In this document: positions 1-55,076 of the stretch, in pieces
Position numbering within the stretch: the stretch's first letter is position 1
Layout: each line of letters opens with the position of its first letter
IMG/VR virus record: IMGVR_UViG_3300042502_001806
DNA length: 55,076 nt
Source: an uncultured virus (IMG/VR IMGVR_UViG_3300042502_001806)
Taxonomy: Duplodnaviria; Heunggongvirae; Uroviricota; Caudoviricetes
Reading direction: 5' to 3' (one strand)
Position numbers and translations under genes: made by a program
The notes under the pieces: model-generated
What the model was told of the DNA's origin: nothing
Databases searched by the model: none
The model's input: only the letters and a program-made list of their open reading frames with translations

Positions 1-1470
1 ACTTATTATTTTAGGAGTATTATCACAATTAACATCACTAACTAAATTAATTGTGTAGTCCTCAGTTTCTCCAAAAGCATAAGATCCACATGATGAAATT
101 GCGTTTTGTGTTTCGTTCACAATAACTCTAACTCCTGTTATACCTGGTTGTGATGTAACTGGAATTTTAATAAAACCTTTTCTGACATTGGCAGTTGGAC
201 CATAAACAACAGGTGATAAATAAATTTGTTCACTACCCTCAAATTCACCATTTCTATTAATATCTATAAAAATAGCGGCACGATTATAAGCACCGTTAGT
301 ACCACATAATGATGTTTCAACAATAAATGGAACACTAGAACCAATTTTAATATCTGTAGGTTTATCATCTCTGTAATTTGAGTATAAAGATTTTTTTGAT
401 CCTTCACCGGGTGCTAAATCACCACAGTCTCCAGCTCTAACTCCAAATATAACACTAGTACCAACACTGGATTTTTTATCTAAATTACCTAATTTGAAAT
501 GTGTTATCTCTTCATCTGTTGGTGATTGAGCCGTACTTGGACAATAACAATTATAAAAAGGATTAATTGGTATTTTTATAATATTTGTATAAGTAACAAG
601 ACTACCACAGCTAACCTTACATCTATAATATGTCTCGGTTGTTTGTGATGTAATTACTGATGAACTATTACCAATAGAAGCGGCATCATTGAAAGATAAA
701 CTATTTGATTTCTGCCAGTCATATGATATACCGCCTTCAGCTATTTTATTAGTCAATGAAAGTGTGAATTGTTGGTTTGGACAAACAACATTATTCGTTG
801 AAACAGCTAAACCTGTATTAGGTAATGTTGAACACATGTTAGGAGCCGTATATGTTATTCTAATTGTTGGTTTTAGAGAACCAGATGTTGGTAGTAGCAA
901 AGCATCTTGTGGTATTAATACTGGACTTGTTACCTGAATAGCTTTACCAACAGAGGCTTTTTGATAGAAAGTTAATGGTCCAACACATGTTCCCACTTTA
1001 GCCCAATCTGTTAGTATAGATAAGCTTCCTCCTTCATAGATAAAACCAGATGAGAATGGACAAGGTATCCAATAGTTTGTTGTAGCTGGGAATTCCATTT
1101 TATCAGTTGAGAAAACTGTTTGTGAGTTTTGTAAAAATTCTGAATAATTAGCAGACGTACCCATTGTTGTTTTAGATGTATTAGAAATAATAACATTGAA
1201 TTTATTATTACCGGTAGCAGTCGCGTTATTTGCTTTTAGCCATTCCACTTTTGTAATGGTTGATCCAGATGGAATGTTTAATTCATCTTTAGTGTAAAGA
1301 TAAGCAGACTTAGAATATTTTGCGGTCTGAGCAGTAACTCTTTGATAGATAGGACCTGTTTGATAGGATGAAGCACCAGAGATTGGCCCAATTGTTACAC
1401 TTTGGGCAAGACAAGTGTTGATAGTTAGTATTGATAGTATCAATACCATAAGTTGTTTAATTTTTCTCAT
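1..1470 (-). CDS. Secreted GEVED-domain protein (probable T9SS cargo), 3' end outside window
   Basis: Not in ORF track. ATG at 1470, frame checked open to position 1. Signal peptide MRKIKQLMVLILSILTINTCLA; GEVED motif SCGSYAFGETEDYTINL near the edge. Confidence 0.8.
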   Translation of the reverse strand, partial: MRKIKQLMVLILSILTINTCLAQSVTIGPISGASSYQTGPIYQRVTAQTAKYSKSAYLYTKDELNIPSGSTITKVEWLKANNATATGNNKFNVIISNTSKTTMGTSANYSEFLQNSQTVFSTDKMEFPATTNYWIPCPFSSGFIYEGGSLSILTDWAKVGTCVGPLTFYQKASVGKAIQVTSPVLIPQDALLLPTSGSLKPTIRITYTAPNMCSTLPNTGLAVSTNNVVCPNQQFTLSLTNKIAEGGISYDWQKSNSLSFNDAASIGNSSSVITSQTTETYYRCKVSCGSLVTYTNIIKIPINPFYNCYCPSTAQSPTDEEITHFKLGNLDKKSSVGTSVIFGVRAGDCGDLAPGEGSKKSLYSNYRDDKPTDIKIGSSVPFIVETSLCGTNGAYNRAAIFIDINRNGEFEGSEQIYLSPVVYGPTANVRKGFIKIPVTSQPGITGVRVIVNETQNAISSCGSYAFGETEDYTINLVSDVNCDNTPKIIS

Positions 1471-1570
1471 AACGTTTTTATTTTTATATAATAATATAAC
1501 TAGTTCATAACCAGCTATTTACTCGTTAAAATAATGTTAATAAGCTGTAAATCAATGTATATCTATAAAT

Positions 1571-1595
1571 AAAAAAGACCCATAAGGGTCTTTTT
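1571..1595. terminator. Intrinsic terminator
   Basis: A6-GACCC-ATAA-GGGTC-T5. Confidence 0.8.
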
Positions 1596-2805
1596 ATTTT
1601 ATTTTCTTAAATACTATTGAAACTTGTTTAAGTTTAATTTCAGTTACTTTATTTCTTTCTTTCAATCCATTTTGAACAGTTGGTGATGGAAATTCACTAT
1701 TTCTATTCACTTTTAAATCAAGATTAAGTGACCAGGATTTAGTACAATTATCTAAATCAGATAATAATGTATCTAAGTCTGAACCTGTTAGAACTAATTT
1801 ATCATTAGAAGCATAACTCATACTTAACTTTTCAACATTAAGAGTTTGATAATATCTACTCCAAAGAGGTTTGTCAGTATCTTCATCATATCTACTTGAA
1901 TACTCTTTAGCAGCGTTAATTATTTCAGTTCCAAATCTACCAGCATTACCATTGTAGAATAATGGACCTTTAACTTTATACTTTATAATATAGTTGAAAT
2001 TGTATTTCTCTTCTTTCAAATAATCTTTAATTCTTTCAGCAACATCAGTTAATAAAGAATCAACGTCATTTGAGTAAAGAAGATTTTTTTCATTATTATA
2101 TGACAAATCATCTATTCCACTAACTTTAATATCCAAGCTTAAAAAGTCTTGTTCTTTACTGAAGAAAGGTTTTACATCAACTGGTAATTCATCTTCAATT
2201 TCTAAACAGATATCATCTACTAATTGTTGAACCTCTTTTACTTTTTCTAATTCATCATATCTTGCCGCGATTAGAATCATTGGAAAGTTAGCAGGGTCTT
2301 TTAATTTGGATGGATATGGTTTGCCTTTAGAATTCTTACTCATAATAAAATCATCTTCTGTATAAATATCAGAATCACTTAATCTATAACCTTTATAAGT
2401 ATCGCCTTTAGAAATTTCATCTTTAGAAATATAAATAACATCCCTACCAATTTTACCGTGTTCTCCGCCACCACTTGATTTATAATCTTTAGCTAAGTAA
2501 AGATTCCAATCTCTTAAAAACATTGCCCATTTTAAGGAGTTTGGTGGAAGTTTATCTATAGTTATTTTTTCTAATTCATGTTTCATTGTTTGTGTATCAC
2601 CAGTGTAGAATGGTGAATTTTTAAGACCTTTAGTAGCTCTTTTTAACTCACTCCATTTAAGATTCAACATTGGATAGATACCAAGAAGTTTTTTACCAAG
2701 AAATCCTAAAATAGCTTGAGGTATAAACATAAGAGATCTTTTCTCAGAAGGACTTAGTTCTTCGTTTACTTTATTAAAGTTGTTATATGATTGTAAGTGT
2801 TTCAT
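1594..2805 (-). CDS. Hypothetical protein with N-terminal tag
   Basis: 403 aa; starts MKHLQSYNNFNKVNEE. Confidence 0.8.
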   Translation of the reverse strand: MKHLQSYNNFNKVNEELSPSEKRSLMFIPQAILGFLGKKLLGIYPMLNLKWSELKRATKGLKNSPFYTGDTQTMKHELEKITIDKLPPNSLKWAMFLRDWNLYLAKDYKSSGGGEHGKIGRDVIYISKDEISKGDTYKGYRLSDSDIYTEDDFIMSKNSKGKPYPSKLKDPANFPMILIAARYDELEKVKEVQQLVDDICLEIEDELPVDVKPFFSKEQDFLSLDIKVSGIDDLSYNNEKNLLYSNDVDSLLTDVAERIKDYLKEEKYNFNYIIKYKVKGPLFYNGNAGRFGTEIINAAKEYSSRYDEDTDKPLWSRYYQTLNVEKLSMSYASNDKLVLTGSDLDTLLSDLDNCTKSWSLNLDLKVNRNSEFPSPTVQNGLKERNKVTEIKLKQVSIVFKKIK

Positions 2806-2809
2806 TATA

Positions 2810-3256
2810 TTAATCTATTTTTCTAAAAGCAAATGTTACAGAGTCTATCCACCAATTAGATTCAAACGGTAAATACTCTACTGATTTATAATATCTATAA
2901 TCAGGTATTTTTACAACATAAATATACTCTAATTCTAAGCCTAGTTCACCTTTTGCGTAAGATTCAGCAAATAGTAAATTTTCTTTTATTTCATCTATGG
3001 TAAACCTTTTATGAGTTGGTTGTCCCGCCTCATCAATAATTCTTTTATCAACTTTAACATCAATCGTTTTAATAGTTTGATTTTTAGTTTGTAAATCCCA
3101 AGAACCAAAAGAATTTAATTCAGAAAAATCCATTTTTTGAGTAGTAGATTCTTTTACACTAACATTGAATCCATCGTGTTTAAGTTCTAAAAATAAATCT
3201 CTAAACCAAGAAAAATCTCCAGATTCAAATATCTTATATGTTTTTAAATACTTCAT
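2810..3256 (-). CDS. Hypothetical protein with N-terminal tag
   Basis: MKYLKTYKIFES; AAATATATA 4 nt upstream. Confidence 0.8.
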   Translation of the reverse strand: MKYLKTYKIFESGDFSWFRDLFLELKHDGFNVSVKESTTQKMDFSELNSFGSWDLQTKNQTIKTIDVKVDKRIIDEAGQPTHKRFTIDEIKENLLFAESYAKGELGLELEYIYVVKIPDYRYYKSVEYLPFESNWWIDSVTFAFRKID

Positions 3257-3268
3257 ATCTTATATATT

Positions 3269-3670
3269 TTAACTTTGAAAACTGAATTCTACACTATAAG
3301 CGATATAAGGTCCTTCCCTTTCACTATCGTGATCTTCACCGACTTGAACATTTTGTAAATAGAATCCTAAGTCATTAAATCTACCAACAGCCACATTCAT
3401 TTCATCTAAGAAACTTACTAACTCACTATAATTTTTAGATTCATTGAAATCAATTCTAAACTTAAATGCTTTGTTTTTTTGATTAGCATATCTTTGAAGT
3501 CTAAAATTAGATATTGATGTTTTGTCTATATCTGTTGGATAAAAAGCATGACCAGTTGCTGAGAAAATAGTAACATCATATCCTTCATCAATGTAATCTT
3601 GTAGAATATAGATTATATCAATAAGACCAAATTCTTGAGCAGACTCGTTATATGTTTTTAAATACTTCAT
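3269..3670 (-). CDS. Hypothetical protein with N-terminal tag
   Basis: MKYLKTYNES. Confidence 0.8.
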   Translation of the reverse strand: MKYLKTYNESAQEFGLIDIIYILQDYIDEGYDVTIFSATGHAFYPTDIDKTSISNFRLQRYANQKNKAFKFRIDFNESKNYSELVSFLDEMNVAVGRFNDLGFYLQNVQVGEDHDSEREGPYIAYSVEFSFQS

Positions 3671-4260
3671 TAAATCTCATTAAATCTTTTTATCTTGAAT
3701 ATTGAACTTATATTATTAAGTTTCATTTTAATTTGATTAACAAGTAAACCTTGAATACGGTTGAATCTTCTATTCTTTTCTAATTCGTCCATAATTTGAA
3801 CAGTTTCTTGAAAGTATTTATTTCTAAATCTTTCAGAGGCTGTAAAAGCATCAGATATATTTTGTAATCTATCACATAGTTTAATGAATAAGGCTTCATT
3901 AGACATATGAATCATTTTAACAATAAGATAATCGGCTTTGCTATCATAATCATCTTCAATCTCTTCTTTAGAGGAAGTTAGTTCTTGTACGATATCAGCA
4001 ATCTTTTTACCAAACTTACCTTCAATAATATGATAACCTACATCTGGATCCTCAAAACAATCTTCAATTGTATCATGAAGTAAAGCAGCACAAAGGATAT
4101 CTTCATCAGTTGTGTATTGCTTAGCAATTCCATTAACCTTCTGAACGTGTGCCATAAAGTAAGGTTTATTAATAAACTTTCTAACTTGGTCTTTGTGTAA
4201 TTCTTTTGCGAAGTCCCAAGCCTCTTTTTCTTTTGGAGTTAATGGTCTATTTCTTATCAT
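3670..4260 (-). CDS. HD-domain (p)ppGpp hydrolase-like protein (Mesh1/small alarmone hydrolase)
   Basis: AKELHKDQVRK..PYFMAH, AALLHDTIED, IKLCDRLQN match the RelA/SpoT hydrolase domain. Confidence 0.85.
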   Translation of the reverse strand: MIRNRPLTPKEKEAWDFAKELHKDQVRKFINKPYFMAHVQKVNGIAKQYTTDEDILCAALLHDTIEDCFEDPDVGYHIIEGKFGKKIADIVQELTSSKEEIEDDYDSKADYLIVKMIHMSNEALFIKLCDRLQNISDAFTASERFRNKYFQETVQIMDELEKNRRFNRIQGLLVNQIKMKLNNISSIFKIKRFNEI

Positions 4261-4313
4261 ATTTGTATATATTAAATTATTTCCTTAAATTTGTGTTCTT
4301 AAAAACTAAAACT

Positions 4314-4733
4314 ATGATTGACGAAGCTAAAATTAAGAAAGTACAAGATAGAATAAAAGCGGCAATTCTCAAAATTGAAGCAGAAGAAAATGTAAAGATT
4401 GATTTTGGAACTATTAGTTATAATAAAGCTTTTTACACTTCTAAAATGAGTGTTAAGACTTTAGAAAAGACTGAAGCCATTGGTGATGTTTATAAAGCAA
4501 TCTGTCGAAGACTTGGTTTTACCCAAAACATTATAGGTATGAGATTTCATGGCACTAACGGTATCTATGAAATCGTAGATATAAAAACAAAAAACAGAAC
4601 TTATCCAATTATTGCTAAGTCATTAACTGGTGCTAAAATGTACAAGTATTCAGTTAACCAAATAAAATCTTTGATTGGTGGTGATAAGATTATTAATCGA
4701 AATGCCAACTTAGATAAACTTATTGGTGACTGA
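4314..4733 (+). CDS. Hypothetical protein with C-terminal tag
   Basis: Start moved to ATG 4314 (MIDEAK), downstream of TAAATTTG at 4286; ends RNANLDKLIGD. Confidence 0.75.
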   Translation: MIDEAKIKKVQDRIKAAILKIEAEENVKIDFGTISYNKAFYTSKMSVKTLEKTEAIGDVYKAICRRLGFTQNIIGMRFHGTNGIYEIVDIKTKNRTYPIIAKSLTGAKMYKYSVNQIKSLIGGDKIINRNANLDKLIGD

Positions 4734-4736
4734 TTT

Positions 4737-4745
4737 TAATATATA
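4737..4745 (+). promoter_or_regulatory. Putative late promoter TAATATATA (example of ~15 copies)
   Basis: 5 nt upstream of the RNA ligase ATG; recurs at similar spacing before many genes. Confidence 0.65.
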
Positions 4746-4750
4746 AATCA

Positions 4751-6088
4751 ATGAAATTATTTAGATATACAGAATTTATAAAGGAAAGCCTTTCTCAAAA
4801 TACTATTCCAACATATGAACAAGCATTAGAACTTTGTTCTGTTGAGGAAGCGCCATTTTATGAATCTAAGATGGTTGTGGATGGATTTAATGTATCTGTA
4901 TTCAACTATCGTCTTGCTCAATACAAAGACTTTGCTTATCCAATTCCAGATAAGCCAGATTTAAAAGGTTATGAAATGAGAGGTTTAACTTTTATTTTTA
5001 ATGAAGATGGATCACTATTCAATAGATATGTGCTACTTGAAAAGTTTTTTAACTTAAACCAAGTACCAGAATCTTTATACTCAGTTGTTAAGAACTATAA
5101 AATCAAATTTGTGAATAACAAAGAAGATGGTTCTATTGCTTCTTTTGTTAAGTTACCAAACGGTAAGATTGTTGGTAAATCTAAAATGGGATTTGATAAC
5201 GACCAAGCTGATGGTATTAACAGAGTTTATAAAACTAACAAAGAAGTTAAATCTTTAGTTGATTGGGCTTTGAATAATAATATCGTGCCAATTTTTGAAT
5301 ATGTGGCACCAAACAATCGTATTGTTTTAAGATATCCAAGCGAAGAATTAATCTTATTAAGATTAAGAGATAATGTTACTGGTAAACACATTGATATTAG
5401 AGACCACTTAGATAAAGTAGGTTCTATTAGAGTTGCGCCATTTGAAGATGATGTAAGAGACTTAGATCACTTAGTTGAGCTAACTGCTACTCAAGTAGAT
5501 AAAGAAGGCTCTATTGTTACTTGTGAAGATGAACACGGTAGAGATTTCTTCTTTAAGTTGAAGACTCCTTGGTATTGTGAACGTCACGGTTTACTTACTC
5601 AAGACTTATATAGAGAACATATTATTATTGGTTATATCTTAGATGATAAGATAGATGATATCTTAGGTCAGATACCAGAAGATGAAAAAGAAGCACATAT
5701 TAGAATTAATAAAATAATTACTATTGTCAAAAAATCAATTTCTGATAAAGTGTCAGAAATTGAAAGAGTTTACGAACAATTTGTCAAATCTGGAATTTCT
5801 AAAAAAGATTATGCCATAAATCAAAGAAAAGGTAATCCTAACTTTGGTTTTGTAATGAATATGGTTAAAGCCGATGATTTGAAAAAGATGTCTAAAGAAG
5901 AAATTCTTGATATCTATGATAATATGGAAGACTATGAAAAAGCATTACAAAGATGTGAGCCATATGAAATGGCTAAAGGTTGGTTAAGAGATTTAACTAA
6001 GAGATTGAATTTATCAAGAGAATGGTTACAAGCAAAAGATAAAACTTTATTTTTTCAAGATCCAGAAGAAAGTGAAGATGATAATTAA
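4751..6088 (+). CDS. T4 Rnl1-family RNA ligase
   Basis: EKFFNLN, motif I KEDGS, IFEY, KEGSIV, FFKLK; N-terminal tag MKLFRYTEFIKES. Confidence 0.85.
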   Translation: MKLFRYTEFIKESLSQNTIPTYEQALELCSVEEAPFYESKMVVDGFNVSVFNYRLAQYKDFAYPIPDKPDLKGYEMRGLTFIFNEDGSLFNRYVLLEKFFNLNQVPESLYSVVKNYKIKFVNNKEDGSIASFVKLPNGKIVGKSKMGFDNDQADGINRVYKTNKEVKSLVDWALNNNIVPIFEYVAPNNRIVLRYPSEELILLRLRDNVTGKHIDIRDHLDKVGSIRVAPFEDDVRDLDHLVELTATQVDKEGSIVTCEDEHGRDFFFKLKTPWYCERHGLLTQDLYREHIIIGYILDDKIDDILGQIPEDEKEAHIRINKIITIVKKSISDKVSEIERVYEQFVKSGISKKDYAINQRKGNPNFGFVMNMVKADDLKKMSKEEILDIYDNMEDYEKALQRCEPYEMAKGWLRDLTKRLNLSREWLQAKDKTLFFQDPEESEDDN

Positions 6089-6357
6089 CTTACAACACCT
6101 CCAATATTCATCAATATTGGTGCTGAATTTCTCATGTCGCCTTTAGATATAAATGTTTTGATATTATCAATATTTATTGATGAATTCATTTCATCTGGAT
6201 ATTCAGTAAAGTAATCTACTAAAAATTTTATATTTTCCTCTTCACTCATATCATCATTCCAAATGTTTTTTAAATTAGTCTTATTGATTTCAATAAAATC
6301 TAAAACCTTCTTGTTTAATACTGGATTCCATTCAGACCATTCTTTTATAAATTTCAT
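6085..6357 (-). CDS. Hypothetical protein, tag-like N-terminus
   Basis: MKFIKEWSEWN; TAATATATA 4 nt upstream. Confidence 0.75.
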   Translation of the reverse strand: MKFIKEWSEWNPVLNKKVLDFIEINKTNLKNIWNDDMSEEENIKFLVDYFTEYPDEMNSSINIDNIKTFISKGDMRNSAPILMNIGGVVS

Positions 6358-6369
6358 TAATTATATATT

Positions 6370-6395
6370 AAACTTTTACTACATCAAAAAATATA
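6370..6395 (+). promoter_or_regulatory. Putative AAAC-N18-TATA promoter upstream of dnaK
   Basis: AAAC 6370-6373, TATA 6392-6395; same spacing at four other genes. Confidence 0.55.
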
Positions 6396-6417
6396 AACTT
6401 AGTGCTGAATGAAAAAA

Positions 6418-6457
6418 TGACAAATTGTCAGTAAATAAACTTTGGCACTTAGATTGA
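6418..6457 (+). promoter_or_regulatory. Palindrome plus sigma54-like -24/-12 element
   Basis: TGACA-AAT-TGTCA (6418-6430); TGGCAC-N5-TTGA (6443-6457). Confidence 0.55.
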
Positions 6458-6489
6458 TATAATATTAATAAAAAAAAGAATAAATAAAT

Positions 6490-8376
6490 ATGGCAAAAGA
6501 CGTAATTATTGGAATTGACTTAGGAACTACAAACTCATGTGTTGCTGTAGTTGAAGGTGGTGAACCAATTGTAATCACCAACTCTGAAGGAAAAAGAACA
6601 ACTCCTTCAGTTGTCGGATTTACCGACAACGATAGAAAAATTGGAGACCCTGCTAAACGTCAGGCAGTTACCAATCCAAAAAACACTGTTTACTCTATCA
6701 AGAGATTCATCGGTAAAGACTTTTCAGCTTGTACTGATGAGGTAACGAAAGTTCCTTATCAAGTAGTTAAAGCTGGTAAGAATGTACCTGGTGTTCAAAT
6801 CGGAGATAGAACTTACACACCTCAAGAAATCTCAGCTATGATTCTTCAGAAAATGAAGAAAACTGCTGAAGATTATTTAGGGTATGAAGTAAAAAGAGCT
6901 GTTATTACAGTTCCTGCTTACTTCGGAGACGCTGAAAGAACTGCGACTATTGAAGCTGGTGAAATCGCTGGTTTGAAAGTTGAGCGTATCATCAACGAAC
7001 CAACTGCTGCTGCCTTGGCTTATGGCTTAGACAAAAAGAATACAGATTCTAAAATCTTAGTATTCGACTGTGGTGGTGGTACTCATGATGTATCAGTTCT
7101 AGAAATTGGTGATGGTGTATTTGAAGTTAAATCTACTGATGGTGATACTCACTTAGGTGGCGACGACTTCGATAATGCTATTATCGACTGGATGGTTGAA
7201 GAATTCAAATCTGAACATTCAATGGATCTTTCTAAAGATCCAATGGCTCTTCAACGTTTGAAAGATGCGGCTGAAAAGGCTAAGATTGAATTGTCTTCTA
7301 CTTCTCAATCTGAAATCAACCTTCCTTATATCACTGCTCAAGATGGTATGCCTTTACACTTTGTAAAACAATTAACTAAAGCTAAATTCGATCAAATGAC
7401 TTCAAGTCTTGTTGATAGAGCTATTGCTTGTGCTAAATCTGCTTTGAAAAGTGCTGGGTTAAAACCATCTGACATTGATGAAGTTATTCTTGTTGGTGGT
7501 TCTACAAGAATTCCTTCTATTCAAGAAGCTTTAGAAAAGTTTGTTGGTAAAAAACCAAACAAATCAGTTAACCCTGATGAAGTTGTTGCCTTAGGTGCTG
7601 CTATTCAAGGTGCTGTATTGACTGGTGGTATTACAGACGTTCTTCTTCTTGATGTTACTCCACTATCACTTGGTATTGAGACAATGGGTAGTGTAATGAC
7701 TAAGTTGATTGAAGCAAATACAACAATTCCGACCCGTAAGTCAGAAACGTTTTCAACTGCTGCTGACAATCAACCATCTGTAGAAATTCACGTTCTACAA
7801 GGTGAAAGACCAATGGCTAAGGATAACCGTTCTTTAGGTAGATTCCATCTTGATGGTATCATGCCAGCACCGAGAGGTATTCCTCAAGTAGAGGTAACAT
7901 TAGACATTGATGCTAATGGTATTCTATCTGTATCTGCTAAAGATAAAGCTAGTGGTAAAGAAAACAAAATCCGAATTGAAGGTGGTTCTCAACTATCTAA
8001 AGAGGAAATTGAAAGAATGAAAGCTGAAGCTGAATTAAATGCTGAGTCTGACCGTCTTGAAAGAGAATTGGTTGATAAAGTAAATATGGCTGACAATCTT
8101 ATCTTCCAAACAGAAAAACAAATCAAAGAATTTGCTGATAAGTTAACTGAAGAAGATAAGTCCGCTTTGAACACTGATTTAGAAGAGTTGAAAAAAGCTC
8201 ATTCAACTAAAGATGCTCAAGCAATTGACATAACATCTGAAAAATTGAATAGTACTTGGTCAACAATCTCAACAAGATTGTACCAAGAATCTCAATCAGA
8301 ACCACAAGTTAATACAGATACTGACACTGGTAATGGCGGTGATGTTGAAGACACTTCTTACGAAGAAGTTAAATAA
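6490..8376 (+). CDS. dnaK: Hsp70 chaperone DnaK
   Basis: [33 protein letters not shown]; acidic EEVK C-terminus. Confidence 0.99.
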
Positions 8377-8396
8377 CAGAGTCTCGTAGGAAAAAC

Positions 8397-8427
8397 AAAA
8401 AACCCAGTCATTTGACTGGGTTTTTTT
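8397..8427. terminator. Bidirectional intrinsic terminator
   Basis: A6-CCCAGTC-ATTT-GACTGGG-T7 between convergent genes. Confidence 0.9.
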
Positions 8428-8432
8428 ATTTA

Positions 8433-9689
8433 TTAATTTGCCATATCATATGAATCTTCATATGATCCACCAGTATCTCTTAATAATCTATCAGAATCAT
8501 CCCAATAAACATTACAAGCTGTTCCCGTATCACTATTTATATAACATATAGTATCGCAGTAAGGATATTCACTAAAATCCGCATCATCTAACTTAACTTC
8601 AATTGTACCTTTTCTAACTGAATTACCATCAGTAAAATTTTCATCTGGTTCCATAGATTGTCTTTTCTTATACCACCAACCATTCTTTTCAGCAAATTGT
8701 TTGAATAATTCAACATCAGCATCAAGCGTTGTATAAATTCTATCCATAAATTTAATAGGTTGTCCATCTAATTTACAATCCCAAAGAATTGCTCTACCTT
8801 TAATTCTATCGTCAGTATATTTTTCAGCCGTAATAGAACCACTATCTCCATAAAGAATAACAAGTGATACTTGAGGATTTTGTGTATAGATATCAAAATA
8901 ATCAGAACTAACTTCAGCCATACAAGAATTATTTAATGAACCACCACCATCAACATATCTATCTTCATCATTATTATCATACCAGTAAGCAATTTTATCA
9001 CCTTTAACGATATCAAATTGTTTAAGAGCATCTTTAGCAAAATCATAAGTTGCTTTATAAACATTAGTAAATTGTTCAATTTCTTGATCAGCAAAAGGTA
9101 TTTTAGCCGCAGTAAGAATAGCTCTTACAACTCTACCTATTTTAATATTATTTCTTGATGTTGACCAAATTCTTTGATCCTCAGCTTCTTTAGGTTCCAT
9201 AGCGGCTTTATTAATAACACCAATTCTCTCACCTTCAAGTTCTTTAAACATAACATATATTTTACCAGATGTTGTACTAACAGTTTCTGCTAATATTAAA
9301 CCTATCTCTCCGGCATTTGGTGACCAACAATTGTATTTTTCTTTATCATAACCAAGAGCTTCAAATATTTTATTATTTCTATCACTTGTAGTTAAGTATT
9401 TACCAGACTCAGTAATTACCCAAGTTTCTGGTTTATCTTTAGTTAATTCTTGAACTTTTCTATCTGGTGTGAAACTAACAGCATCTTTTTGGTCAGTTAT
9501 ATCAATATAGTTTTGAGTAACACCATCAACATCTTTAGAATAAAGACTTAATAATTGTGTAGCTAATTTGTTAGCTTTCATTTTATTTAACAAGTTAATG
9601 AACTTTTTTGAATAAATAACTTTAGATTCAAGTAGAAGTTCATAAACTGCTTTTTCTGAAATATAATCTCCGTATTTAAGAATTGCCAT
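8433..9689 (-). CDS. Phage hypothetical protein (SCM/GRAILW/MDRIY motifs)
   Basis: 418 aa; tag-like MAILKYGDYISE; TAATATATA at 9713-9721. Confidence 0.75.
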   Translation of the reverse strand: MAILKYGDYISEKAVYELLLESKVIYSKKFINLLNKMKANKLATQLLSLYSKDVDGVTQNYIDITDQKDAVSFTPDRKVQELTKDKPETWVITESGKYLTTSDRNNKIFEALGYDKEKYNCWSPNAGEIGLILAETVSTTSGKIYVMFKELEGERIGVINKAAMEPKEAEDQRIWSTSRNNIKIGRVVRAILTAAKIPFADQEIEQFTNVYKATYDFAKDALKQFDIVKGDKIAYWYDNNDEDRYVDGGGSLNNSCMAEVSSDYFDIYTQNPQVSLVILYGDSGSITAEKYTDDRIKGRAILWDCKLDGQPIKFMDRIYTTLDADVELFKQFAEKNGWWYKKRQSMEPDENFTDGNSVRKGTIEVKLDDADFSEYPYCDTICYINSDTGTACNVYWDDSDRLLRDTGGSYEDSYDMAN

Positions 9690-9799
9690 TTGTAAAAATA
9701 TTTTTATTAGGATATATATTAATTTCTAAAATTCCAATATTCATCTTTTATTTTATTTAAAATATTAAATATATACTTTATAAAAAAACAGCCAAAAAA

Positions 9800-10036
9800 A
9801 TGAAAGACAAAGTAGCAAATTTGATTAAAACTTTAGGTTTGGGCCTAAACGAGCTTGTATTTGATTTCGAAATTGATGGAGTCAAATTTAATTCCATTGA
9901 ATGGTTACCTGAAGAAGATAAGGTATTGCTTCACATATTTGAAGATGAAGAAATAGATTATCACTGTGATTTTGAGGGAATAGATATAGACAAACAAATA
10001 AAAGTCTATAAAATAATATCTGCCTTTATAAATTAA
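9800..10036 (+). CDS. Small acidic hypothetical protein
   Basis: 78 aa ORF after an AT-rich leader. Confidence 0.7.
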   Translation: MKDKVANLIKTLGLGLNELVFDFEIDGVKFNSIEWLPEEDKVLLHIFEDEEIDYHCDFEGIDIDKQIKVYKIISAFIN

Positions 10037-11013
10037 AGACTATTTAACATTTGGATCATCTCTTTTTGAGGAAATAAATCAAATTTATCTCTTCTAACTT
10101 GACCGTGGCTTCTAATTCCACCATTTTTCATCCATGTTGTACTATAATCAAACCATTTTTCGTTATAGATACCGCCATCAATTTGTATAGCATATTTATT
10201 TACTAAATGTAGTATTAAACTTCTTCCGCTTTCTAATTGAGCATCTGTATATCTTTCATAATATTCATATCCTTTAAAGGGGTTATCTAATTTAACAACA
10301 TCTTTTTCATTAATTGGTTTATTTATCCAATTATAAAATCTACCATCTTTACCAACAGTAAGTGGTCCATAATTACAAAATTCAATAGCAACTGATCCTG
10401 AATTCAATTCTAAAGAATTATTTGAATTAATGCCTAAGTGATATGCCCAGTATTTATCTTCAAAGGCTCTCAATATTTTACCATCCCATATATTTTCATC
10501 TGATGTTGATGATTTTCTACCAATAACATAAGACGTACCCACTCTTAATGGTTGTATTAAACCATTTGGTCCTAAAACAGGATTGCCTGATTTATCTTTA
10601 ATATAATCTTTTTCCCATCCATTTATACTCCAATCCGGTCTTGAACCACCGGCTGTATGATGTAAAAATATTGTGTCTTTTTTAGTTTCTTCTTTAATAT
10701 ATTCTTCATCTGATATTAGATGATCGTATATAATTAGACCTTTGTCATTATTATAAGATATTTCATGAGGAATTCCATTTCTAGTAAATGGCTCTTTACC
10801 AAAGTTCATCATTTTACTCCAAGTTAATGATCCAACATTACCATCTGCTTTTGTATTAACGGCTCTTTGGAAATTAGTAACAGAAACTAAAGTATTTTGC
10901 CCAAAATGACTATCAATTCTTTCATTAAAGAATCCAAGTTCTTTTAGTTTAGTTTGTAAAAACTTAACATCTTCTCCAGACATTTTTAACGATAACACTC
11001 TTTGTAATTTCAT
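10033..11013 (-). CDS. Endolysin: peptidoglycan-binding domain plus N-acetylmuramoyl-L-alanine amidase
   Basis: GEDVKFLQ..LG..FQ..DG.VG..TW binding domain; LHHTAG, AYH, AIE, SH..VR.DK.D amidase_2 motifs. Confidence 0.9.
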   Translation of the reverse strand: MKLQRVLSLKMSGEDVKFLQTKLKELGFFNERIDSHFGQNTLVSVTNFQRAVNTKADGNVGSLTWSKMMNFGKEPFTRNGIPHEISYNNDKGLIIYDHLISDEEYIKEETKKDTIFLHHTAGGSRPDWSINGWEKDYIKDKSGNPVLGPNGLIQPLRVGTSYVIGRKSSTSDENIWDGKILRAFEDKYWAYHLGINSNNSLELNSGSVAIEFCNYGPLTVGKDGRFYNWINKPINEKDVVKLDNPFKGYEYYERYTDAQLESGRSLILHLVNKYAIQIDGGIYNEKWFDYSTTWMKNGGIRSHGQVRRDKFDLFPQKEMIQMLNSL

Positions 11014-11027
11014 ATCTTATATATTAA

Positions 11028-11534
11028 TTATTGCTTATATCTTTGTGCGTTTTGAATTTCTAAATAAGCTTTTAGATCTTCATATCTAACAGCACCTGGA
11101 TTAAATGTTACCATTTCAGAATTACCTGTAGGTTTTGGTTCAACTTTCTTTTCAGTATTTGCTTTAATTCTTTCTTCGTGTTCTTCTTCAACCTTTTTAA
11201 GAATATGACCTAGATAAAAATCTATTCCCTTTTCTCTTATTAATTCAAAATCAACATCAATCAAAAATTCTTCATTTTCAGGACCGACATAGATAGCCAT
11301 TACTGGATCTTTAATAAAAACGTCAGTATAAAATTTTATATCACCAACATTACCTTGTGCGTAAATAGTTGTTCTATATTGTGTGTTATAATAATATGAA
11401 AATCTATCTTTATCATTAAATTCTCTATTACCATTTCTATCAACAGTAGCAGCGAGACCAAGATTAATCTTAAAATATCTACACTTTTTAACTTCTTGTA
11501 TTACAAATGTGTTTGTTACTACATTATATGCCAT
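11028..11534 (-). CDS. Hypothetical protein
   Basis: 168 aa; TAATAAATA 4 nt upstream. Confidence 0.75.
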   Translation of the reverse strand: MAYNVVTNTFVIQEVKKCRYFKINLGLAATVDRNGNREFNDKDRFSYYYNTQYRTTIYAQGNVGDIKFYTDVFIKDPVMAIYVGPENEEFLIDVDFELIREKGIDFYLGHILKKVEEEHEERIKANTEKKVEPKPTGNSEMVTFNPGAVRYEDLKAYLEIQNAQRYKQ

Positions 11535-11570
11535 ACATTATTTATTAAAAATCTAGATCTTCCTTAAAAT

Positions 11571-11597
11571 AAAAAAACCCTATGTTATAGGGTTTTT
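11571..11597. terminator. Intrinsic terminator
   Basis: A7-CCCTAT-GTT-ATAGGG-T5. Confidence 0.8.
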
Positions 11598-11600
11598 AAT

Positions 11601-12185
11601 TTATTCTGTTTCAATTTCAAATTCTTCTTCATCACCAAACTTATCATCGATTTCGATTTTTAAGTCAATTAAAAATTCCTCATCAATATCTTTAATTTTA
11701 ACATTTTTAGTTATTTGACCAATAACCTCAAATGTATCTAGATTATATTTTTTAAATTTAATGTAACACATTTCAATATTTTCATAAGAGAAGTCTTTAG
11801 TAGCATCTTTAGGCATAGCATCTTTAATATCAATTGCTAAGTAAAGATTATATGTTGCCTCATCATCTGTAAACTTGATAGTTAAAGAGTCATACATTTT
11901 TGAATATTTAGAAACCTCTGAACTATCTAATCTAACGCCTAAATCTTTTAAAGACATTTTAGATTTATCTCTACTTTCAGACTTAGCCTTTTGTATAGAT
12001 TTACTACCGTCTTTTTCTTTTTCTAATTCATCAGCTGGTCCATTAACATCCGATTCACCTTCTTGAAACTCAAACATCTTATCAAACTTTCTCTTTAATT
12101 GGTTAAGTGCTATTTCAACATATGATTCAGGAGTATCATTCATAATCTCCTCGTTGATAAATTCTGAGTATTTTCTAATTTTCAT
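11601..12185 (-). CDS. Hypothetical protein with N-terminal tag
   Basis: MKIRKYSEFINEE; TAATATATA 4 nt upstream. Confidence 0.8.
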   Translation of the reverse strand: MKIRKYSEFINEEIMNDTPESYVEIALNQLKRKFDKMFEFQEGESDVNGPADELEKEKDGSKSIQKAKSESRDKSKMSLKDLGVRLDSSEVSKYSKMYDSLTIKFTDDEATYNLYLAIDIKDAMPKDATKDFSYENIEMCYIKFKKYNLDTFEVIGQITKNVKIKDIDEEFLIDLKIEIDDKFGDEEEFEIETE

Positions 12186-12210
12186 AATGTATATATTAAA
12201 TATTATTCCT

Positions 12211-12218
12211 TATATTTG
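12211..12218 (+). promoter_or_regulatory. Bacteroidetes primary-sigma -7 element TAnnTTTG
   Basis: TATATTTG 5 nt before uvsE. Confidence 0.7.
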
Positions 12219-12223
12219 TATTT

Positions 12224-13150
12224 ATGATGAATAATATCGGATATTGTTGTATTCCAATGGGATGTAACGAAGGTAAACCTAAAAAAGAACATATAACAGT
12301 TAATAGAGGTATGGTTCGTAGAACTTTTGATGCTAAAGGCTTGCCTTATGCTTCCGAGTTAATTATTGAGAATCTAAAAGATACTCTCAAAGTTCTAGAC
12401 TATAATCTTAAAAATCATATCTATATCTATCGTTTGAGTTCAGACTCATTTCCATGGATGTCTGAATATGAATTCTCTGACTTACCAAATTTCAAATTGA
12501 TTCAAATTCTTATGGCTCAAATTGGTGAGAAGATTAAATCAAATAAAATTCGTGTGAGCTATCACCCAGGTCCTTTCAACGTTTTGGCAAGTGAGAATCC
12601 ATCAGTTGTTGAGAAAACAATTAAAGAGTTAAATAAACACGCTGAATTAATGGATTTAATGAACTTAGACAAGACTACGTTCTATCCGATAAACATTCAT
12701 ATCAATACAACTAAACCTACCAGAGAAGAAGCCGCAGTGCGTTTCTGTGAGCAGTTTGAGAACCTAAGTGAATCTTGTAAGTTAAGATTAGTTGTTGAGA
12801 ATGATGATGGTCAAAATCAATACTCTGTAAAGATGTTACACGACTGGGTTCATACTAAGATTGGTATTCCAATTACTTTTGACCAACATCACTTTAACTA
12901 TGGTCCACAAGACCAATCAATGGAAGAAGCATTGAGATTAGCTCACTCTACTTGGAAAACAAGAGTTCTAACTCATATGAGTTCACCAAAAACATTAGAA
13001 GATACATCAGGAAAACAAACAGCACATGCCGATTATATTTATGAAGAAATTAAAACATTTGGTCTTGACTTTGATACAGAAATCGAAGCGAAAGCGAAAG
13101 ACCTGGCAGTTATCAGATATAGAAACCAGTTTAAAGTTCTCAAAGGGTGA
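12224..13150 (+). CDS. uvsE: UV-damage endonuclease UvsE/UVDE
   Basis: GYCC, YRLSS, SYHPG, LVVENDD, FDQHH, AHADY, EAKAKD. Confidence 0.95.
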   Translation: MMNNIGYCCIPMGCNEGKPKKEHITVNRGMVRRTFDAKGLPYASELIIENLKDTLKVLDYNLKNHIYIYRLSSDSFPWMSEYEFSDLPNFKLIQILMAQIGEKIKSNKIRVSYHPGPFNVLASENPSVVEKTIKELNKHAELMDLMNLDKTTFYPINIHINTTKPTREEAAVRFCEQFENLSESCKLRLVVENDDGQNQYSVKMLHDWVHTKIGIPITFDQHHFNYGPQDQSMEEALRLAHSTWKTRVLTHMSSPKTLEDTSGKQTAHADYIYEEIKTFGLDFDTEIEAKAKDLAVIRYRNQFKVLKG

Positions 13151-13382
13151 TCGTGTTGTTATTGTGACACGAGCTTATGAGGACCTTAAATATCGAGTAG
13201 GTTCGGTGGTTGCTGCTAAAGATACACTAGAATTTAACTCATATAGAGTTGAACTAGATTTATATCCAAGTGGATATCAATTAAAACAACATTTAATACC
13301 TATTATTTTTGCTGAAGAAGAACTTCAGTTTGAAGATACATCTAGGGAAAGAGATTGGAAATTAAAACAAGTTCTAAAATGA
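13026..13382 (+). CDS. Small beta-barrel-like protein with C-terminal tag; start uncertain
   Basis: KGDRV..G.V pattern; ends RDWKLKQVLK; listed start overlaps uvsE by 125 nt. Confidence 0.65.
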   Translation: MPIIFMKKLKHLVLTLIQKSKRKRKTWQLSDIETSLKFSKGDRVVIVTRAYEDLKYRVGSVVAAKDTLEFNSYRVELDLYPSGYQLKQHLIPIIFAEEELQFEDTSRERDWKLKQVLK

Positions 13383-13696
13383 TAAAGAAGATACTTTCTA
13401 TATTCAAGAAGAAAGAAGAAGAGAAAATGTACGGCTTCATAAAATATGAAAGAGGTGATGAAGTCAAAGTAACTATTTATTCCGAGGTACCCGAATTTTG
13501 GTATATTGGTAAAGTTTTAGATATTAATGCTCGTTATGTCTTACCTTCAATTGAATCAAGTTGGAAGGTAGAATATTATGTTGCTTTTAAGAACAATAAA
13601 GGAAGTGAACTAAGATACTGGTTTTTAGAATCAGAATTAAGAAAGTACTCTTTACAAGAAGAAAGAAATTCAAGAATAGAGCAAATATTAAATTAA
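13379..13696 (+). CDS. Small beta-barrel-like protein with C-terminal tag
   Basis: ATGA overlap at 13379; RGDEVKV; ends RNSRIEQILN. Confidence 0.75.
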   Translation: MIKKILSIFKKKEEEKMYGFIKYERGDEVKVTIYSEVPEFWYIGKVLDINARYVLPSIESSWKVEYYVAFKNNKGSELRYWFLESELRKYSLQEERNSRIEQILN

Positions 13697-13714
13697 AACT
13701 TAATATATAAGTCT

Positions 13715-14077
13715 ATGAAGAAAATGAGTGAGTTAATCAAAGAAAGTGTGGGTAATGTAGGAGTTGGATGTCAAAGTCTTAATTCTGAGTTAATATACCT
13801 AACAGAAGGTGGTAACCAAGTTGGAAGTCTTGTACTCATCTATAACGAAAATACAGCTTCTATCTTTTCAGTAGAAGTTCTAAATAAACATAGAGGAAAA
13901 GGATATGGTAAGAAATTAGTAGTTGAGGCTATTAGTAGAGCTAAGTCTAAAGGTTCATATGTTTTAGAGTTAAATACAGAAACAGATAATACTGTTGCTA
14001 ATAATCTTTATCAATCTTTAGGATTTGAATTAAGAGGATTAAAAGATGATTTTAATAATTACATAAAAACATTATAA
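13715..14077 (+). CDS. GNAT acetyltransferase
   Basis: V...HRGKGYG motif A, N..A..LYQSLGF; tag-like MKKMSELIKES; TAATATATA at 13701. Confidence 0.9.
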   Translation: MKKMSELIKESVGNVGVGCQSLNSELIYLTEGGNQVGSLVLIYNENTASIFSVEVLNKHRGKGYGKKLVVEAISRAKSKGSYVLELNTETDNTVANNLYQSLGFELRGLKDDFNNYIKTL

Positions 14078-14080
14078 AAG

Positions 14081-14108
14081 AAAAGAGAGTCAAATGACTC
14101 TCTTTTTT
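14081..14108. terminator. Bidirectional intrinsic terminator
   Basis: AAAAGAGAGTC-AAAT-GACTCTCTTTTTT. Confidence 0.85.
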
Positions 14109-14130
14109 GTTATTGCTAGACTTTTTTTGC

Positions 14131-14508
14131 TTATTTTTTAAGACCTAAAGCTTGTCTTGTCATTTCTCTAAGATGTTCAATACTTTCATCTCTTTTTTGT
14201 AGCTCCTGATAAATACTTGCTACTTCTTTATTATATCCGTCATATAATTTATCACAACGGCTATCTAACTTTCTATCTAAGTCATTGTAAACATTAGACA
14301 CTGAGTTATCAAACTCTACTAATCTATTGTTTATGTTTTGTACCTCAGCAATTAAGGCATTTTGTAGATTTGTAATGTCTACTACATTGTCTTTAACAAC
14401 TTGTCTTAACTTTCTCACAACCACAACCAAGTAAGCTATAGAGCCTACGACCGCAACTGACAAAAGAGTAATCAAAACTGTTACTAAAATTAATTGTAAA
14501 TTTTCCAT
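14131..14508 (-). CDS. Membrane-anchored coiled-coil protein
   Basis: N-terminal hydrophobic helix followed by heptads. Confidence 0.7.
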   Translation of the reverse strand: MENLQLILVTVLITLLSVAVVGSIAYLVVVVRKLRQVVKDNVVDITNLQNALIAEVQNINNRLVEFDNSVSNVYNDLDRKLDSRCDKLYDGYNKEVASIYQELQKRDESIEHLREMTRQALGLKK

Positions 14509-14510
14509 TT

Positions 14511-14984
14511 TTAATTGTTTATTTTTTGTTGTCTAGCAATTTCTTTTTCTTTTTCTAATTCTTCTGGATGAAGTAAACCTCTTCCATAGACTTTAAATCT
14601 ATCTGAGTATCTTAGTTTAACTCTATCTGAAATAGGAATGGGTGATCCTTCTCCATCAAGTTTAACGAATACCATTTTTGTTGAACAAACCAATTCTTGT
14701 TTACCAGTATGAACATTATGTTTTCTTGCCTCAAGATTGATAGTGATTGATGTTGTTCCAAATTTATCAACCGAAGCATAAATTTTGATAAGGTTACCTA
14801 CTCTAACAGGGCTTTGAAAAACTACTTCTTCTATTTTCATTGTGACCATTTTATCCGAGTCACATATTTGACAAGCGTATGCCGCTGCTGCTTCATCTAA
14901 AAATGACATCATATTACCACCAAAGAGATTACCGTGAACTCCTAAGTCTAATGCCATACAAATTTTTGTTGTTACTAATTCCAT
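14511..14984 (-). CDS. Acyl-CoA thioesterase (YciA-like hotdog fold)
   Basis: HGNLFGG.MM..LDEAA, F.SPV.VG, G.TSI, VFV.LD. Confidence 0.9.
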   Translation of the reverse strand: MELVTTKICMALDLGVHGNLFGGNMMSFLDEAAAAYACQICDSDKMVTMKIEEVVFQSPVRVGNLIKIYASVDKFGTTSITINLEARKHNVHTGKQELVCSTKMVFVKLDGEGSPIPISDRVKLRYSDRFKVYGRGLLHPEELEKEKEIARQQKINN

Positions 14985-14986
14985 AA

Positions 14987-15487
14987 TTACTTTAATATTT
15001 CTTCTAATTTATTATCTCTTTCTTCGTACTTCTCTGTTATATCAGCATATCTTAATCTATATGATGTGCTTAGATTTACTAGATCTACATATTTTATAAT
15101 TGAAAAGAGCACAAATGTTTTCCATCTTCTCTTTTCAAAAAAATCATTAACTAAATCTTCGGATTCAAATTCTTTTGTTTCAGCATTATATTGTTTTGAA
15201 ACTATTTTATTATCAACTACTTTCATTATATGAAATGATGGCATCGAAGTAACATAAGAAATTTTAGTCCAATGTTTATCTAAAAATTGACCTAACCATA
15301 ATGATGGATCAACTGTAGCCATTCTAACATTACTATTATCACTACCCATTCTAAAGCAGTTATCAATTAGTATTTTAATACCTTCAAGATTATTCTCACC
15401 AATAGGATAAACTGATATACTTTTTGGATCCGTATTCGTTAGTTGAGTCGGTCCATTTAAATTTTTTATAAAGTCTTTGAATATCAT
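14987..15487 (-). CDS. Hypothetical protein with C-terminal tag
   Basis: Ends RDNKLEEILK. Confidence 0.75.
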   Translation of the reverse strand: MIFKDFIKNLNGPTQLTNTDPKSISVYPIGENNLEGIKILIDNCFRMGSDNSNVRMATVDPSLWLGQFLDKHWTKISYVTSMPSFHIMKVVDNKIVSKQYNAETKEFESEDLVNDFFEKRRWKTFVLFSIIKYVDLVNLSTSYRLRYADITEKYEERDNKLEEILK

Positions 15488-15489
15488 AT

Positions 15490-16167
15490 TTATTTTATGT
15501 AATAATATAGTTTAAGTTTATCTCCCCAGGAGACATCAACGACAAATTCTTCTTTTAATATCTTACAAGATTTATTTTCGTGTGATGTAATAAAGTGACA
15601 GCCTTTTGACAGCCTATTAAATATATCAGACCTCATATCATAATCAAAACAAACATCATTCATAAAAACAATAGAACCCATTGATAAATCAAAATCTTTT
15701 ACATCTTTTTCAATGAAAAAAATTGATTTATGTTCTGGTAAAACTTCTTCTTTAATAGACTTAGCATATCTAAGTCTTTGTGGAACTATTTCAATACCAA
15801 CAAATGTTTTTATATCAGACTTAATAGCAGTATGTATAATTAATTTACCACAACCACAACCAATATCTACGAAAACATCTTTATCAGATACTTTTTTATA
15901 TTTATTGATTTTATTTATGATTTCATCAACACCATTTCTAAGAATCTCACCATATGTAAAATTATTATTATAATTTCCTTTATATGTGAAGTGTTTATTG
16001 ATATTTGTATCTCTTTTAGTAAAATTTTCTAATTTGAATTTGTCTTCAGATGAATAGTTATCCCAAACACCTAAAGACACACAAATAGATTTAATACTAA
16101 ATAAGTTATGCTTATAAAGTTGATCTAATTTAGAATTGTCTAATAATAATTTAAGTTCCTTGTCCAT
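15490..16167 (-). CDS. SAM-dependent methyltransferase, DOT1-like
   Basis: TYGE, FVDIGCGCGK, VGIEI, VFMND; ATG at 16167 preferred. Confidence 0.75.
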   Translation of the reverse strand: MDKELKLLLDNSKLDQLYKHNLFSIKSICVSLGVWDNYSSEDKFKLENFTKRDTNINKHFTYKGNYNNNFTYGEILRNGVDEIINKINKYKKVSDKDVFVDIGCGCGKLIIHTAIKSDIKTFVGIEIVPQRLRYAKSIKEEVLPEHKSIFFIEKDVKDFDLSMGSIVFMNDVCFDYDMRSDIFNRLSKGCHFITSHENKSCKILKEEFVVDVSWGDKLKLYYYIK

Positions 16168-16573
16168 ATTTAACAATCTCAATTTTAGCCTCTCTTAAAA
16201 AATCTAAGCCAGAGGTGTCTTTATAGTCTTCAATGTAGACTAATCGTTTTATTCCAGATTGTAGTATAAGTTTAGAACAATCTCTACAAGGAGAATGTGT
16301 TTGATATAAAGTACTACCCTCACAAGAATGACCATGTTTAGCACACTTTAGAATAGCATTAGCTTCTCCGTGAATAACATACCAATTAGTATCACCATCA
16401 CCATTCTCACAAGAGTTATCAAAGCCTGTTGGTGTTCCGTTATACCCATCAGATATAATCATACCGTTCTTAACTATTAGGGCACCTACTTGTTTTCTAC
16501 TACAATGTGAGAGTTTAGCCCACTCTGTAGCCATATTCAAATAAGTTCTATCGTATCTTTCTTCTTTAGTCAT
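16151..16573 (-). CDS. dCMP deaminase
   Basis: VGA, GYNG, HGEANA, SPCRDC. Confidence 0.95.
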   Translation of the reverse strand: MTKEERYDRTYLNMATEWAKLSHCSRKQVGALIVKNGMIISDGYNGTPTGFDNSCENGDGDTNWYVIHGEANAILKCAKHGHSCEGSTLYQTHSPCRDCSKLILQSGIKRLVYIEDYKDTSGLDFLREAKIEIVKYGQGT

Positions 16574-16715
16574 TATTAAATAATTTATTTATTTTATATT
16601 TTCTAACCTCGTTTCTTTCTAGACCTAACATTTTAATTATCCAATCTATTGAAAAGTATGGTGTATTGTATGATTTAATCATGTCAGACATTATTTTCAT
16701 TCTATCCTTATTCAT
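16566..16715 (-). CDS. 49-aa mini-protein: portal-like segment plus C-terminal tag
   Basis: Start moved to ATG 16715, which overlaps the upstream ORF end; PYFSIDWIIKMLGL; ends RKYKINKLFNND. Confidence 0.65.
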   Translation of the reverse strand: MNKDRMKIMSDMIKSYNTPYFSIDWIIKMLGLERNEVRKYKINKLFNND

Positions 16716-16878
16716 TGAATAATCTTTTAATTTTTTCTTTTCTACTACCTCTTTTAAAACCATTTATAACATCAGCAACAGCAGGTGAAACAACCATATA
16801 GTTAGCACCACCTTTAGTAGATGCTTTATGAATCATTTCAGATGCCTTTAATAATTTATCAATTAGTTCTTTACTCAT
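16708..16878 (-). CDS. 56-aa mini-protein: major-capsid-like segment plus C-terminal tag
   Basis: Not in ORF track: MSKELIDKLLKASEMIHKASTKGGANYMVVSPAVADVINGFKRGSRKEKIKRLFNE; fills the operon gap with 8-nt overlaps on both sides. Confidence 0.75.
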   Translation of the reverse strand: MSKELIDKLLKASEMIHKASTKGGANYMVVSPAVADVINGFKRGSRKEKIKRLFNE

Positions 16879-17656
16879 GTGTTATTCTGATATTAGTTTT
16901 AATACTCCAGTCTTTTGGTAAGTGTTTACACTCATTGTGTTCTAAGAAGTGTGATCGCCACATCTCTATGAAACTTTGTATATTATCTATTTTAGACATA
17001 ACAACTTCACCGTGAGTCTTTTTAATAACCATTGTTTTTATTTTAGATATCTTCTCTAATCTTCTACAATCTAACCTTTTAATACCAAAGTAATCTTTAA
17101 TCTTCTTTTTCATCAGATTAATTTTATCTTTAGGTATAGTAATATCTGGATTAAGTAAAGCAATTGATATCTTCACATAAGTTATTAACTCTTTACTATC
17201 ACTACATAATTCACCGTTCAAAGGTATTTGATACTCTTCGCCAATTTTGTTTTTTAACTCATCTGCTTTTCTTTCATAAGAATCATGACAATCAGCACAT
17301 AATGAAAGAACATCGTGGAAGTTATGAGATTTTAATTCCATCGGAAAGTATCTACGATAACAGTAAGGCACAACGTGGTGTCTAGTAAGATATTCTTCAT
17401 TACCACAAGTAACACAGCGATTACCCATTTCAGATAAACCGAATGATTTATTATGATTACCTAAACCTCTTGGTTCAAATTTCAATTTAACTATTAATGG
17501 TGATTCTGATACAATCTCACCTAAATTTCTATTAAGATACCACTTGGCTTTTTTCTCGTCACATCTAAACATCAAAATCCCACCCGGAGATAGGACTTGA
17601 CAGTTTCCATAAATTTTTCGGTCTTTCTCTACACCATATGATGTAACTCTACCCAT
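16871..17656 (-). CDS. HNH-type nuclease resembling the EXD2 C-terminal domain
   Basis: CVTCG, LTRHHVVP, SHNFHDVLSLCADCH. Confidence 0.8.
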   Translation of the reverse strand: MGRVTSYGVEKDRKIYGNCQVLSPGGILMFRCDEKKAKWYLNRNLGEIVSESPLIVKLKFEPRGLGNHNKSFGLSEMGNRCVTCGNEEYLTRHHVVPYCYRRYFPMELKSHNFHDVLSLCADCHDSYERKADELKNKIGEEYQIPLNGELCSDSKELITYVKISIALLNPDITIPKDKINLMKKKIKDYFGIKRLDCRRLEKISKIKTMVIKKTHGEVVMSKIDNIQSFIEMWRSHFLEHNECKHLPKDWSIKTNIRITHE

Positions 17657-17659
17657 TTA

Positions 17660-18217
17660 TTAAGCGATATGTTTGTCGATTTGTTGAATGTTTAATTCTA
17701 CCAAAGTTTTTCTACCAAAGATTAAAACAGCAATCTTAACCTTATCACCATCAATGTTTTCAACATCACCAGTGAATGAATTAAAAGGACCATCTAAGAT
17801 TTTAACTTCTTCGCCTATGATGAATCTGTTTGTAGATTCCTGTTCAACAGCTACTTGTTCTTGTACACCAATCATTCTTTCTACTTCTTTAAGAGAAAGT
17901 ACTTGAGGTTTTTTAGCTCTATCTGAAAGTAAACCAGTGGCACCATCACAACCTTTAACAAAGTGTGCTAATTCTCCAATTGATATTGTTTCAACAAAAA
18001 TATAACCAGGGTACATAACTTTTTCTCTGGTAACTTTCTTACCGTCTTTTAAGTGGAAGCTTTTTTCAGTAGGTACTAAAACTCTACTAATAGCACCCAT
18101 CAAGTCACCTTTTTCAGATTCTTTTCTTAACTTTTCGGCTACAGAACGCTCACGATTAGATTGTGCTCTAACGATGTACCACTTCATTGTTGTTTCTTTT
18201 TCCATTGTTGTATTCAT
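17660..18217 (-). CDS. nusG: Transcription factor NusG
   Basis: KWY, YPGYIFVE, KOW GEEVKILDGPFNSFTG, IFGRKT. Confidence 0.93.
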   Translation of the reverse strand: MNTTMEKETTMKWYIVRAQSNRERSVAEKLRKESEKGDLMGAISRVLVPTEKSFHLKDGKKVTREKVMYPGYIFVETISIGELAHFVKGCDGATGLLSDRAKKPQVLSLKEVERMIGVQEQVAVEQESTNRFIIGEEVKILDGPFNSFTGDVENIDGDKVKIAVLIFGRKTLVELNIQQIDKHIA

Positions 18218-18226
18218 ATTTTTAAT

Positions 18227-18622
18227 TTAATTTCCTTTTTCTATTTGTTTGTAATATTTGAGTTCTTCTTTAATGAAGTCGATATGATGTTCAATTAGAT
18301 AATCTAAATCAATATCTTTTATTTTAAGTTTTTGTAAAAGAAGTTTGTAATCCTTATCAATGATCTCAGACTTTTCGCCTTTCTCACTCTTAGACCAAAA
18401 CCAATTTGGATAAGGTTGCTTTAACATAAACTGATACCATAAATTCATGGCGGTTATCTTATCTATTGATTTTAGGTTAAGAAGTTGAGCCTTTTCGGGA
18501 AATTTTTTAGCAAAGTAACGGTTGAAGATAAAGAAGCAAGACTCCTTTTCTTCATCCGGTACATTTACCCAATCACTCTTTTTATAGAACATTGCGTTCC
18601 CTACAAGTTTCAAATCTGCCAT
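18227..18622 (-). CDS. Hypothetical protein, possibly T4 gp62-like clamp-loader small subunit
   Basis: FIFNRYF..A..LN..W..F pattern and position next to the 5'-3' exonuclease; weak. Confidence 0.35.
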   Translation of the reverse strand: MADLKLVGNAMFYKKSDWVNVPDEEKESCFFIFNRYFAKKFPEKAQLLNLKSIDKITAMNLWYQFMLKQPYPNWFWSKSEKGEKSEIIDKDYKLLLQKLKIKDIDLDYLIEHHIDFIKEELKYYKQIEKGN

Positions 18623-19596
18623 TATCTTAATACTGAATAACCAGTTTCCATTTTGTTAATAATCTCATCTGGTAAATTGTGTAATCTTAAATCGATTAAT
18701 CTCATATTACCTTTAATGTTTTCTACAATTGATTCAATTTGAGTTTTACTTAACTTTTTCTTTTCACAGATTAAGTCAGCTATATTCTCATATAAATCTG
18801 GATCGCCTAAGTTTACTTCACCAAACTCTTGTAGATATTCGTCATAAATTGTTTTAGCTCCTTTATCACCAATACCTCTTTTCTTTCCATTCTTAGTAAC
18901 AGACCAAACAGAGCCGATATTATCTGAAGTATCACCTGAAATGACTTTAATCATTAAAGATTCAACTGGGTCAATTTCGTTGATTTCATACTTGTTAATA
19001 AATCTATCAAGTAATAATAAGAAGTCTGTATTATCATTTAGACTAAAAATATCGTCACTTGGTAGTTTAGATACTTTATTCAAAAAGACTTGATAGTTTC
19101 TTGGTAAAAAGAGTTTTTCTTTATTATACATTTCATTAGTCATAATGTTAATGTACAATGGATCCAAACCATAGTTAACAATTTGTTTAATATCATAGTC
19201 ATTTGAAACTATGATTGCTGATCTTCCTTCTTTATTAGCTTTAGTAACTAAGAATGAAATCCAGTCATCACCTTCAACATGAGGTGCTTCTAAAATTTTC
19301 ACTAAATCTCTCATAGAATCTTTGAATTCACCGTAAGCGTTATAAACGAATTGCCAGTCAATATCAGAATCTTTTTTACGAGTAGCTTTGTAAGCAGTGG
19401 TTAATTGTTTTCTCCAAGATTTCTCTTTGGAATCAGAGACAAGATAAACATTAGCAAATGGGTACCACTTTCTATAATTGTTTATTGTATTCTCTAATGA
19501 CTTATGTAGTGCGCCGAACAATAAATTGTTCTTGTGTAGTGTGAATGTATTCTTACTTAGAATATAATTACCATCTATTATTAAATCACATATCAT
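18622..19596 (-). CDS. 5'-3' exonuclease / flap endonuclease (T4 RNase H-like)
   Basis: IDGN, SWRK..YKATR, EGDD, SND.D..Q, GDTSDNI, GIG.K.A. Confidence 0.9.
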   Translation of the reverse strand: MICDLIIDGNYILSKNTFTLHKNNLLFGALHKSLENTINNYRKWYPFANVYLVSDSKEKSWRKQLTTAYKATRKKDSDIDWQFVYNAYGEFKDSMRDLVKILEAPHVEGDDWISFLVTKANKEGRSAIIVSNDYDIKQIVNYGLDPLYINIMTNEMYNKEKLFLPRNYQVFLNKVSKLPSDDIFSLNDNTDFLLLLDRFINKYEINEIDPVESLMIKVISGDTSDNIGSVWSVTKNGKKRGIGDKGAKTIYDEYLQEFGEVNLGDPDLYENIADLICEKKKLSKTQIESIVENIKGNMRLIDLRLHNLPDEIINKMETGYSVLR

Positions 19597-19618
19597 TGGA
19601 TTTTATTAATTTTATTTT

Positions 19619-19644
19619 TATACTAAAATAAAGATGGTTTGTTT
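19619..19644 (-). promoter_or_regulatory. Putative AAAC-N18-TATA promoter
   Basis: Exact 18-nt spacing; heads the exonuclease-nusG operon. Confidence 0.55.
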
Positions 19645-19651
19645 TTCTAAT

Positions 19652-20074
19652 CTATTTAAGAATCTCTTTTATTTTTCTATCTCTTTCTAAAATTTTGAAT
19701 TTAATTTCTAAATATTCTTCTATCTCTGAAGGTAAGTTAAGGTTATTCTTTTTTAACTCATCGTAAAAAGGTTTACCTAAAACATTTAATGTTGAAATAG
19801 CAACAGCAAGATGTGGATCACCATAACCATCAACTTCAATATCTTCACCTAAAACACGATAAGTTGTTTTATTAATTGAGTAGTTCATAGTGCTACCGCC
19901 CCAAGTAAGATATTGACCAGATGATAATGTAGATGTTGTGATTGAAGAATTTGTACCAGATATGTTGATAACTCCAGAATTACCTACTGAGCTTGATATA
20001 GAAGGTGTTCCAAATACTGGAGCACCTATTGCGCTTGTGTGAACTGTTTGTCCGGCTATGTTTACGAATCCCAT
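19652..20074 (-). CDS. Ser/Gly/Thr-rich protein with C-terminal tag
   Basis: Ends RDRKIKEILK; TAG stop. Confidence 0.75.
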   Translation of the reverse strand: MGFVNIAGQTVHTSAIGAPVFGTPSISSSVGNSGVINISGTNSSITTSTLSSGQYLTWGGSTMNYSINKTTYRVLGEDIEVDGYGDPHLAVAISTLNVLGKPFYDELKKNNLNLPSEIEEYLEIKFKILERDRKIKEILK

Positions 20075-20103
20075 AGGAATTATATAAACATCATATAGAA
20101 AGT

Positions 20104-20649
20104 TTAGATAATCTTACTAATTTGAATATGGCGATAAAGACTTTGAAACTCTTCTCTTATTTCTTCTTTGTATTCATATGAATAATTATTTGAAAAATAA
20201 TCATATTCTTTTCTCTCTACTTTCTTACTAATTGATTCATAATTGGCTTTAACTTTATCAAAGCAGTTTTCTTTATCAGTCCACTTAACCATATTGTTAA
20301 TTAAGTCAAAGTCAATCTTTTTGAATCCGTCAAAAAACTCAACTTGAGCATGTGAGTATAGATAGTGTCTAATAACTTTATCATAATAATCTTCTTCTAA
20401 AACTCCTTTAGGATTTGATAACTCTGTTGTTGTAAAGTAAAACTCAACACCTATGTTTATTAAATGTTTAACTAATTTTACTATTGAGTTTGAAACTCTA
20501 TTGTCTAAAAAAACATAAACTATATCATCCTCAACAAAACAAACCGGTATATGTTCATATTTTTTGAACATAACAAATTTACCTTTAACAACCCAAGTAG
20601 GATTGACTAAAGGTCTAAATTTATCTGGTATTAAGTTATTTAAGTCCAT
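20104..20649 (-). CDS. Hypothetical protein with variant C-terminal tag
   Basis: Ends RHIQISKII. Confidence 0.75.
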   Translation of the reverse strand: MDLNNLIPDKFRPLVNPTWVVKGKFVMFKKYEHIPVCFVEDDIVYVFLDNRVSNSIVKLVKHLINIGVEFYFTTTELSNPKGVLEEDYYDKVIRHYLYSHAQVEFFDGFKKIDFDLINNMVKWTDKENCFDKVKANYESISKKVERKEYDYFSNNYSYEYKEEIREEFQSLYRHIQISKII

Positions 20650-20965
20650 TCTCTTTTAATATCTTCAAAAATAATCTTTTTTGTTTTTCTCTGGTTTGAC
20701 CATTACCTTCATCACGATAATAACCTTGGTCTTTGTTTGGAGAGTATTTTACTTTGTGTTTAGTGTCCCACTTTGTAGTGGTGTGAGTTTTAGCTCTAAA
20801 GTGTATTTCAGTTCCGATATAAATTGCTATAGTAGGTCTTTGATGATTAATGTCATTAACATCTCTAAATCCTCGCCACCACCTATTGGTACAAACAGCG
20901 CGAGTCATTCTACGAATGACTATTCGTTCTTCCATATACCTACGCCATGCTCTATTTCGGATCAT
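20636..20965 (-). CDS. Basic hypothetical protein
   Basis: Arg/Lys-rich; TATCTTTG at 20970-20977 (minus strand). Confidence 0.7.
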   Translation of the reverse strand: MIRNRAWRRYMEERIVIRRMTRAVCTNRWWRGFRDVNDINHQRPTIAIYIGTEIHFRAKTHTTTKWDTKHKVKYSPNKDQGYYRDEGNGQTREKQKRLFLKILKENGLK

Positions 20966-20988
20966 CAGGCAAAGATAGTAAAACTAAA

Positions 20989-22833
20989 TTACTTTAGCAA
21001 CTCTGTTTTTCTTAGGTCAGAGTTTTTACCAAACCATATATCTAAAGAATTAGCTGACATATCATCTTTTGAGATTAAAGTCATTTTAGGACTATTGATA
21101 ATATCTTGATACTCATCATCAACAAGTGCGGCTAAACCTTTCTTATACTTAATCTCATAGTTCTTCAAGTCGTTCTTAGCGGCCCAATCATTATATTCTG
21201 TTTGAGTATAGAAAAGAACTTTCTTTTTAGTTTTAGCTTTTGGAACAGCAACTACGATAGGAGTTTCAACTTTATAAATCATTCGTCTCTCAAACATATC
21301 AGGCCAGTACTTGTAGAAAAAGTTTAGAAGCAATCCAGCGATTGAATTTCCATCAACATCAGCATCTACATAGAAAAGTATTCTACCATATCTTAAATCT
21401 TTTAATTCAATTCTTTGTCCTAATTTCAAACCAATAGCCGCCATTAAATTAACAACTTCTGTATTTTGAACTAATTTTTGATTAGTCATTTCAGATACAT
21501 TTACAAACTTGCCTTTAAGAGCAAAGGCTCCCATTGTTTGTGGATCTCTATACTTTCTGAAAGCAGAGATAGCAGAATCACCTTCAAATAAACCAATTGA
21601 GTACTTCCATCTGTCTTTACCTTTAGCATCAATAAGCTTCTCAACTTTAATCTTGTCAAGTTTCTTATTTAAGTCTCTTTGTAATTTAGATTCTTCAGCA
21701 CTTTTCTTTTGTTGAATCCAATCTAAGATAGAATTAACTATTTCAGATTTAATAATTGATTGAATTAATTTATTAGTGACTTCAAAAGTAGAACCAAAGT
21801 CTTTAATCTCAGTGATAAGTTTCTCTTTAGTTTGAGAAGAGAATGATGGATTAATTACAGTAGAATCTAGGAATAGAAACATATGATTCCTTAATTCACC
21901 AGGTCTTACATCTACTTTATGTTTCTTCATAAAGAACTCTCTTAACTGAGCAATGATTTGATTCATCACATAATCAACGTGAGTACCACCATCATAAGTA
22001 TCGGTAGAGTTGGCGAAACTGACTTGTTGGAATCCATTGTTAGAAAGAGCTATACCTAAAGACCAAGTTTTATCTTTCTTAGCTTCGTAGAAGAAGTCTT
22101 TAGTATAATACTTAATGTAATCTTCAAATGTTTTGATATTGACTAACTTACCGTTAAAATAAACTTTAAGATTGGTATTACAAGCCGCAATATCATAAAC
22201 TCTTTTCTCAAGCATCTTAAAGTGGTCATCATCGATTCCAGTTATGGCAAACTTTTCGAAATCAATTAGGTAATTGATTTCAGTGAATCCTTTTGTAGAT
22301 TTCTTAACTTTAGCCGCGGTTCTTTTTCTCATATTATTAGAGAAAGTTTGTGTAAAGTGATTCACTCCGTCGCAAGTAGTTACTGTAAATTCTTTTGAGT
22401 AAATGTTAGTAAGTGTAGAACCCACACCGTTTGTACCAGCACCAGTTCTTTGTTCTTCATCATTGAAGTTAGAACCTGCTTTAAGATTCGAGAATATCAT
22501 CTCAGGAATCCACTCTTTATGTTGTGTGTGTTTAACTACAGGAATACCACCATTGTCCCAGATGTTTATGTAGTTTGTTGTTCTATCAATATTTACTTTA
22601 ACAGTATTTAATTTAGAACCTGCTCTTTTGCTTTCATCTACAGAGTTGGTAACAATCTCATCAAAAATTTTAAGTAAACCTGGATTATAGGTTACTTCTT
22701 TTTGAATCATTTTATCATCTTCAACTATCCATTTAGTAGCTTTGTGAGGTTTAATAGAACCGATATACATACCAGGTCTTAATATAACGTGGTCAATATC
22801 ATCTAACTTTTTGAACTTCTTATCTACTGACAT
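20989..22833 (-). CDS. Type IIA topoisomerase ATPase/TOPRIM subunit (T4 gp39+60-like)
   Basis: RPGMYIGS, EIVTNSVDE, GTNGVG, EGDSA, LKGK, DADVDG, KKGL. Confidence 0.95.
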   Translation of the reverse strand: MSVDKKFKKLDDIDHVILRPGMYIGSIKPHKATKWIVEDDKMIQKEVTYNPGLLKIFDEIVTNSVDESKRAGSKLNTVKVNIDRTTNYINIWDNGGIPVVKHTQHKEWIPEMIFSNLKAGSNFNDEEQRTGAGTNGVGSTLTNIYSKEFTVTTCDGVNHFTQTFSNNMRKRTAAKVKKSTKGFTEINYLIDFEKFAITGIDDDHFKMLEKRVYDIAACNTNLKVYFNGKLVNIKTFEDYIKYYTKDFFYEAKKDKTWSLGIALSNNGFQQVSFANSTDTYDGGTHVDYVMNQIIAQLREFFMKKHKVDVRPGELRNHMFLFLDSTVINPSFSSQTKEKLITEIKDFGSTFEVTNKLIQSIIKSEIVNSILDWIQQKKSAEESKLQRDLNKKLDKIKVEKLIDAKGKDRWKYSIGLFEGDSAISAFRKYRDPQTMGAFALKGKFVNVSEMTNQKLVQNTEVVNLMAAIGLKLGQRIELKDLRYGRILFYVDADVDGNSIAGLLLNFFYKYWPDMFERRMIYKVETPIVVAVPKAKTKKKVLFYTQTEYNDWAAKNDLKNYEIKYKKGLAALVDDEYQDIINSPKMTLISKDDMSANSLDIWFGKNSDLRKTELLK

Positions 22834-22858
22834 TTTACTTAACTTAGAATTTTAAGTA

Positions 22859-22884
22859 TATATGGTAAATAATTTCTTTTGTTT
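22859..22884 (-). promoter_or_regulatory. Putative AAAC-N18-TATA promoter
   Basis: Upstream of the topoisomerase large subunit. Confidence 0.55.
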
Positions 22885-22890
22885 AGGAAT

Positions 22891-23556
22891 TTAATCTTTT
22901 AGAGGAATTTCGGGATTAACTTCAAAGTTTCTATTTAAATAATCTTTTAGTTCATTTTCAATATAGTGTTGAGGAACTTCCATATTAGAATCCATATTAG
23001 CCATCTTCTCAGATAACTCTAATGAAAACTTTTGTAGAACTTCTGGTTTAATTGCTTCTACTAATCTATCGGATACAACGAATGCTCTTGTGAATCTATC
23101 TTTTTCGGTAGTTAAATCACCTTCAGCGATTCTCATTGTTGCGTCAATAACTTTCTTTAAGAAGTCTGGATAATCGTGTCCTGGATCTGCTAAGATAGGA
23201 GCAACAACTTTATTAAATGCTCTTGATGTACCTAAAACATAACCAAAAATTGCTAATATTGGAAAGAAAGGTGCTAATAACATTGGAACAATTCTGTGTA
23301 CGGCTTTAATAATACCTACTTTAAGTTCAGTTCCTTTTTTAGCGGCTCTAGCATCTTTGAATAAGGCATTTAACATACCAAATGTAAATACTTTACCATT
23401 TTCTTCTAAGTATTTTGCTAAATGACCTCTATGAGCGTGATATAAATATGTGTTGATTTCTTTTTCATCAGTTACACCTAATTTTATAAGTTCAGCCTTG
23501 ATATTACTATCAAACTTCTCTAAAATCAAAAAATCGTCATATTTTTTAAGTCTCAT
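22891..23556 (-). CDS. Hypothetical protein with N-terminal tag and a hydrophobic segment
   Basis: Start moved to 23556 (MRLKKYDDFLILE); TAATATATA at 23561-23569. Confidence 0.75.
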   Translation of the reverse strand: MRLKKYDDFLILEKFDSNIKAELIKLGVTDEKEINTYLYHAHRGHLAKYLEENGKVFTFGMLNALFKDARAAKKGTELKVGIIKAVHRIVPMLLAPFFPILAIFGYVLGTSRAFNKVVAPILADPGHDYPDFLKKVIDATMRIAEGDLTTEKDRFTRAFVVSDRLVEAIKPEVLQKFSLELSEKMANMDSNMEVPQHYIENELKDYLNRNFEVNPEIPLKD

Positions 23557-23666
23557 AATGTATATATTATTTTTACTTAGCATAAAAATAACATTGAAAA
23601 AATCAGTGTAATTTTTAAGAATTAAAGAACTTTATTAAAAATGACTTTTATACATGAATAGATATA

Positions 23667-24605
23667 TTGATGAAAATTTTATACGGAATACAACTTAATG
23701 GAAACGGACATATAACAAGATCTTTAGAATTGATAAATCAACTAAAGGTAAAAGGTTATGAGGTTGATGTTATTGCCTCTGGTGGTAATTACAGTATAGA
23801 ATTACCAGATTACATTAAGAAGTTCAAAGGTTTATCAATGTACTTTAACAAGTCTGGTAAAATCAATAAACTTAAAACAACATTATCATTAAATTTATTT
23901 AAATTAATAAAAGATATAAATTATGATTGTAGTGGATATGATTTAGTTATCTCTGACTTCGAACCTATAAGTGCTTACTCTGCTAAAAAGTACAAGGTAA
24001 GATCAATAGGTATTTCAAATCAAGTTTCAATTACAAAATCAAGTTTTTTAGAATCTCTTTTTATTAAATACTTTGCTCCTTGTGATTATTATATACCTTT
24101 AGATTATACAAATGGTTATCAGCCTATTATATCTGAGAAGTTCTTGAATGGTAAAGTATCTGATGAAGATTTCTATTTAGTTTACTTAGCCGCTTACAGT
24201 TTGGAACATATTAAGAATGAACTTAAATACTCAGATAAAAAATTCAAAGTTTATAGTAGTGATGTTATTGTAGATTACGTTTATAACAATATAGAATTCA
24301 AAAAATCAAATAAAGATTCATTTCAGTCTGACTTACTTAGATGTTCTGGAGTTATAACTGCTTCTGGATTCTCAACAACATCTGAGGCTCTTGTTTTAGG
24401 TAAAAGACTATGGTCAATTCCAATAAAAGGTCAGTTTGAACAAATTGATAATGCTACAAAGTTAAATAAGTTAGGTATCTATACAGATGACTTAACTTCT
24501 GAAAATTTAGAAAATTGGTTAAATAATTATACTAAAATAGATTATGAATGGATTAATCCAATTGAAAGTATAGTTACTAAAATAAAAGAGATATATGAAA
24601 GTTAA
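23667..24605 (+). CDS. GT-B glycosyltransferase (MJ1255/VC2487-like)
   Basis: KILYGIQ..GNGHITRS, ISDFEP, GF...SEA, P.KGQFEQ..NA. Confidence 0.85.
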   Translation: MMKILYGIQLNGNGHITRSLELINQLKVKGYEVDVIASGGNYSIELPDYIKKFKGLSMYFNKSGKINKLKTTLSLNLFKLIKDINYDCSGYDLVISDFEPISAYSAKKYKVRSIGISNQVSITKSSFLESLFIKYFAPCDYYIPLDYTNGYQPIISEKFLNGKVSDEDFYLVYLAAYSLEHIKNELKYSDKKFKVYSSDVIVDYVYNNIEFKKSNKDSFQSDLLRCSGVITASGFSTTSEALVLGKRLWSIPIKGQFEQIDNATKLNKLGIYTDDLTSENLENWLNNYTKIDYEWINPIESIVTKIKEIYES

Positions 24606-25329
24606 AACATTATTTGTATCTGATATACATTTAGGTAACCACAAATCACAACCAGAAAAACTACTTGAAGTTTTGAGAGACTACGAGTATGAAAATTTAG
24701 TAATTGTTGGAGACTTTATTGATTTAACATCATTAAAAAAGAAATTCTATTGGAATGCTAATCATTCAACAGTTATTCAAAAAGTTTTAAGAGCATCCAG
24801 AAAAGGAGTTAATGTTACTTACATATTAGGCAATCATGATTTCTATTTAAGAGGTTTAATAAAAGATGAGAATATAAACATTGGTGATATAACTATTTGT
24901 GATGAGATGTATTATGAAACATCTAAAGGTGAGAAAATATACATTTGTCACGGTGACCAGTTTGATGGTTTTATCAGATTACATCCTTTTTTATATGTCT
25001 TAGGTGACTGGGCTTACGAATTTAGTTTTAAGATTAACAAAGCTTATAACTGGTTAAGAAAAATTGTAGGTTTAGAATACTGGTCTTTATCTCAATATCT
25101 CAAATATAAAGTTAAGAATGCTATAACATTTATTAATGACTTCAAAATTTTATCACTTAGAAAATTAGATGAGGTTGATTGTGATTCAATTATGATTGGA
25201 CATATTCACACACCAGCAATTGAAAAAATAGGAGAAAAAACCTACTACAACACAGGTGATTTCTGTGAGACCTGTTCATTTTTATATGAAGATTTAGATG
25301 GTGAGATTAAGTTAGTCGTGATCGGATAA
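24595..25329 (+). CDS. Metallophosphoesterase, LpxH-like UDP-2,3-diacylglucosamine hydrolase family
   Basis: SDIHLG, GDFID, GNHD, HGD, GHIH, NTGD. Confidence 0.85.
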   Translation: MKVKTLFVSDIHLGNHKSQPEKLLEVLRDYEYENLVIVGDFIDLTSLKKKFYWNANHSTVIQKVLRASRKGVNVTYILGNHDFYLRGLIKDENINIGDITICDEMYYETSKGEKIYICHGDQFDGFIRLHPFLYVLGDWAYEFSFKINKAYNWLRKIVGLEYWSLSQYLKYKVKNAITFINDFKILSLRKLDEVDCDSIMIGHIHTPAIEKIGEKTYYNTGDFCETCSFLYEDLDGEIKLVVIG

Positions 25330-25333
25330 TCTA

Positions 25334-25359
25334 AAACAAACAAACATTTTTATCATATA
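25334..25359 (+). promoter_or_regulatory. Putative AAAC-N18-TATA promoter
   Basis: Upstream of the topoisomerase breakage-reunion subunit. Confidence 0.55.
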
Positions 25360-25366
25360 TAAACGT

Positions 25367-26710
25367 ATGATGACAGAAAAAACAATATCTGATTTCTTAG
25401 CCAATGAGTATAAGGAGTTCGCAATGTATTCAATTGAAGGTAGAGCTATCCCTTCTGTTATTGATGGTTTCAAACCAACTCAACGAAAAATTATTCACGT
25501 TTCAAACGATATCTGGAAGAATGGTAGTGAAAAAGCACTTAAAGTATTTCAACTAGCCGGTAAAGTAGCATCTGATGCTTTCTACCATCACGGTAATGCT
25601 TCTTTAGAGAATGCTATTATCACAATGGCTCAACGATTTAAGAACAATGCGGCTTTATTAGAAGAAGATGGTCAGTTTGGATCATTACGTTCACCTCAAG
25701 CTGGTGCGCCTCGTTATATCGGTACTAAACTATCTGAAAACTTTAGATTGATTTATAAAGACTTTGAACTTCTTGAATACAAAGAAGAAGAGGGTGAATC
25801 AATTGAACCAAGATTTTTCTTACCAATTGTACCAACCGTATTATTAAATGGCTCATCTGGTATTGCTGTAGGATTTGCTTCTAATGTTCTTAATAGAGAT
25901 ATTAAAAGTATCATTGATGCTTGTGTTAAAGTACTTGCTGATAAGAATCCTGGTGAAGTTAAACCATCTCTAAATGGATTCACTGGTGAGTTTGTTCAAG
26001 ATTCTGAGAATAATAAAAGATGGATGATTAGAGGTAAGTTTGATAGAGCAAATACTTCTACTGTTAAGATTAGTGAACTTCCTCCTTCAATGACTTATGA
26101 AAAATATGAAGAAATATTAGATAAGTTAGTTGATGATAAATTAATTGTTTCTTATGATGACAACTGTAAAGATAATATTGATTACACTATTAAATTTACA
26201 AGAGCTGATTTAGATAAGTTAGATGATGAGAAGTTAGTTAAGTTACTAAAGTTAGAAGAATCATCTACAGAAATCTTCTCAACATTAGATGAGTTTGGTA
26301 AGTTAATGATATTTGAAAATACAAGTGACATCATTAAATACTTTGTTAACTTCAGGTTAAAATATTATCACAAAAGAAAACAATTCTTATTAGATAAAAT
26401 GAACAGAGAGTTGAAAATACTTTCTAATCGTGGTCGATTTATTAAAGCCATTATTGATGGTAAGTTAAAAGTAAACAATGTTGCTAAAGCCCTCATCATT
26501 GAAGGCATTGAAGCAATGGGTTTGGATAAGATTGATGATTCATATGATTACTTATTGAGAATGCCTATCTACTCTTTGACTAAAGAGATGTATGAAAAGA
26601 TTAAAGAGGATTTTACTACTAAGAAAGAAGAAATTAAAATCTTAGAAGCAACTGATCCTAAAGATATGTACTTATTAGATTTAACTGAATTGAAAAAGAA
26701 ATTCAAATAA
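25367..26710 (+). CDS. Type IIA topoisomerase breakage-reunion subunit (T4 gp52-like)
   Basis: RAIP..DGFKP.QRK, YHHG, GQFG, APRY catalytic Tyr, GIAVG; no gyrase CTD. Confidence 0.95.
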   Translation: MMTEKTISDFLANEYKEFAMYSIEGRAIPSVIDGFKPTQRKIIHVSNDIWKNGSEKALKVFQLAGKVASDAFYHHGNASLENAIITMAQRFKNNAALLEEDGQFGSLRSPQAGAPRYIGTKLSENFRLIYKDFELLEYKEEEGESIEPRFFLPIVPTVLLNGSSGIAVGFASNVLNRDIKSIIDACVKVLADKNPGEVKPSLNGFTGEFVQDSENNKRWMIRGKFDRANTSTVKISELPPSMTYEKYEEILDKLVDDKLIVSYDDNCKDNIDYTIKFTRADLDKLDDEKLVKLLKLEESSTEIFSTLDEFGKLMIFENTSDIIKYFVNFRLKYYHKRKQFLLDKMNRELKILSNRGRFIKAIIDGKLKVNNVAKALIIEGIEAMGLDKIDDSYDYLLRMPIYSLTKEMYEKIKEDFTTKKEEIKILEATDPKDMYLLDLTELKKKFK

Positions 26711-26724
26711 ATTGAATATCTAAG

Positions 26725-27078
26725 ATGAATCAAAGATCAATTAATCTTTCACCCTGGAAAGAAATTTCTATATCAACTGAAGTACAACATCATACTTTAA
26801 TTGATATAGCAACCATTATCATAAGTGATGATGAAGACTATTATATAATTGAGGATGATATTGAAAAAGTAATGGATGTTAGTCAAATGCCTCATTATAT
26901 AAAAGAAGATTGGATTAACTACAATAAGAAAGAACTTAACCAAAAAGTTATAGATAAACACATCGCAGTTTATACCGATAAGTCTGAAATGATATATCCA
27001 CCTGACAGAGAAGTTGAAGAAATAATTTCTACACTAAAATCAATAAAAAGACATTTAATTATTAAAAAGATAATTTAA
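26725..27078 (+). CDS. Hypothetical protein with variant C-terminal tag
   Basis: Ends KRHLIIKKII. Confidence 0.7.
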   Translation: MNQRSINLSPWKEISISTEVQHHTLIDIATIIISDDEDYYIIEDDIEKVMDVSQMPHYIKEDWINYNKKELNQKVIDKHIAVYTDKSEMIYPPDREVEEIISTLKSIKRHLIIKKII

Positions 27079-27096
27079 TTTTTGTATATTTGCTAA

Positions 27097-27267
27097 ATGA
27101 AGCATTTAAGACCAAGAAAAGAAGATCCATTTAAAGATTTTGCGCCAGTGATGACAAAAGATTGTCAAGGTGTCTGTGATCGTCAAGTTGTAATGACTAA
27201 GGAAGGACCAGTTATTGTTTGTAATGGTTGTATGAGAATTGTAATGGATAATAGAGATAAAAAATGA
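27097..27267 (+). CDS. 56-aa four-Cys (Zn-ribbon-like) protein
   Basis: Not in ORF track; CQGVC..CNGC; TATATTTG at 27085-27092; ATGA overlap with the rhomboid gene. Confidence 0.75.
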   Translation: MKHLRPRKEDPFKDFAPVMTKDCQGVCDRQVVMTKEGPVIVCNGCMRIVMDNRDKK

Positions 27268-27827
27268 TAAATTTAACACCAGTTGTAAAGCAGTTATTAA
27301 AGATTAATGTTATAGCTTTTATTATATCATATCTTTTATTTGAAATGGGATTACCTTTTGTTAGTCAATTTCTATTATATCCAATTCAATCTGAAGAATT
27401 TCACATCTACCAGCTTGTGAGTTATATGTTTTTACATAGCTCACTCATGCATATTATATTCAATATGCTAGGTTTAATAACATTTGGACCAGATATAGAA
27501 GAAAGATTTGGTAGTAAAAAGTTTTTGAACTATTATTTAATAATGGGAATAGTATCTGGTTTATGTCATGCTTTATTTATAAGTAATCCAGTTTTAGGCG
27601 CATCAGGTGCTGTTTGGGGAGTTATGATGATATATGCTTTATCTAATCCAAATACAATTCTACATCTTTACTTTTTAATTCCGGTTAAAGTTAAATATAT
27701 TGTTGGTGTGTTTTTTACCATAGAGTTATACTTAGCACTTATAGGTGGTAGTGATGGTGTGAGTCATATTGCTCATGTTGGAGGTGCTTTAACTGGTCTT
27801 TTAATTTATTTGCTCAATAGAAAGTAG
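27264..27827 (+). CDS. Rhomboid intramembrane serine protease
   Basis: FLH...HIIFNM, GASG, AHVGG; multiple TM segments. Confidence 0.93.
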   Translation: MINLTPVVKQLLKINVIAFIISYLLFEMGLPFVSQFLLYPIQSEEFHIYQLVSYMFLHSSLMHIIFNMLGLITFGPDIEERFGSKKFLNYYLIMGIVSGLCHALFISNPVLGASGAVWGVMMIYALSNPNTILHLYFLIPVKVKYIVGVFFTIELYLALIGGSDGVSHIAHVGGALTGLLIYLLNRK

Positions 27828-27986
27828 CCTTTGCTCATCCATTGTAAATAAATTATAACTTTAGATAAATCTTTATTTATAACTTGATATATATATTATA
27901 TGTTATCTGGGCTAATATTCTAACATAATTTTTGTTAGTCACCCAATTTGAGATAACTTTTGTTTTGAAAAATTTTATTTTATTTT

Positions 27987-30197
27987 ATGAGAAAATTGCT
28001 AACTATGTTATTTTCTGTGATTAGTTTATTTGCTATTTCACAGAACTGTCCTGAATTAGGACCAAATCAGATTTTACCTTGTGGTGTAAATACTGCTATA
28101 TTGACTGCTAACCTAACCGCTTGTGGTGCTGGTACAAATCCAAATCAAACAACTAACTATTCTGTTGCTTCTATTCCTTATGTTGCTCAAACAAATACGG
28201 GAACTCAGTTATTTATGACTGATGATTCACAACAAGGACCTTTTAATATAGGTTTTAACTTTTGTTTCTTTGGTACAACATACACTCAATTTTATATAGG
28301 TTCAAATGGTTGGATATCTTTCTCACCCGCACAACCAACAACATTTAGTTCTCAACTAATACCAACTATCAATCCTTTAGTTCCAAAGAACTGTATTATG
28401 GGTCCTTGGCAAGATTGGCATCCAGGTTTAGGAGGTCAAATTAGATATCAAACGTCTGGTGTTGCTCCTTGTAGAAAACTAACAGTTAGTTGGATTGGGG
28501 TTCCAATGTTCTCTTGTACAGGTAATCAAGGAACATTTCATATAGTTATTTATGAATCTAGTAATAATATTGAAAATCATATTCAAAATAAACCGGCTTG
28601 TTTAGGTTGGCAAGGTGGTACTGCTGTTGAAGGTATACATAACTTAGCGGGTACAATAGGAATTCCAGTACCTGGTAGAAATTCAACTGCTTGGGTTGCT
28701 AATAATGATGCTTGGAAATGGACACCTAGTGGACCAGTAGTTACACCTGTATTAACTTGGTATCAAGTTGGTAATCCAGTTGCTATTGGAACAGGTCCTA
28801 CTATAACTGTAAATCCATTAGTACCAACACAATATACTTGTCATTTTGTTTACCCTATTTGTAATGCGGGTTGGACTTCTTGTAATGCTGGTATTGCTGG
28901 ACCTGGACCAGATACTGTTTTAGTTGTGCCAGGTCCACCTAACATTCTTCTTAATACTTCATTTACCGAACCACTTTGTTTTAATGATTGTAATGGGACA
29001 GCAACTGTTACTCCAATAACAGGAACACCACTATATAATTATTTATGGTCAAATGGTCAAACAACTCAAACTGCTACTAGTTTATGTGCTGGTGTTTATA
29101 GTGTAAATGTAACTGATATAAACGGATGTTCAGCAAATACCACTGTTAATATAACTCAACCAACACAATTGATTTTTGATAGTTTAGTTTTATCTGATGT
29201 TACTTGCTCATTAAATGATGGACAAATTTTTATTTATCCAAATGGTGGAACACCAACATATGATTATTTTATAGATGGTTTAATATCAAATGATACAATT
29301 ACTAATCTTTCTGGTGGTAACTATACAGTTTCTGTAACAGATAATAATGGTTGTACTATAGACTCAATCGTTTTTATTGATTTTCCAACACCTATAAATA
29401 TTTCAGTATCACCGGTTGATACAATTCTTTGTGTTCCAGGTATATTTAACTTTATTAATAACTCTACACCTACTGTTAATATTGTTAGTTCAATAGTAGA
29501 TTATGGTGATGGATTTACTGATAATATATTATCAAATTCCAACTTTACACATACTTATAGTACAGTTGGTATTTGGGATGTTATAGTAACAACGGTTAAT
29601 GATTATGGATGTACATACACACAAACATTTAACAATATAGTAGAAACCGTTTCATTGCCAGTTTCTCAGTTTATGGTTGGACCAAACCCAACAACAATGT
29701 TTGAGACAACTGTTTCTACATTTGATTATTCAGGTCCTAATATTGTGGCTTGGAATTGGTCAGCACCAGGATCTTTAGAACTAACTAGTGGTCTTTCTAA
29801 TCCAAATTTCACATACCCTGAAGGAATTATAGGTCAGTATTTAATTACTCTAACAGTTCAAAATAGCTTAGGTTGTAGTGATTCATCTTCTGTTGTTTTA
29901 ATTGTTAATCCAGATGTATTAACTTATATACCTAATGCTTTCACTCCGGGTGGTGATGAATTCAATTCAACTTGGAAATTCTACTTATCAGGTGTTGATG
30001 AGCAAGATTTCACTATGTCTATATTCAATAGATGGGGTCAAATGATATGGGAATGTCATGATATAAATGGTGAGTGGGATGGATCTTATAATGGGTATTA
30101 TGTTCCAGATGGTTGTTATTTTTGGAAATCTCAGTTTACGGTTTTAAACTCTTCAGAGAAAAGAACTGTTATGGGTTATGTAACTATTATCAGATAA
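27987..30197 (+). CDS. Secreted SprB-repeat/PKD protein with T9SS type B (gliding-motility-associated) C-terminal domain
   Basis: Signal peptide; YLWSNG..L.AG.Y.V.VTD.NGC repeats; IPNAFTP.GD..N..IFNRWG..WDG. Confidence 0.88.
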   Translation: MRKLLTMLFSVISLFAISQNCPELGPNQILPCGVNTAILTANLTACGAGTNPNQTTNYSVASIPYVAQTNTGTQLFMTDDSQQGPFNIGFNFCFFGTTYTQFYIGSNGWISFSPAQPTTFSSQLIPTINPLVPKNCIMGPWQDWHPGLGGQIRYQTSGVAPCRKLTVSWIGVPMFSCTGNQGTFHIVIYESSNNIENHIQNKPACLGWQGGTAVEGIHNLAGTIGIPVPGRNSTAWVANNDAWKWTPSGPVVTPVLTWYQVGNPVAIGTGPTITVNPLVPTQYTCHFVYPICNAGWTSCNAGIAGPGPDTVLVVPGPPNILLNTSFTEPLCFNDCNGTATVTPITGTPLYNYLWSNGQTTQTATSLCAGVYSVNVTDINGCSANTTVNITQPTQLIFDSLVLSDVTCSLNDGQIFIYPNGGTPTYDYFIDGLISNDTITNLSGGNYTVSVTDNNGCTIDSIVFIDFPTPINISVSPVDTILCVPGIFNFINNSTPTVNIVSSIVDYGDGFTDNILSNSNFTHTYSTVGIWDVIVTTVNDYGCTYTQTFNNIVETVSLPVSQFMVGPNPTTMFETTVSTFDYSGPNIVAWNWSAPGSLELTSGLSNPNFTYPEGIIGQYLITLTVQNSLGCSDSSSVVLIVNPDVLTYIPNAFTPGGDEFNSTWKFYLSGVDEQDFTMSIFNRWGQMIWECHDINGEWDGSYNGYYVPDGCYFWKSQFTVLNSSEKRTVMGYVTIIR

Positions 30198-30200
30198 TTC

Positions 30201-30231
30201 TTTGGTATTTATAATTTTTTTACTATCTTTG
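30201..30231 (+). promoter_or_regulatory. Bacteroidetes -33/-7 promoter
   Basis: TTTG-N19-TATCTTTG. Confidence 0.75.
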
Positions 30232-30235
30232 CTTT

Positions 30236-30598
30236 ATGAAGACTGAAAGTGTATTTAACATGATTGATAAAAAGATAATTGAACATCTTGTTGAAGGTCA
30301 TGCTATACCTTTTATTCAGAAGGATCTTAATGATAAGATGAATAAATTCTGTGATAATATTAAACAAGCTGACAAGACAGTGGATCTTTTGAAGCTACTT
30401 ATGATGGAAACAGAAACCATAACTCCTTCAAAGACTAAGTATCAAGTAATGTATATTAAAGTTTGTGCTCAAAGAGTTAAAGACTTAGATTGGTTGATAA
30501 AGAATAAATATAAGTTTCCTGGAAGATCTAATTCTCAAGTATTTAAGTTAATAAAATTAAAAGAAAAACTTTCAATAGAAAACGCTATTTCTTTCTAA
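30236..30598 (+). CDS. Hypothetical protein
   Basis: 120 aa ORF directly after the promoter. Confidence 0.7.
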   Translation: MKTESVFNMIDKKIIEHLVEGHAIPFIQKDLNDKMNKFCDNIKQADKTVDLLKLLMMETETITPSKTKYQVMYIKVCAQRVKDLDWLIKNKYKFPGRSNSQVFKLIKLKEKLSIENAISF

Positions 30599-30602
30599 TT
30601 TA

Positions 30603-30634
30603 TTTGGCAAATTAGGTAGTTTTGCTTATATTTG
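30603..30634 (+). promoter_or_regulatory. Bacteroidetes -33/-7 promoter
   Basis: TTTG-N20-TATATTTG. Confidence 0.75.
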
Positions 30635-30638
30635 TATT

Positions 30639-30872
30639 ATGAAAATCACTACAGAAAATAAAGCAATCCTTTGGTCAATTCTTGAAAAATATGACGGTAT
30701 TTCAGAATATTCAAATTTCTGTGATGCTCTTTCTAGATTTATTCAAAATAAAGTAAATAATACTGATATTCTTGTTGTTTATCAAAGTCTTTTGATTATA
30801 GATATGGTTGATAAGAAAAAAATTGACTCTACTATTGGTGATGAAATCGACGCTTGCTTGTTCTCTATCTAA
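30639..30872 (+). CDS. Hypothetical protein
   Basis: 77 aa ORF directly after the promoter. Confidence 0.7.
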   Translation: MKITTENKAILWSILEKYDGISEYSNFCDALSRFIQNKVNNTDILVVYQSLLIIDMVDKKKIDSTIGDEIDACLFSI

Positions 30873-30958
30873 AAATCATGTAACATCATGATGCCTATTC
30901 TTACTAATAATACTTGAATTTTTTGAAAAATCTTATACTGGATTTTTTATAGAAAAAG

Positions 30959-30984
30959 AAACCTCTCAAATTGAGAGGTTTTTT
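30959..30984. terminator. Bidirectional intrinsic terminator
   Basis: AAACCTCTC-AAATT-GAGAGGTTTTTT. Confidence 0.85.
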
Positions 30985-31723
30985 ACTTTTTTATCCATTC
31001 TTTGAATTTCATAACTGATTCTTTTAGTGATTCTACAAAATCAAACTCTCTAAGAAAATCTCCAAAGTCTTCAAGATAACCTTTCTTACTTTCATCGTTC
31101 TTATCTTTAGTCCATTGCCAGTTAAAAGAAAGAACATCTGGAGTTTTGAATCCAAAGAAACTTAAAACTTGTTTTTCTAACTTAACAGCTTCTTCACCGT
31201 TCCAGTTGTGACCAGTTGCTATAACACCAACTTCTTTATCTTTAAGTAAATTAGATTCACCTAAAGTTGTATGTCTGTTATCTAACCAAGTTAATCTTTC
31301 AACTAACTCACCATATATAGAATTCATTTTACCCCAACGAATTGAACCAAAGAAAATAACTATATCAGCATCAAAAATAGCATTTGCTACTTTATACATT
31401 TCGTCTGATTTATTATTCAAAGATGCCCAACATCTAATGTTACCTGTTGGATTTTTTTCTTTATCATCTAACTTAGCTTCTTTCAATCCACAAGTATTAC
31501 CTCTTTTAGTTGAAACATTTCCTTCACAAGGATATATTTTTAGTTTAGCAACATTAATCAATTGAACTCTATCAGAACCTAACTTTTTAATAAGTTCATC
31601 AGCAATAATAGAAGATTTAGGAAGTTCATTATCACCTTCCCATCTATTTGATGTAGTTAAGAAAACAATTTTCTTATCCTTTTTTTTCTTTAAGTAATTG
31701 TATAATTTCTTTAAGTTATCCAT
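30983..31723 (-). CDS. Flavodoxin-fold / NAD(P)H-dependent FMN reductase-like protein
   Basis: IVFLTTSNR, IYPCEG..C..C, ADIVIFFGSIRWG, ERL; TAATATATA at 31730-31738. Confidence 0.8.
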   Translation of the reverse strand: MDNLKKLYNYLKKKKDKKIVFLTTSNRWEGDNELPKSSIIADELIKKLGSDRVQLINVAKLKIYPCEGNVSTKRGNTCGLKEAKLDDKEKNPTGNIRCWASLNNKSDEMYKVANAIFDADIVIFFGSIRWGKMNSIYGELVERLTWLDNRHTTLGESNLLKDKEVGVIATGHNWNGEEAVKLEKQVLSFFGFKTPDVLSFNWQWTKDKNDESKKGYLEDFGDFLREFDFVESLKESVMKFKEWIKK

Positions 31724-31755
31724 TGAAAGTATATATTAAAATTTATATATAGGAT

Positions 31756-32337
31756 ATGAGATTTTTAAAATATTTTGAATCAAAAGAAACTCCAGAAGAG
31801 TTAATTTTGAAGTATGCGGATGATATTGTAAAGGTTATAACAACTTATTACTCAACTCATACTGGTGGCTTATGTAATCAAATTGATGAGATACTTTGGA
31901 ATACTTCAAATGTAGACTTAGATGGTTGGGAGAATGATGGTGTACTAACTGAAGAAATGATGAGAGGGGTAGTTGAGGATTATAAAGGTTCTTGGTCCAG
32001 GGAAATAGAAAAACTACTTGATGTTTATTATGATTGTAAACATTTTGTTAAATATGTAAATAAAGATTTAGTAGAAGATATAAAAGAGATATTTTTAGAT
32101 TACTCTGATATGGGTAAAGTTGAAGTTTCTAAAACATCTAAATTTAATGACGATAGATATTCTGTAACAATTTATATGAAAGATATATTCTTTAAGATTA
32201 ATTTTGAAGAAGTATTTGGTAGAATAAAAGAATTAGGATTTGAAAGTTATCATGTTGATGGTATTAAAAATGGTAGTTCGGAAAATATGACTATTGATTT
32301 TTGGAAGCCATTACCTAAGGATGAAGATGATGAATAA
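31756..32337 (+). CDS. Hypothetical protein with N-terminal tag
   Basis: MRFLKYFES. Confidence 0.75.
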   Translation: MRFLKYFESKETPEELILKYADDIVKVITTYYSTHTGGLCNQIDEILWNTSNVDLDGWENDGVLTEEMMRGVVEDYKGSWSREIEKLLDVYYDCKHFVKYVNKDLVEDIKEIFLDYSDMGKVEVSKTSKFNDDRYSVTIYMKDIFFKINFEEVFGRIKELGFESYHVDGIKNGSSENMTIDFWKPLPKDEDDE

Positions 32338-32365
32338 AAAAACCCACTCAAAAGTGGGTTTTTTT
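32336..32365. terminator. Bidirectional intrinsic terminator
   Basis: A7-CCCACT-CAAA-AGTGGG-T7. Confidence 0.85.
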
Positions 32366-32366
32366 A

Positions 32367-33341
32367 TTAGTCAATCATATTATTGTCAACTCTATCTTTT
32401 AACTTTTGTATTGCTCTTGTTAACTCACCAGCAACTTGAATAATAACTGGATGATTAAATCCTGAAAGGCTATTTGCTATGCTACTAATATTTCTAACTT
32501 CTGATTCTATTCCTTTTAATTCAGCCTCTAAATCACCGTATATTTTACTTTTATTAGCCTCTGTAATTTCATTCATCTTAGATTCTAACATAGACTCTAA
32601 TTCTTGAACTTTTTTGAATCCAGCTTCTAATTCTTTCTCTCTCTTAGAAAGATCAGCTAAGTCAGAATCAATTTTAGTTTGAAGTTCTGCGTATTTAGAA
32701 TCTACTTCTTTAGCTGATGAAAGAGCAGTTCTATCAAGATTTCTTTCTCTTTCATTTAACTCTTGAATCTTTTCTTGTAAGTCTAATTCTTTTTCAGTTA
32801 TAGTTCTTGTTCTTAATCTTAAATCATCGTCTTTCTTTTCAATTGTTTTAAGATCTAATTTATATTCGTCTTCTCTTTTTTCAACTCTTTTAATTCTGAT
32901 TTCAAGTTCATCTTCTTTATCTTTGATTCTTCTATCTCTTGAATCTAAATCAGTTTCTCTTCTATCTAAATCTCTTTTGAAAGTGTTTAATTCAGATTCT
33001 CTTCTTTCTACATCTTTCATTAAAGCAGGGTCCATAGATGGAACATTATCATGTTGAATTGAAGACATAATCATATCTTCAAAGAAAGGAATTAATTTTT
33101 TACCTAATTGAGCAGGTTGAGGCATTTTTTCAGCTCTCATAAATGTTAATAATTCGGCTTTCCAGTCGATTACCTCGAAAAACTCCGGATTATTATCTAT
33201 GATAGCTCTATCAATAGGAATTAATTCAGTCTTTACCTTATAAATGTACTCTTCTAAGATAGCACCAATTTTAAGAATAAAGATTTTTTTATCTGGACTT
33301 AAATACTGAAACTCCTTTATTACTTTATGTTTAATTTTCAT
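32367..33341 (-). CDS. Long coiled-coil protein
   Basis: Extended L..RE..L heptads; TAATATATA at 33363-33371. Confidence 0.8.
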   Translation of the reverse strand: MKIKHKVIKEFQYLSPDKKIFILKIGAILEEYIYKVKTELIPIDRAIIDNNPEFFEVIDWKAELLTFMRAEKMPQPAQLGKKLIPFFEDMIMSSIQHDNVPSMDPALMKDVERRESELNTFKRDLDRRETDLDSRDRRIKDKEDELEIRIKRVEKREDEYKLDLKTIEKKDDDLRLRTRTITEKELDLQEKIQELNERERNLDRTALSSAKEVDSKYAELQTKIDSDLADLSKREKELEAGFKKVQELESMLESKMNEITEANKSKIYGDLEAELKGIESEVRNISSIANSLSGFNHPVIIQVAGELTRAIQKLKDRVDNNMID

Positions 33342-33412
33342 GTTTCGAAAATGAATTTTATTTATATATTAAAAACCATTGTTTTTGTTTTAATTTTTAG
33401 TATATTTGTAAA

Positions 33413-33877
33413 ATGGTGTCTTTGAATAAAGAATATAATCAAATTGTGAACCTTACTAAATTCAATGTGAATTTTAGTAAGTTTATTCATAATAATGACT
33501 TATTGAGTCATAGTCCAGACTATATTCTTGAAAAATATAATCATTGGATTGGATTTGAACCAACTATTGAGTGTAAATTATATACACCAGATGATATGAC
33601 TGATTTTTTTCTTAAATATTGGAAAAGATGGGGTATATTTGAAGAATATTCTGTGAAAAATATTTTGATGTATCTTTACTCAACTAGAAGTATGAATCTA
33701 GTATTAATGTCTGAGAAGTTTGAAGAGTATATCGGGTCAATGAATATGATATCAGATATACCAGATAAAAAAGGACTACATCATCTAACAGAAAGATTTG
33801 TTGGTGAAGTTTTAGAAAAGAATAAAGACAATGTAAAAGTTGTTTTAAGAGATATGAAAATTGGAAGTATAATATAA
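33413..33877 (+). CDS. Hypothetical protein with C-terminal tag
   Basis: TATATTTG at 33401; ends RDMKIGSII. Confidence 0.75.
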   Translation: MVSLNKEYNQIVNLTKFNVNFSKFIHNNDLLSHSPDYILEKYNHWIGFEPTIECKLYTPDDMTDFFLKYWKRWGIFEEYSVKNILMYLYSTRSMNLVLMSEKFEEYIGSMNMISDIPDKKGLHHLTERFVGEVLEKNKDNVKVVLRDMKIGSII

Positions 33878-34111
33878 GTCAGAGAAGCTATCGCTGGTAG
33901 AAATACTAGAGAAACTTCGACACTACAGAACCTAACACGGGAGAATAAGTAAAGAAATTGAAAGTTCGTTTGTACCGAGGAAGTAGCAACACATACAGAC
34001 TTAGGGTATCGGTTCCCCTTTGATGGTCGGGTTGTGGCAGTCCTTCGGGACCACTGAAAGGTGAGATAAATGATAGCTTAAAGCAAAATGTCGGGTACGC
34101 TCAACTTATAT
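33872..34111 (+). ncRNA. rnpB: Compact RNase P RNA (bacterial A-type catalytic domain, reduced S-domain)
   Basis: P1 ATATAAGT..GAG/CTC.ACTTATAT; P2 AGCTATC/GATAGCT; P3 CTGGTA-GAAA-TACTAG; P4 AC(T)TCGACA/TGTCGGGT with bulged U; P5 CTAC/GTAG followed by CAA; P15 CACA/TGTG with adjacent GGU; AGATAAATGA before the P2 3' strand. Confidence 0.88.
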
Positions 34112-34155
34112 AACTTTCAATTATAAAATAGTAACAAATAAAAAATAAAATAAAT

Positions 34156-34620
34156 ATGAAAATGATTAAATTTTTGATGTTGGCTCTTGTAGCAACAATG
34201 TTCTTAACTTCTTGTACTGAGAACTATTCTAATGGTGAACGTATTGGTATGATTACTAAATTCTCACAAAAAGGTCTTGTTTGGAACTCTTGGGAAGGCT
34301 CACTAAACACAACACAAACTGGTATGAATAGTGCCACTCCTTTTGAGTTCTCAGTTGATAATGATGTGAATGATGCTAAAGTTATCTCTACTTTAGATTC
34401 AGCGGCTACTGAAGGATGGAAAGTTAAAATTAAATATCACGAAACATTTGGTAAGAACTGGCTTTCTAATAGAGGTGAAACTAATTACTTTGTTAAAGAA
34501 GTAGAAGTTTTAGATAGAGACCCAATGGGTAGCGTATTTGGTAACTCAAATAATACAGGTGGTAAAGTTGTTGACACAATCTATGTGGTAATCGTTCCAA
34601 AAGAAAAAGTAATTAAATAA
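34156..34620 (+). CDS. Lipoprotein
   Basis: Lipobox LTSC; YSNGERIG..KFSQKG..WEG. Confidence 0.8.
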   Translation: MKMIKFLMLALVATMFLTSCTENYSNGERIGMITKFSQKGLVWNSWEGSLNTTQTGMNSATPFEFSVDNDVNDAKVISTLDSAATEGWKVKIKYHETFGKNWLSNRGETNYFVKEVEVLDRDPMGSVFGNSNNTGGKVVDTIYVVIVPKEKVIK

Positions 34621-34833
34621 ATGAATATAAGAAAGGGAGATAAGCTTTTATGTACCGAAGATGTGAATAACGTCTTCGGTTGGCCCTTATTTGAAAAAGG
34701 TAAGCAATATGAAGTTCTTTATGTAGATAATGAAAAGGTAAAAACTTATGTCTATATGAACCATAATCTATATGGTAATGAATATATGGAACACGAATTA
34801 CAATGGGTATTAAAAAGATTTAAGAAACAATGA
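34621..34833 (+). CDS. Small beta-barrel-like hypothetical protein
   Basis: KGDKLLC..FEKGKQYEV. Confidence 0.7.
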   Translation: MNIRKGDKLLCTEDVNNVFGWPLFEKGKQYEVLYVDNEKVKTYVYMNHNLYGNEYMEHELQWVLKRFKKQ

Positions 34834-35282
34834 TAAACGATAAAGTGATAATGATTGTAGAAAATCTGATACAATCAACTAAAAACGCAGAGTTAGAATG
34901 GATTAATAAAGGTTCTGTTGATAAAAGAAGTTATCATCGTGAGTATTATGCTATTGCTGAAGATGGTACAAAATACGAGGCAGAAGTTAAGTACACATTA
35001 AGTAATAGTGGTACTTGGGTATTAGAATCTGCTCCTTCTATCTGGGTTAGAAGTGAGAAACTTCCAAATGGTGTTTTCTATATCTATGGTGGTCAATCCG
35101 AATTGAAAGAAATTATTTCCGAATTTAGAAAAGTAATTATGGATAAGTATTGTCAAGATATGAAGCCATCTGAAAAAGTGGTTGAAGATGCTTTAGATGG
35201 TATTGCTAAAGGTATTAGTATATCAACTTATCGTGATAATAAACTAAATAAGATTCTTGGTGTCTTTGGATTAGGTAAATAA
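34830..35282 (+). CDS. Hypothetical protein with C-terminal tag
   Basis: RDNKLNKIL near the C-terminus. Confidence 0.75.
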   Translation: MINDKVIMIVENLIQSTKNAELEWINKGSVDKRSYHREYYAIAEDGTKYEAEVKYTLSNSGTWVLESAPSIWVRSEKLPNGVFYIYGGQSELKEIISEFRKVIMDKYCQDMKPSEKVVEDALDGIAKGISISTYRDNKLNKILGVFGLGK

Positions 35283-35283
35283 T

Positions 35284-35309
35284 AAACTTATTAATTTCCA
35301 TAGAATATA
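35284..35309 (+). promoter_or_regulatory. Putative AAAC-N18-TATA promoter
   Basis: Upstream of the DNA methyltransferase. Confidence 0.55.
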
Positions 35310-35315
35310 ACGTCT

Positions 35316-36131
35316 ATGGAAATTAATGCTATTCATCAAGGTGATTCTTTGGAGTTACTAAAAAAAATACCAGACAACTCTGTTGACTTGGTAATAACAT
35401 CACCACCATATGCCGACTTAAAAGTTTACATAGATAATGGTGGAATCTTAGCCAAAGATTATGTCAATTGGTTTATACCTTATTGTAAGGAAATAGAAAG
35501 AGTTCTTAAACCAACAGGGTCTTTCATCTTAAACATCAATGATAAAGTAGAGAATGGTTTTAGACATCCTTATGTCTTTGACTTAATATCAGAACTACAT
35601 AAACAAACAGGTCTAAAAATGTTTGAGAGATTGTTCTGGAATAAATTAAAAAGTCTTCCTAACAGAGCCAGATTTGGTGATAGAGTAGAATACTTATTTT
35701 GGTTCGCTAAAGAAAAAGGATTCAAGTTTAATCTTGATGAAATGAGAACTGAGTATTCTGAGAAGTCTATTAAAAGAATGACTAAACCTCTAAAGAAAAG
35801 ATTTGCCAGAACTGAAGGTGATGATAATTTAGAGTATAAAGATTGGGCTCCAAATCCAAAAGGTGCTTTACCAACTACATTAGTAAACATTTCATCTGAA
35901 TCAAAAAGAATTGCTGATAATCACGTTGCTGTTTTTCCGGTTGATCTTATTGAATACTTTATTAAAGGAGCTACAGATAAAGGTGACTTAGTTCTAGATA
36001 TTTTTATGGGTACTGGTACAACTGCTGTTGCTGCTAAGAAGTTAGGTAGAAATTACATGGGATTTGAATTACAACAAGATTATATCGATGTTGCGAATAT
36101 AAGAATTGGAGATTATGTTGAGAATAACTAA
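35316..36131 (+). CDS. DNA amino-methyltransferase, beta class (N4-C/N6-A)
   Basis: TSPPY precedes VLDIFMGTGTT; H.AVFP. Confidence 0.93.
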   Translation: MEINAIHQGDSLELLKKIPDNSVDLVITSPPYADLKVYIDNGGILAKDYVNWFIPYCKEIERVLKPTGSFILNINDKVENGFRHPYVFDLISELHKQTGLKMFERLFWNKLKSLPNRARFGDRVEYLFWFAKEKGFKFNLDEMRTEYSEKSIKRMTKPLKKRFARTEGDDNLEYKDWAPNPKGALPTTLVNISSESKRIADNHVAVFPVDLIEYFIKGATDKGDLVLDIFMGTGTTAVAAKKLGRNYMGFELQQDYIDVANIRIGDYVENN

Positions 36132-36408
36132 AAATACAAATAAGATTGTTTCTATACAACTTTGTACAAAGGAAGTAGTGGATCCATCATATAAAAATCC
36201 TGAATTGGATAGTTTTGTTATCATACCGGGTGTGACTCAATATAATCATATTTATTCAACTGGTAATTGGTTAGTATTTGATAGTCACGATAGTTACATT
36301 GGAGTTCAATTCTCAAATGAGTCAGATTTAGATAGATTCTTTACTATGTTGATGAGAGAGATAAAATTAAATCAACTTATAAATGTTGAATCGAAAGGAA
36401 AAAATTAG
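36115..36408 (+). CDS. Hypothetical protein with C-terminal tag
   Basis: ATG 36115; REIKLNQLI; TAG stop. Confidence 0.7.
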   Translation: MLRITKNTNKIVSIQLCTKEVVDPSYKNPELDSFVIIPGVTQYNHIYSTGNWLVFDSHDSYIGVQFSNESDLDRFFTMLMREIKLNQLINVESKGKN

Positions 36409-36424
36409 ACAAATTATTAAGTGA
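36383..36424 (+). CDS. 13-aa tag-only micro-ORF (or gene relic)
   Basis: MLNRKEKIRQIIK; stop overlaps the GTG of the next gene. Confidence 0.4.
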   Translation: MLNRKEKIRQIIK

Positions 36425-36699
36425 AAGTTTATTGTAAAAGAACTTGCTTTGAAAAGAATACAAATGCTTTTCCAGTAAATGGAAAAGAGTATGGTCAAGA
36501 CTATGCTAAATGGGCTTGGGGTAAGATATATGAATGTCATGAACCAAAAGATTATGAAAAACCGGCTACTTATTTAATAATAGAGTCTGAAGTAAAAGAA
36601 TCTTGGTATCCAATAAGTGAGAAGAATTTTAACAAACATTTTGAAACTTTAGACGAACATCGTAATAAGAAAATAGAACAAATTTTAAAAAATGATTAA
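36421..36699 (+). CDS. Small hypothetical protein with C-terminal tag
   Basis: KVYCK..GKIYE; ends RNKKIEQILKND. Confidence 0.75.
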   Translation: MKVYCKRTCFEKNTNAFPVNGKEYGQDYAKWAWGKIYECHEPKDYEKPATYLIIESEVKESWYPISEKNFNKHFETLDEHRNKKIEQILKND

Positions 36700-37201
36700 A
36701 GAAATACCAAATTATTTAACCGAACATGAATGTAGCATGTTGATTGGATTAGGAGAGTCTGGTCAATTAGATGCTGGTCGTGTATCTAATCATAAGTTGG
36801 CTTATAGAAAAGCCAGAGTTACTTGGTTAAAAACACAATCACCTTTAGTTGATAAAATTAAAAGTGATGTTGCTGAATTAACAGGATATCCAGTTGAAAA
36901 TCAAGAAGATTTTCACTTTGTTAAATATAACACTGATGGTGAATACAAAGTACACACTGATGGTAAAGATAGACCAAAAACTGCTTTAGTTTATTTAAAT
37001 GATGGATTTGTTGGTGGTGAAACTGAGTTTCCAAAATTAAATACTATCATAAAGCCAGAAATTGGAAAGTTAGTGATATGGGACAATACTTTAGAAGATG
37101 GATCAAGTGATCCTAATAGTTTACATGCTGGATTGCCTGTAATTGTTGGTACTAAATACATTGGTGTTATTTGGATAAGAGGAGAAAAATATAAAAAATG
37201 A
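36692..37201 (+). CDS. 2OG-Fe(II) oxygenase, prolyl 4-hydroxylase-like
   Basis: HTD, YLND...GGET.F, HAGLPV..G.K. Confidence 0.9.
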   Translation: MIKEIPNYLTEHECSMLIGLGESGQLDAGRVSNHKLAYRKARVTWLKTQSPLVDKIKSDVAELTGYPVENQEDFHFVKYNTDGEYKVHTDGKDRPKTALVYLNDGFVGGETEFPKLNTIIKPEIGKLVIWDNTLEDGSSDPNSLHAGLPVIVGTKYIGVIWIRGEKYKK

Positions 37202-37941
37202 AATATTTATCAGATACAGAAATCCTTAACTGGAACAGAAGATTAGAAAGAAGTGATTACGCAGTTTATCCACTTTCCAATGTTAGATCAGGTCATCCTG
37301 ACATCATCTTTAGACAAAAAATCAATAATGGTTATAGTCCTATGGGTGAACAACTTGTTGAAACAATTGATCCATTTATTCGATATGACTTTACATTCTC
37401 AGTAGCTTCTAACAGGAAAGAAACTTTCTTTGATTTATTTGAAAAGTTATCAAAAGAATCGTTCGGTACTAAATCTATTTATAGAGATCAGAAAAGTGAG
37501 AAGATAATGGATATTACTTTTAATGATACTGTTATTGAAACTAAAGAAGAAAATACTCATATGGTTTATGAGAAAGAATATATCAGATATACTTATCACT
37601 TTGCTGGTAAGTTAGGATCTACAATGGCTTATGTTTCTTATTTAGAAGATACTATTAATTTCTTCTCTGAGATTTGGGGTTATAACGAAGATGGCACGGA
37701 AGTTTGTTTATTAAAATATCCAATCGGTACAATTGTTTCTTTACCTAAAGATAAATCTACTGATTATTTAGTTTTAGATTATAAGTATAGAAAATTAGAT
37801 GGTAAGTATTTCATTGATTTTATCGCTAGTGAAATGTTAAATAACAAAGGTTCAGTTATAACTTATGGTGAGATTTATACATTTAGAGAATCTGAGTTAT
37901 GTTACAGTCGTAATTCAAGAATTGATGATATTTTAAATTAA
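37198..37941 (+). CDS. Hypothetical protein with C-terminal tag
   Basis: Ends RNSRIDDILN. Confidence 0.75.
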   Translation: MKYLSDTEILNWNRRLERSDYAVYPLSNVRSGHPDIIFRQKINNGYSPMGEQLVETIDPFIRYDFTFSVASNRKETFFDLFEKLSKESFGTKSIYRDQKSEKIMDITFNDTVIETKEENTHMVYEKEYIRYTYHFAGKLGSTMAYVSYLEDTINFFSEIWGYNEDGTEVCLLKYPIGTIVSLPKDKSTDYLVLDYKYRKLDGKYFIDFIASEMLNNKGSVITYGEIYTFRESELCYSRNSRIDDILN

Positions 37942-37944
37942 ATA

Positions 37945-37975
37945 TTTGACAATTGAAAAAGTTTTACTATCTTTG
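37945..37975 (+). promoter_or_regulatory. Bacteroidetes -33/-7 promoter driving the tRNA
   Basis: TTTG-N19-TATCTTTG, ending 11 nt before the tRNA. Confidence 0.8.
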
Positions 37976-37986
37976 TAAAACAAATT

Positions 37987-38066
37987 GCGAGTAGAGTCTA
38001 ATGCGGCGTGGAAGTCGCGGGCGCCTCTAAAACGTCTAACACCGGGTTCAAATCCTGCTACTCGCA
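37987..38066 (+). tRNA. Atypical tRNA with CUA anticodon (putative amber suppressor), CCA not encoded
   Basis: Acceptor GCGAGTA/TACTCGC+A; D arm GCGG-CGTGGAAG-TCGC; anticodon loop CT-CTA-AA; T arm CGGG-TTCAAAT-CCTG; 9-nt acceptor-to-D linker. Confidence 0.75.
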
Positions 38067-38079
38067 CTAATTTTTTATT

Positions 38080-38256
38080 ATGAAATATATTCTTGTTGCT
38101 CTATTATCTCTGGTTCTCTTTTCGTGTAAAACTCAAAAGACATCTTGTGATGCTTATTCCGTGAATCAAAGTGATACTACTTTTATCACACCCAATCATT
38201 ATCATATAGAGTCAGAATATAAATGTGTTTGGTTGGATACGGCAGTTAGAAAATGA
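38080..38256 (+). CDS. 58-aa lipoprotein
   Basis: Not in ORF track; MKYILVALLSLVLFSC lipobox; ATGA overlap with the next gene. Confidence 0.75.
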   Translation: MKYILVALLSLVLFSCKTQKTSCDAYSVNQSDTTFITPNHYHIESEYKCVWLDTAVRK

Positions 38257-38543
38257 TAGTTCAAACTAAATTTCTTTGTAAAACAGGTAGCAGAACCGCA
38301 CCGAGAGGTCCACTTGATGGTATTAAATGGCAAGATAGATTCATTGAAGATAAGTGGTATGATGGTGAGTATGAAACTTGGTCTTGGGAAGATGGCTATA
38401 GAATAAATAGTGGATGGAGAAGATATTGGGTTATAAATGAACAAGGTGAGAAAGAAGAAATATCAAAACCAATGTTCAGATTACTTTTTGAAACTGATAC
38501 ACAACAATTAAGAGATAGAAAAATAGAAGACTTAATAAAATAA
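38253..38543 (+). CDS. Small hypothetical protein with C-terminal tag
   Basis: Ends RDRKIEDLIK. Confidence 0.75.
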   Translation: MIVQTKFLCKTGSRTAPRGPLDGIKWQDRFIEDKWYDGEYETWSWEDGYRINSGWRRYWVINEQGEKEEISKPMFRLLFETDTQQLRDRKIEDLIK

Positions 38544-38549
38544 AATAAT

Positions 38550-38951
38550 ATGTACGATAACGAATCAACCAAAGAGAACCAAATTCATGTTTCAAATGAG
38601 TTTGTTGATATATTCTCAAACTTCAACGTTGTAACACAAGTTGAAAAAATGAAACAACTTACAAAACGTGAGTTGTATTTACTACTAACTGTTTGTTTAG
38701 ATAAATTCTCTGATGAAGATCCTGTTGTTAAACACAACTTACTTCCTTTCAAAGAAGAAATTATGAATATCTTTGATGTTCAAGATGATAAAGATGCTAT
38801 TGACTCAGTGCTGATTGATTTAATCACTGAATCTGGTGATAAATACATTGAAACTGATAACATCGTTTATAATGACGACCAAAAGTTACCAGAGCCTTTA
38901 ACCAAAGACCAAGTTCGTGATGCTAAAATTAATATCATCAACGAGAACTAA
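38550..38951 (+). CDS. Acidic hypothetical protein with C-terminal tag
   Basis: Ends RDAKINIINEN. Confidence 0.75.
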   Translation: MYDNESTKENQIHVSNEFVDIFSNFNVVTQVEKMKQLTKRELYLLLTVCLDKFSDEDPVVKHNLLPFKEEIMNIFDVQDDKDAIDSVLIDLITESGDKYIETDNIVYNDDQKLPEPLTKDQVRDAKINIINEN

Positions 38952-38994
38952 TTCTAAATTATTTTTACTATATTTGTAATCTAAATAAAAATTC

Positions 38995-40767
38995 ATGGAA
39001 GAAACATTAAATACTGAACAAGAAGTGAAACAACCTGTAATTGGTGAGTTCAAACCTAAGCGCAAGTTCTTAAACTTTGTATCGGCTGTAAACGGAGCAA
39101 GAATTCGTTTCATCCGTGATATCGCATTTGTAAAAGGCGAGAAACTATCTGGCACCTTAGAAGGTGTCGTTTTCAAAATCACAATCTGTGATGAAGGTAC
39201 AATTAACTTTGAAGAAGTTGATACTAACGTAACCGATGCGGCTCAACGTAAACGTCTTATTGATGATATTGATTCAACTGATGTTACAGGTTACGCTCAG
39301 AAATTTGTAGTTGCTGGTATTCAGTTTGCTGATGTTAATGGTGACCTTTGCTACTTAGAAGTAGAACAAAAGAAACCAATTGATAAATTGAAATCGTTAT
39401 TTGACGAAGAACCTAAGACGGAACTATCTGATAGAGGATTTTCAATTCTTGATGCACTTTTCTCTTCTGAGTCTGATGAAGAGTTAGCTCGTGAGTTTGA
39501 AGGAGAGACTGACTCAGAAATTCTATCTGAAAAAGATGCTGAGATTTTTGTTGAAGCTATTGAAAATCCACCATCACCAAATGAAAAATTAATCAAAGCT
39601 TCTGAGTCTTATTTGGAACAACAATTCCGTAAGATGAATGAAGATAAAATTAATGAGTTAAAAAACCGCATTGAGGATGCTGAGAAAGAGTCTGCTCGTT
39701 TAAGAAGAGAGATCTCTATGAATGAAACTAAGTTGAAGAAACAAACAGAAGATTTAGGTGTATTAGAAACTCGTTTAGATAGTTTCAATGCTAATGATGA
39801 ATCTACGGGTTATGTATTCTTCGTTTCGGAAGAACAAAAGCCAGAAGAAATTGGATTAACAGAAGATAACAGAGCAATGGCTGATAAGATTGCGGATATC
39901 GTTGGTCTTAAAAAAGATGTTCTTTTCAAAATGTTAACAGAAGGTCACTACAAAATTCGTATTGCTGAGAAATCAGATATGACTGCTGAGAAAGTAAAAG
40001 TTACTAATGATATCTTAGAAAAGATGAAGGCTTTGGTTAATGGTGATAGTTCACTTGAAGCTAAAGTAACTATGACTGAACCAGGTCAGTTTGAGTATCG
40101 TGGTAGTATGACTTGGCATCAAATTGTTGGTAAGATGATTCGTAAAGGATTTGAACAAGAGCCAGAGTTTGATAAGATTTGTCAATCTAACTCTTACGAT
40201 TCTAAAGAAGAGGTGAAAGAAGTTGAAAAGGTTGAAGAGAAGAAAGAAGTTGTAAAAGAAAAAACAAAAAATTCTTCACTTGAAATCAAATCTAAAGATG
40301 TAAGAACATACAATGAAGAAACTACATTAGTAGTTGTAGGTACAATCGACCACGAGGATAACCGTGATGTTGAAATCACTGACGACTATACCGGATTTGA
40401 AGTTTATGTTGGCAATAAAAAGATGAAGGGTGGTTATGAGTCCGATGGTTTTATTTCAATTATGACTTTACCAGAGTTTAAGATTTGGCAAAAACAATAC
40501 CCAGATGCTATGACTGATGGTGGTGGTATAGGTTCATTCTTATTACCTAACTTCAAAGGAACTATTGGAGTAACTGCTATGTATGATGTAGGTGAATTCA
40601 CAAATGAATTTGATTTGGATGATTACATTCTACACCAAGATGGAATGGAAGATGCTTATGTGTCCTTGACTCTACCAGAAGGAACTCAAATTATGAAGAT
40701 GGATGATTATCATCAAGTTCCAGTTGCCGCAATGAGAGATATTAAAATTGATAAAATAATTAAGTAA
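38995..40767 (+). CDS. Large acidic coiled-coil protein with C-terminal tag
   Basis: TATATTTG at 38969; ends RDIKIDKIIK. Confidence 0.8.
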   Translation: MEETLNTEQEVKQPVIGEFKPKRKFLNFVSAVNGARIRFIRDIAFVKGEKLSGTLEGVVFKITICDEGTINFEEVDTNVTDAAQRKRLIDDIDSTDVTGYAQKFVVAGIQFADVNGDLCYLEVEQKKPIDKLKSLFDEEPKTELSDRGFSILDALFSSESDEELAREFEGETDSEILSEKDAEIFVEAIENPPSPNEKLIKASESYLEQQFRKMNEDKINELKNRIEDAEKESARLRREISMNETKLKKQTEDLGVLETRLDSFNANDESTGYVFFVSEEQKPEEIGLTEDNRAMADKIADIVGLKKDVLFKMLTEGHYKIRIAEKSDMTAEKVKVTNDILEKMKALVNGDSSLEAKVTMTEPGQFEYRGSMTWHQIVGKMIRKGFEQEPEFDKICQSNSYDSKEEVKEVEKVEEKKEVVKEKTKNSSLEIKSKDVRTYNEETTLVVVGTIDHEDNRDVEITDDYTGFEVYVGNKKMKGGYESDGFISIMTLPEFKIWQKQYPDAMTDGGGIGSFLLPNFKGTIGVTAMYDVGEFTNEFDLDDYILHQDGMEDAYVSLTLPEGTQIMKMDDYHQVPVAAMRDIKIDKIIK

Positions 40768-41237
40768 TGACTAATATAAAGAAATTAAAGTACAAGTATT
40801 TACGTCTAAGAGTTAAATGGCGTAATTTTAGAAATTCGATCGATGATAAAATGGTCGCTGAGAAATCTAAACTAACCCCATATGAAGAAAAAGCCATTAG
40901 ACTTTGGAAGATTCTTCTAAGAGACGAAGACACTAAAATGTCGTATAATACTTATGGTGTTCGTCAAATTGAAAAGAATAATGTATTTATGACTTTTCAA
41001 TCTGGTGGTAATAACGATTATATAATGACACTTATTGACATCACTGATGAAAGAAGAAGTTTATATGAGTTACATATTCCACTTAAACACGCTGATGTTG
41101 TATCAGATCACTTTGACTATGAGTTAGAGAAAAGAATGAAAAGAGCTGAGACTAATAAAAGAGCAATTATTGAAACAGATATTGATAAGTTATTAGAACA
41201 AGAAGAGAAAATTCTTTTAAGTAGAATAAAGAAATAA
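40767..41237 (+). CDS. Hypothetical protein
   Basis: 156 aa; TAATG coupling with the upstream gene. Confidence 0.75.
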   Translation: MTNIKKLKYKYLRLRVKWRNFRNSIDDKMVAEKSKLTPYEEKAIRLWKILLRDEDTKMSYNTYGVRQIEKNNVFMTFQSGGNNDYIMTLIDITDERRSLYELHIPLKHADVVSDHFDYELEKRMKRAETNKRAIIETDIDKLLEQEEKILLSRIKK

Positions 41238-41268
41238 TTTGCCAATTAAAAATAAATACATATCTTTG
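41238..41268 (+). promoter_or_regulatory. Bacteroidetes -33/-7 promoter
   Basis: TTTG-N19-TATCTTTG. Confidence 0.75.
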
Positions 41269-41290
41269 TAAAAAGAAATAAATAATAACT

Positions 41291-42856
41291 ATGGTATTAA
41301 AGAATATACACGAAAAACTATTATCAGGTATCCAAACGATGTTGATTGATACTAAGATTAACCTACCTTACTACGGTGAGTTCAACTTACACATTAACTT
41401 CATAGAGCAAGACTCTGTTGGTACTTGTGGTGTTAACGTATCGTCTAAGGGTATGAACTTTTTCTACTCTCCAAAGTTCTTGGAAGATATGTCACAAAAA
41501 GAAGTGAACTTCATTACTCTTCACGAGGATTTCCACTTATTGTTTAATCACCCAAAACGTACAGTTACTGGTCAATACGACCATAAGATGTCTAACATCG
41601 CCCAAGATATGATTATCAATCACGTTATCTGGGAAGATATTCCACACGCTTTCGTTGAAATTCCTAAGAACAAAGATGGTAAGAATATGGCTCTATTCGT
41701 TCCGAAAGAGTACACTGGTAAACTTATCTTTGAAGAGTTGTACGAGTGGTTGAAAGACGAGAAAGAAAAATGGCAGAAAGAGCAAAAGAAAAACTCTGAA
41801 TGTAAATCTTGTAATGGTTCTGGTAAGAAAGAACAAGGTCAAGGTCAACAAGACCAAAAACAAAAAGGTCAAGGTCAACAACCAGGTGATGGTGAAGGTC
41901 AAGGCGAGAAACAAGAAGGTCAAGGCAAAGGTCAACAACCAGGCGAAGGTCAAGGTGAAGGTGAAAGCCAAGACAAACAAGACGGTCAAGGAAAAGGCGA
42001 AGGTCAAGGTCAACAAGGTGGTGGTTCTGGTGAAGGCGAAAGTTGTCCAGACTGCCAAGGTACTGGTAACGAAGGTGGTAAAGACTCTAGTGGTAAACCA
42101 TCTTACGGACCTTACGGAAAGAACCCATCTAAAGATGGTGAGTCTTTAGATACTTGGTCTAAAGAGCAAATCTTCCAAGATATGGAAAATGGTAACGGAG
42201 AATACATGGACAAACACATGGGTGACGATGTTCCAGAAGAAATGCGTGAAGCGATGGTTAAAGACGTTATGGAGCGTTTAGCGGCTCGTGGTTTATCTGC
42301 GGGTAATGTTGAGACTACTCTTAACAAACTTCGTAAGAAACGTAAAGATTATCTTCGTGAAATCAAACGTGCTGTATCAAATATGATTTTCGGTACTGTA
42401 AAACAAAAAACGATTGTTAAACCTAACCGTAGACAAATCGCTGGTTTGAAAGGTAACCGTAAAGTTAAAACCAAAATCAACTGTATCTTAGATACATCTG
42501 GTTCAATGGGTGGTACGTTTGAAAGAGTTCTTTCTTACATCTACCGTAATGATATCGAAATCAACTTGATTGAGGCTGATACTGAAGTTAAGTGGATTGA
42601 GAACATCAAGAACAAACGCAAATTGGAAACAATGGTGATTAAAGGTCTTGGTGGTACTATCTTACAACCTGCTATTGACTTGGTAGCTGACCAGTTCAAC
42701 GAGTTCAACACTGTTGTCTTAACAGACGGATACTGCGACTCACTTGACTTGTCAAAAATTAAGGGTAAGGTCTTAATGGTTTCAATTGGAGTGAAAGTTC
42801 CAATCTCTAGAACTAACAATAGAGTGAAACAAATTATGGTTGAGAAAGAAAACTAA
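41291..42856 (+). CDS. Metallopeptidase-like (HExxH) plus VWA protein (DUF2201-type)
   Basis: LHEDFH..H..R, NIAQD..IN; MIDAS DTSGSM, GGT, LTDG. Confidence 0.88.
   Translation: MVLKNIHEKLLSGIQTMLIDTKINLPYYGEFNLHINFIEQDSVGTCGVNVSSKGMNFFYSPKFLEDMSQKEVNFITLHEDFHLLFNHPKRTVTGQYDHKMSNIAQDMIINHVIWEDIPHAFVEIPKNKDGKNMALFVPKEYTGKLIFEELYEWLKDEKEKWQKEQKKNSECKSCNGSGKKEQGQGQQDQKQKGQGQQPGDGEGQGEKQEGQGKGQQPGEGQGEGESQDKQDGQGKGEGQGQQGGGSGEGESCPDCQGTGNEGGKDSSGKPSYGPYGKNPSKDGESLDTWSKEQIFQDMENGNGEYMDKHMGDDVPEEMREAMVKDVMERLAARGLSAGNVETTLNKLRKKRKDYLREIKRAVSNMIFGTVKQKTIVKPNRRQIAGLKGNRKVKTKINCILDTSGSMGGTFERVLSYIYRNDIEINLIEADTEVKWIENIKNKRKLETMVIKGLGGTILQPAIDLVADQFNEFNTVVLTDGYCDSLDLSKIKGKVLMVSIGVKVPISRTNNRVKQIMVEKEN
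41801..42067 (+). repeat. Gly/Gln-rich coding repeat bracketed by CxxCxGxG motifs
   Basis: CKSCNGSG-(GQG/GEG-rich)-CPDCQGTG. Confidence 0.8.
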
Positions 42857-42857
42857 G

Positions 42858-42882
42858 AAAGAGTCCCGAAAGGGACTTTTTT
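42858..42882 (+). terminator. Intrinsic terminator
   Basis: AGTCCC-GAAA-GGGACT followed by a T run. Confidence 0.9.
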
Positions 42883-42911
42883 CTTTTAAAAACTTTCCGT
42901 ATATTTGTCAA

Positions 42912-43178
42912 ATGACTGAATGTGATATTTGGATAAAAGTATTTGATAAATTGGGATTTAAGTTTATAGAAGAATATTCCTCTCAAAGTAAGATAAACTT
43001 TTTAGTTTATCGCAATGATGATGGTGACTATAACTTATACTTTAATAGAGAAACTGATGAAGTTTTATCTTTATTTATCAGAAATAGTAAAACTGAAAAT
43101 CAAACTACTAAACAGTTATTTATAGAAGAAAATAAAAATCTATTCAGGGATGTAAAACTTGAATTAATAAATATATAA
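42912..43178 (+). CDS. Hypothetical protein with C-terminal tag
   Basis: Start moved to 42912 after TATATTTG at 42900; ends RDVKLELINI. Confidence 0.75.
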   Translation: MTECDIWIKVFDKLGFKFIEEYSSQSKINFLVYRNDDGDYNLYFNRETDEVLSLFIRNSKTENQTTKQLFIEENKNLFRDVKLELINI

Positions 43179-43182
43179 TAAG

Positions 43183-43746
43183 ATGAAAGTAATATTTTTG
43201 GATAATGATGGTGTTGTTTGTTTATCTACCGAATGGGGTGGACGAAGCAAAAAGAAATCTAAGTACTTAAAGGAATTTCCTGGTACTGAAAGTTCTTTGC
43301 CTGCTTGGATAAAAATGGATAACTTTAATGATAAGGCTGTTAAGATTCTTAATTCAATCTTATTAGAAACTGATGCTGAAATTGTTGTTAGTTCTGATTG
43401 GAAGTTGTATTGTACTTTAGATGAACTAAAAGAAATGTTTACTAAGTATGGTGTTGTTAAACAACCAATTGATACTACACCTAATATTCCTTTAAAGTAT
43501 GATAAAAGTTATTACACTACTGGAGAATTGGCTGAGTATAGAATAAGTGAAGTTAATAAGTGGTTAAAAGAACATCCAGAAGTAACTCAGTGGGTTGCTG
43601 TTGATGATTTACCTTTAGGTGAAGTATATGGGCCAATCTCTGGTAACTTTCTTGGTGGTTTGAAGAACTTTGTCTTAACACCAAAGAGTTCTGAAGGTAT
43701 TAAACAAAGTGGTATTAAAGAAAAAATATTAAAATTCTTACTGTGA
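43183..43746 (+). CDS. HAD-family phosphatase (Swiss-Army-knife RNA-repair type)
   Basis: IFLDNDGV, IVVSSDW, R..E...WL, WVAVDD. Confidence 0.85.
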   Translation: MKVIFLDNDGVVCLSTEWGGRSKKKSKYLKEFPGTESSLPAWIKMDNFNDKAVKILNSILLETDAEIVVSSDWKLYCTLDELKEMFTKYGVVKQPIDTTPNIPLKYDKSYYTTGELAEYRISEVNKWLKEHPEVTQWVAVDDLPLGEVYGPISGNFLGGLKNFVLTPKSSEGIKQSGIKEKILKFLL

Positions 43747-44210
43747 TATACAGATTAGATTTTGGAAATCTTTATGAGTGGAATAATTGTAATTCTGCTA
43801 ACTCTAAGTTGCTTGAAATGGTTCATAACTTAGTGCCAGATTCTTTATTATTATATCGTTACAAAGTTAAGAAATCTATTGTTAATAGGTATGGTGTTAG
43901 TGATCCTGAAAAGATTAACTTTGATTTGATTAAACATAAATCAATTATTGTTTATCATTTAGATATCTACAAAGAAAAGCCTACTTTAATAAATGATTTA
44001 ATTAAATTCTGCTTAAAAACAGATAGAGATTTGTTTATACCTACCCAAAGAGAAAGATACTGGGGTAAAGATGATGTTTATAGAAAAAAACACGAGTATA
44101 GATTTGATATAGCACTTGAGTTAGACACTTATGATTATCAATACTATGATATGAATAAAGATAGTTCTTTAGTACAATTAAAAAGAGAGCTAGTAATTAG
44201 CTCTCTTTAA
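43743..44210 (+). CDS. Hypothetical protein with variant C-terminal tag
   Basis: Ends KRELVISSL. Confidence 0.7.
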   Translation: MIYRLDFGNLYEWNNCNSANSKLLEMVHNLVPDSLLLYRYKVKKSIVNRYGVSDPEKINFDLIKHKSIIVYHLDIYKEKPTLINDLIKFCLKTDRDLFIPTQRERYWGKDDVYRKKHEYRFDIALELDTYDYQYYDMNKDSSLVQLKRELVISSL

Positions 44211-45626
44211 TTAAAATTCTATAAACCAAGCTTTAACTGGTATTCCTAGTTGTAAAGCTATTGTAGTTCTTTTATGACCACCTACAAGATGATATGGTTT
44301 ACCTTCTGTATTTTTCAAGTTGATTATAAATGGTGCTGGTTTAGATATTGATTTTTCTTTAACTAATTCATCATAAGTAAATAGGTATCTTTCCATATCT
44401 TTTGAATTTGGTGCTAAATCAGTTTTTAATCTACTTCTTAAATCCTCTATACCTTCTACTCCTGATTTGAAAGATATTTTACTTTTAAAACCTCCTTTAC
44501 CAGAGTTAGGACCAAATACTTGAGTTAAATCACCCATATTACCAGTTTTTTTAACTTCATCTAAAGACCAGTCTTGTAGTTTACCTGATTTGATTAGGTT
44601 AAATACCTCTTTCTTAATATCTGCTGGTGTATTTTCTTTAAAACTTTCCATATCAGCACCTAAACCAATTTGGTCTGGATTTTTACCTACAACTAAACCT
44701 CTGATTTCTTCTTTATCAGTAGTTTCTTTCTTTAAGTATTTAGATACAATATAATGATATACACTTGGTAGTTTAGAATAAACTTTATCAAAGTTATCTT
44801 TAATAAAGAATAATTCTATATTATTAAGTAATTCATGCATTTCTTGATTAATCAATTCATCAGTTGGACCTTGCCAAGTTATTGAATACTTTTCATTAAA
44901 ATTCTCATAAAACTTTAAATATTTCATTTTATAATTGAATGACTCAGCTACCGAACCTTTTGAATTTTCAATAACTTCTTTACTTGTAGTTGTAAAGTAA
45001 TAACCTTGTTTCATAAAGTCATTTCTATTAGCAACTTCAGCACCATTTTTACCTGGAAAAGCTGTCATAACAGAAAGAACTGATTTATCTCCTATTTTAC
45101 CAAGTTTAGCACCAATGAAACTCAAGAAAGTAGTTTTTTCACCTTCACCTTCTTTTACTTTAATATTAAATTCATTACCTCTTGAATCTTTATAAGTATA
45201 AACATTCATTGATTTGAATTCATCAGCATTTGGTTCTAATTTATGAACATTCTCAACACCAACATTTGTTTTAGAATCTAAACCTAACCATTTAAACTTT
45301 TCAGCTTCTTCTGGATTAGTTACTTTAGATTCACTTGGTCCAAAACCTTTTGTCATTTCAGTTGGTTTATTATTTGAAACTAAACCAATAATTGCTTTTT
45401 TCAAATCAACTCCTTTTTCAAATTTAGAACCAGGAATTGTCTCATCAACGTGAGCATCTGTGATGTGTGTTAAATCACCAAGTAGAAGAATAAAATCACC
45501 AGCTTCAAATACTGTTGAGTTGTCAGCTTTTACTTTACCTTTTAAAAATTGATTATTATCAATCATACTTTGTATTTCTTGATAAAGTGTTTCATTTAAG
45601 TCTTCAAACATTTTTAAGTGTTTCAT
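44211..45626 (-). CDS. Two-module protein with N-terminal and internal tags; C-terminal ParB/Srx-like motif
   Basis: MKHLKMFEDLNE; internal MKYLKFYENFNE; LVGGHKR. Confidence 0.75.
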   Translation of the reverse strand: MKHLKMFEDLNETLYQEIQSMIDNNQFLKGKVKADNSTVFEAGDFILLLGDLTHITDAHVDETIPGSKFEKGVDLKKAIIGLVSNNKPTEMTKGFGPSESKVTNPEEAEKFKWLGLDSKTNVGVENVHKLEPNADEFKSMNVYTYKDSRGNEFNIKVKEGEGEKTTFLSFIGAKLGKIGDKSVLSVMTAFPGKNGAEVANRNDFMKQGYYFTTTSKEVIENSKGSVAESFNYKMKYLKFYENFNEKYSITWQGPTDELINQEMHELLNNIELFFIKDNFDKVYSKLPSVYHYIVSKYLKKETTDKEEIRGLVVGKNPDQIGLGADMESFKENTPADIKKEVFNLIKSGKLQDWSLDEVKKTGNMGDLTQVFGPNSGKGGFKSKISFKSGVEGIEDLRSRLKTDLAPNSKDMERYLFTYDELVKEKSISKPAPFIINLKNTEGKPYHLVGGHKRTTIALQLGIPVKAWFIEF

Positions 45627-45627
45627 A

Positions 45628-45882
45628 TTAAAATTCTATTTTTTCAACGTCATTTAAATCGACATTGTATTGTTTTCCATCAATCTCAACGGTGATTAAG
45701 CCATCTTGATCAATATCAATCGGAGTTATACCTTCTTCAGGTTTATTTTCAGGGAAATCATGAACAATAGTTGAATAAATAAGACCTCTATTTTTTATAC
45801 ACTTGATAATATCATCTTGTGTTATAAGAGTTCCTTCCTCATTATTCTTCTTAAAATCCTCAAAAAGTTTCATCCATTTCAT
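45628..45882 (-). CDS. Small protein with N-terminal tag
   Basis: MKWMKLFEDF; TAATATATA at 45888-45896. Confidence 0.75.
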   Translation of the reverse strand: MKWMKLFEDFKKNNEEGTLITQDDIIKCIKNRGLIYSTIVHDFPENKPEEGITPIDIDQDGLITVEIDGKQYNVDLNDVEKIEF

Positions 45883-45928
45883 GAATTTATATATTAAAAA
45901 TAATATATATATAAAATTACTTTATAAA

Positions 45929-47296
45929 ATGGCAGTAAGATGGAAAGGTGGGTGGTCCGGCTCCGGTTCACCTGAAACTAGTTTAATCACATATTATAAC
46001 GGTGATTCTGTTTTATATGAAAACATAACATACACCGTCCAAACAAATGTATTGAGTGTACCTATTGGTTCACCTCCCCCACCAAGTGACATGGCTAATT
46101 GGGATGTTCTTGTTGCTGGTGGATCTGATGGTACTTCTGGATCTTCCGGTACAAGTGGATTATCAGGATCAAGTGGAACTTCAGGTTCTTCCGGATCAAG
46201 TGGCTCTGCTGGTACAAGTGGTTCATCTGGGTCTTCTGGTGCTTCAGGGTCAAGTGGTACTTCTGGATCTTCAGGTATTTCAGGTTTTAAAGATAACGAT
46301 TGGTTATCCTTAATCCCCACTAGCGGAAGCATAGCTACTACGGGTAATGTGTTTGTTTTAAGTGGGACTACGACCTCGTATGGTGAGGTCTCCTATAACA
46401 ATTCCACAGGAATAATTACCCTAGCATCCAATAAGACTTATAATATAAGAGCATCATTATCACTTGCTAATGATGTGCTCAATGCCGAAGTTCAATATCA
46501 ATGGATAAATGTAACATCAGGTAATACTACGATAGGAAATTCAGGAGGAGTTTTAGTAGTTTCCAGCACAGCAACAGCAGCTTGGCAACCTGTCGCAGAA
46601 GCTATCATTACAACATCTGCTTCAACTCAAATTGCTTTAAAATCAAACTTTAGTAATTCATCCGGAAGTTTAAACTTTTACATGTGTTACTTTTTAGTAC
46701 AAGAAATATATGGATATTCTGGTACTTCAGGATCTTCTGGATCAAGTGGATCTTCTGGTACTTCTGGATCATCTGGTACATCAGCACCTGGTATAACATC
46801 TGGATCATCCGGTACTTCAGGATCTTCTGGTACTTCTGGTAGTTCTGGTTCAAGTGGTACTTCAGGATCTTCTGGTTCATCAGGTAGTTCTGGAACAAGT
46901 GGTTCTTCTGGTACATCAGGATTGAGTGGTAATGTACCAGTCACAGGAAGTTGGACTTTATCTACAGGTGCCAACACTGTTAGTTTTACAGTTCCTAGTG
47001 CGAATTCATATGTTATGTGGGTGAACGGAAATATTCCAAATGGTATTGTCAATTGGAACGCCACGGTAACATTATCAAACTCAAATGTACCTGTAATAGG
47101 TTCACAATATGGTTGGTACTATTCAGCAGGAAATGCTTTAGTTTTAACATCAATACCAAGTCAAATAATTGGAACTCTGGGAAGTATTATCACATCAATG
47201 CCAGCAGTTTCAAATTCAAATATCTTTACATTTGGTATAACAAATAACAGTGGTGAATCACAAACAGTTTATTACGGTTATATTAAAGTAAGTTAG
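45929..47296 (+). CDS. Gly-x-Ser triplet-repeat (collagen-like) protein, possible virion fibre
   Basis: Start moved to 45929 (MAVRWKGGW) after TAATATATA at 45901; two (GTS/GSS)n tracts separating beta-rich domains. Confidence 0.75.
   Translation: MAVRWKGGWSGSGSPETSLITYYNGDSVLYENITYTVQTNVLSVPIGSPPPPSDMANWDVLVAGGSDGTSGSSGTSGLSGSSGTSGSSGSSGSAGTSGSSGSSGASGSSGTSGSSGISGFKDNDWLSLIPTSGSIATTGNVFVLSGTTTSYGEVSYNNSTGIITLASNKTYNIRASLSLANDVLNAEVQYQWINVTSGNTTIGNSGGVLVVSSTATAAWQPVAEAIITTSASTQIALKSNFSNSSGSLNFYMCYFLVQEIYGYSGTSGSSGSSGSSGTSGSSGTSAPGITSGSSGTSGSSGTSGSSGSSGTSGSSGSSGSSGTSGSSGTSGLSGNVPVTGSWTLSTGANTVSFTVPSANSYVMWVNGNIPNGIVNWNATVTLSNSNVPVIGSQYGWYYSAGNALVLTSIPSQIIGTLGSIITSMPAVSNSNIFTFGITNNSGESQTVYYGYIKVS
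46130..46285 (+). repeat. 9-nt-period coding repeat (GTS/GSS)n, tract 1
   Basis: Degenerate ggtacttct/ggatcttct units. Confidence 0.9.
46718..46930 (+). repeat. 9-nt-period coding repeat (GTS/GSS)n, tract 2
   Basis: Same units as tract 1. Confidence 0.9.
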
Positions 47297-47314
47297 AAAA
47301 TTAATATATAATAT

Positions 47315-48079
47315 ATGAAATACTTAAAAAGATTTAACGAAGAACTTAGACCAAGAACTTATCTATCTGCTGCTAAAAAATTAACAGCTATTGGACATAC
47401 TGATAGAGCTAACACCCTAAAAGATTGGGCTAATGAAACTGAAAAAAGAGAAGAAATTGCTAAATGGAAAGAACAACTTCAAAATTATTCACCATTTGGT
47501 ATTTATAAAGTGAATGTTGTTAATCCAGAAAGTGGTGAAAAATTCACTGCTGATTTTGCGTTAGATGTAAACTTTGATGAATTAGCATTTGAAGATAACT
47601 TTGAATATGAAAAACAAAAAGATCCAAACAATATTAGTGAAGTAAGTATTTTCTTTTTTGTTGGTTTAATTCCTACATCAGAAGAAGTTCTTAAAAAATG
47701 TGAAGAAGTAATGCCTGAACCTGAATTTGGTAACGGTATGTACTGGGGCATGTCTTGTGGTATAGATTTCAAAGTCGAAAATGGACAAGTTATACTTGAT
47801 AAATTTGCCTTAGATGATTATGACGATAACTTATCTGGTAATGTTTCTTTTGCTGATAGAGCTTCTGCTGGTAAATTCAAAAACTTATTAAAAAGTATTT
47901 TTAGTAACCCTGACTTAAATTATCCAAGTGGATATACTGATGCTGATAGTATCTATCAGAAATTAGAACAAGTTATTTTAATTAGACAAGGATTCTCATC
48001 TGATTATGGATTTGAATTAAAAAATGTTGCCGACTTTATTAACACTCAATCACCAAATACAATGTATAAAACTATTTAA
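47315..48079 (+). CDS. N-tagged protein, tandem paralog 1
   Basis: MKYLKRFNEELRPRTYLSAAKKL..IGH..R. Confidence 0.8.
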   Translation: MKYLKRFNEELRPRTYLSAAKKLTAIGHTDRANTLKDWANETEKREEIAKWKEQLQNYSPFGIYKVNVVNPESGEKFTADFALDVNFDELAFEDNFEYEKQKDPNNISEVSIFFFVGLIPTSEEVLKKCEEVMPEPEFGNGMYWGMSCGIDFKVENGQVILDKFALDDYDDNLSGNVSFADRASAGKFKNLLKSIFSNPDLNYPSGYTDADSIYQKLEQVILIRQGFSSDYGFELKNVADFINTQSPNTMYKTI

Positions 48080-48080
48080 T

Positions 48081-48908
48081 ATGAAACATCTAAAAAGTAT
48101 TAATGAATTAAAATCTAGTACATATGCTTCTGCTGCTAATAAGTTGAAGAATATGGGTCATATCAGACGTTCTGGTGAGTTAGAACAATGGACTAAAGAA
48201 GTTCAGAACAAAGAAAAAGATGCTAGAGAATTAGAAAATTTTAATTCATTCAAACACGGTGTTCCTTTCAAAATTAACTTAGTTAAAGTTAAATATAATA
48301 GTGCTACTAAAAGTAGAGATCATGACATAATGGTTACAGGTAACTTTTATCTAAAGCCTTCTTTTGATTTTTCATGGGCTCAAGATCAATACAATGATAA
48401 TGCTGATGAGAATGGAAATACTGAATACTCTTACTATATGCCTTTTGAAGTAGGTATAATGGCAGCAGATGAAGAAACAAAAGAGAAATTCAGATCAATT
48501 GAAGAAAATCTTTCTGATGAAGTATATGAAGGAGTTTATTGGTTACAAAGACTTTATTATAAAATAATTAATGAAGGTGCTAAAGAAATAACTCCAACTG
48601 GTGACTATTCTTGGGAATGTAGAGAAAGTGATGAAATAATGTTTGAAAATAGAGCCGAAGCTTTAAGATTCAAAAAGATGTTTGTTGATGCTGTTCACGG
48701 TAGAAATACTTTTGGTAATTCAAAATGGGTACCAAGTATGCATGAAGAATTAAAGAAATTCTTTTTAGGTGATTGGTTACAAAGATATAATCGTGATACA
48801 AAATCATATGATAAAGTAGACAGACAAGAAGTATTTAACGAAGAAGCTTTCAAAAGATTCTTAGACTCAACTAATAAAATGTCAATAAATCAATTATATA
48901 GAAACTAA
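48081..48908 (+). CDS. N-tagged protein, tandem paralog 2
   Basis: Start moved to 48081; MKHLKSINELKSSTYASAANKL..MGH..R. Confidence 0.8.
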   Translation: MKHLKSINELKSSTYASAANKLKNMGHIRRSGELEQWTKEVQNKEKDARELENFNSFKHGVPFKINLVKVKYNSATKSRDHDIMVTGNFYLKPSFDFSWAQDQYNDNADENGNTEYSYYMPFEVGIMAADEETKEKFRSIEENLSDEVYEGVYWLQRLYYKIINEGAKEITPTGDYSWECRESDEIMFENRAEALRFKKMFVDAVHGRNTFGNSKWVPSMHEELKKFFLGDWLQRYNRDTKSYDKVDRQEVFNEEAFKRFLDSTNKMSINQLYRN

Positions 48909-49675
48909 TGAAGTATCTAAAGAAATATAATGAAGAGTTAAAGGCTGATACTTATAAATCAGCGGCTGATAAATTGGCTAAGATGGGTCATGTTAAAAGA
49001 CCAGAAGAGTTAATGAAGTTTCATGTTGTGGCTAAAGAAAGAGAAAAAGAAGAAGCTAAAAGAAAAGCCATTGAAGAAGCATCTGAATTAGGTACTTATA
49101 AAATGACCTTAAAAGGTCGTGGTGATATTAAATTCACTGGTGATTTCTATGTTTATTTTTATTGGAATAATGATAATTTTGATGAAAGCTATGAAGACTG
49201 GAAACGATTTGATAATACTTCTCTTTGGTTACAATTTGACCTTGCTGTTTTACCAGCATCTGAAGAATCTAAAGAATTTGCCAATAATGTTCTTGATAAA
49301 GAAATAGGTCTTAATTATGAAGGTAAATGTTATTTAGGTTCATTTGGTCTTAACCTAACACAAGGTGGTAATTCAATGGATGAAAATGATAAACCAACAT
49401 ATGTTCTAAAACCTAATGGTGGATTCTATTTTGAGGAGTATGATAGTATAACTTGGTATATGGCTGATAGAGGATCTGCTCAGAAATTTAAGAAAATGCT
49501 TTATGACATATTTGAAGGTAATATTGTTTGGAGAGAAACTCCACAATTACCAGGTGGTGTAAAAGAACAAATCTTAGACTTTCTTTGTTCAGATATGGAT
49601 CATACCTTAGAAGAGTTTGAAGAATTTATAGAATCTCTAAAACGAATAAGTGTAAATAAACTTTATAAAGACTAG
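48908..49675 (+). CDS. N-tagged protein, tandem paralog 3
   Basis: MKYLKKYNEELKADTYKSAADKL..MGH..R. Confidence 0.8.
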   Translation: MKYLKKYNEELKADTYKSAADKLAKMGHVKRPEELMKFHVVAKEREKEEAKRKAIEEASELGTYKMTLKGRGDIKFTGDFYVYFYWNNDNFDESYEDWKRFDNTSLWLQFDLAVLPASEESKEFANNVLDKEIGLNYEGKCYLGSFGLNLTQGGNSMDENDKPTYVLKPNGGFYFEEYDSITWYMADRGSAQKFKKMLYDIFEGNIVWRETPQLPGGVKEQILDFLCSDMDHTLEEFEEFIESLKRISVNKLYKD

Positions 49676-50043
49676 TGAAATATCTAAAAAGATTTAATGA
49701 ATCCTCTGACTTTACTCCAGAAGAAATAATGAAAGAATTAACTCTTGGATTATTAGATGCTGGTTTACAAGTTACTGTTTATTCTGGAGAATATAAAAAA
49801 TCAAATCATCCAAAATTTGAAGGTGAGTTACATGTTGAAATAACAGATAATGATAAAGTATTTTGTAAAAACTATCCTGAAGATGATATGGATTGGTTAT
49901 ATGGTAAACCTGTTATTATGAATTTCTTTGATGAACTAACAGATTTTGGCTTAATAAGAGATAAAGATTACAAAGTATATGGTGGTGGATTAAATGTCAA
50001 TTTAGTCTTCCAAAAAGAAGGACTTAATAAAGTTAAACTATAA
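49675..50043 (+). CDS. Hypothetical protein with N-terminal tag
   Basis: GTG start; MKYLKRFNES. Confidence 0.75.
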   Translation: MKYLKRFNESSDFTPEEIMKELTLGLLDAGLQVTVYSGEYKKSNHPKFEGELHVEITDNDKVFCKNYPEDDMDWLYGKPVIMNFFDELTDFGLIRDKDYKVYGGGLNVNLVFQKEGLNKVKL

Positions 50044-50067
50044 CCTGAAACTCTTTCAGGTTTTTTT
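50042..50067 (+). terminator. Intrinsic terminator
   Basis: CCTGAAA-CTC-TTTCAGG-T7. Confidence 0.8.
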
Positions 50068-50093
50068 ATTATATTTGTATAATATATACACAT

Positions 50094-51263
50094 ATGAAAT
50101 TAAAAAGATACACACAATTTTTAGAATCTAAATCTGATATGTGGGATATCATTCCACAATCAGTAAAAGAGTTACATACTTTATTTCAATCAGCTGGTAA
50201 GAAACTTTACTTAGTTGGTGGTTCAGTGCGTGACTTCTTAACAGGAGATAAACCAAAAGATTTTGACTTAGCAACCGATGCTCTTCCAGATGAAGTTTTG
50301 GAAATTGTCGGAGATAAATTTAGAACTAACCTTCAAGGTAAAGCCTTCGGAGTTGTTGTGGTTTACACTAAAGAAGTTCCAGAAGGAATGGAAATTGCTA
50401 CATTCAGAGAAGATGTTTCAAAAGGTCGTAACCCAGAAGTTAAATTGGGTGTTACTATTGAAGATGATGTTAAGCGTAGAGACTTAACTTACAACTCTCT
50501 TTTCTATGATTTAGATACAAGACAAATCGTTGACTTAGTTGGTGGTAAAGAAGATTTACAATCTGGTATTACGAGAATGGTTGGTGATCCTATTGAAAGA
50601 TTTGATGAAGATTCATTAAGAATTTTAAGAGCATTTAGATTTGCTTCAAGATATGAACATCCTTTACATAAAGATACTGAAAGTGCTATTGAGAAAAGAA
50701 AGCAACTTCAAAACATTGATCTAGAGACTGGTGAAATGAAAAGAATTTCTCAAGAAAGAGTTTGGGAAGAAATGAAGAAAGCTTGGAAACAAGCCAAAGA
50801 TTACAGATACTACTTATCATTCTTTACTAAGTTTGATATGTGGGATGAAGTATTTCCTGTTGCTAACATCAATACTAATTTAGTTGATTCAAAAGACTTT
50901 ATAGTTGTTGTTGCTAACTTATTTAAGAACGAATCCACTTTAGGTTTGGCTGATAAACTTGCTCAAGAATATAAGATTGAGTTAGAAACCGCTACTAAAG
51001 TAACTTTCTTAATTTCTTTATTATCTTTCAAAGTAGAAGATGTATTTGATATTTACAAGAAAAGACAACAATGTGCTATCACTGATGCTACTATTTTAGA
51101 GTGGTTAAAAGTCGAAGGTATTGATACTGATACTTTAGTTAAGTTTGTTGAATACAAACCAAGTGTATCTGCTCAAGAACTTATGTCTCAAGGATTCAAG
51201 GGTAAAGATCTTGGTGATGAAATCAAAAGATTAGAGATAGAAAAATTTAAACAAATGCTATGA
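50094..51263 (+). CDS. CCA-adding tRNA nucleotidyltransferase (class II)
   Basis: LVGGSVRD, DFDLAT, EIATFR, RRDLTYN, EDSLRILRAFRF, ERV..E; N-tag MKLKRYTQFLES. CCA versus poly(A) activity not resolved. Confidence 0.88.
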   Translation: MKLKRYTQFLESKSDMWDIIPQSVKELHTLFQSAGKKLYLVGGSVRDFLTGDKPKDFDLATDALPDEVLEIVGDKFRTNLQGKAFGVVVVYTKEVPEGMEIATFREDVSKGRNPEVKLGVTIEDDVKRRDLTYNSLFYDLDTRQIVDLVGGKEDLQSGITRMVGDPIERFDEDSLRILRAFRFASRYEHPLHKDTESAIEKRKQLQNIDLETGEMKRISQERVWEEMKKAWKQAKDYRYYLSFFTKFDMWDEVFPVANINTNLVDSKDFIVVVANLFKNESTLGLADKLAQEYKIELETATKVTFLISLLSFKVEDVFDIYKKRQQCAITDATILEWLKVEGIDTDTLVKFVEYKPSVSAQELMSQGFKGKDLGDEIKRLEIEKFKQML

Positions 51264-51724
51264 CACATAAATTAACTTATTTAAAAGATGCGGTTGGGAA
51301 TAATTATGTTGGAATTAATATTCCAAATGAAGTTGTCGAACCACATTTAGAAAAACTAAAAGAAATTTTAGGTGAAGAAGATTTTGAAATCTTTACACAA
51401 AATCAAAAGACGAGAGATCACGGACACTATCACATTACTGTTATTAATGTAATGGATTGTAACCGACTTTCTAAAGAAATGGGAATGGCTAACTTTGTTA
51501 AATCAGTTGAATTAGCATTTGATTATCCGGTAGAAGATTTAGAACTATTAGGTGTTGGTATGGCTTCTAAGAATACCAATACCGCTTACTTTATAGTTTG
51601 CTCATCTGATAGTTTAGATGCTGTTAGAACTCGTTTTAACTTACCTAAACAAGACTTTCATGTTACACTTGGTTTCAACACTAAAGATGTATTTGGTGTT
51701 CCAAAAAATGTTTTGATAGATTAA
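51260..51724 (+). CDS. 2H phosphoesterase
   Basis: Two HxT motifs: HITV and HVTLGF. Confidence 0.85.
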   Translation: MTHKLTYLKDAVGNNYVGINIPNEVVEPHLEKLKEILGEEDFEIFTQNQKTRDHGHYHITVINVMDCNRLSKEMGMANFVKSVELAFDYPVEDLELLGVGMASKNTNTAYFIVCSSDSLDAVRTRFNLPKQDFHVTLGFNTKDVFGVPKNVLID

Positions 51725-51774
51725 AACTTTTCTAAAATTTTAAGTAAGAAAGAAACAATTAAAATAAAATTAAA

Positions 51775-52050
51775 ATGGAACTATTTAATTATTACAGCAT
51801 GGACGAGTGTCCAGAAAGAAAGGTAATCAAAAAAAGACTTACTCAACTAGAAGAAGAAGGCAAAATCGATTTTGATATTGATGGTGATATACTTAAAATC
51901 ACAGACTTAGATCTTGATGAAGATGAAGTTGCTGAGTTAGTAGAAATGTTTGATAAATATGATGTCTTTCCTTATCCTGATTATGAAGAAGGAATAGATG
52001 ATGAAGAAGATGATTACTATGATGGTTTTGACGAAGAAGACGATTATTAA
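51775..52050 (+). CDS. Highly acidic small protein
   Basis: 91 aa, D/E-rich tail. Confidence 0.75.
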   Translation: MELFNYYSMDECPERKVIKKRLTQLEEEGKIDFDIDGDILKITDLDLDEDEVAELVEMFDKYDVFPYPDYEEGIDDEEDDYYDGFDEEDDY

Positions 52051-52077
52051 TATCAAATTGAATCAATAAGACCTAAT

Positions 52078-52108
52078 AAAAAAACCCAATCATTTGATTG
52101 GGTTTTTT
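52078..52108. terminator. Bidirectional intrinsic terminator
   Basis: A7-CCCAATC-ATTT-GATTGGG-T6. Confidence 0.9.
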
Positions 52109-52110
52109 AT

Positions 52111-54924
52111 TTAGAATGTATATTTAACTGAGGCTGATATTGTTTGACCAAAGTTTATGTTTTGCCAATTGTTATCACCTTTATCATACTTTTGATTACC
52201 GTTCAAGTCTTGGAAGTAAACTAAGTCTTGAGCTAAGATATCTTTTATATTAAGTTTTGTTTCAAAGTGTTTACCAAACTTTTTAGATACTTGAAAGTCA
52301 ATAACATTTCTTCCATTTTCCCAAACTGAAGGCTCCTGAACATTACCTACAATATAAATTCTTTGACCAATTACATTATAAGATAAAGTTACTGTCATAT
52401 CTTTCTTAGGTGTATTATAGAATATACCTGAGTTGATAATGTAAGGTGACTGACCTTGTAGTGGTCTGTTCTCACCAGAACCAACGAAGTGACTCATATC
52501 AACTGTTGACTTGATTAGAGACAAGTTTGAATAAAGAGTTATGTTATCCCATAATTTACTTTCCTTCTTACAGAATGTTCCTAAGTTATATCTAATTTCA
52601 AATTCAGCTCCAATATTTGTCACCTTATTTACATTAGCGTAGTAAAGTTCAGGTGCTCCTGATGTGCCAGTTCTATTGATTAACTCAATTGGATTCTCAA
52701 ATGTTTTATAGAAACCAGATACAGATATGATTTGACCTTTACCAGGATACATTTCCCATCTAACATCAAAGTTATCTATAGTTGCTCTTTTTAAGTTAGG
52801 ATTACCACTTACTATATTATCAATAACAAAGTTATAGAAACTAAATGGTGCTAACTCTCTAAACTCTGGACGAGAAACTGTTCTATAATAAGAACCTCTT
52901 ACTTTCATCTTTTTGTTTAACGAATAAACTATATTAACTGATGGTAAGAAATCAACAACTGTTGTATCAATATGTTTATGTTCGTTAGAACCAAACTCGA
53001 TATAATTAAATTGTTGGTTATATGATTCCATTCTTAAACCACCAATGATTCTAAAATTCTCACCAATCTTTGTATCAGTCATTGCGAAAGCCGCATTTAG
53101 GAAAGAGTTAGCTTGATAACTATCATCAACATTTGTAGCTTCATCTAATTTGAAACCACCTTGACCATTTGATAAAAGACCCATATTTTGTTGTGAGAAT
53201 ATTTCATCTGGTCCTAATAGAAGTAAGTTACTATTGAATGTGCTACCTGTTGGTTTGTATTGAGAGAATCCTAAGTTTCTTGATAAAAAGTCGCGAGTTC
53301 TATATTGATGCCATCCACCGACTTTGAATTCATTTTCTACTTTACCAAACTTAACTGGAATAGTCCAGTCGTAGTTAGCACTGTATATTTTCTCAGATGA
53401 TTTAGACCAAAACATATTACCAGCCGCAGTTGGAATAGTTCCGTTTTGTTGAATAATAGCAGTCCATTGTTCTGTTGTATCATTTTCAAGTAAAGAATAC
53501 TTACGATAAACTAATCTTCTAAGATTTGGAATATCTCTTTTAACATCACTGAAACCAACATTCCAGTTTAATTTAGTTTTCTTAATCTCATGAGTTCCGT
53601 ATAACTGTTGAGTTAATAGATTATTCTGTGTATACCAGAAGTTTGTTGATCTTTCCCATTGACGAGGATCATTATCCATCTCTCTAACTCCTTTTCTGAC
53701 GTTTACTTTATCTTCTGAATTAATAGAATAAAGATTTTTGAATCTGATAATATTCTTATCATTTATTTGATAAGCAAAGTTTAACATAGCACTGTTCAAA
53801 ATAGTTTGAGTAAACACAGAATCTTTTAACTCCATTTTTAGAACAACACCGTCAGCTTGTTCTTCAAATTCTCTTCTAACCGAATTGTTCATAGTAGAAG
53901 CATTTTGATAACTATAAGCGAAAGTTATACCAAGTGAGTTATCTTTTTTAAATTTGATATATCTACCTACTGAATATTGTAAGCTACCAATTGGTAAAGC
54001 TATTCTTGATCTAGTTGACCAAGAAGTGTTTATCATTTTTGACAAGTCTGCTTTCTCTGCCTTATTCAGAGTAGAGAAGTCTAAAGTACTTGGTATTGAA
54101 CTAGGTAAACTTCTATAATTAGAGCCAAATCCTAAAAAGTCTGTAGAACTTCCTTGATAAGTTTTGAAGTTTTGAAATGTAGATATAGTATTGAATCCTA
54201 AGCCAAATTGGATATTTTGAAACTTAGAATCTTTTGGTTCTGATGTACTGATATTAATAACACCACCTGCGAACTCACCAGGCATATCTGGAGAACCCGA
54301 CTTCATAACAATTAGATTGTCCAACATATTAGAAGGAAAGATATCAAATGAGAAAGCTTTTCTATCTGATTCAGAACTTGGAAGTGGAGAACCATTTATT
54401 AGAGCGAAGTTGTATCTATCGTTTAGACCACGAATAACTACAAACTTATTATCTTGAACAGAAGCACCACTCACTCTTTTGAACACATCAGATACTTTCG
54501 TATCTGGTGTTTTCTTAAAAGTCTCAGCATTAACACCATCTTGAACGACAGCACTGTTGCTTTGTTGTCTAACTAATTCGGTTGTTGATTCTTTATTAAC
54601 TTTAGCTCTAACAGTAACAGTTCCTATTTCTAAAGTTTTTTCTTTCAGCTTTATATTCAAAGTGTCTTTTGATGTCGCTTTAATGAATTGTGAATGATAA
54701 CCAATATACCTAACTTCTAAAGTGTAAGTAGGTTTATCTAAATTTTTTAATTCAAATTTACCATTTATGTCAGTTATGGCTCCTTTACCGGTTTCACCTT
54801 GGATTAGTACCATAGCGCCAATAACTGGCTCGTTTGAAATCGAGTCAGTTATTGTGCCTGATATTTGTGAAAATGCTGCTAGTGTCGATATTAAGAATGT
54901 AAATATCAGTAGTAATTTTTTCAT
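52111..54924 (-). CDS. TonB-dependent outer-membrane receptor (Bacteroidetes type)
   Basis: Signal peptide; carboxypeptidase-regulatory-like N-domain; plug IRGL.DRY..GGVINI; GNPNL; C-terminal YTF. Confidence 0.93.
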   Translation of the reverse strand: MKKLLLIFTFLISTLAAFSQISGTITDSISNEPVIGAMVLIQGETGKGAITDINGKFELKNLDKPTYTLEVRYIGYHSQFIKATSKDTLNIKLKEKTLEIGTVTVRAKVNKESTTELVRQQSNSAVVQDGVNAETFKKTPDTKVSDVFKRVSGASVQDNKFVVIRGLNDRYNFALINGSPLPSSESDRKAFSFDIFPSNMLDNLIVMKSGSPDMPGEFAGGVINISTSEPKDSKFQNIQFGLGFNTISTFQNFKTYQGSSTDFLGFGSNYRSLPSSIPSTLDFSTLNKAEKADLSKMINTSWSTRSRIALPIGSLQYSVGRYIKFKKDNSLGITFAYSYQNASTMNNSVRREFEEQADGVVLKMELKDSVFTQTILNSAMLNFAYQINDKNIIRFKNLYSINSEDKVNVRKGVREMDNDPRQWERSTNFWYTQNNLLTQQLYGTHEIKKTKLNWNVGFSDVKRDIPNLRRLVYRKYSLLENDTTEQWTAIIQQNGTIPTAAGNMFWSKSSEKIYSANYDWTIPVKFGKVENEFKVGGWHQYRTRDFLSRNLGFSQYKPTGSTFNSNLLLLGPDEIFSQQNMGLLSNGQGGFKLDEATNVDDSYQANSFLNAAFAMTDTKIGENFRIIGGLRMESYNQQFNYIEFGSNEHKHIDTTVVDFLPSVNIVYSLNKKMKVRGSYYRTVSRPEFRELAPFSFYNFVIDNIVSGNPNLKRATIDNFDVRWEMYPGKGQIISVSGFYKTFENPIELINRTGTSGAPELYYANVNKVTNIGAEFEIRYNLGTFCKKESKLWDNITLYSNLSLIKSTVDMSHFVGSGENRPLQGQSPYIINSGIFYNTPKKDMTVTLSYNVIGQRIYIVGNVQEPSVWENGRNVIDFQVSKKFGKHFETKLNIKDILAQDLVYFQDLNGNQKYDKGDNNWQNINFGQTISASVKYTF

Positions 54925-54929
54925 ATAAA

Positions 54930-55076
54930 TTATTTTCTAACTATAATCTTTTTAGTTGTATTATCAACTTGTAAAAAGTAGATACCATTATTTAATGTAG
55001 TAACATCTAAACTTAAAGTACCTAAAACTGTTTGAGTGCTAATTACTCTACCCACACCATCAATTAAAGTTACTTG
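54930..55076 (-). CDS. C-terminus of a T9SS type A sorting-domain protein (partial)
   Basis: Not in ORF track: ..LIDGVGRVI..LDVTTLNNGIYFLQVDNTTKKIIVRK*. Confidence 0.8.
   Translation of the reverse strand, partial: QVTLIDGVGRVISTQTVLGTLSLDVTTLNNGIYFLQVDNTTKKIIVRK

Follow-up and report, generated by a model that had tools for sequence, protein, structure and literature searches.

A predicted phage-encoded RNase P RNA homologue cut to its catalytic domain

Excerpts from PMC4919922 put bacterial RNase P RNAs, represented here by type A (RF00010; rnpB or M1 RNA), at 340-420 nt. In RF00010, the region between the two P5 strands holds P7-P14 and the T-loop binding site. Elsewhere in the type A RNA, as described in portions of PMC11143913, the bulged U69 takes part in catalytic metal binding and contacts the acceptor stem, A248 lies stacked on the first base pair of the tRNA, and G292-G293-U294 pairs with the tRNA 3′ end. 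According to the same portions, the bacterial C-domain can cleave pre-tRNA in the absence of the S-domain, whether or not the protein is present, albeit with weaker binding. These engineered C-domain-only RNAs are laboratory deletions; a natural RNA of this kind is the type P RNase P RNA of Pyrobaculum, which in excerpts from PMC4919922 is depicted as being without nearly the whole S-domain and as keeping the catalytic domain. Bacterial RNase P is also described there as cutting non-tRNA substrates, and in T4, as related in part of PMC11143913, RNase P prefers CCA on CCA-less dimeric precursors. Within the portions of PMC11143913 and PMC4919922 drawn upon here, phages figure only as sources of tRNA or regulatory-RNA substrates. 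A full-text literature search, with subscription journals outside its coverage, brought up no publication describing an RNase P RNA encoded by a phage or other virus. To our knowledge, RNase P RNA is regarded as a strictly cellular gene.

The 55,076-nt stretch of viral DNA analyzed here (the window) carries on its + strand, at 33872-34111, a 240-nt gene for a conserved structured RNA that comparisons at the sequence level confirm as an RNase P RNA homologue cut to the catalytic domain; its relatives measure 213-244 nt. The gene runs from the 5′ to the 3′ strand of helix P1, and the family model R1 gives a single strong match across the 55-kb window (33869-34112, + strand, 261.4 bits); homologues are alignable end to end with the window RNA. 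Its surroundings are coding: a 278-nt gap (33878-34155) that holds no ORF of at least 30 aa on either strand is flanked on the + strand by ORF 33413..33877 and by ORF 34156..34620, which is lipoprotein-like. The earlier note had described the whole 240-nt stretch as ORF-free, which holds for 33878-34111 and fails at the 5′ edge, where the P1 5′ strand, the sole overlap with coding sequence, covers the last 6 nt of the upstream ORF. Local G+C is 47-49% versus 25-30% in the surroundings. The upstream ORF (154 aa, + strand), whose stop codon overlaps P1, belongs to no Pfam or PHROG family, and the 3′ end of its counterpart precedes the RNA gene in most relatives. Gene order is the same across strains from many samples, and the RNA gene is single-copy, occurring once in the window and, in the five related contigs of 313-635 kb that carry it, once each where tested (G002 and G003).

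Homologues were collected by pattern and by sequence similarity. Pattern scans place the RNA in eight viral contigs ranging from 4 to 483 kb, and a distant BLAST search against phage records found LR745206 (73% identity), a 634,780-bp sequence deposited as ‘uncultured phage’. The metagenome pattern occurs at 31 loci, 25 of which are true members; the remaining six (L039, L044, L048, L060, L066 and L069) proved unrelated. Its recurrence at these 25 metagenome loci and in the eight viral contigs, each tested genome having a single copy, speaks for selection on the RNA. The pattern GGTTCNNCTNTNATNNTCGGG picks out 21 viral loci, namely eight known members, one new divergent member (L015) and 12 others, none of which matches model R1. 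The resulting 28 variants are 69-97.5% identical to the window RNA; one member, L045, has a low-coverage contig as its source. Alignment A5, made with MAFFT, contains 25 distinct full-length RNAs and excludes the incomplete L041 and L055, and alignment A6 has 28 rows, consisting of A5, the divergent L015 and the two incomplete RNAs, fitted to the family model, from which P4 and P6 are absent.

The structure that we tested, a single pseudoknotted one on the + strand, joins the helices of the earlier note (P2, P3, P4, P5, P15 and P6, all of which are present in the sequence where they had been placed) to P1, a P7-like stem, P16, P17 and two hairpins at the P18 position. In A5, 96.2% of 1456 cells are paired, compared with 33-40% after sliding the partners by 1-3 columns, and two-sided changes affect 13/65 pairs (0-2 when slid). 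For four measures out of five, 0/500 shuffles match the observed value; the remaining measure, further pair types, is matched in 62/500. A6 yields 96.5% of 1569 cells paired (32-41% when slid) and compensatory changes in 25/64 pairs (2-3 when slid), with 0/500 shuffles at the observed values. A single-sequence minimum free energy fold is no better than those of shuffled sequences (z -0.09 on the + strand and -0.21 on the - strand), and this test is uninformative because the RNA core is a pseudoknot.

Helix by helix, the A6 alignment shows two-sided variation in 6/8 pairs of P1 (33872-33879/34104-34111), with 99.1% of cells paired. P2 (33885-33892/34072-34079) changes on both sides in 4/8 pairs and includes one pair, 33886/34078, that is standard in just 5/27 rows. 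The P3 hairpin (33894-33899/33904-33909) has its outer five pairs 100% paired and ends in a tetraloop (GAAA at 33900-33903 in the window; GAAA or GUAA among homologues); in six relatives, an extra CCCGAAAGGG hairpin is inserted in it. P4 (33914-33922/34089-34096) crosses P2 and shows two-sided changes in 4/8 pairs, and P1, P2, P3 and P4 each pair in 89-100% of cells. The P15-P16-P17 arm (33990..34036) has 99-100% of its cells paired, with two-sided changes in 2/4 pairs each of P15 (33990-33993/34033-34036), P16 (33998-34001/34025-34028) and P17 (34003-34006/34016-34019). P5 (CUAC, 33923-33926/GUAG, 33983-33986) and the P6 pseudoknot (GAACC, 33928-33932/GGUUC, 34011-34015, in the P17 loop) are complementary and invariant in 27/27 rows; their four and five pairs, respectively, never vary, so that covariation is silent on both. 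Of the three helices in which, according to the earlier note, an absence of covariation would count against the RNA, P2 and P4 show two-sided changes, and P5 is invariant. One P6 strand lies between P5 and P7 and faces the P17 loop, the position of P6 in type A RNAs. The L045 row, which counts against the structure, combines a window-type 5′ half with the 3′ half of the other type, with three P4 pairs and one P2 pair broken, and may be a chimeric assembly.

We compared the core with the RF00010 consensus and its structure and with named bacterial rnpB genes. The distance from P3 to P5 is 13 nt in both the phage RNA and RF00010, and the bulged U is the eighth residue in both and is invariant in 27/27 rows. 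The 13-mers read AGGAAAGUCCGGg in the consensus, AGAAACUUCGACA in the window (J3/4 and the P4 5′ strand, 33910..33922, with the bulged U at 33917) and AGGAAGUUCGCGA in relatives, and J3/4-P4 is AGAAACUU in the window versus AGGAAAGU in RF00010. U33917 occupies the position of E. coli U69, and J5/15 (CAA, 33987..33989) that of A248. P5 has CUAC/GUAG at the place of CucC/GgaG, the GCAA at J5/15 aligns to the GCAA of RF00373 and RF00010, and on a larger scale GUAGCAA-CACA aligns to GgaGCAA-ggcc and UCGGGU-UGUG to cCGGGUa-ggcc. The GGGU of the P15/16 internal loop (34029..34032) stands directly before the P15 3′ strand, with its GGU (34030-34032) at the position of E. coli G292 G293 U294; the encompassing UCGGGUU, which aligns to CGGGUa of RF00010, is invariant in 28/28 rows. 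J18/2 (AGAUAAAU, 34064..34071) aligns to uAGAugAAUG of RF00010 and RF00373 and is also aligned by MAFFT to three bacterial rnpB genes; within this region, AGAUAAAUG stands before the P2 3′ strand and matches the consensus AGAU.AAUG. J2/4 (AAAGCAAAA) and the P4 3′ strand (UGUCGGGU) together occupy 34080..34096. J2/4 reads GCAAAA in the window, ACAGAA or ACAGGA in relatives, ACAGAA in the consensus and ACAAAA in Mariprofundus rnpB, and the core closes as in RF00010, with J2/4 followed by the 8-nt P4 3′ strand and an A; in this region, relatives have AACAGAAUCGCGGCUA and the RF00010 consensus has aACAGAACCCGGCUUA.

In P4, the conserved letters of the consensus (AAAGUCCGG/CCCGGCUU) are matched neither by the window (AACUUCGACA/UGUCGGGU) nor by the relatives (AAGUUCGCGA/UCGCGGCU), and the P4 and J3/4 positions that differ here are counted as well conserved in the portions of PMC11143913 that treat them. 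Fully pairing P4 strands nonetheless come in seven different combinations among homologues that are otherwise 83-98% identical, including ACUUCGACA/UGUCGGGU in the window and AGUUCGCGA/UCGCGGCU, AGUUCACGA/UCGUGGCU, ACCUCGACA/UGUUGGGU and AGUUCAUGA/UCAUGGCU in others. Together with the four pairs that change on both sides, these versions bear out the earlier suggestion that the deviations in P4 are compensatory.

The specificity domain is reduced to a stub. The P5 strands are separated by 56 nt versus about 160 model positions in RF00010, in line with the shrunken domain that had been proposed from an estimate of about 55 nt. The T-loop binding site is absent from this region, and what remains (33936..33979, + strand) is a P7-like stem (33936-33940/33975-33979) around one A-rich hairpin (33943-33967). 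The stem shows two-sided changes in 3/5 pairs in A6, and the inner hairpin comes in three interchangeable versions, of which 19 rows have the A-rich one, seven a UUCG-capped one and L015 one of 13 nt; stub pair 33946/33964 is U:G, C:G or U:A among homologues. At the P18 position (34040..34063, + strand), 7/28 rows have a pair of small hairpins, capped by a UUCG loop and then a GAAA loop; in L015 these carry one compensatory and two one-sided changes. The other 21 rows are without any P18. The differences among homologues are thus modular, in the manner of structured RNAs.

Standard annotation misses the window RNA, as the earlier note had anticipated: Rfam 15 has no match at the gathering threshold anywhere in the window, and a search at E<=10 of the 601 nt around the RNA returns no RNase P family, only chance snoRNA matches. 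The Infernal search proposed in that note accordingly gives nothing for the window itself and succeeds in part through its relatives, those with a more canonical P4 matching RF00373 (RNaseP_arch) over its full length with scores below gathering. Such matches were obtained at 6/20 relatives’ loci (E 2e-5 to 3e-3): at L006, one of four loci searched, over model positions 1-288 (28.2 bits, E 2.3e-5), and at L056, L042, L040, L046 and L053, five of another 16 (23-27.4 bits, E 1e-4 to 3e-3). These 23-28 bits lie far under the RF00373 gathering score of 84 bits. The matching relatives carry the second, more canonical version of P4, and two window-type loci (L064 and L052) have no Rfam RNase P match. 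The Pyrobaculum-type RNA, which we take to be the ‘type T’ of RF02357, is represented by no match at E<=10 or E<=1 among the best match per clan listed.

The reciprocal test is weak and gives no support, model R1 reaching 1/54 bacterial rnpB loci (L106, at the rnpB site, 13.3 bits, E 0.11), and when three bacterial rnpB genes are added with MAFFT a sensible alignment is confined to the 3′ third. Against the 54 rnpB loci, blastn-short finds 10-12-mers only, at E 0.5-7. A Bacteroidota origin of the RNA was considered on account of an 11-mer common with Paraprevotella rnpB and was rejected, the 11-mer lying at a non-homologous place (P5′-J5/15-P15) and being taken as chance.

The related contigs are huge phages, not cells: Terminase_6N is found in 4/5, 16S rRNA in 0/5 and canonical rnpB in 0/3 (a search with RF00010 over G002, G003 and LR745206 had 0/3 matches); Terminase_6C is found in 0/5. 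The terminase and 16S counts, together with the deposition of LR745206 as phage, agree with the earlier view of the RNA as phage-borne. RnpA (PF00825) scores above the cut-off in 3/5 of these contigs and is not found with this model in the other two; its presence beside the RNA was not foreseen in the earlier note. The phage RnpA ORFs encode 99-115 aa and carry KKFKRAVDRNRIKRLM, and that of G002 matches solved RnpA chains nearly full length (E 3e-4), with AV.RNRIKRL aligned. PHROGs return nothing for this G002 ORF, for the six window ORFs closest to the RNA gene or for ORF 36106-36405.

The same contigs contain 59, 41, 61, 4 and 6 tRNA matches. In the arrays of two relatives, ARAGORN identifies 78 tRNAs in 57 kb, with spacers that are often 3-10 nt; CCA is encoded in only 5/78, and 15/78 are unusual in having a long variable arm. 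In the 55-kb window, ARAGORN finds no tRNA genes, no RnpA was found, and the RNA gene is not located within a tRNA array. The window does encode a tRNA nucleotidyltransferase of the CCA-adding type (50094..51263, + strand; Pfam PolyA_pol, 4.2e-30; PHROG 2244, 3.1e-59), which is outside the RNA and yet belongs to the same tRNA-maturation tool kit, as well as an Rnl1-type RNA ligase and RNA-repair domains. Contigs from 4/4 metatranscriptome libraries (three studies, Logan contigs) cover the RNA gene, and in two of the four runs its flanks too; such contigs show presence and carry no information on strand, ends or level, their uncovered parts have no weight as evidence, and RNA libraries can hold DNA. 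A promoter/terminator scan gave 7 sites versus 7.4 expected and 0 terminators.

Set against the described systems, the phage RNA most resembles type A. It retains P1-P5, including P1-P2-P3 and the P2/P4 pseudoknot, the 13-nt P3-P5 segment with its bulged U, J5/15 GCAA, the P15-P16-P17 arm with CGGGU and hence GGU, J18/2 AGAU.AAUG and J2/4 (ACAGAA in relatives); a candidate P6 would link the P5/P7 joiner to the P17 loop, and 3/5 related contigs encode the partner protein RnpA. Unlike type A, it is virus-encoded, lacks P8-P14 and the T-loop site, is without P18 in 21/28 variants, has a P4 that is rewritten yet paired and scores under Rfam gathering; its 240 nt fall short of the range given in PMC4919922, in keeping with the earlier remark that typical bacterial RNase P RNAs are longer. 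The alignments show, then, an RNase P RNA in the style of bacterial type A in which the whole catalytic domain is kept and the S-domain amounts to one stem and one hairpin. It shares with the Pyrobaculum type the condition of a natural RNA that has a catalytic domain and almost no S-domain, whereas the Pyrobaculum-type RNA belongs to archaeal cells and has archaeal protein partners, and the phage RNA has a bacterial P15-P17 arm with GGU and a candidate P6 and, in relatives, a bacterial RnpA. The same parts are retained in engineered bacterial C-domain-only RNAs, which differ in being laboratory constructs, the phage RNA being a natural conserved gene with a structured stub.

We propose that this RNA serves as catalytic subunit in an RNase P encoded by the phage, a prediction that we consider probable. 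In its favor are the compensated structure, the agreement with RF00010 and RF00373, and the presence in this group of phages of RnpA, packed tRNA arrays and a CCA-adding enzyme. Counting against it are the absent or sub-threshold Rfam scores, the weak reciprocal search, the off-consensus letters of P4 and J3/4, the lost T-loop site, a window free of RnpA and tRNA genes, the two relatives in which no RnpA was found, the two with only 4 and 6 tRNA matches, and the mosaic L045 row. The mini RNA would pair with phage RnpA or host RnpA, and the resulting enzyme would cut 5′ leaders off phage pre-tRNAs, providing the phage with its own tRNA-processing supply during infection. With the usual T-loop contact absent, the substrate would be held via the acceptor stem, the contact of RnpA with the leader, and pairing between GGU and the tRNA 3′ end. 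This mechanism is plausible because, in the portions of PMC11143913 and PMC4919922 concerned, bacterial C-domains cleave alone and the Pyrobaculum RNA is naturally S-domain-less. One puzzle is that GGU never varies, yet no CCA is encoded in 73/78 of the array tRNA genes; either the CCA goes on ahead of 5′ cleavage, or GGU makes a different contact. The further idea, voiced in the earlier note, that the RNA is tuned to atypical phage tRNAs is speculative.

Other readings of the same features have to be weighed. The RNA could be a non-catalytic look-alike of RNase P that has kept the RnpA-binding face and acts as a decoy for host RnpA or as a binder of tRNA precursors, shutting down or redirecting host tRNA maturation. 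The off-consensus letters of P4 and J3/4 at well-conserved positions, the missing S-domain and the failure of the window copy to score in Rfam are what would be expected of such an RNA, but the substrate and metal contacts (the bulged U, the J5/15 A, GGU and J18/2) are invariant or compensated, an RnpA is encoded by the phages themselves, although a decoy for the host protein would have no use for one, and C-domains alone are active according to portions of PMC11143913; we therefore regard this reading as unlikely. No more probable is a ribozyme derived from RNase P and retargeted to non-tRNA substrates such as phage polycistronic mRNAs, tmRNA or tRNA-like elements, the loss of the T-loop-reading domain then reflecting the new substrate. 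Beyond the lost S-domain, it would account for the two relatives in which the RNA is accompanied by just 4-6 tRNA matches and for the position of the window gene outside a tRNA array, and excerpts from PMC4919922 attest non-tRNA cleavage by bacterial RNase P; against it, GGU, the partner of the tRNA 3′ end, is invariant, 3/5 relatives have 41-61 tRNA matches, and no candidate alternative substrate was found.

Two further origins seem highly improbable, namely the decay of an rnpB gene captured from a host and a chance resemblance to RNase P in an unrelated structured RNA. The case for them would consist of the missing Rfam match of the window, the sub-threshold matches of the relatives and the weak reciprocal model search, and it is opposed by compensatory change in 25/64 pairs, by a gene order shared across strains from many samples, by replacement hairpins that are themselves conserved, by motif spacing that equals that of RF00010 position for position and by the co-occurrence of RnpA. 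Motif order and spacing as in RF00010, the relatives’ RF00373 matches and the covariation instead uphold the homology to RNase P RNA claimed in the earlier note, and a catalytic phage RNase P subunit remains our preferred reading.

From this reading, a broader and more tentative picture may be drawn, which we would put forward as a possibility with less than even chances. Giant phages may run their own two-part RNase P, composed of the mini RNA and phage RnpA, separate from that of the host and built for packed, mostly CCA-less tRNA genes, some of them with a long variable arm; with reading of the tRNA elbow lost, the ‘universal’ letters of P4 would have become free to change between close strains. 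If so, catalysis would need pairing and the bulged U, not base identities, in P4; the seven fully pairing sequences found in RNAs otherwise 83-98% identical are a natural experiment on this helix. A virus with both RNase P subunits would lengthen the list of giant-phage translation-related functions, and a natural minimal bacterial-type RNase P would offer a model for substrate recognition without the S-domain. Standard Rfam annotation misses such RNAs.

Two observations concern the source of the window. A 1.3-kb stretch is nearly complete in 14 lake-water DNA runs, one of which may be where it came from, and T9SS CHU_C and SusC-like genes are present in the window, from which we infer that the host of the window phage belongs to the Bacteroidota.

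The tRNA arrays of the relatives hold an unusual class of genes: 15 of the 78 tRNA genes are 81-88 nt long and carry a long variable arm, with anticodons for Lys, Glu, Asn, Ile, Thr, Met and Gln, tRNAs that normally have a short variable arm. Such genes occur at L126 1873-2139 (from the large relative G002) and in the array stretches L127 and L129. Most of them adjoin a normal copy of 72-75 nt, and Leu(taa) provides one short case of 74 nt. The number of tRNA matches is only 4 in G004 and 6 in G005, as against 41-61 in the other three large relatives; both of these tRNA-poor phages encode a homologue of the candidate mini RNase P RNA, and G004 additionally encodes RnpA, the bacterial RNase P protein. 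A gene for a ClpP-like protease of 252 aa is the neighbour of the phage RnpA gene in G002 (L037 1498-2634) and in G004 (L038 653-1806); a PHROG search found no family for the G002 RnpA.

The RNA is present as one copy in G002 and one in G003. L058, a metagenome contig of 1145 nt, carries two copies in tandem on the minus strand (53-271 and 481-724), one with each of the two P4 versions. Between the copies lies an ORF of 66 aa, and its C-terminal end is a repeat of the one in the upstream ORF. Either the RNA gene is truly duplicated here or the tandem is an artefact of assembling mixed strains. The RNA of L045 (311-531, minus strand) is a mosaic, with window-type P2 and P4 strands in its 5' half and the other type in its 3' half, which leaves three broken pairs in P4 and one in P2; because L045 is labelled low coverage, the contig may be chimeric. 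The gene directly 3' of the RNA (window 34112-34160 and the equivalent place in relatives) also varies among strains: the window has a lipoprotein-like ORF there, G001, L056 and L068 have one that begins MEQKLK, and in L041 and L046 the ORF begins MAIRKGDKL; the site looks like a hot spot of gene exchange.

On its 3' side, the S-domain stub (window 33958-33979) resembles Paraprevotella rnpB (L086 586-610) and shares an exact 11-mer with it. We took this match as chance, since its E-value is about 2 and the bacterial stretch forms P5'-J5/15-P15, a position other than that of the phage stub.

Elsewhere, the window encodes an RNA-repair and tRNA tool kit (3670-6088, 43183-43746 and 50094-51724) that comprises an HD-domain protein, an Rnl1-type RNA ligase, a tRNA nucleotidyltransferase, and HAD and 2H "Swiss Army Knife" RNA-repair domains. 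The window also has cell-like genes (6490-8376, 27264-30197 and 52111-54924). One encodes DnaK/Hsp70 at full length (E 7.7e-250), and others encode a rhomboid protease, a SusC-like TonB-dependent receptor, and a protein that combines SprB/PKD repeats with a T9SS CHU_C sorting signal; this ensemble suggests a Bacteroidota host.
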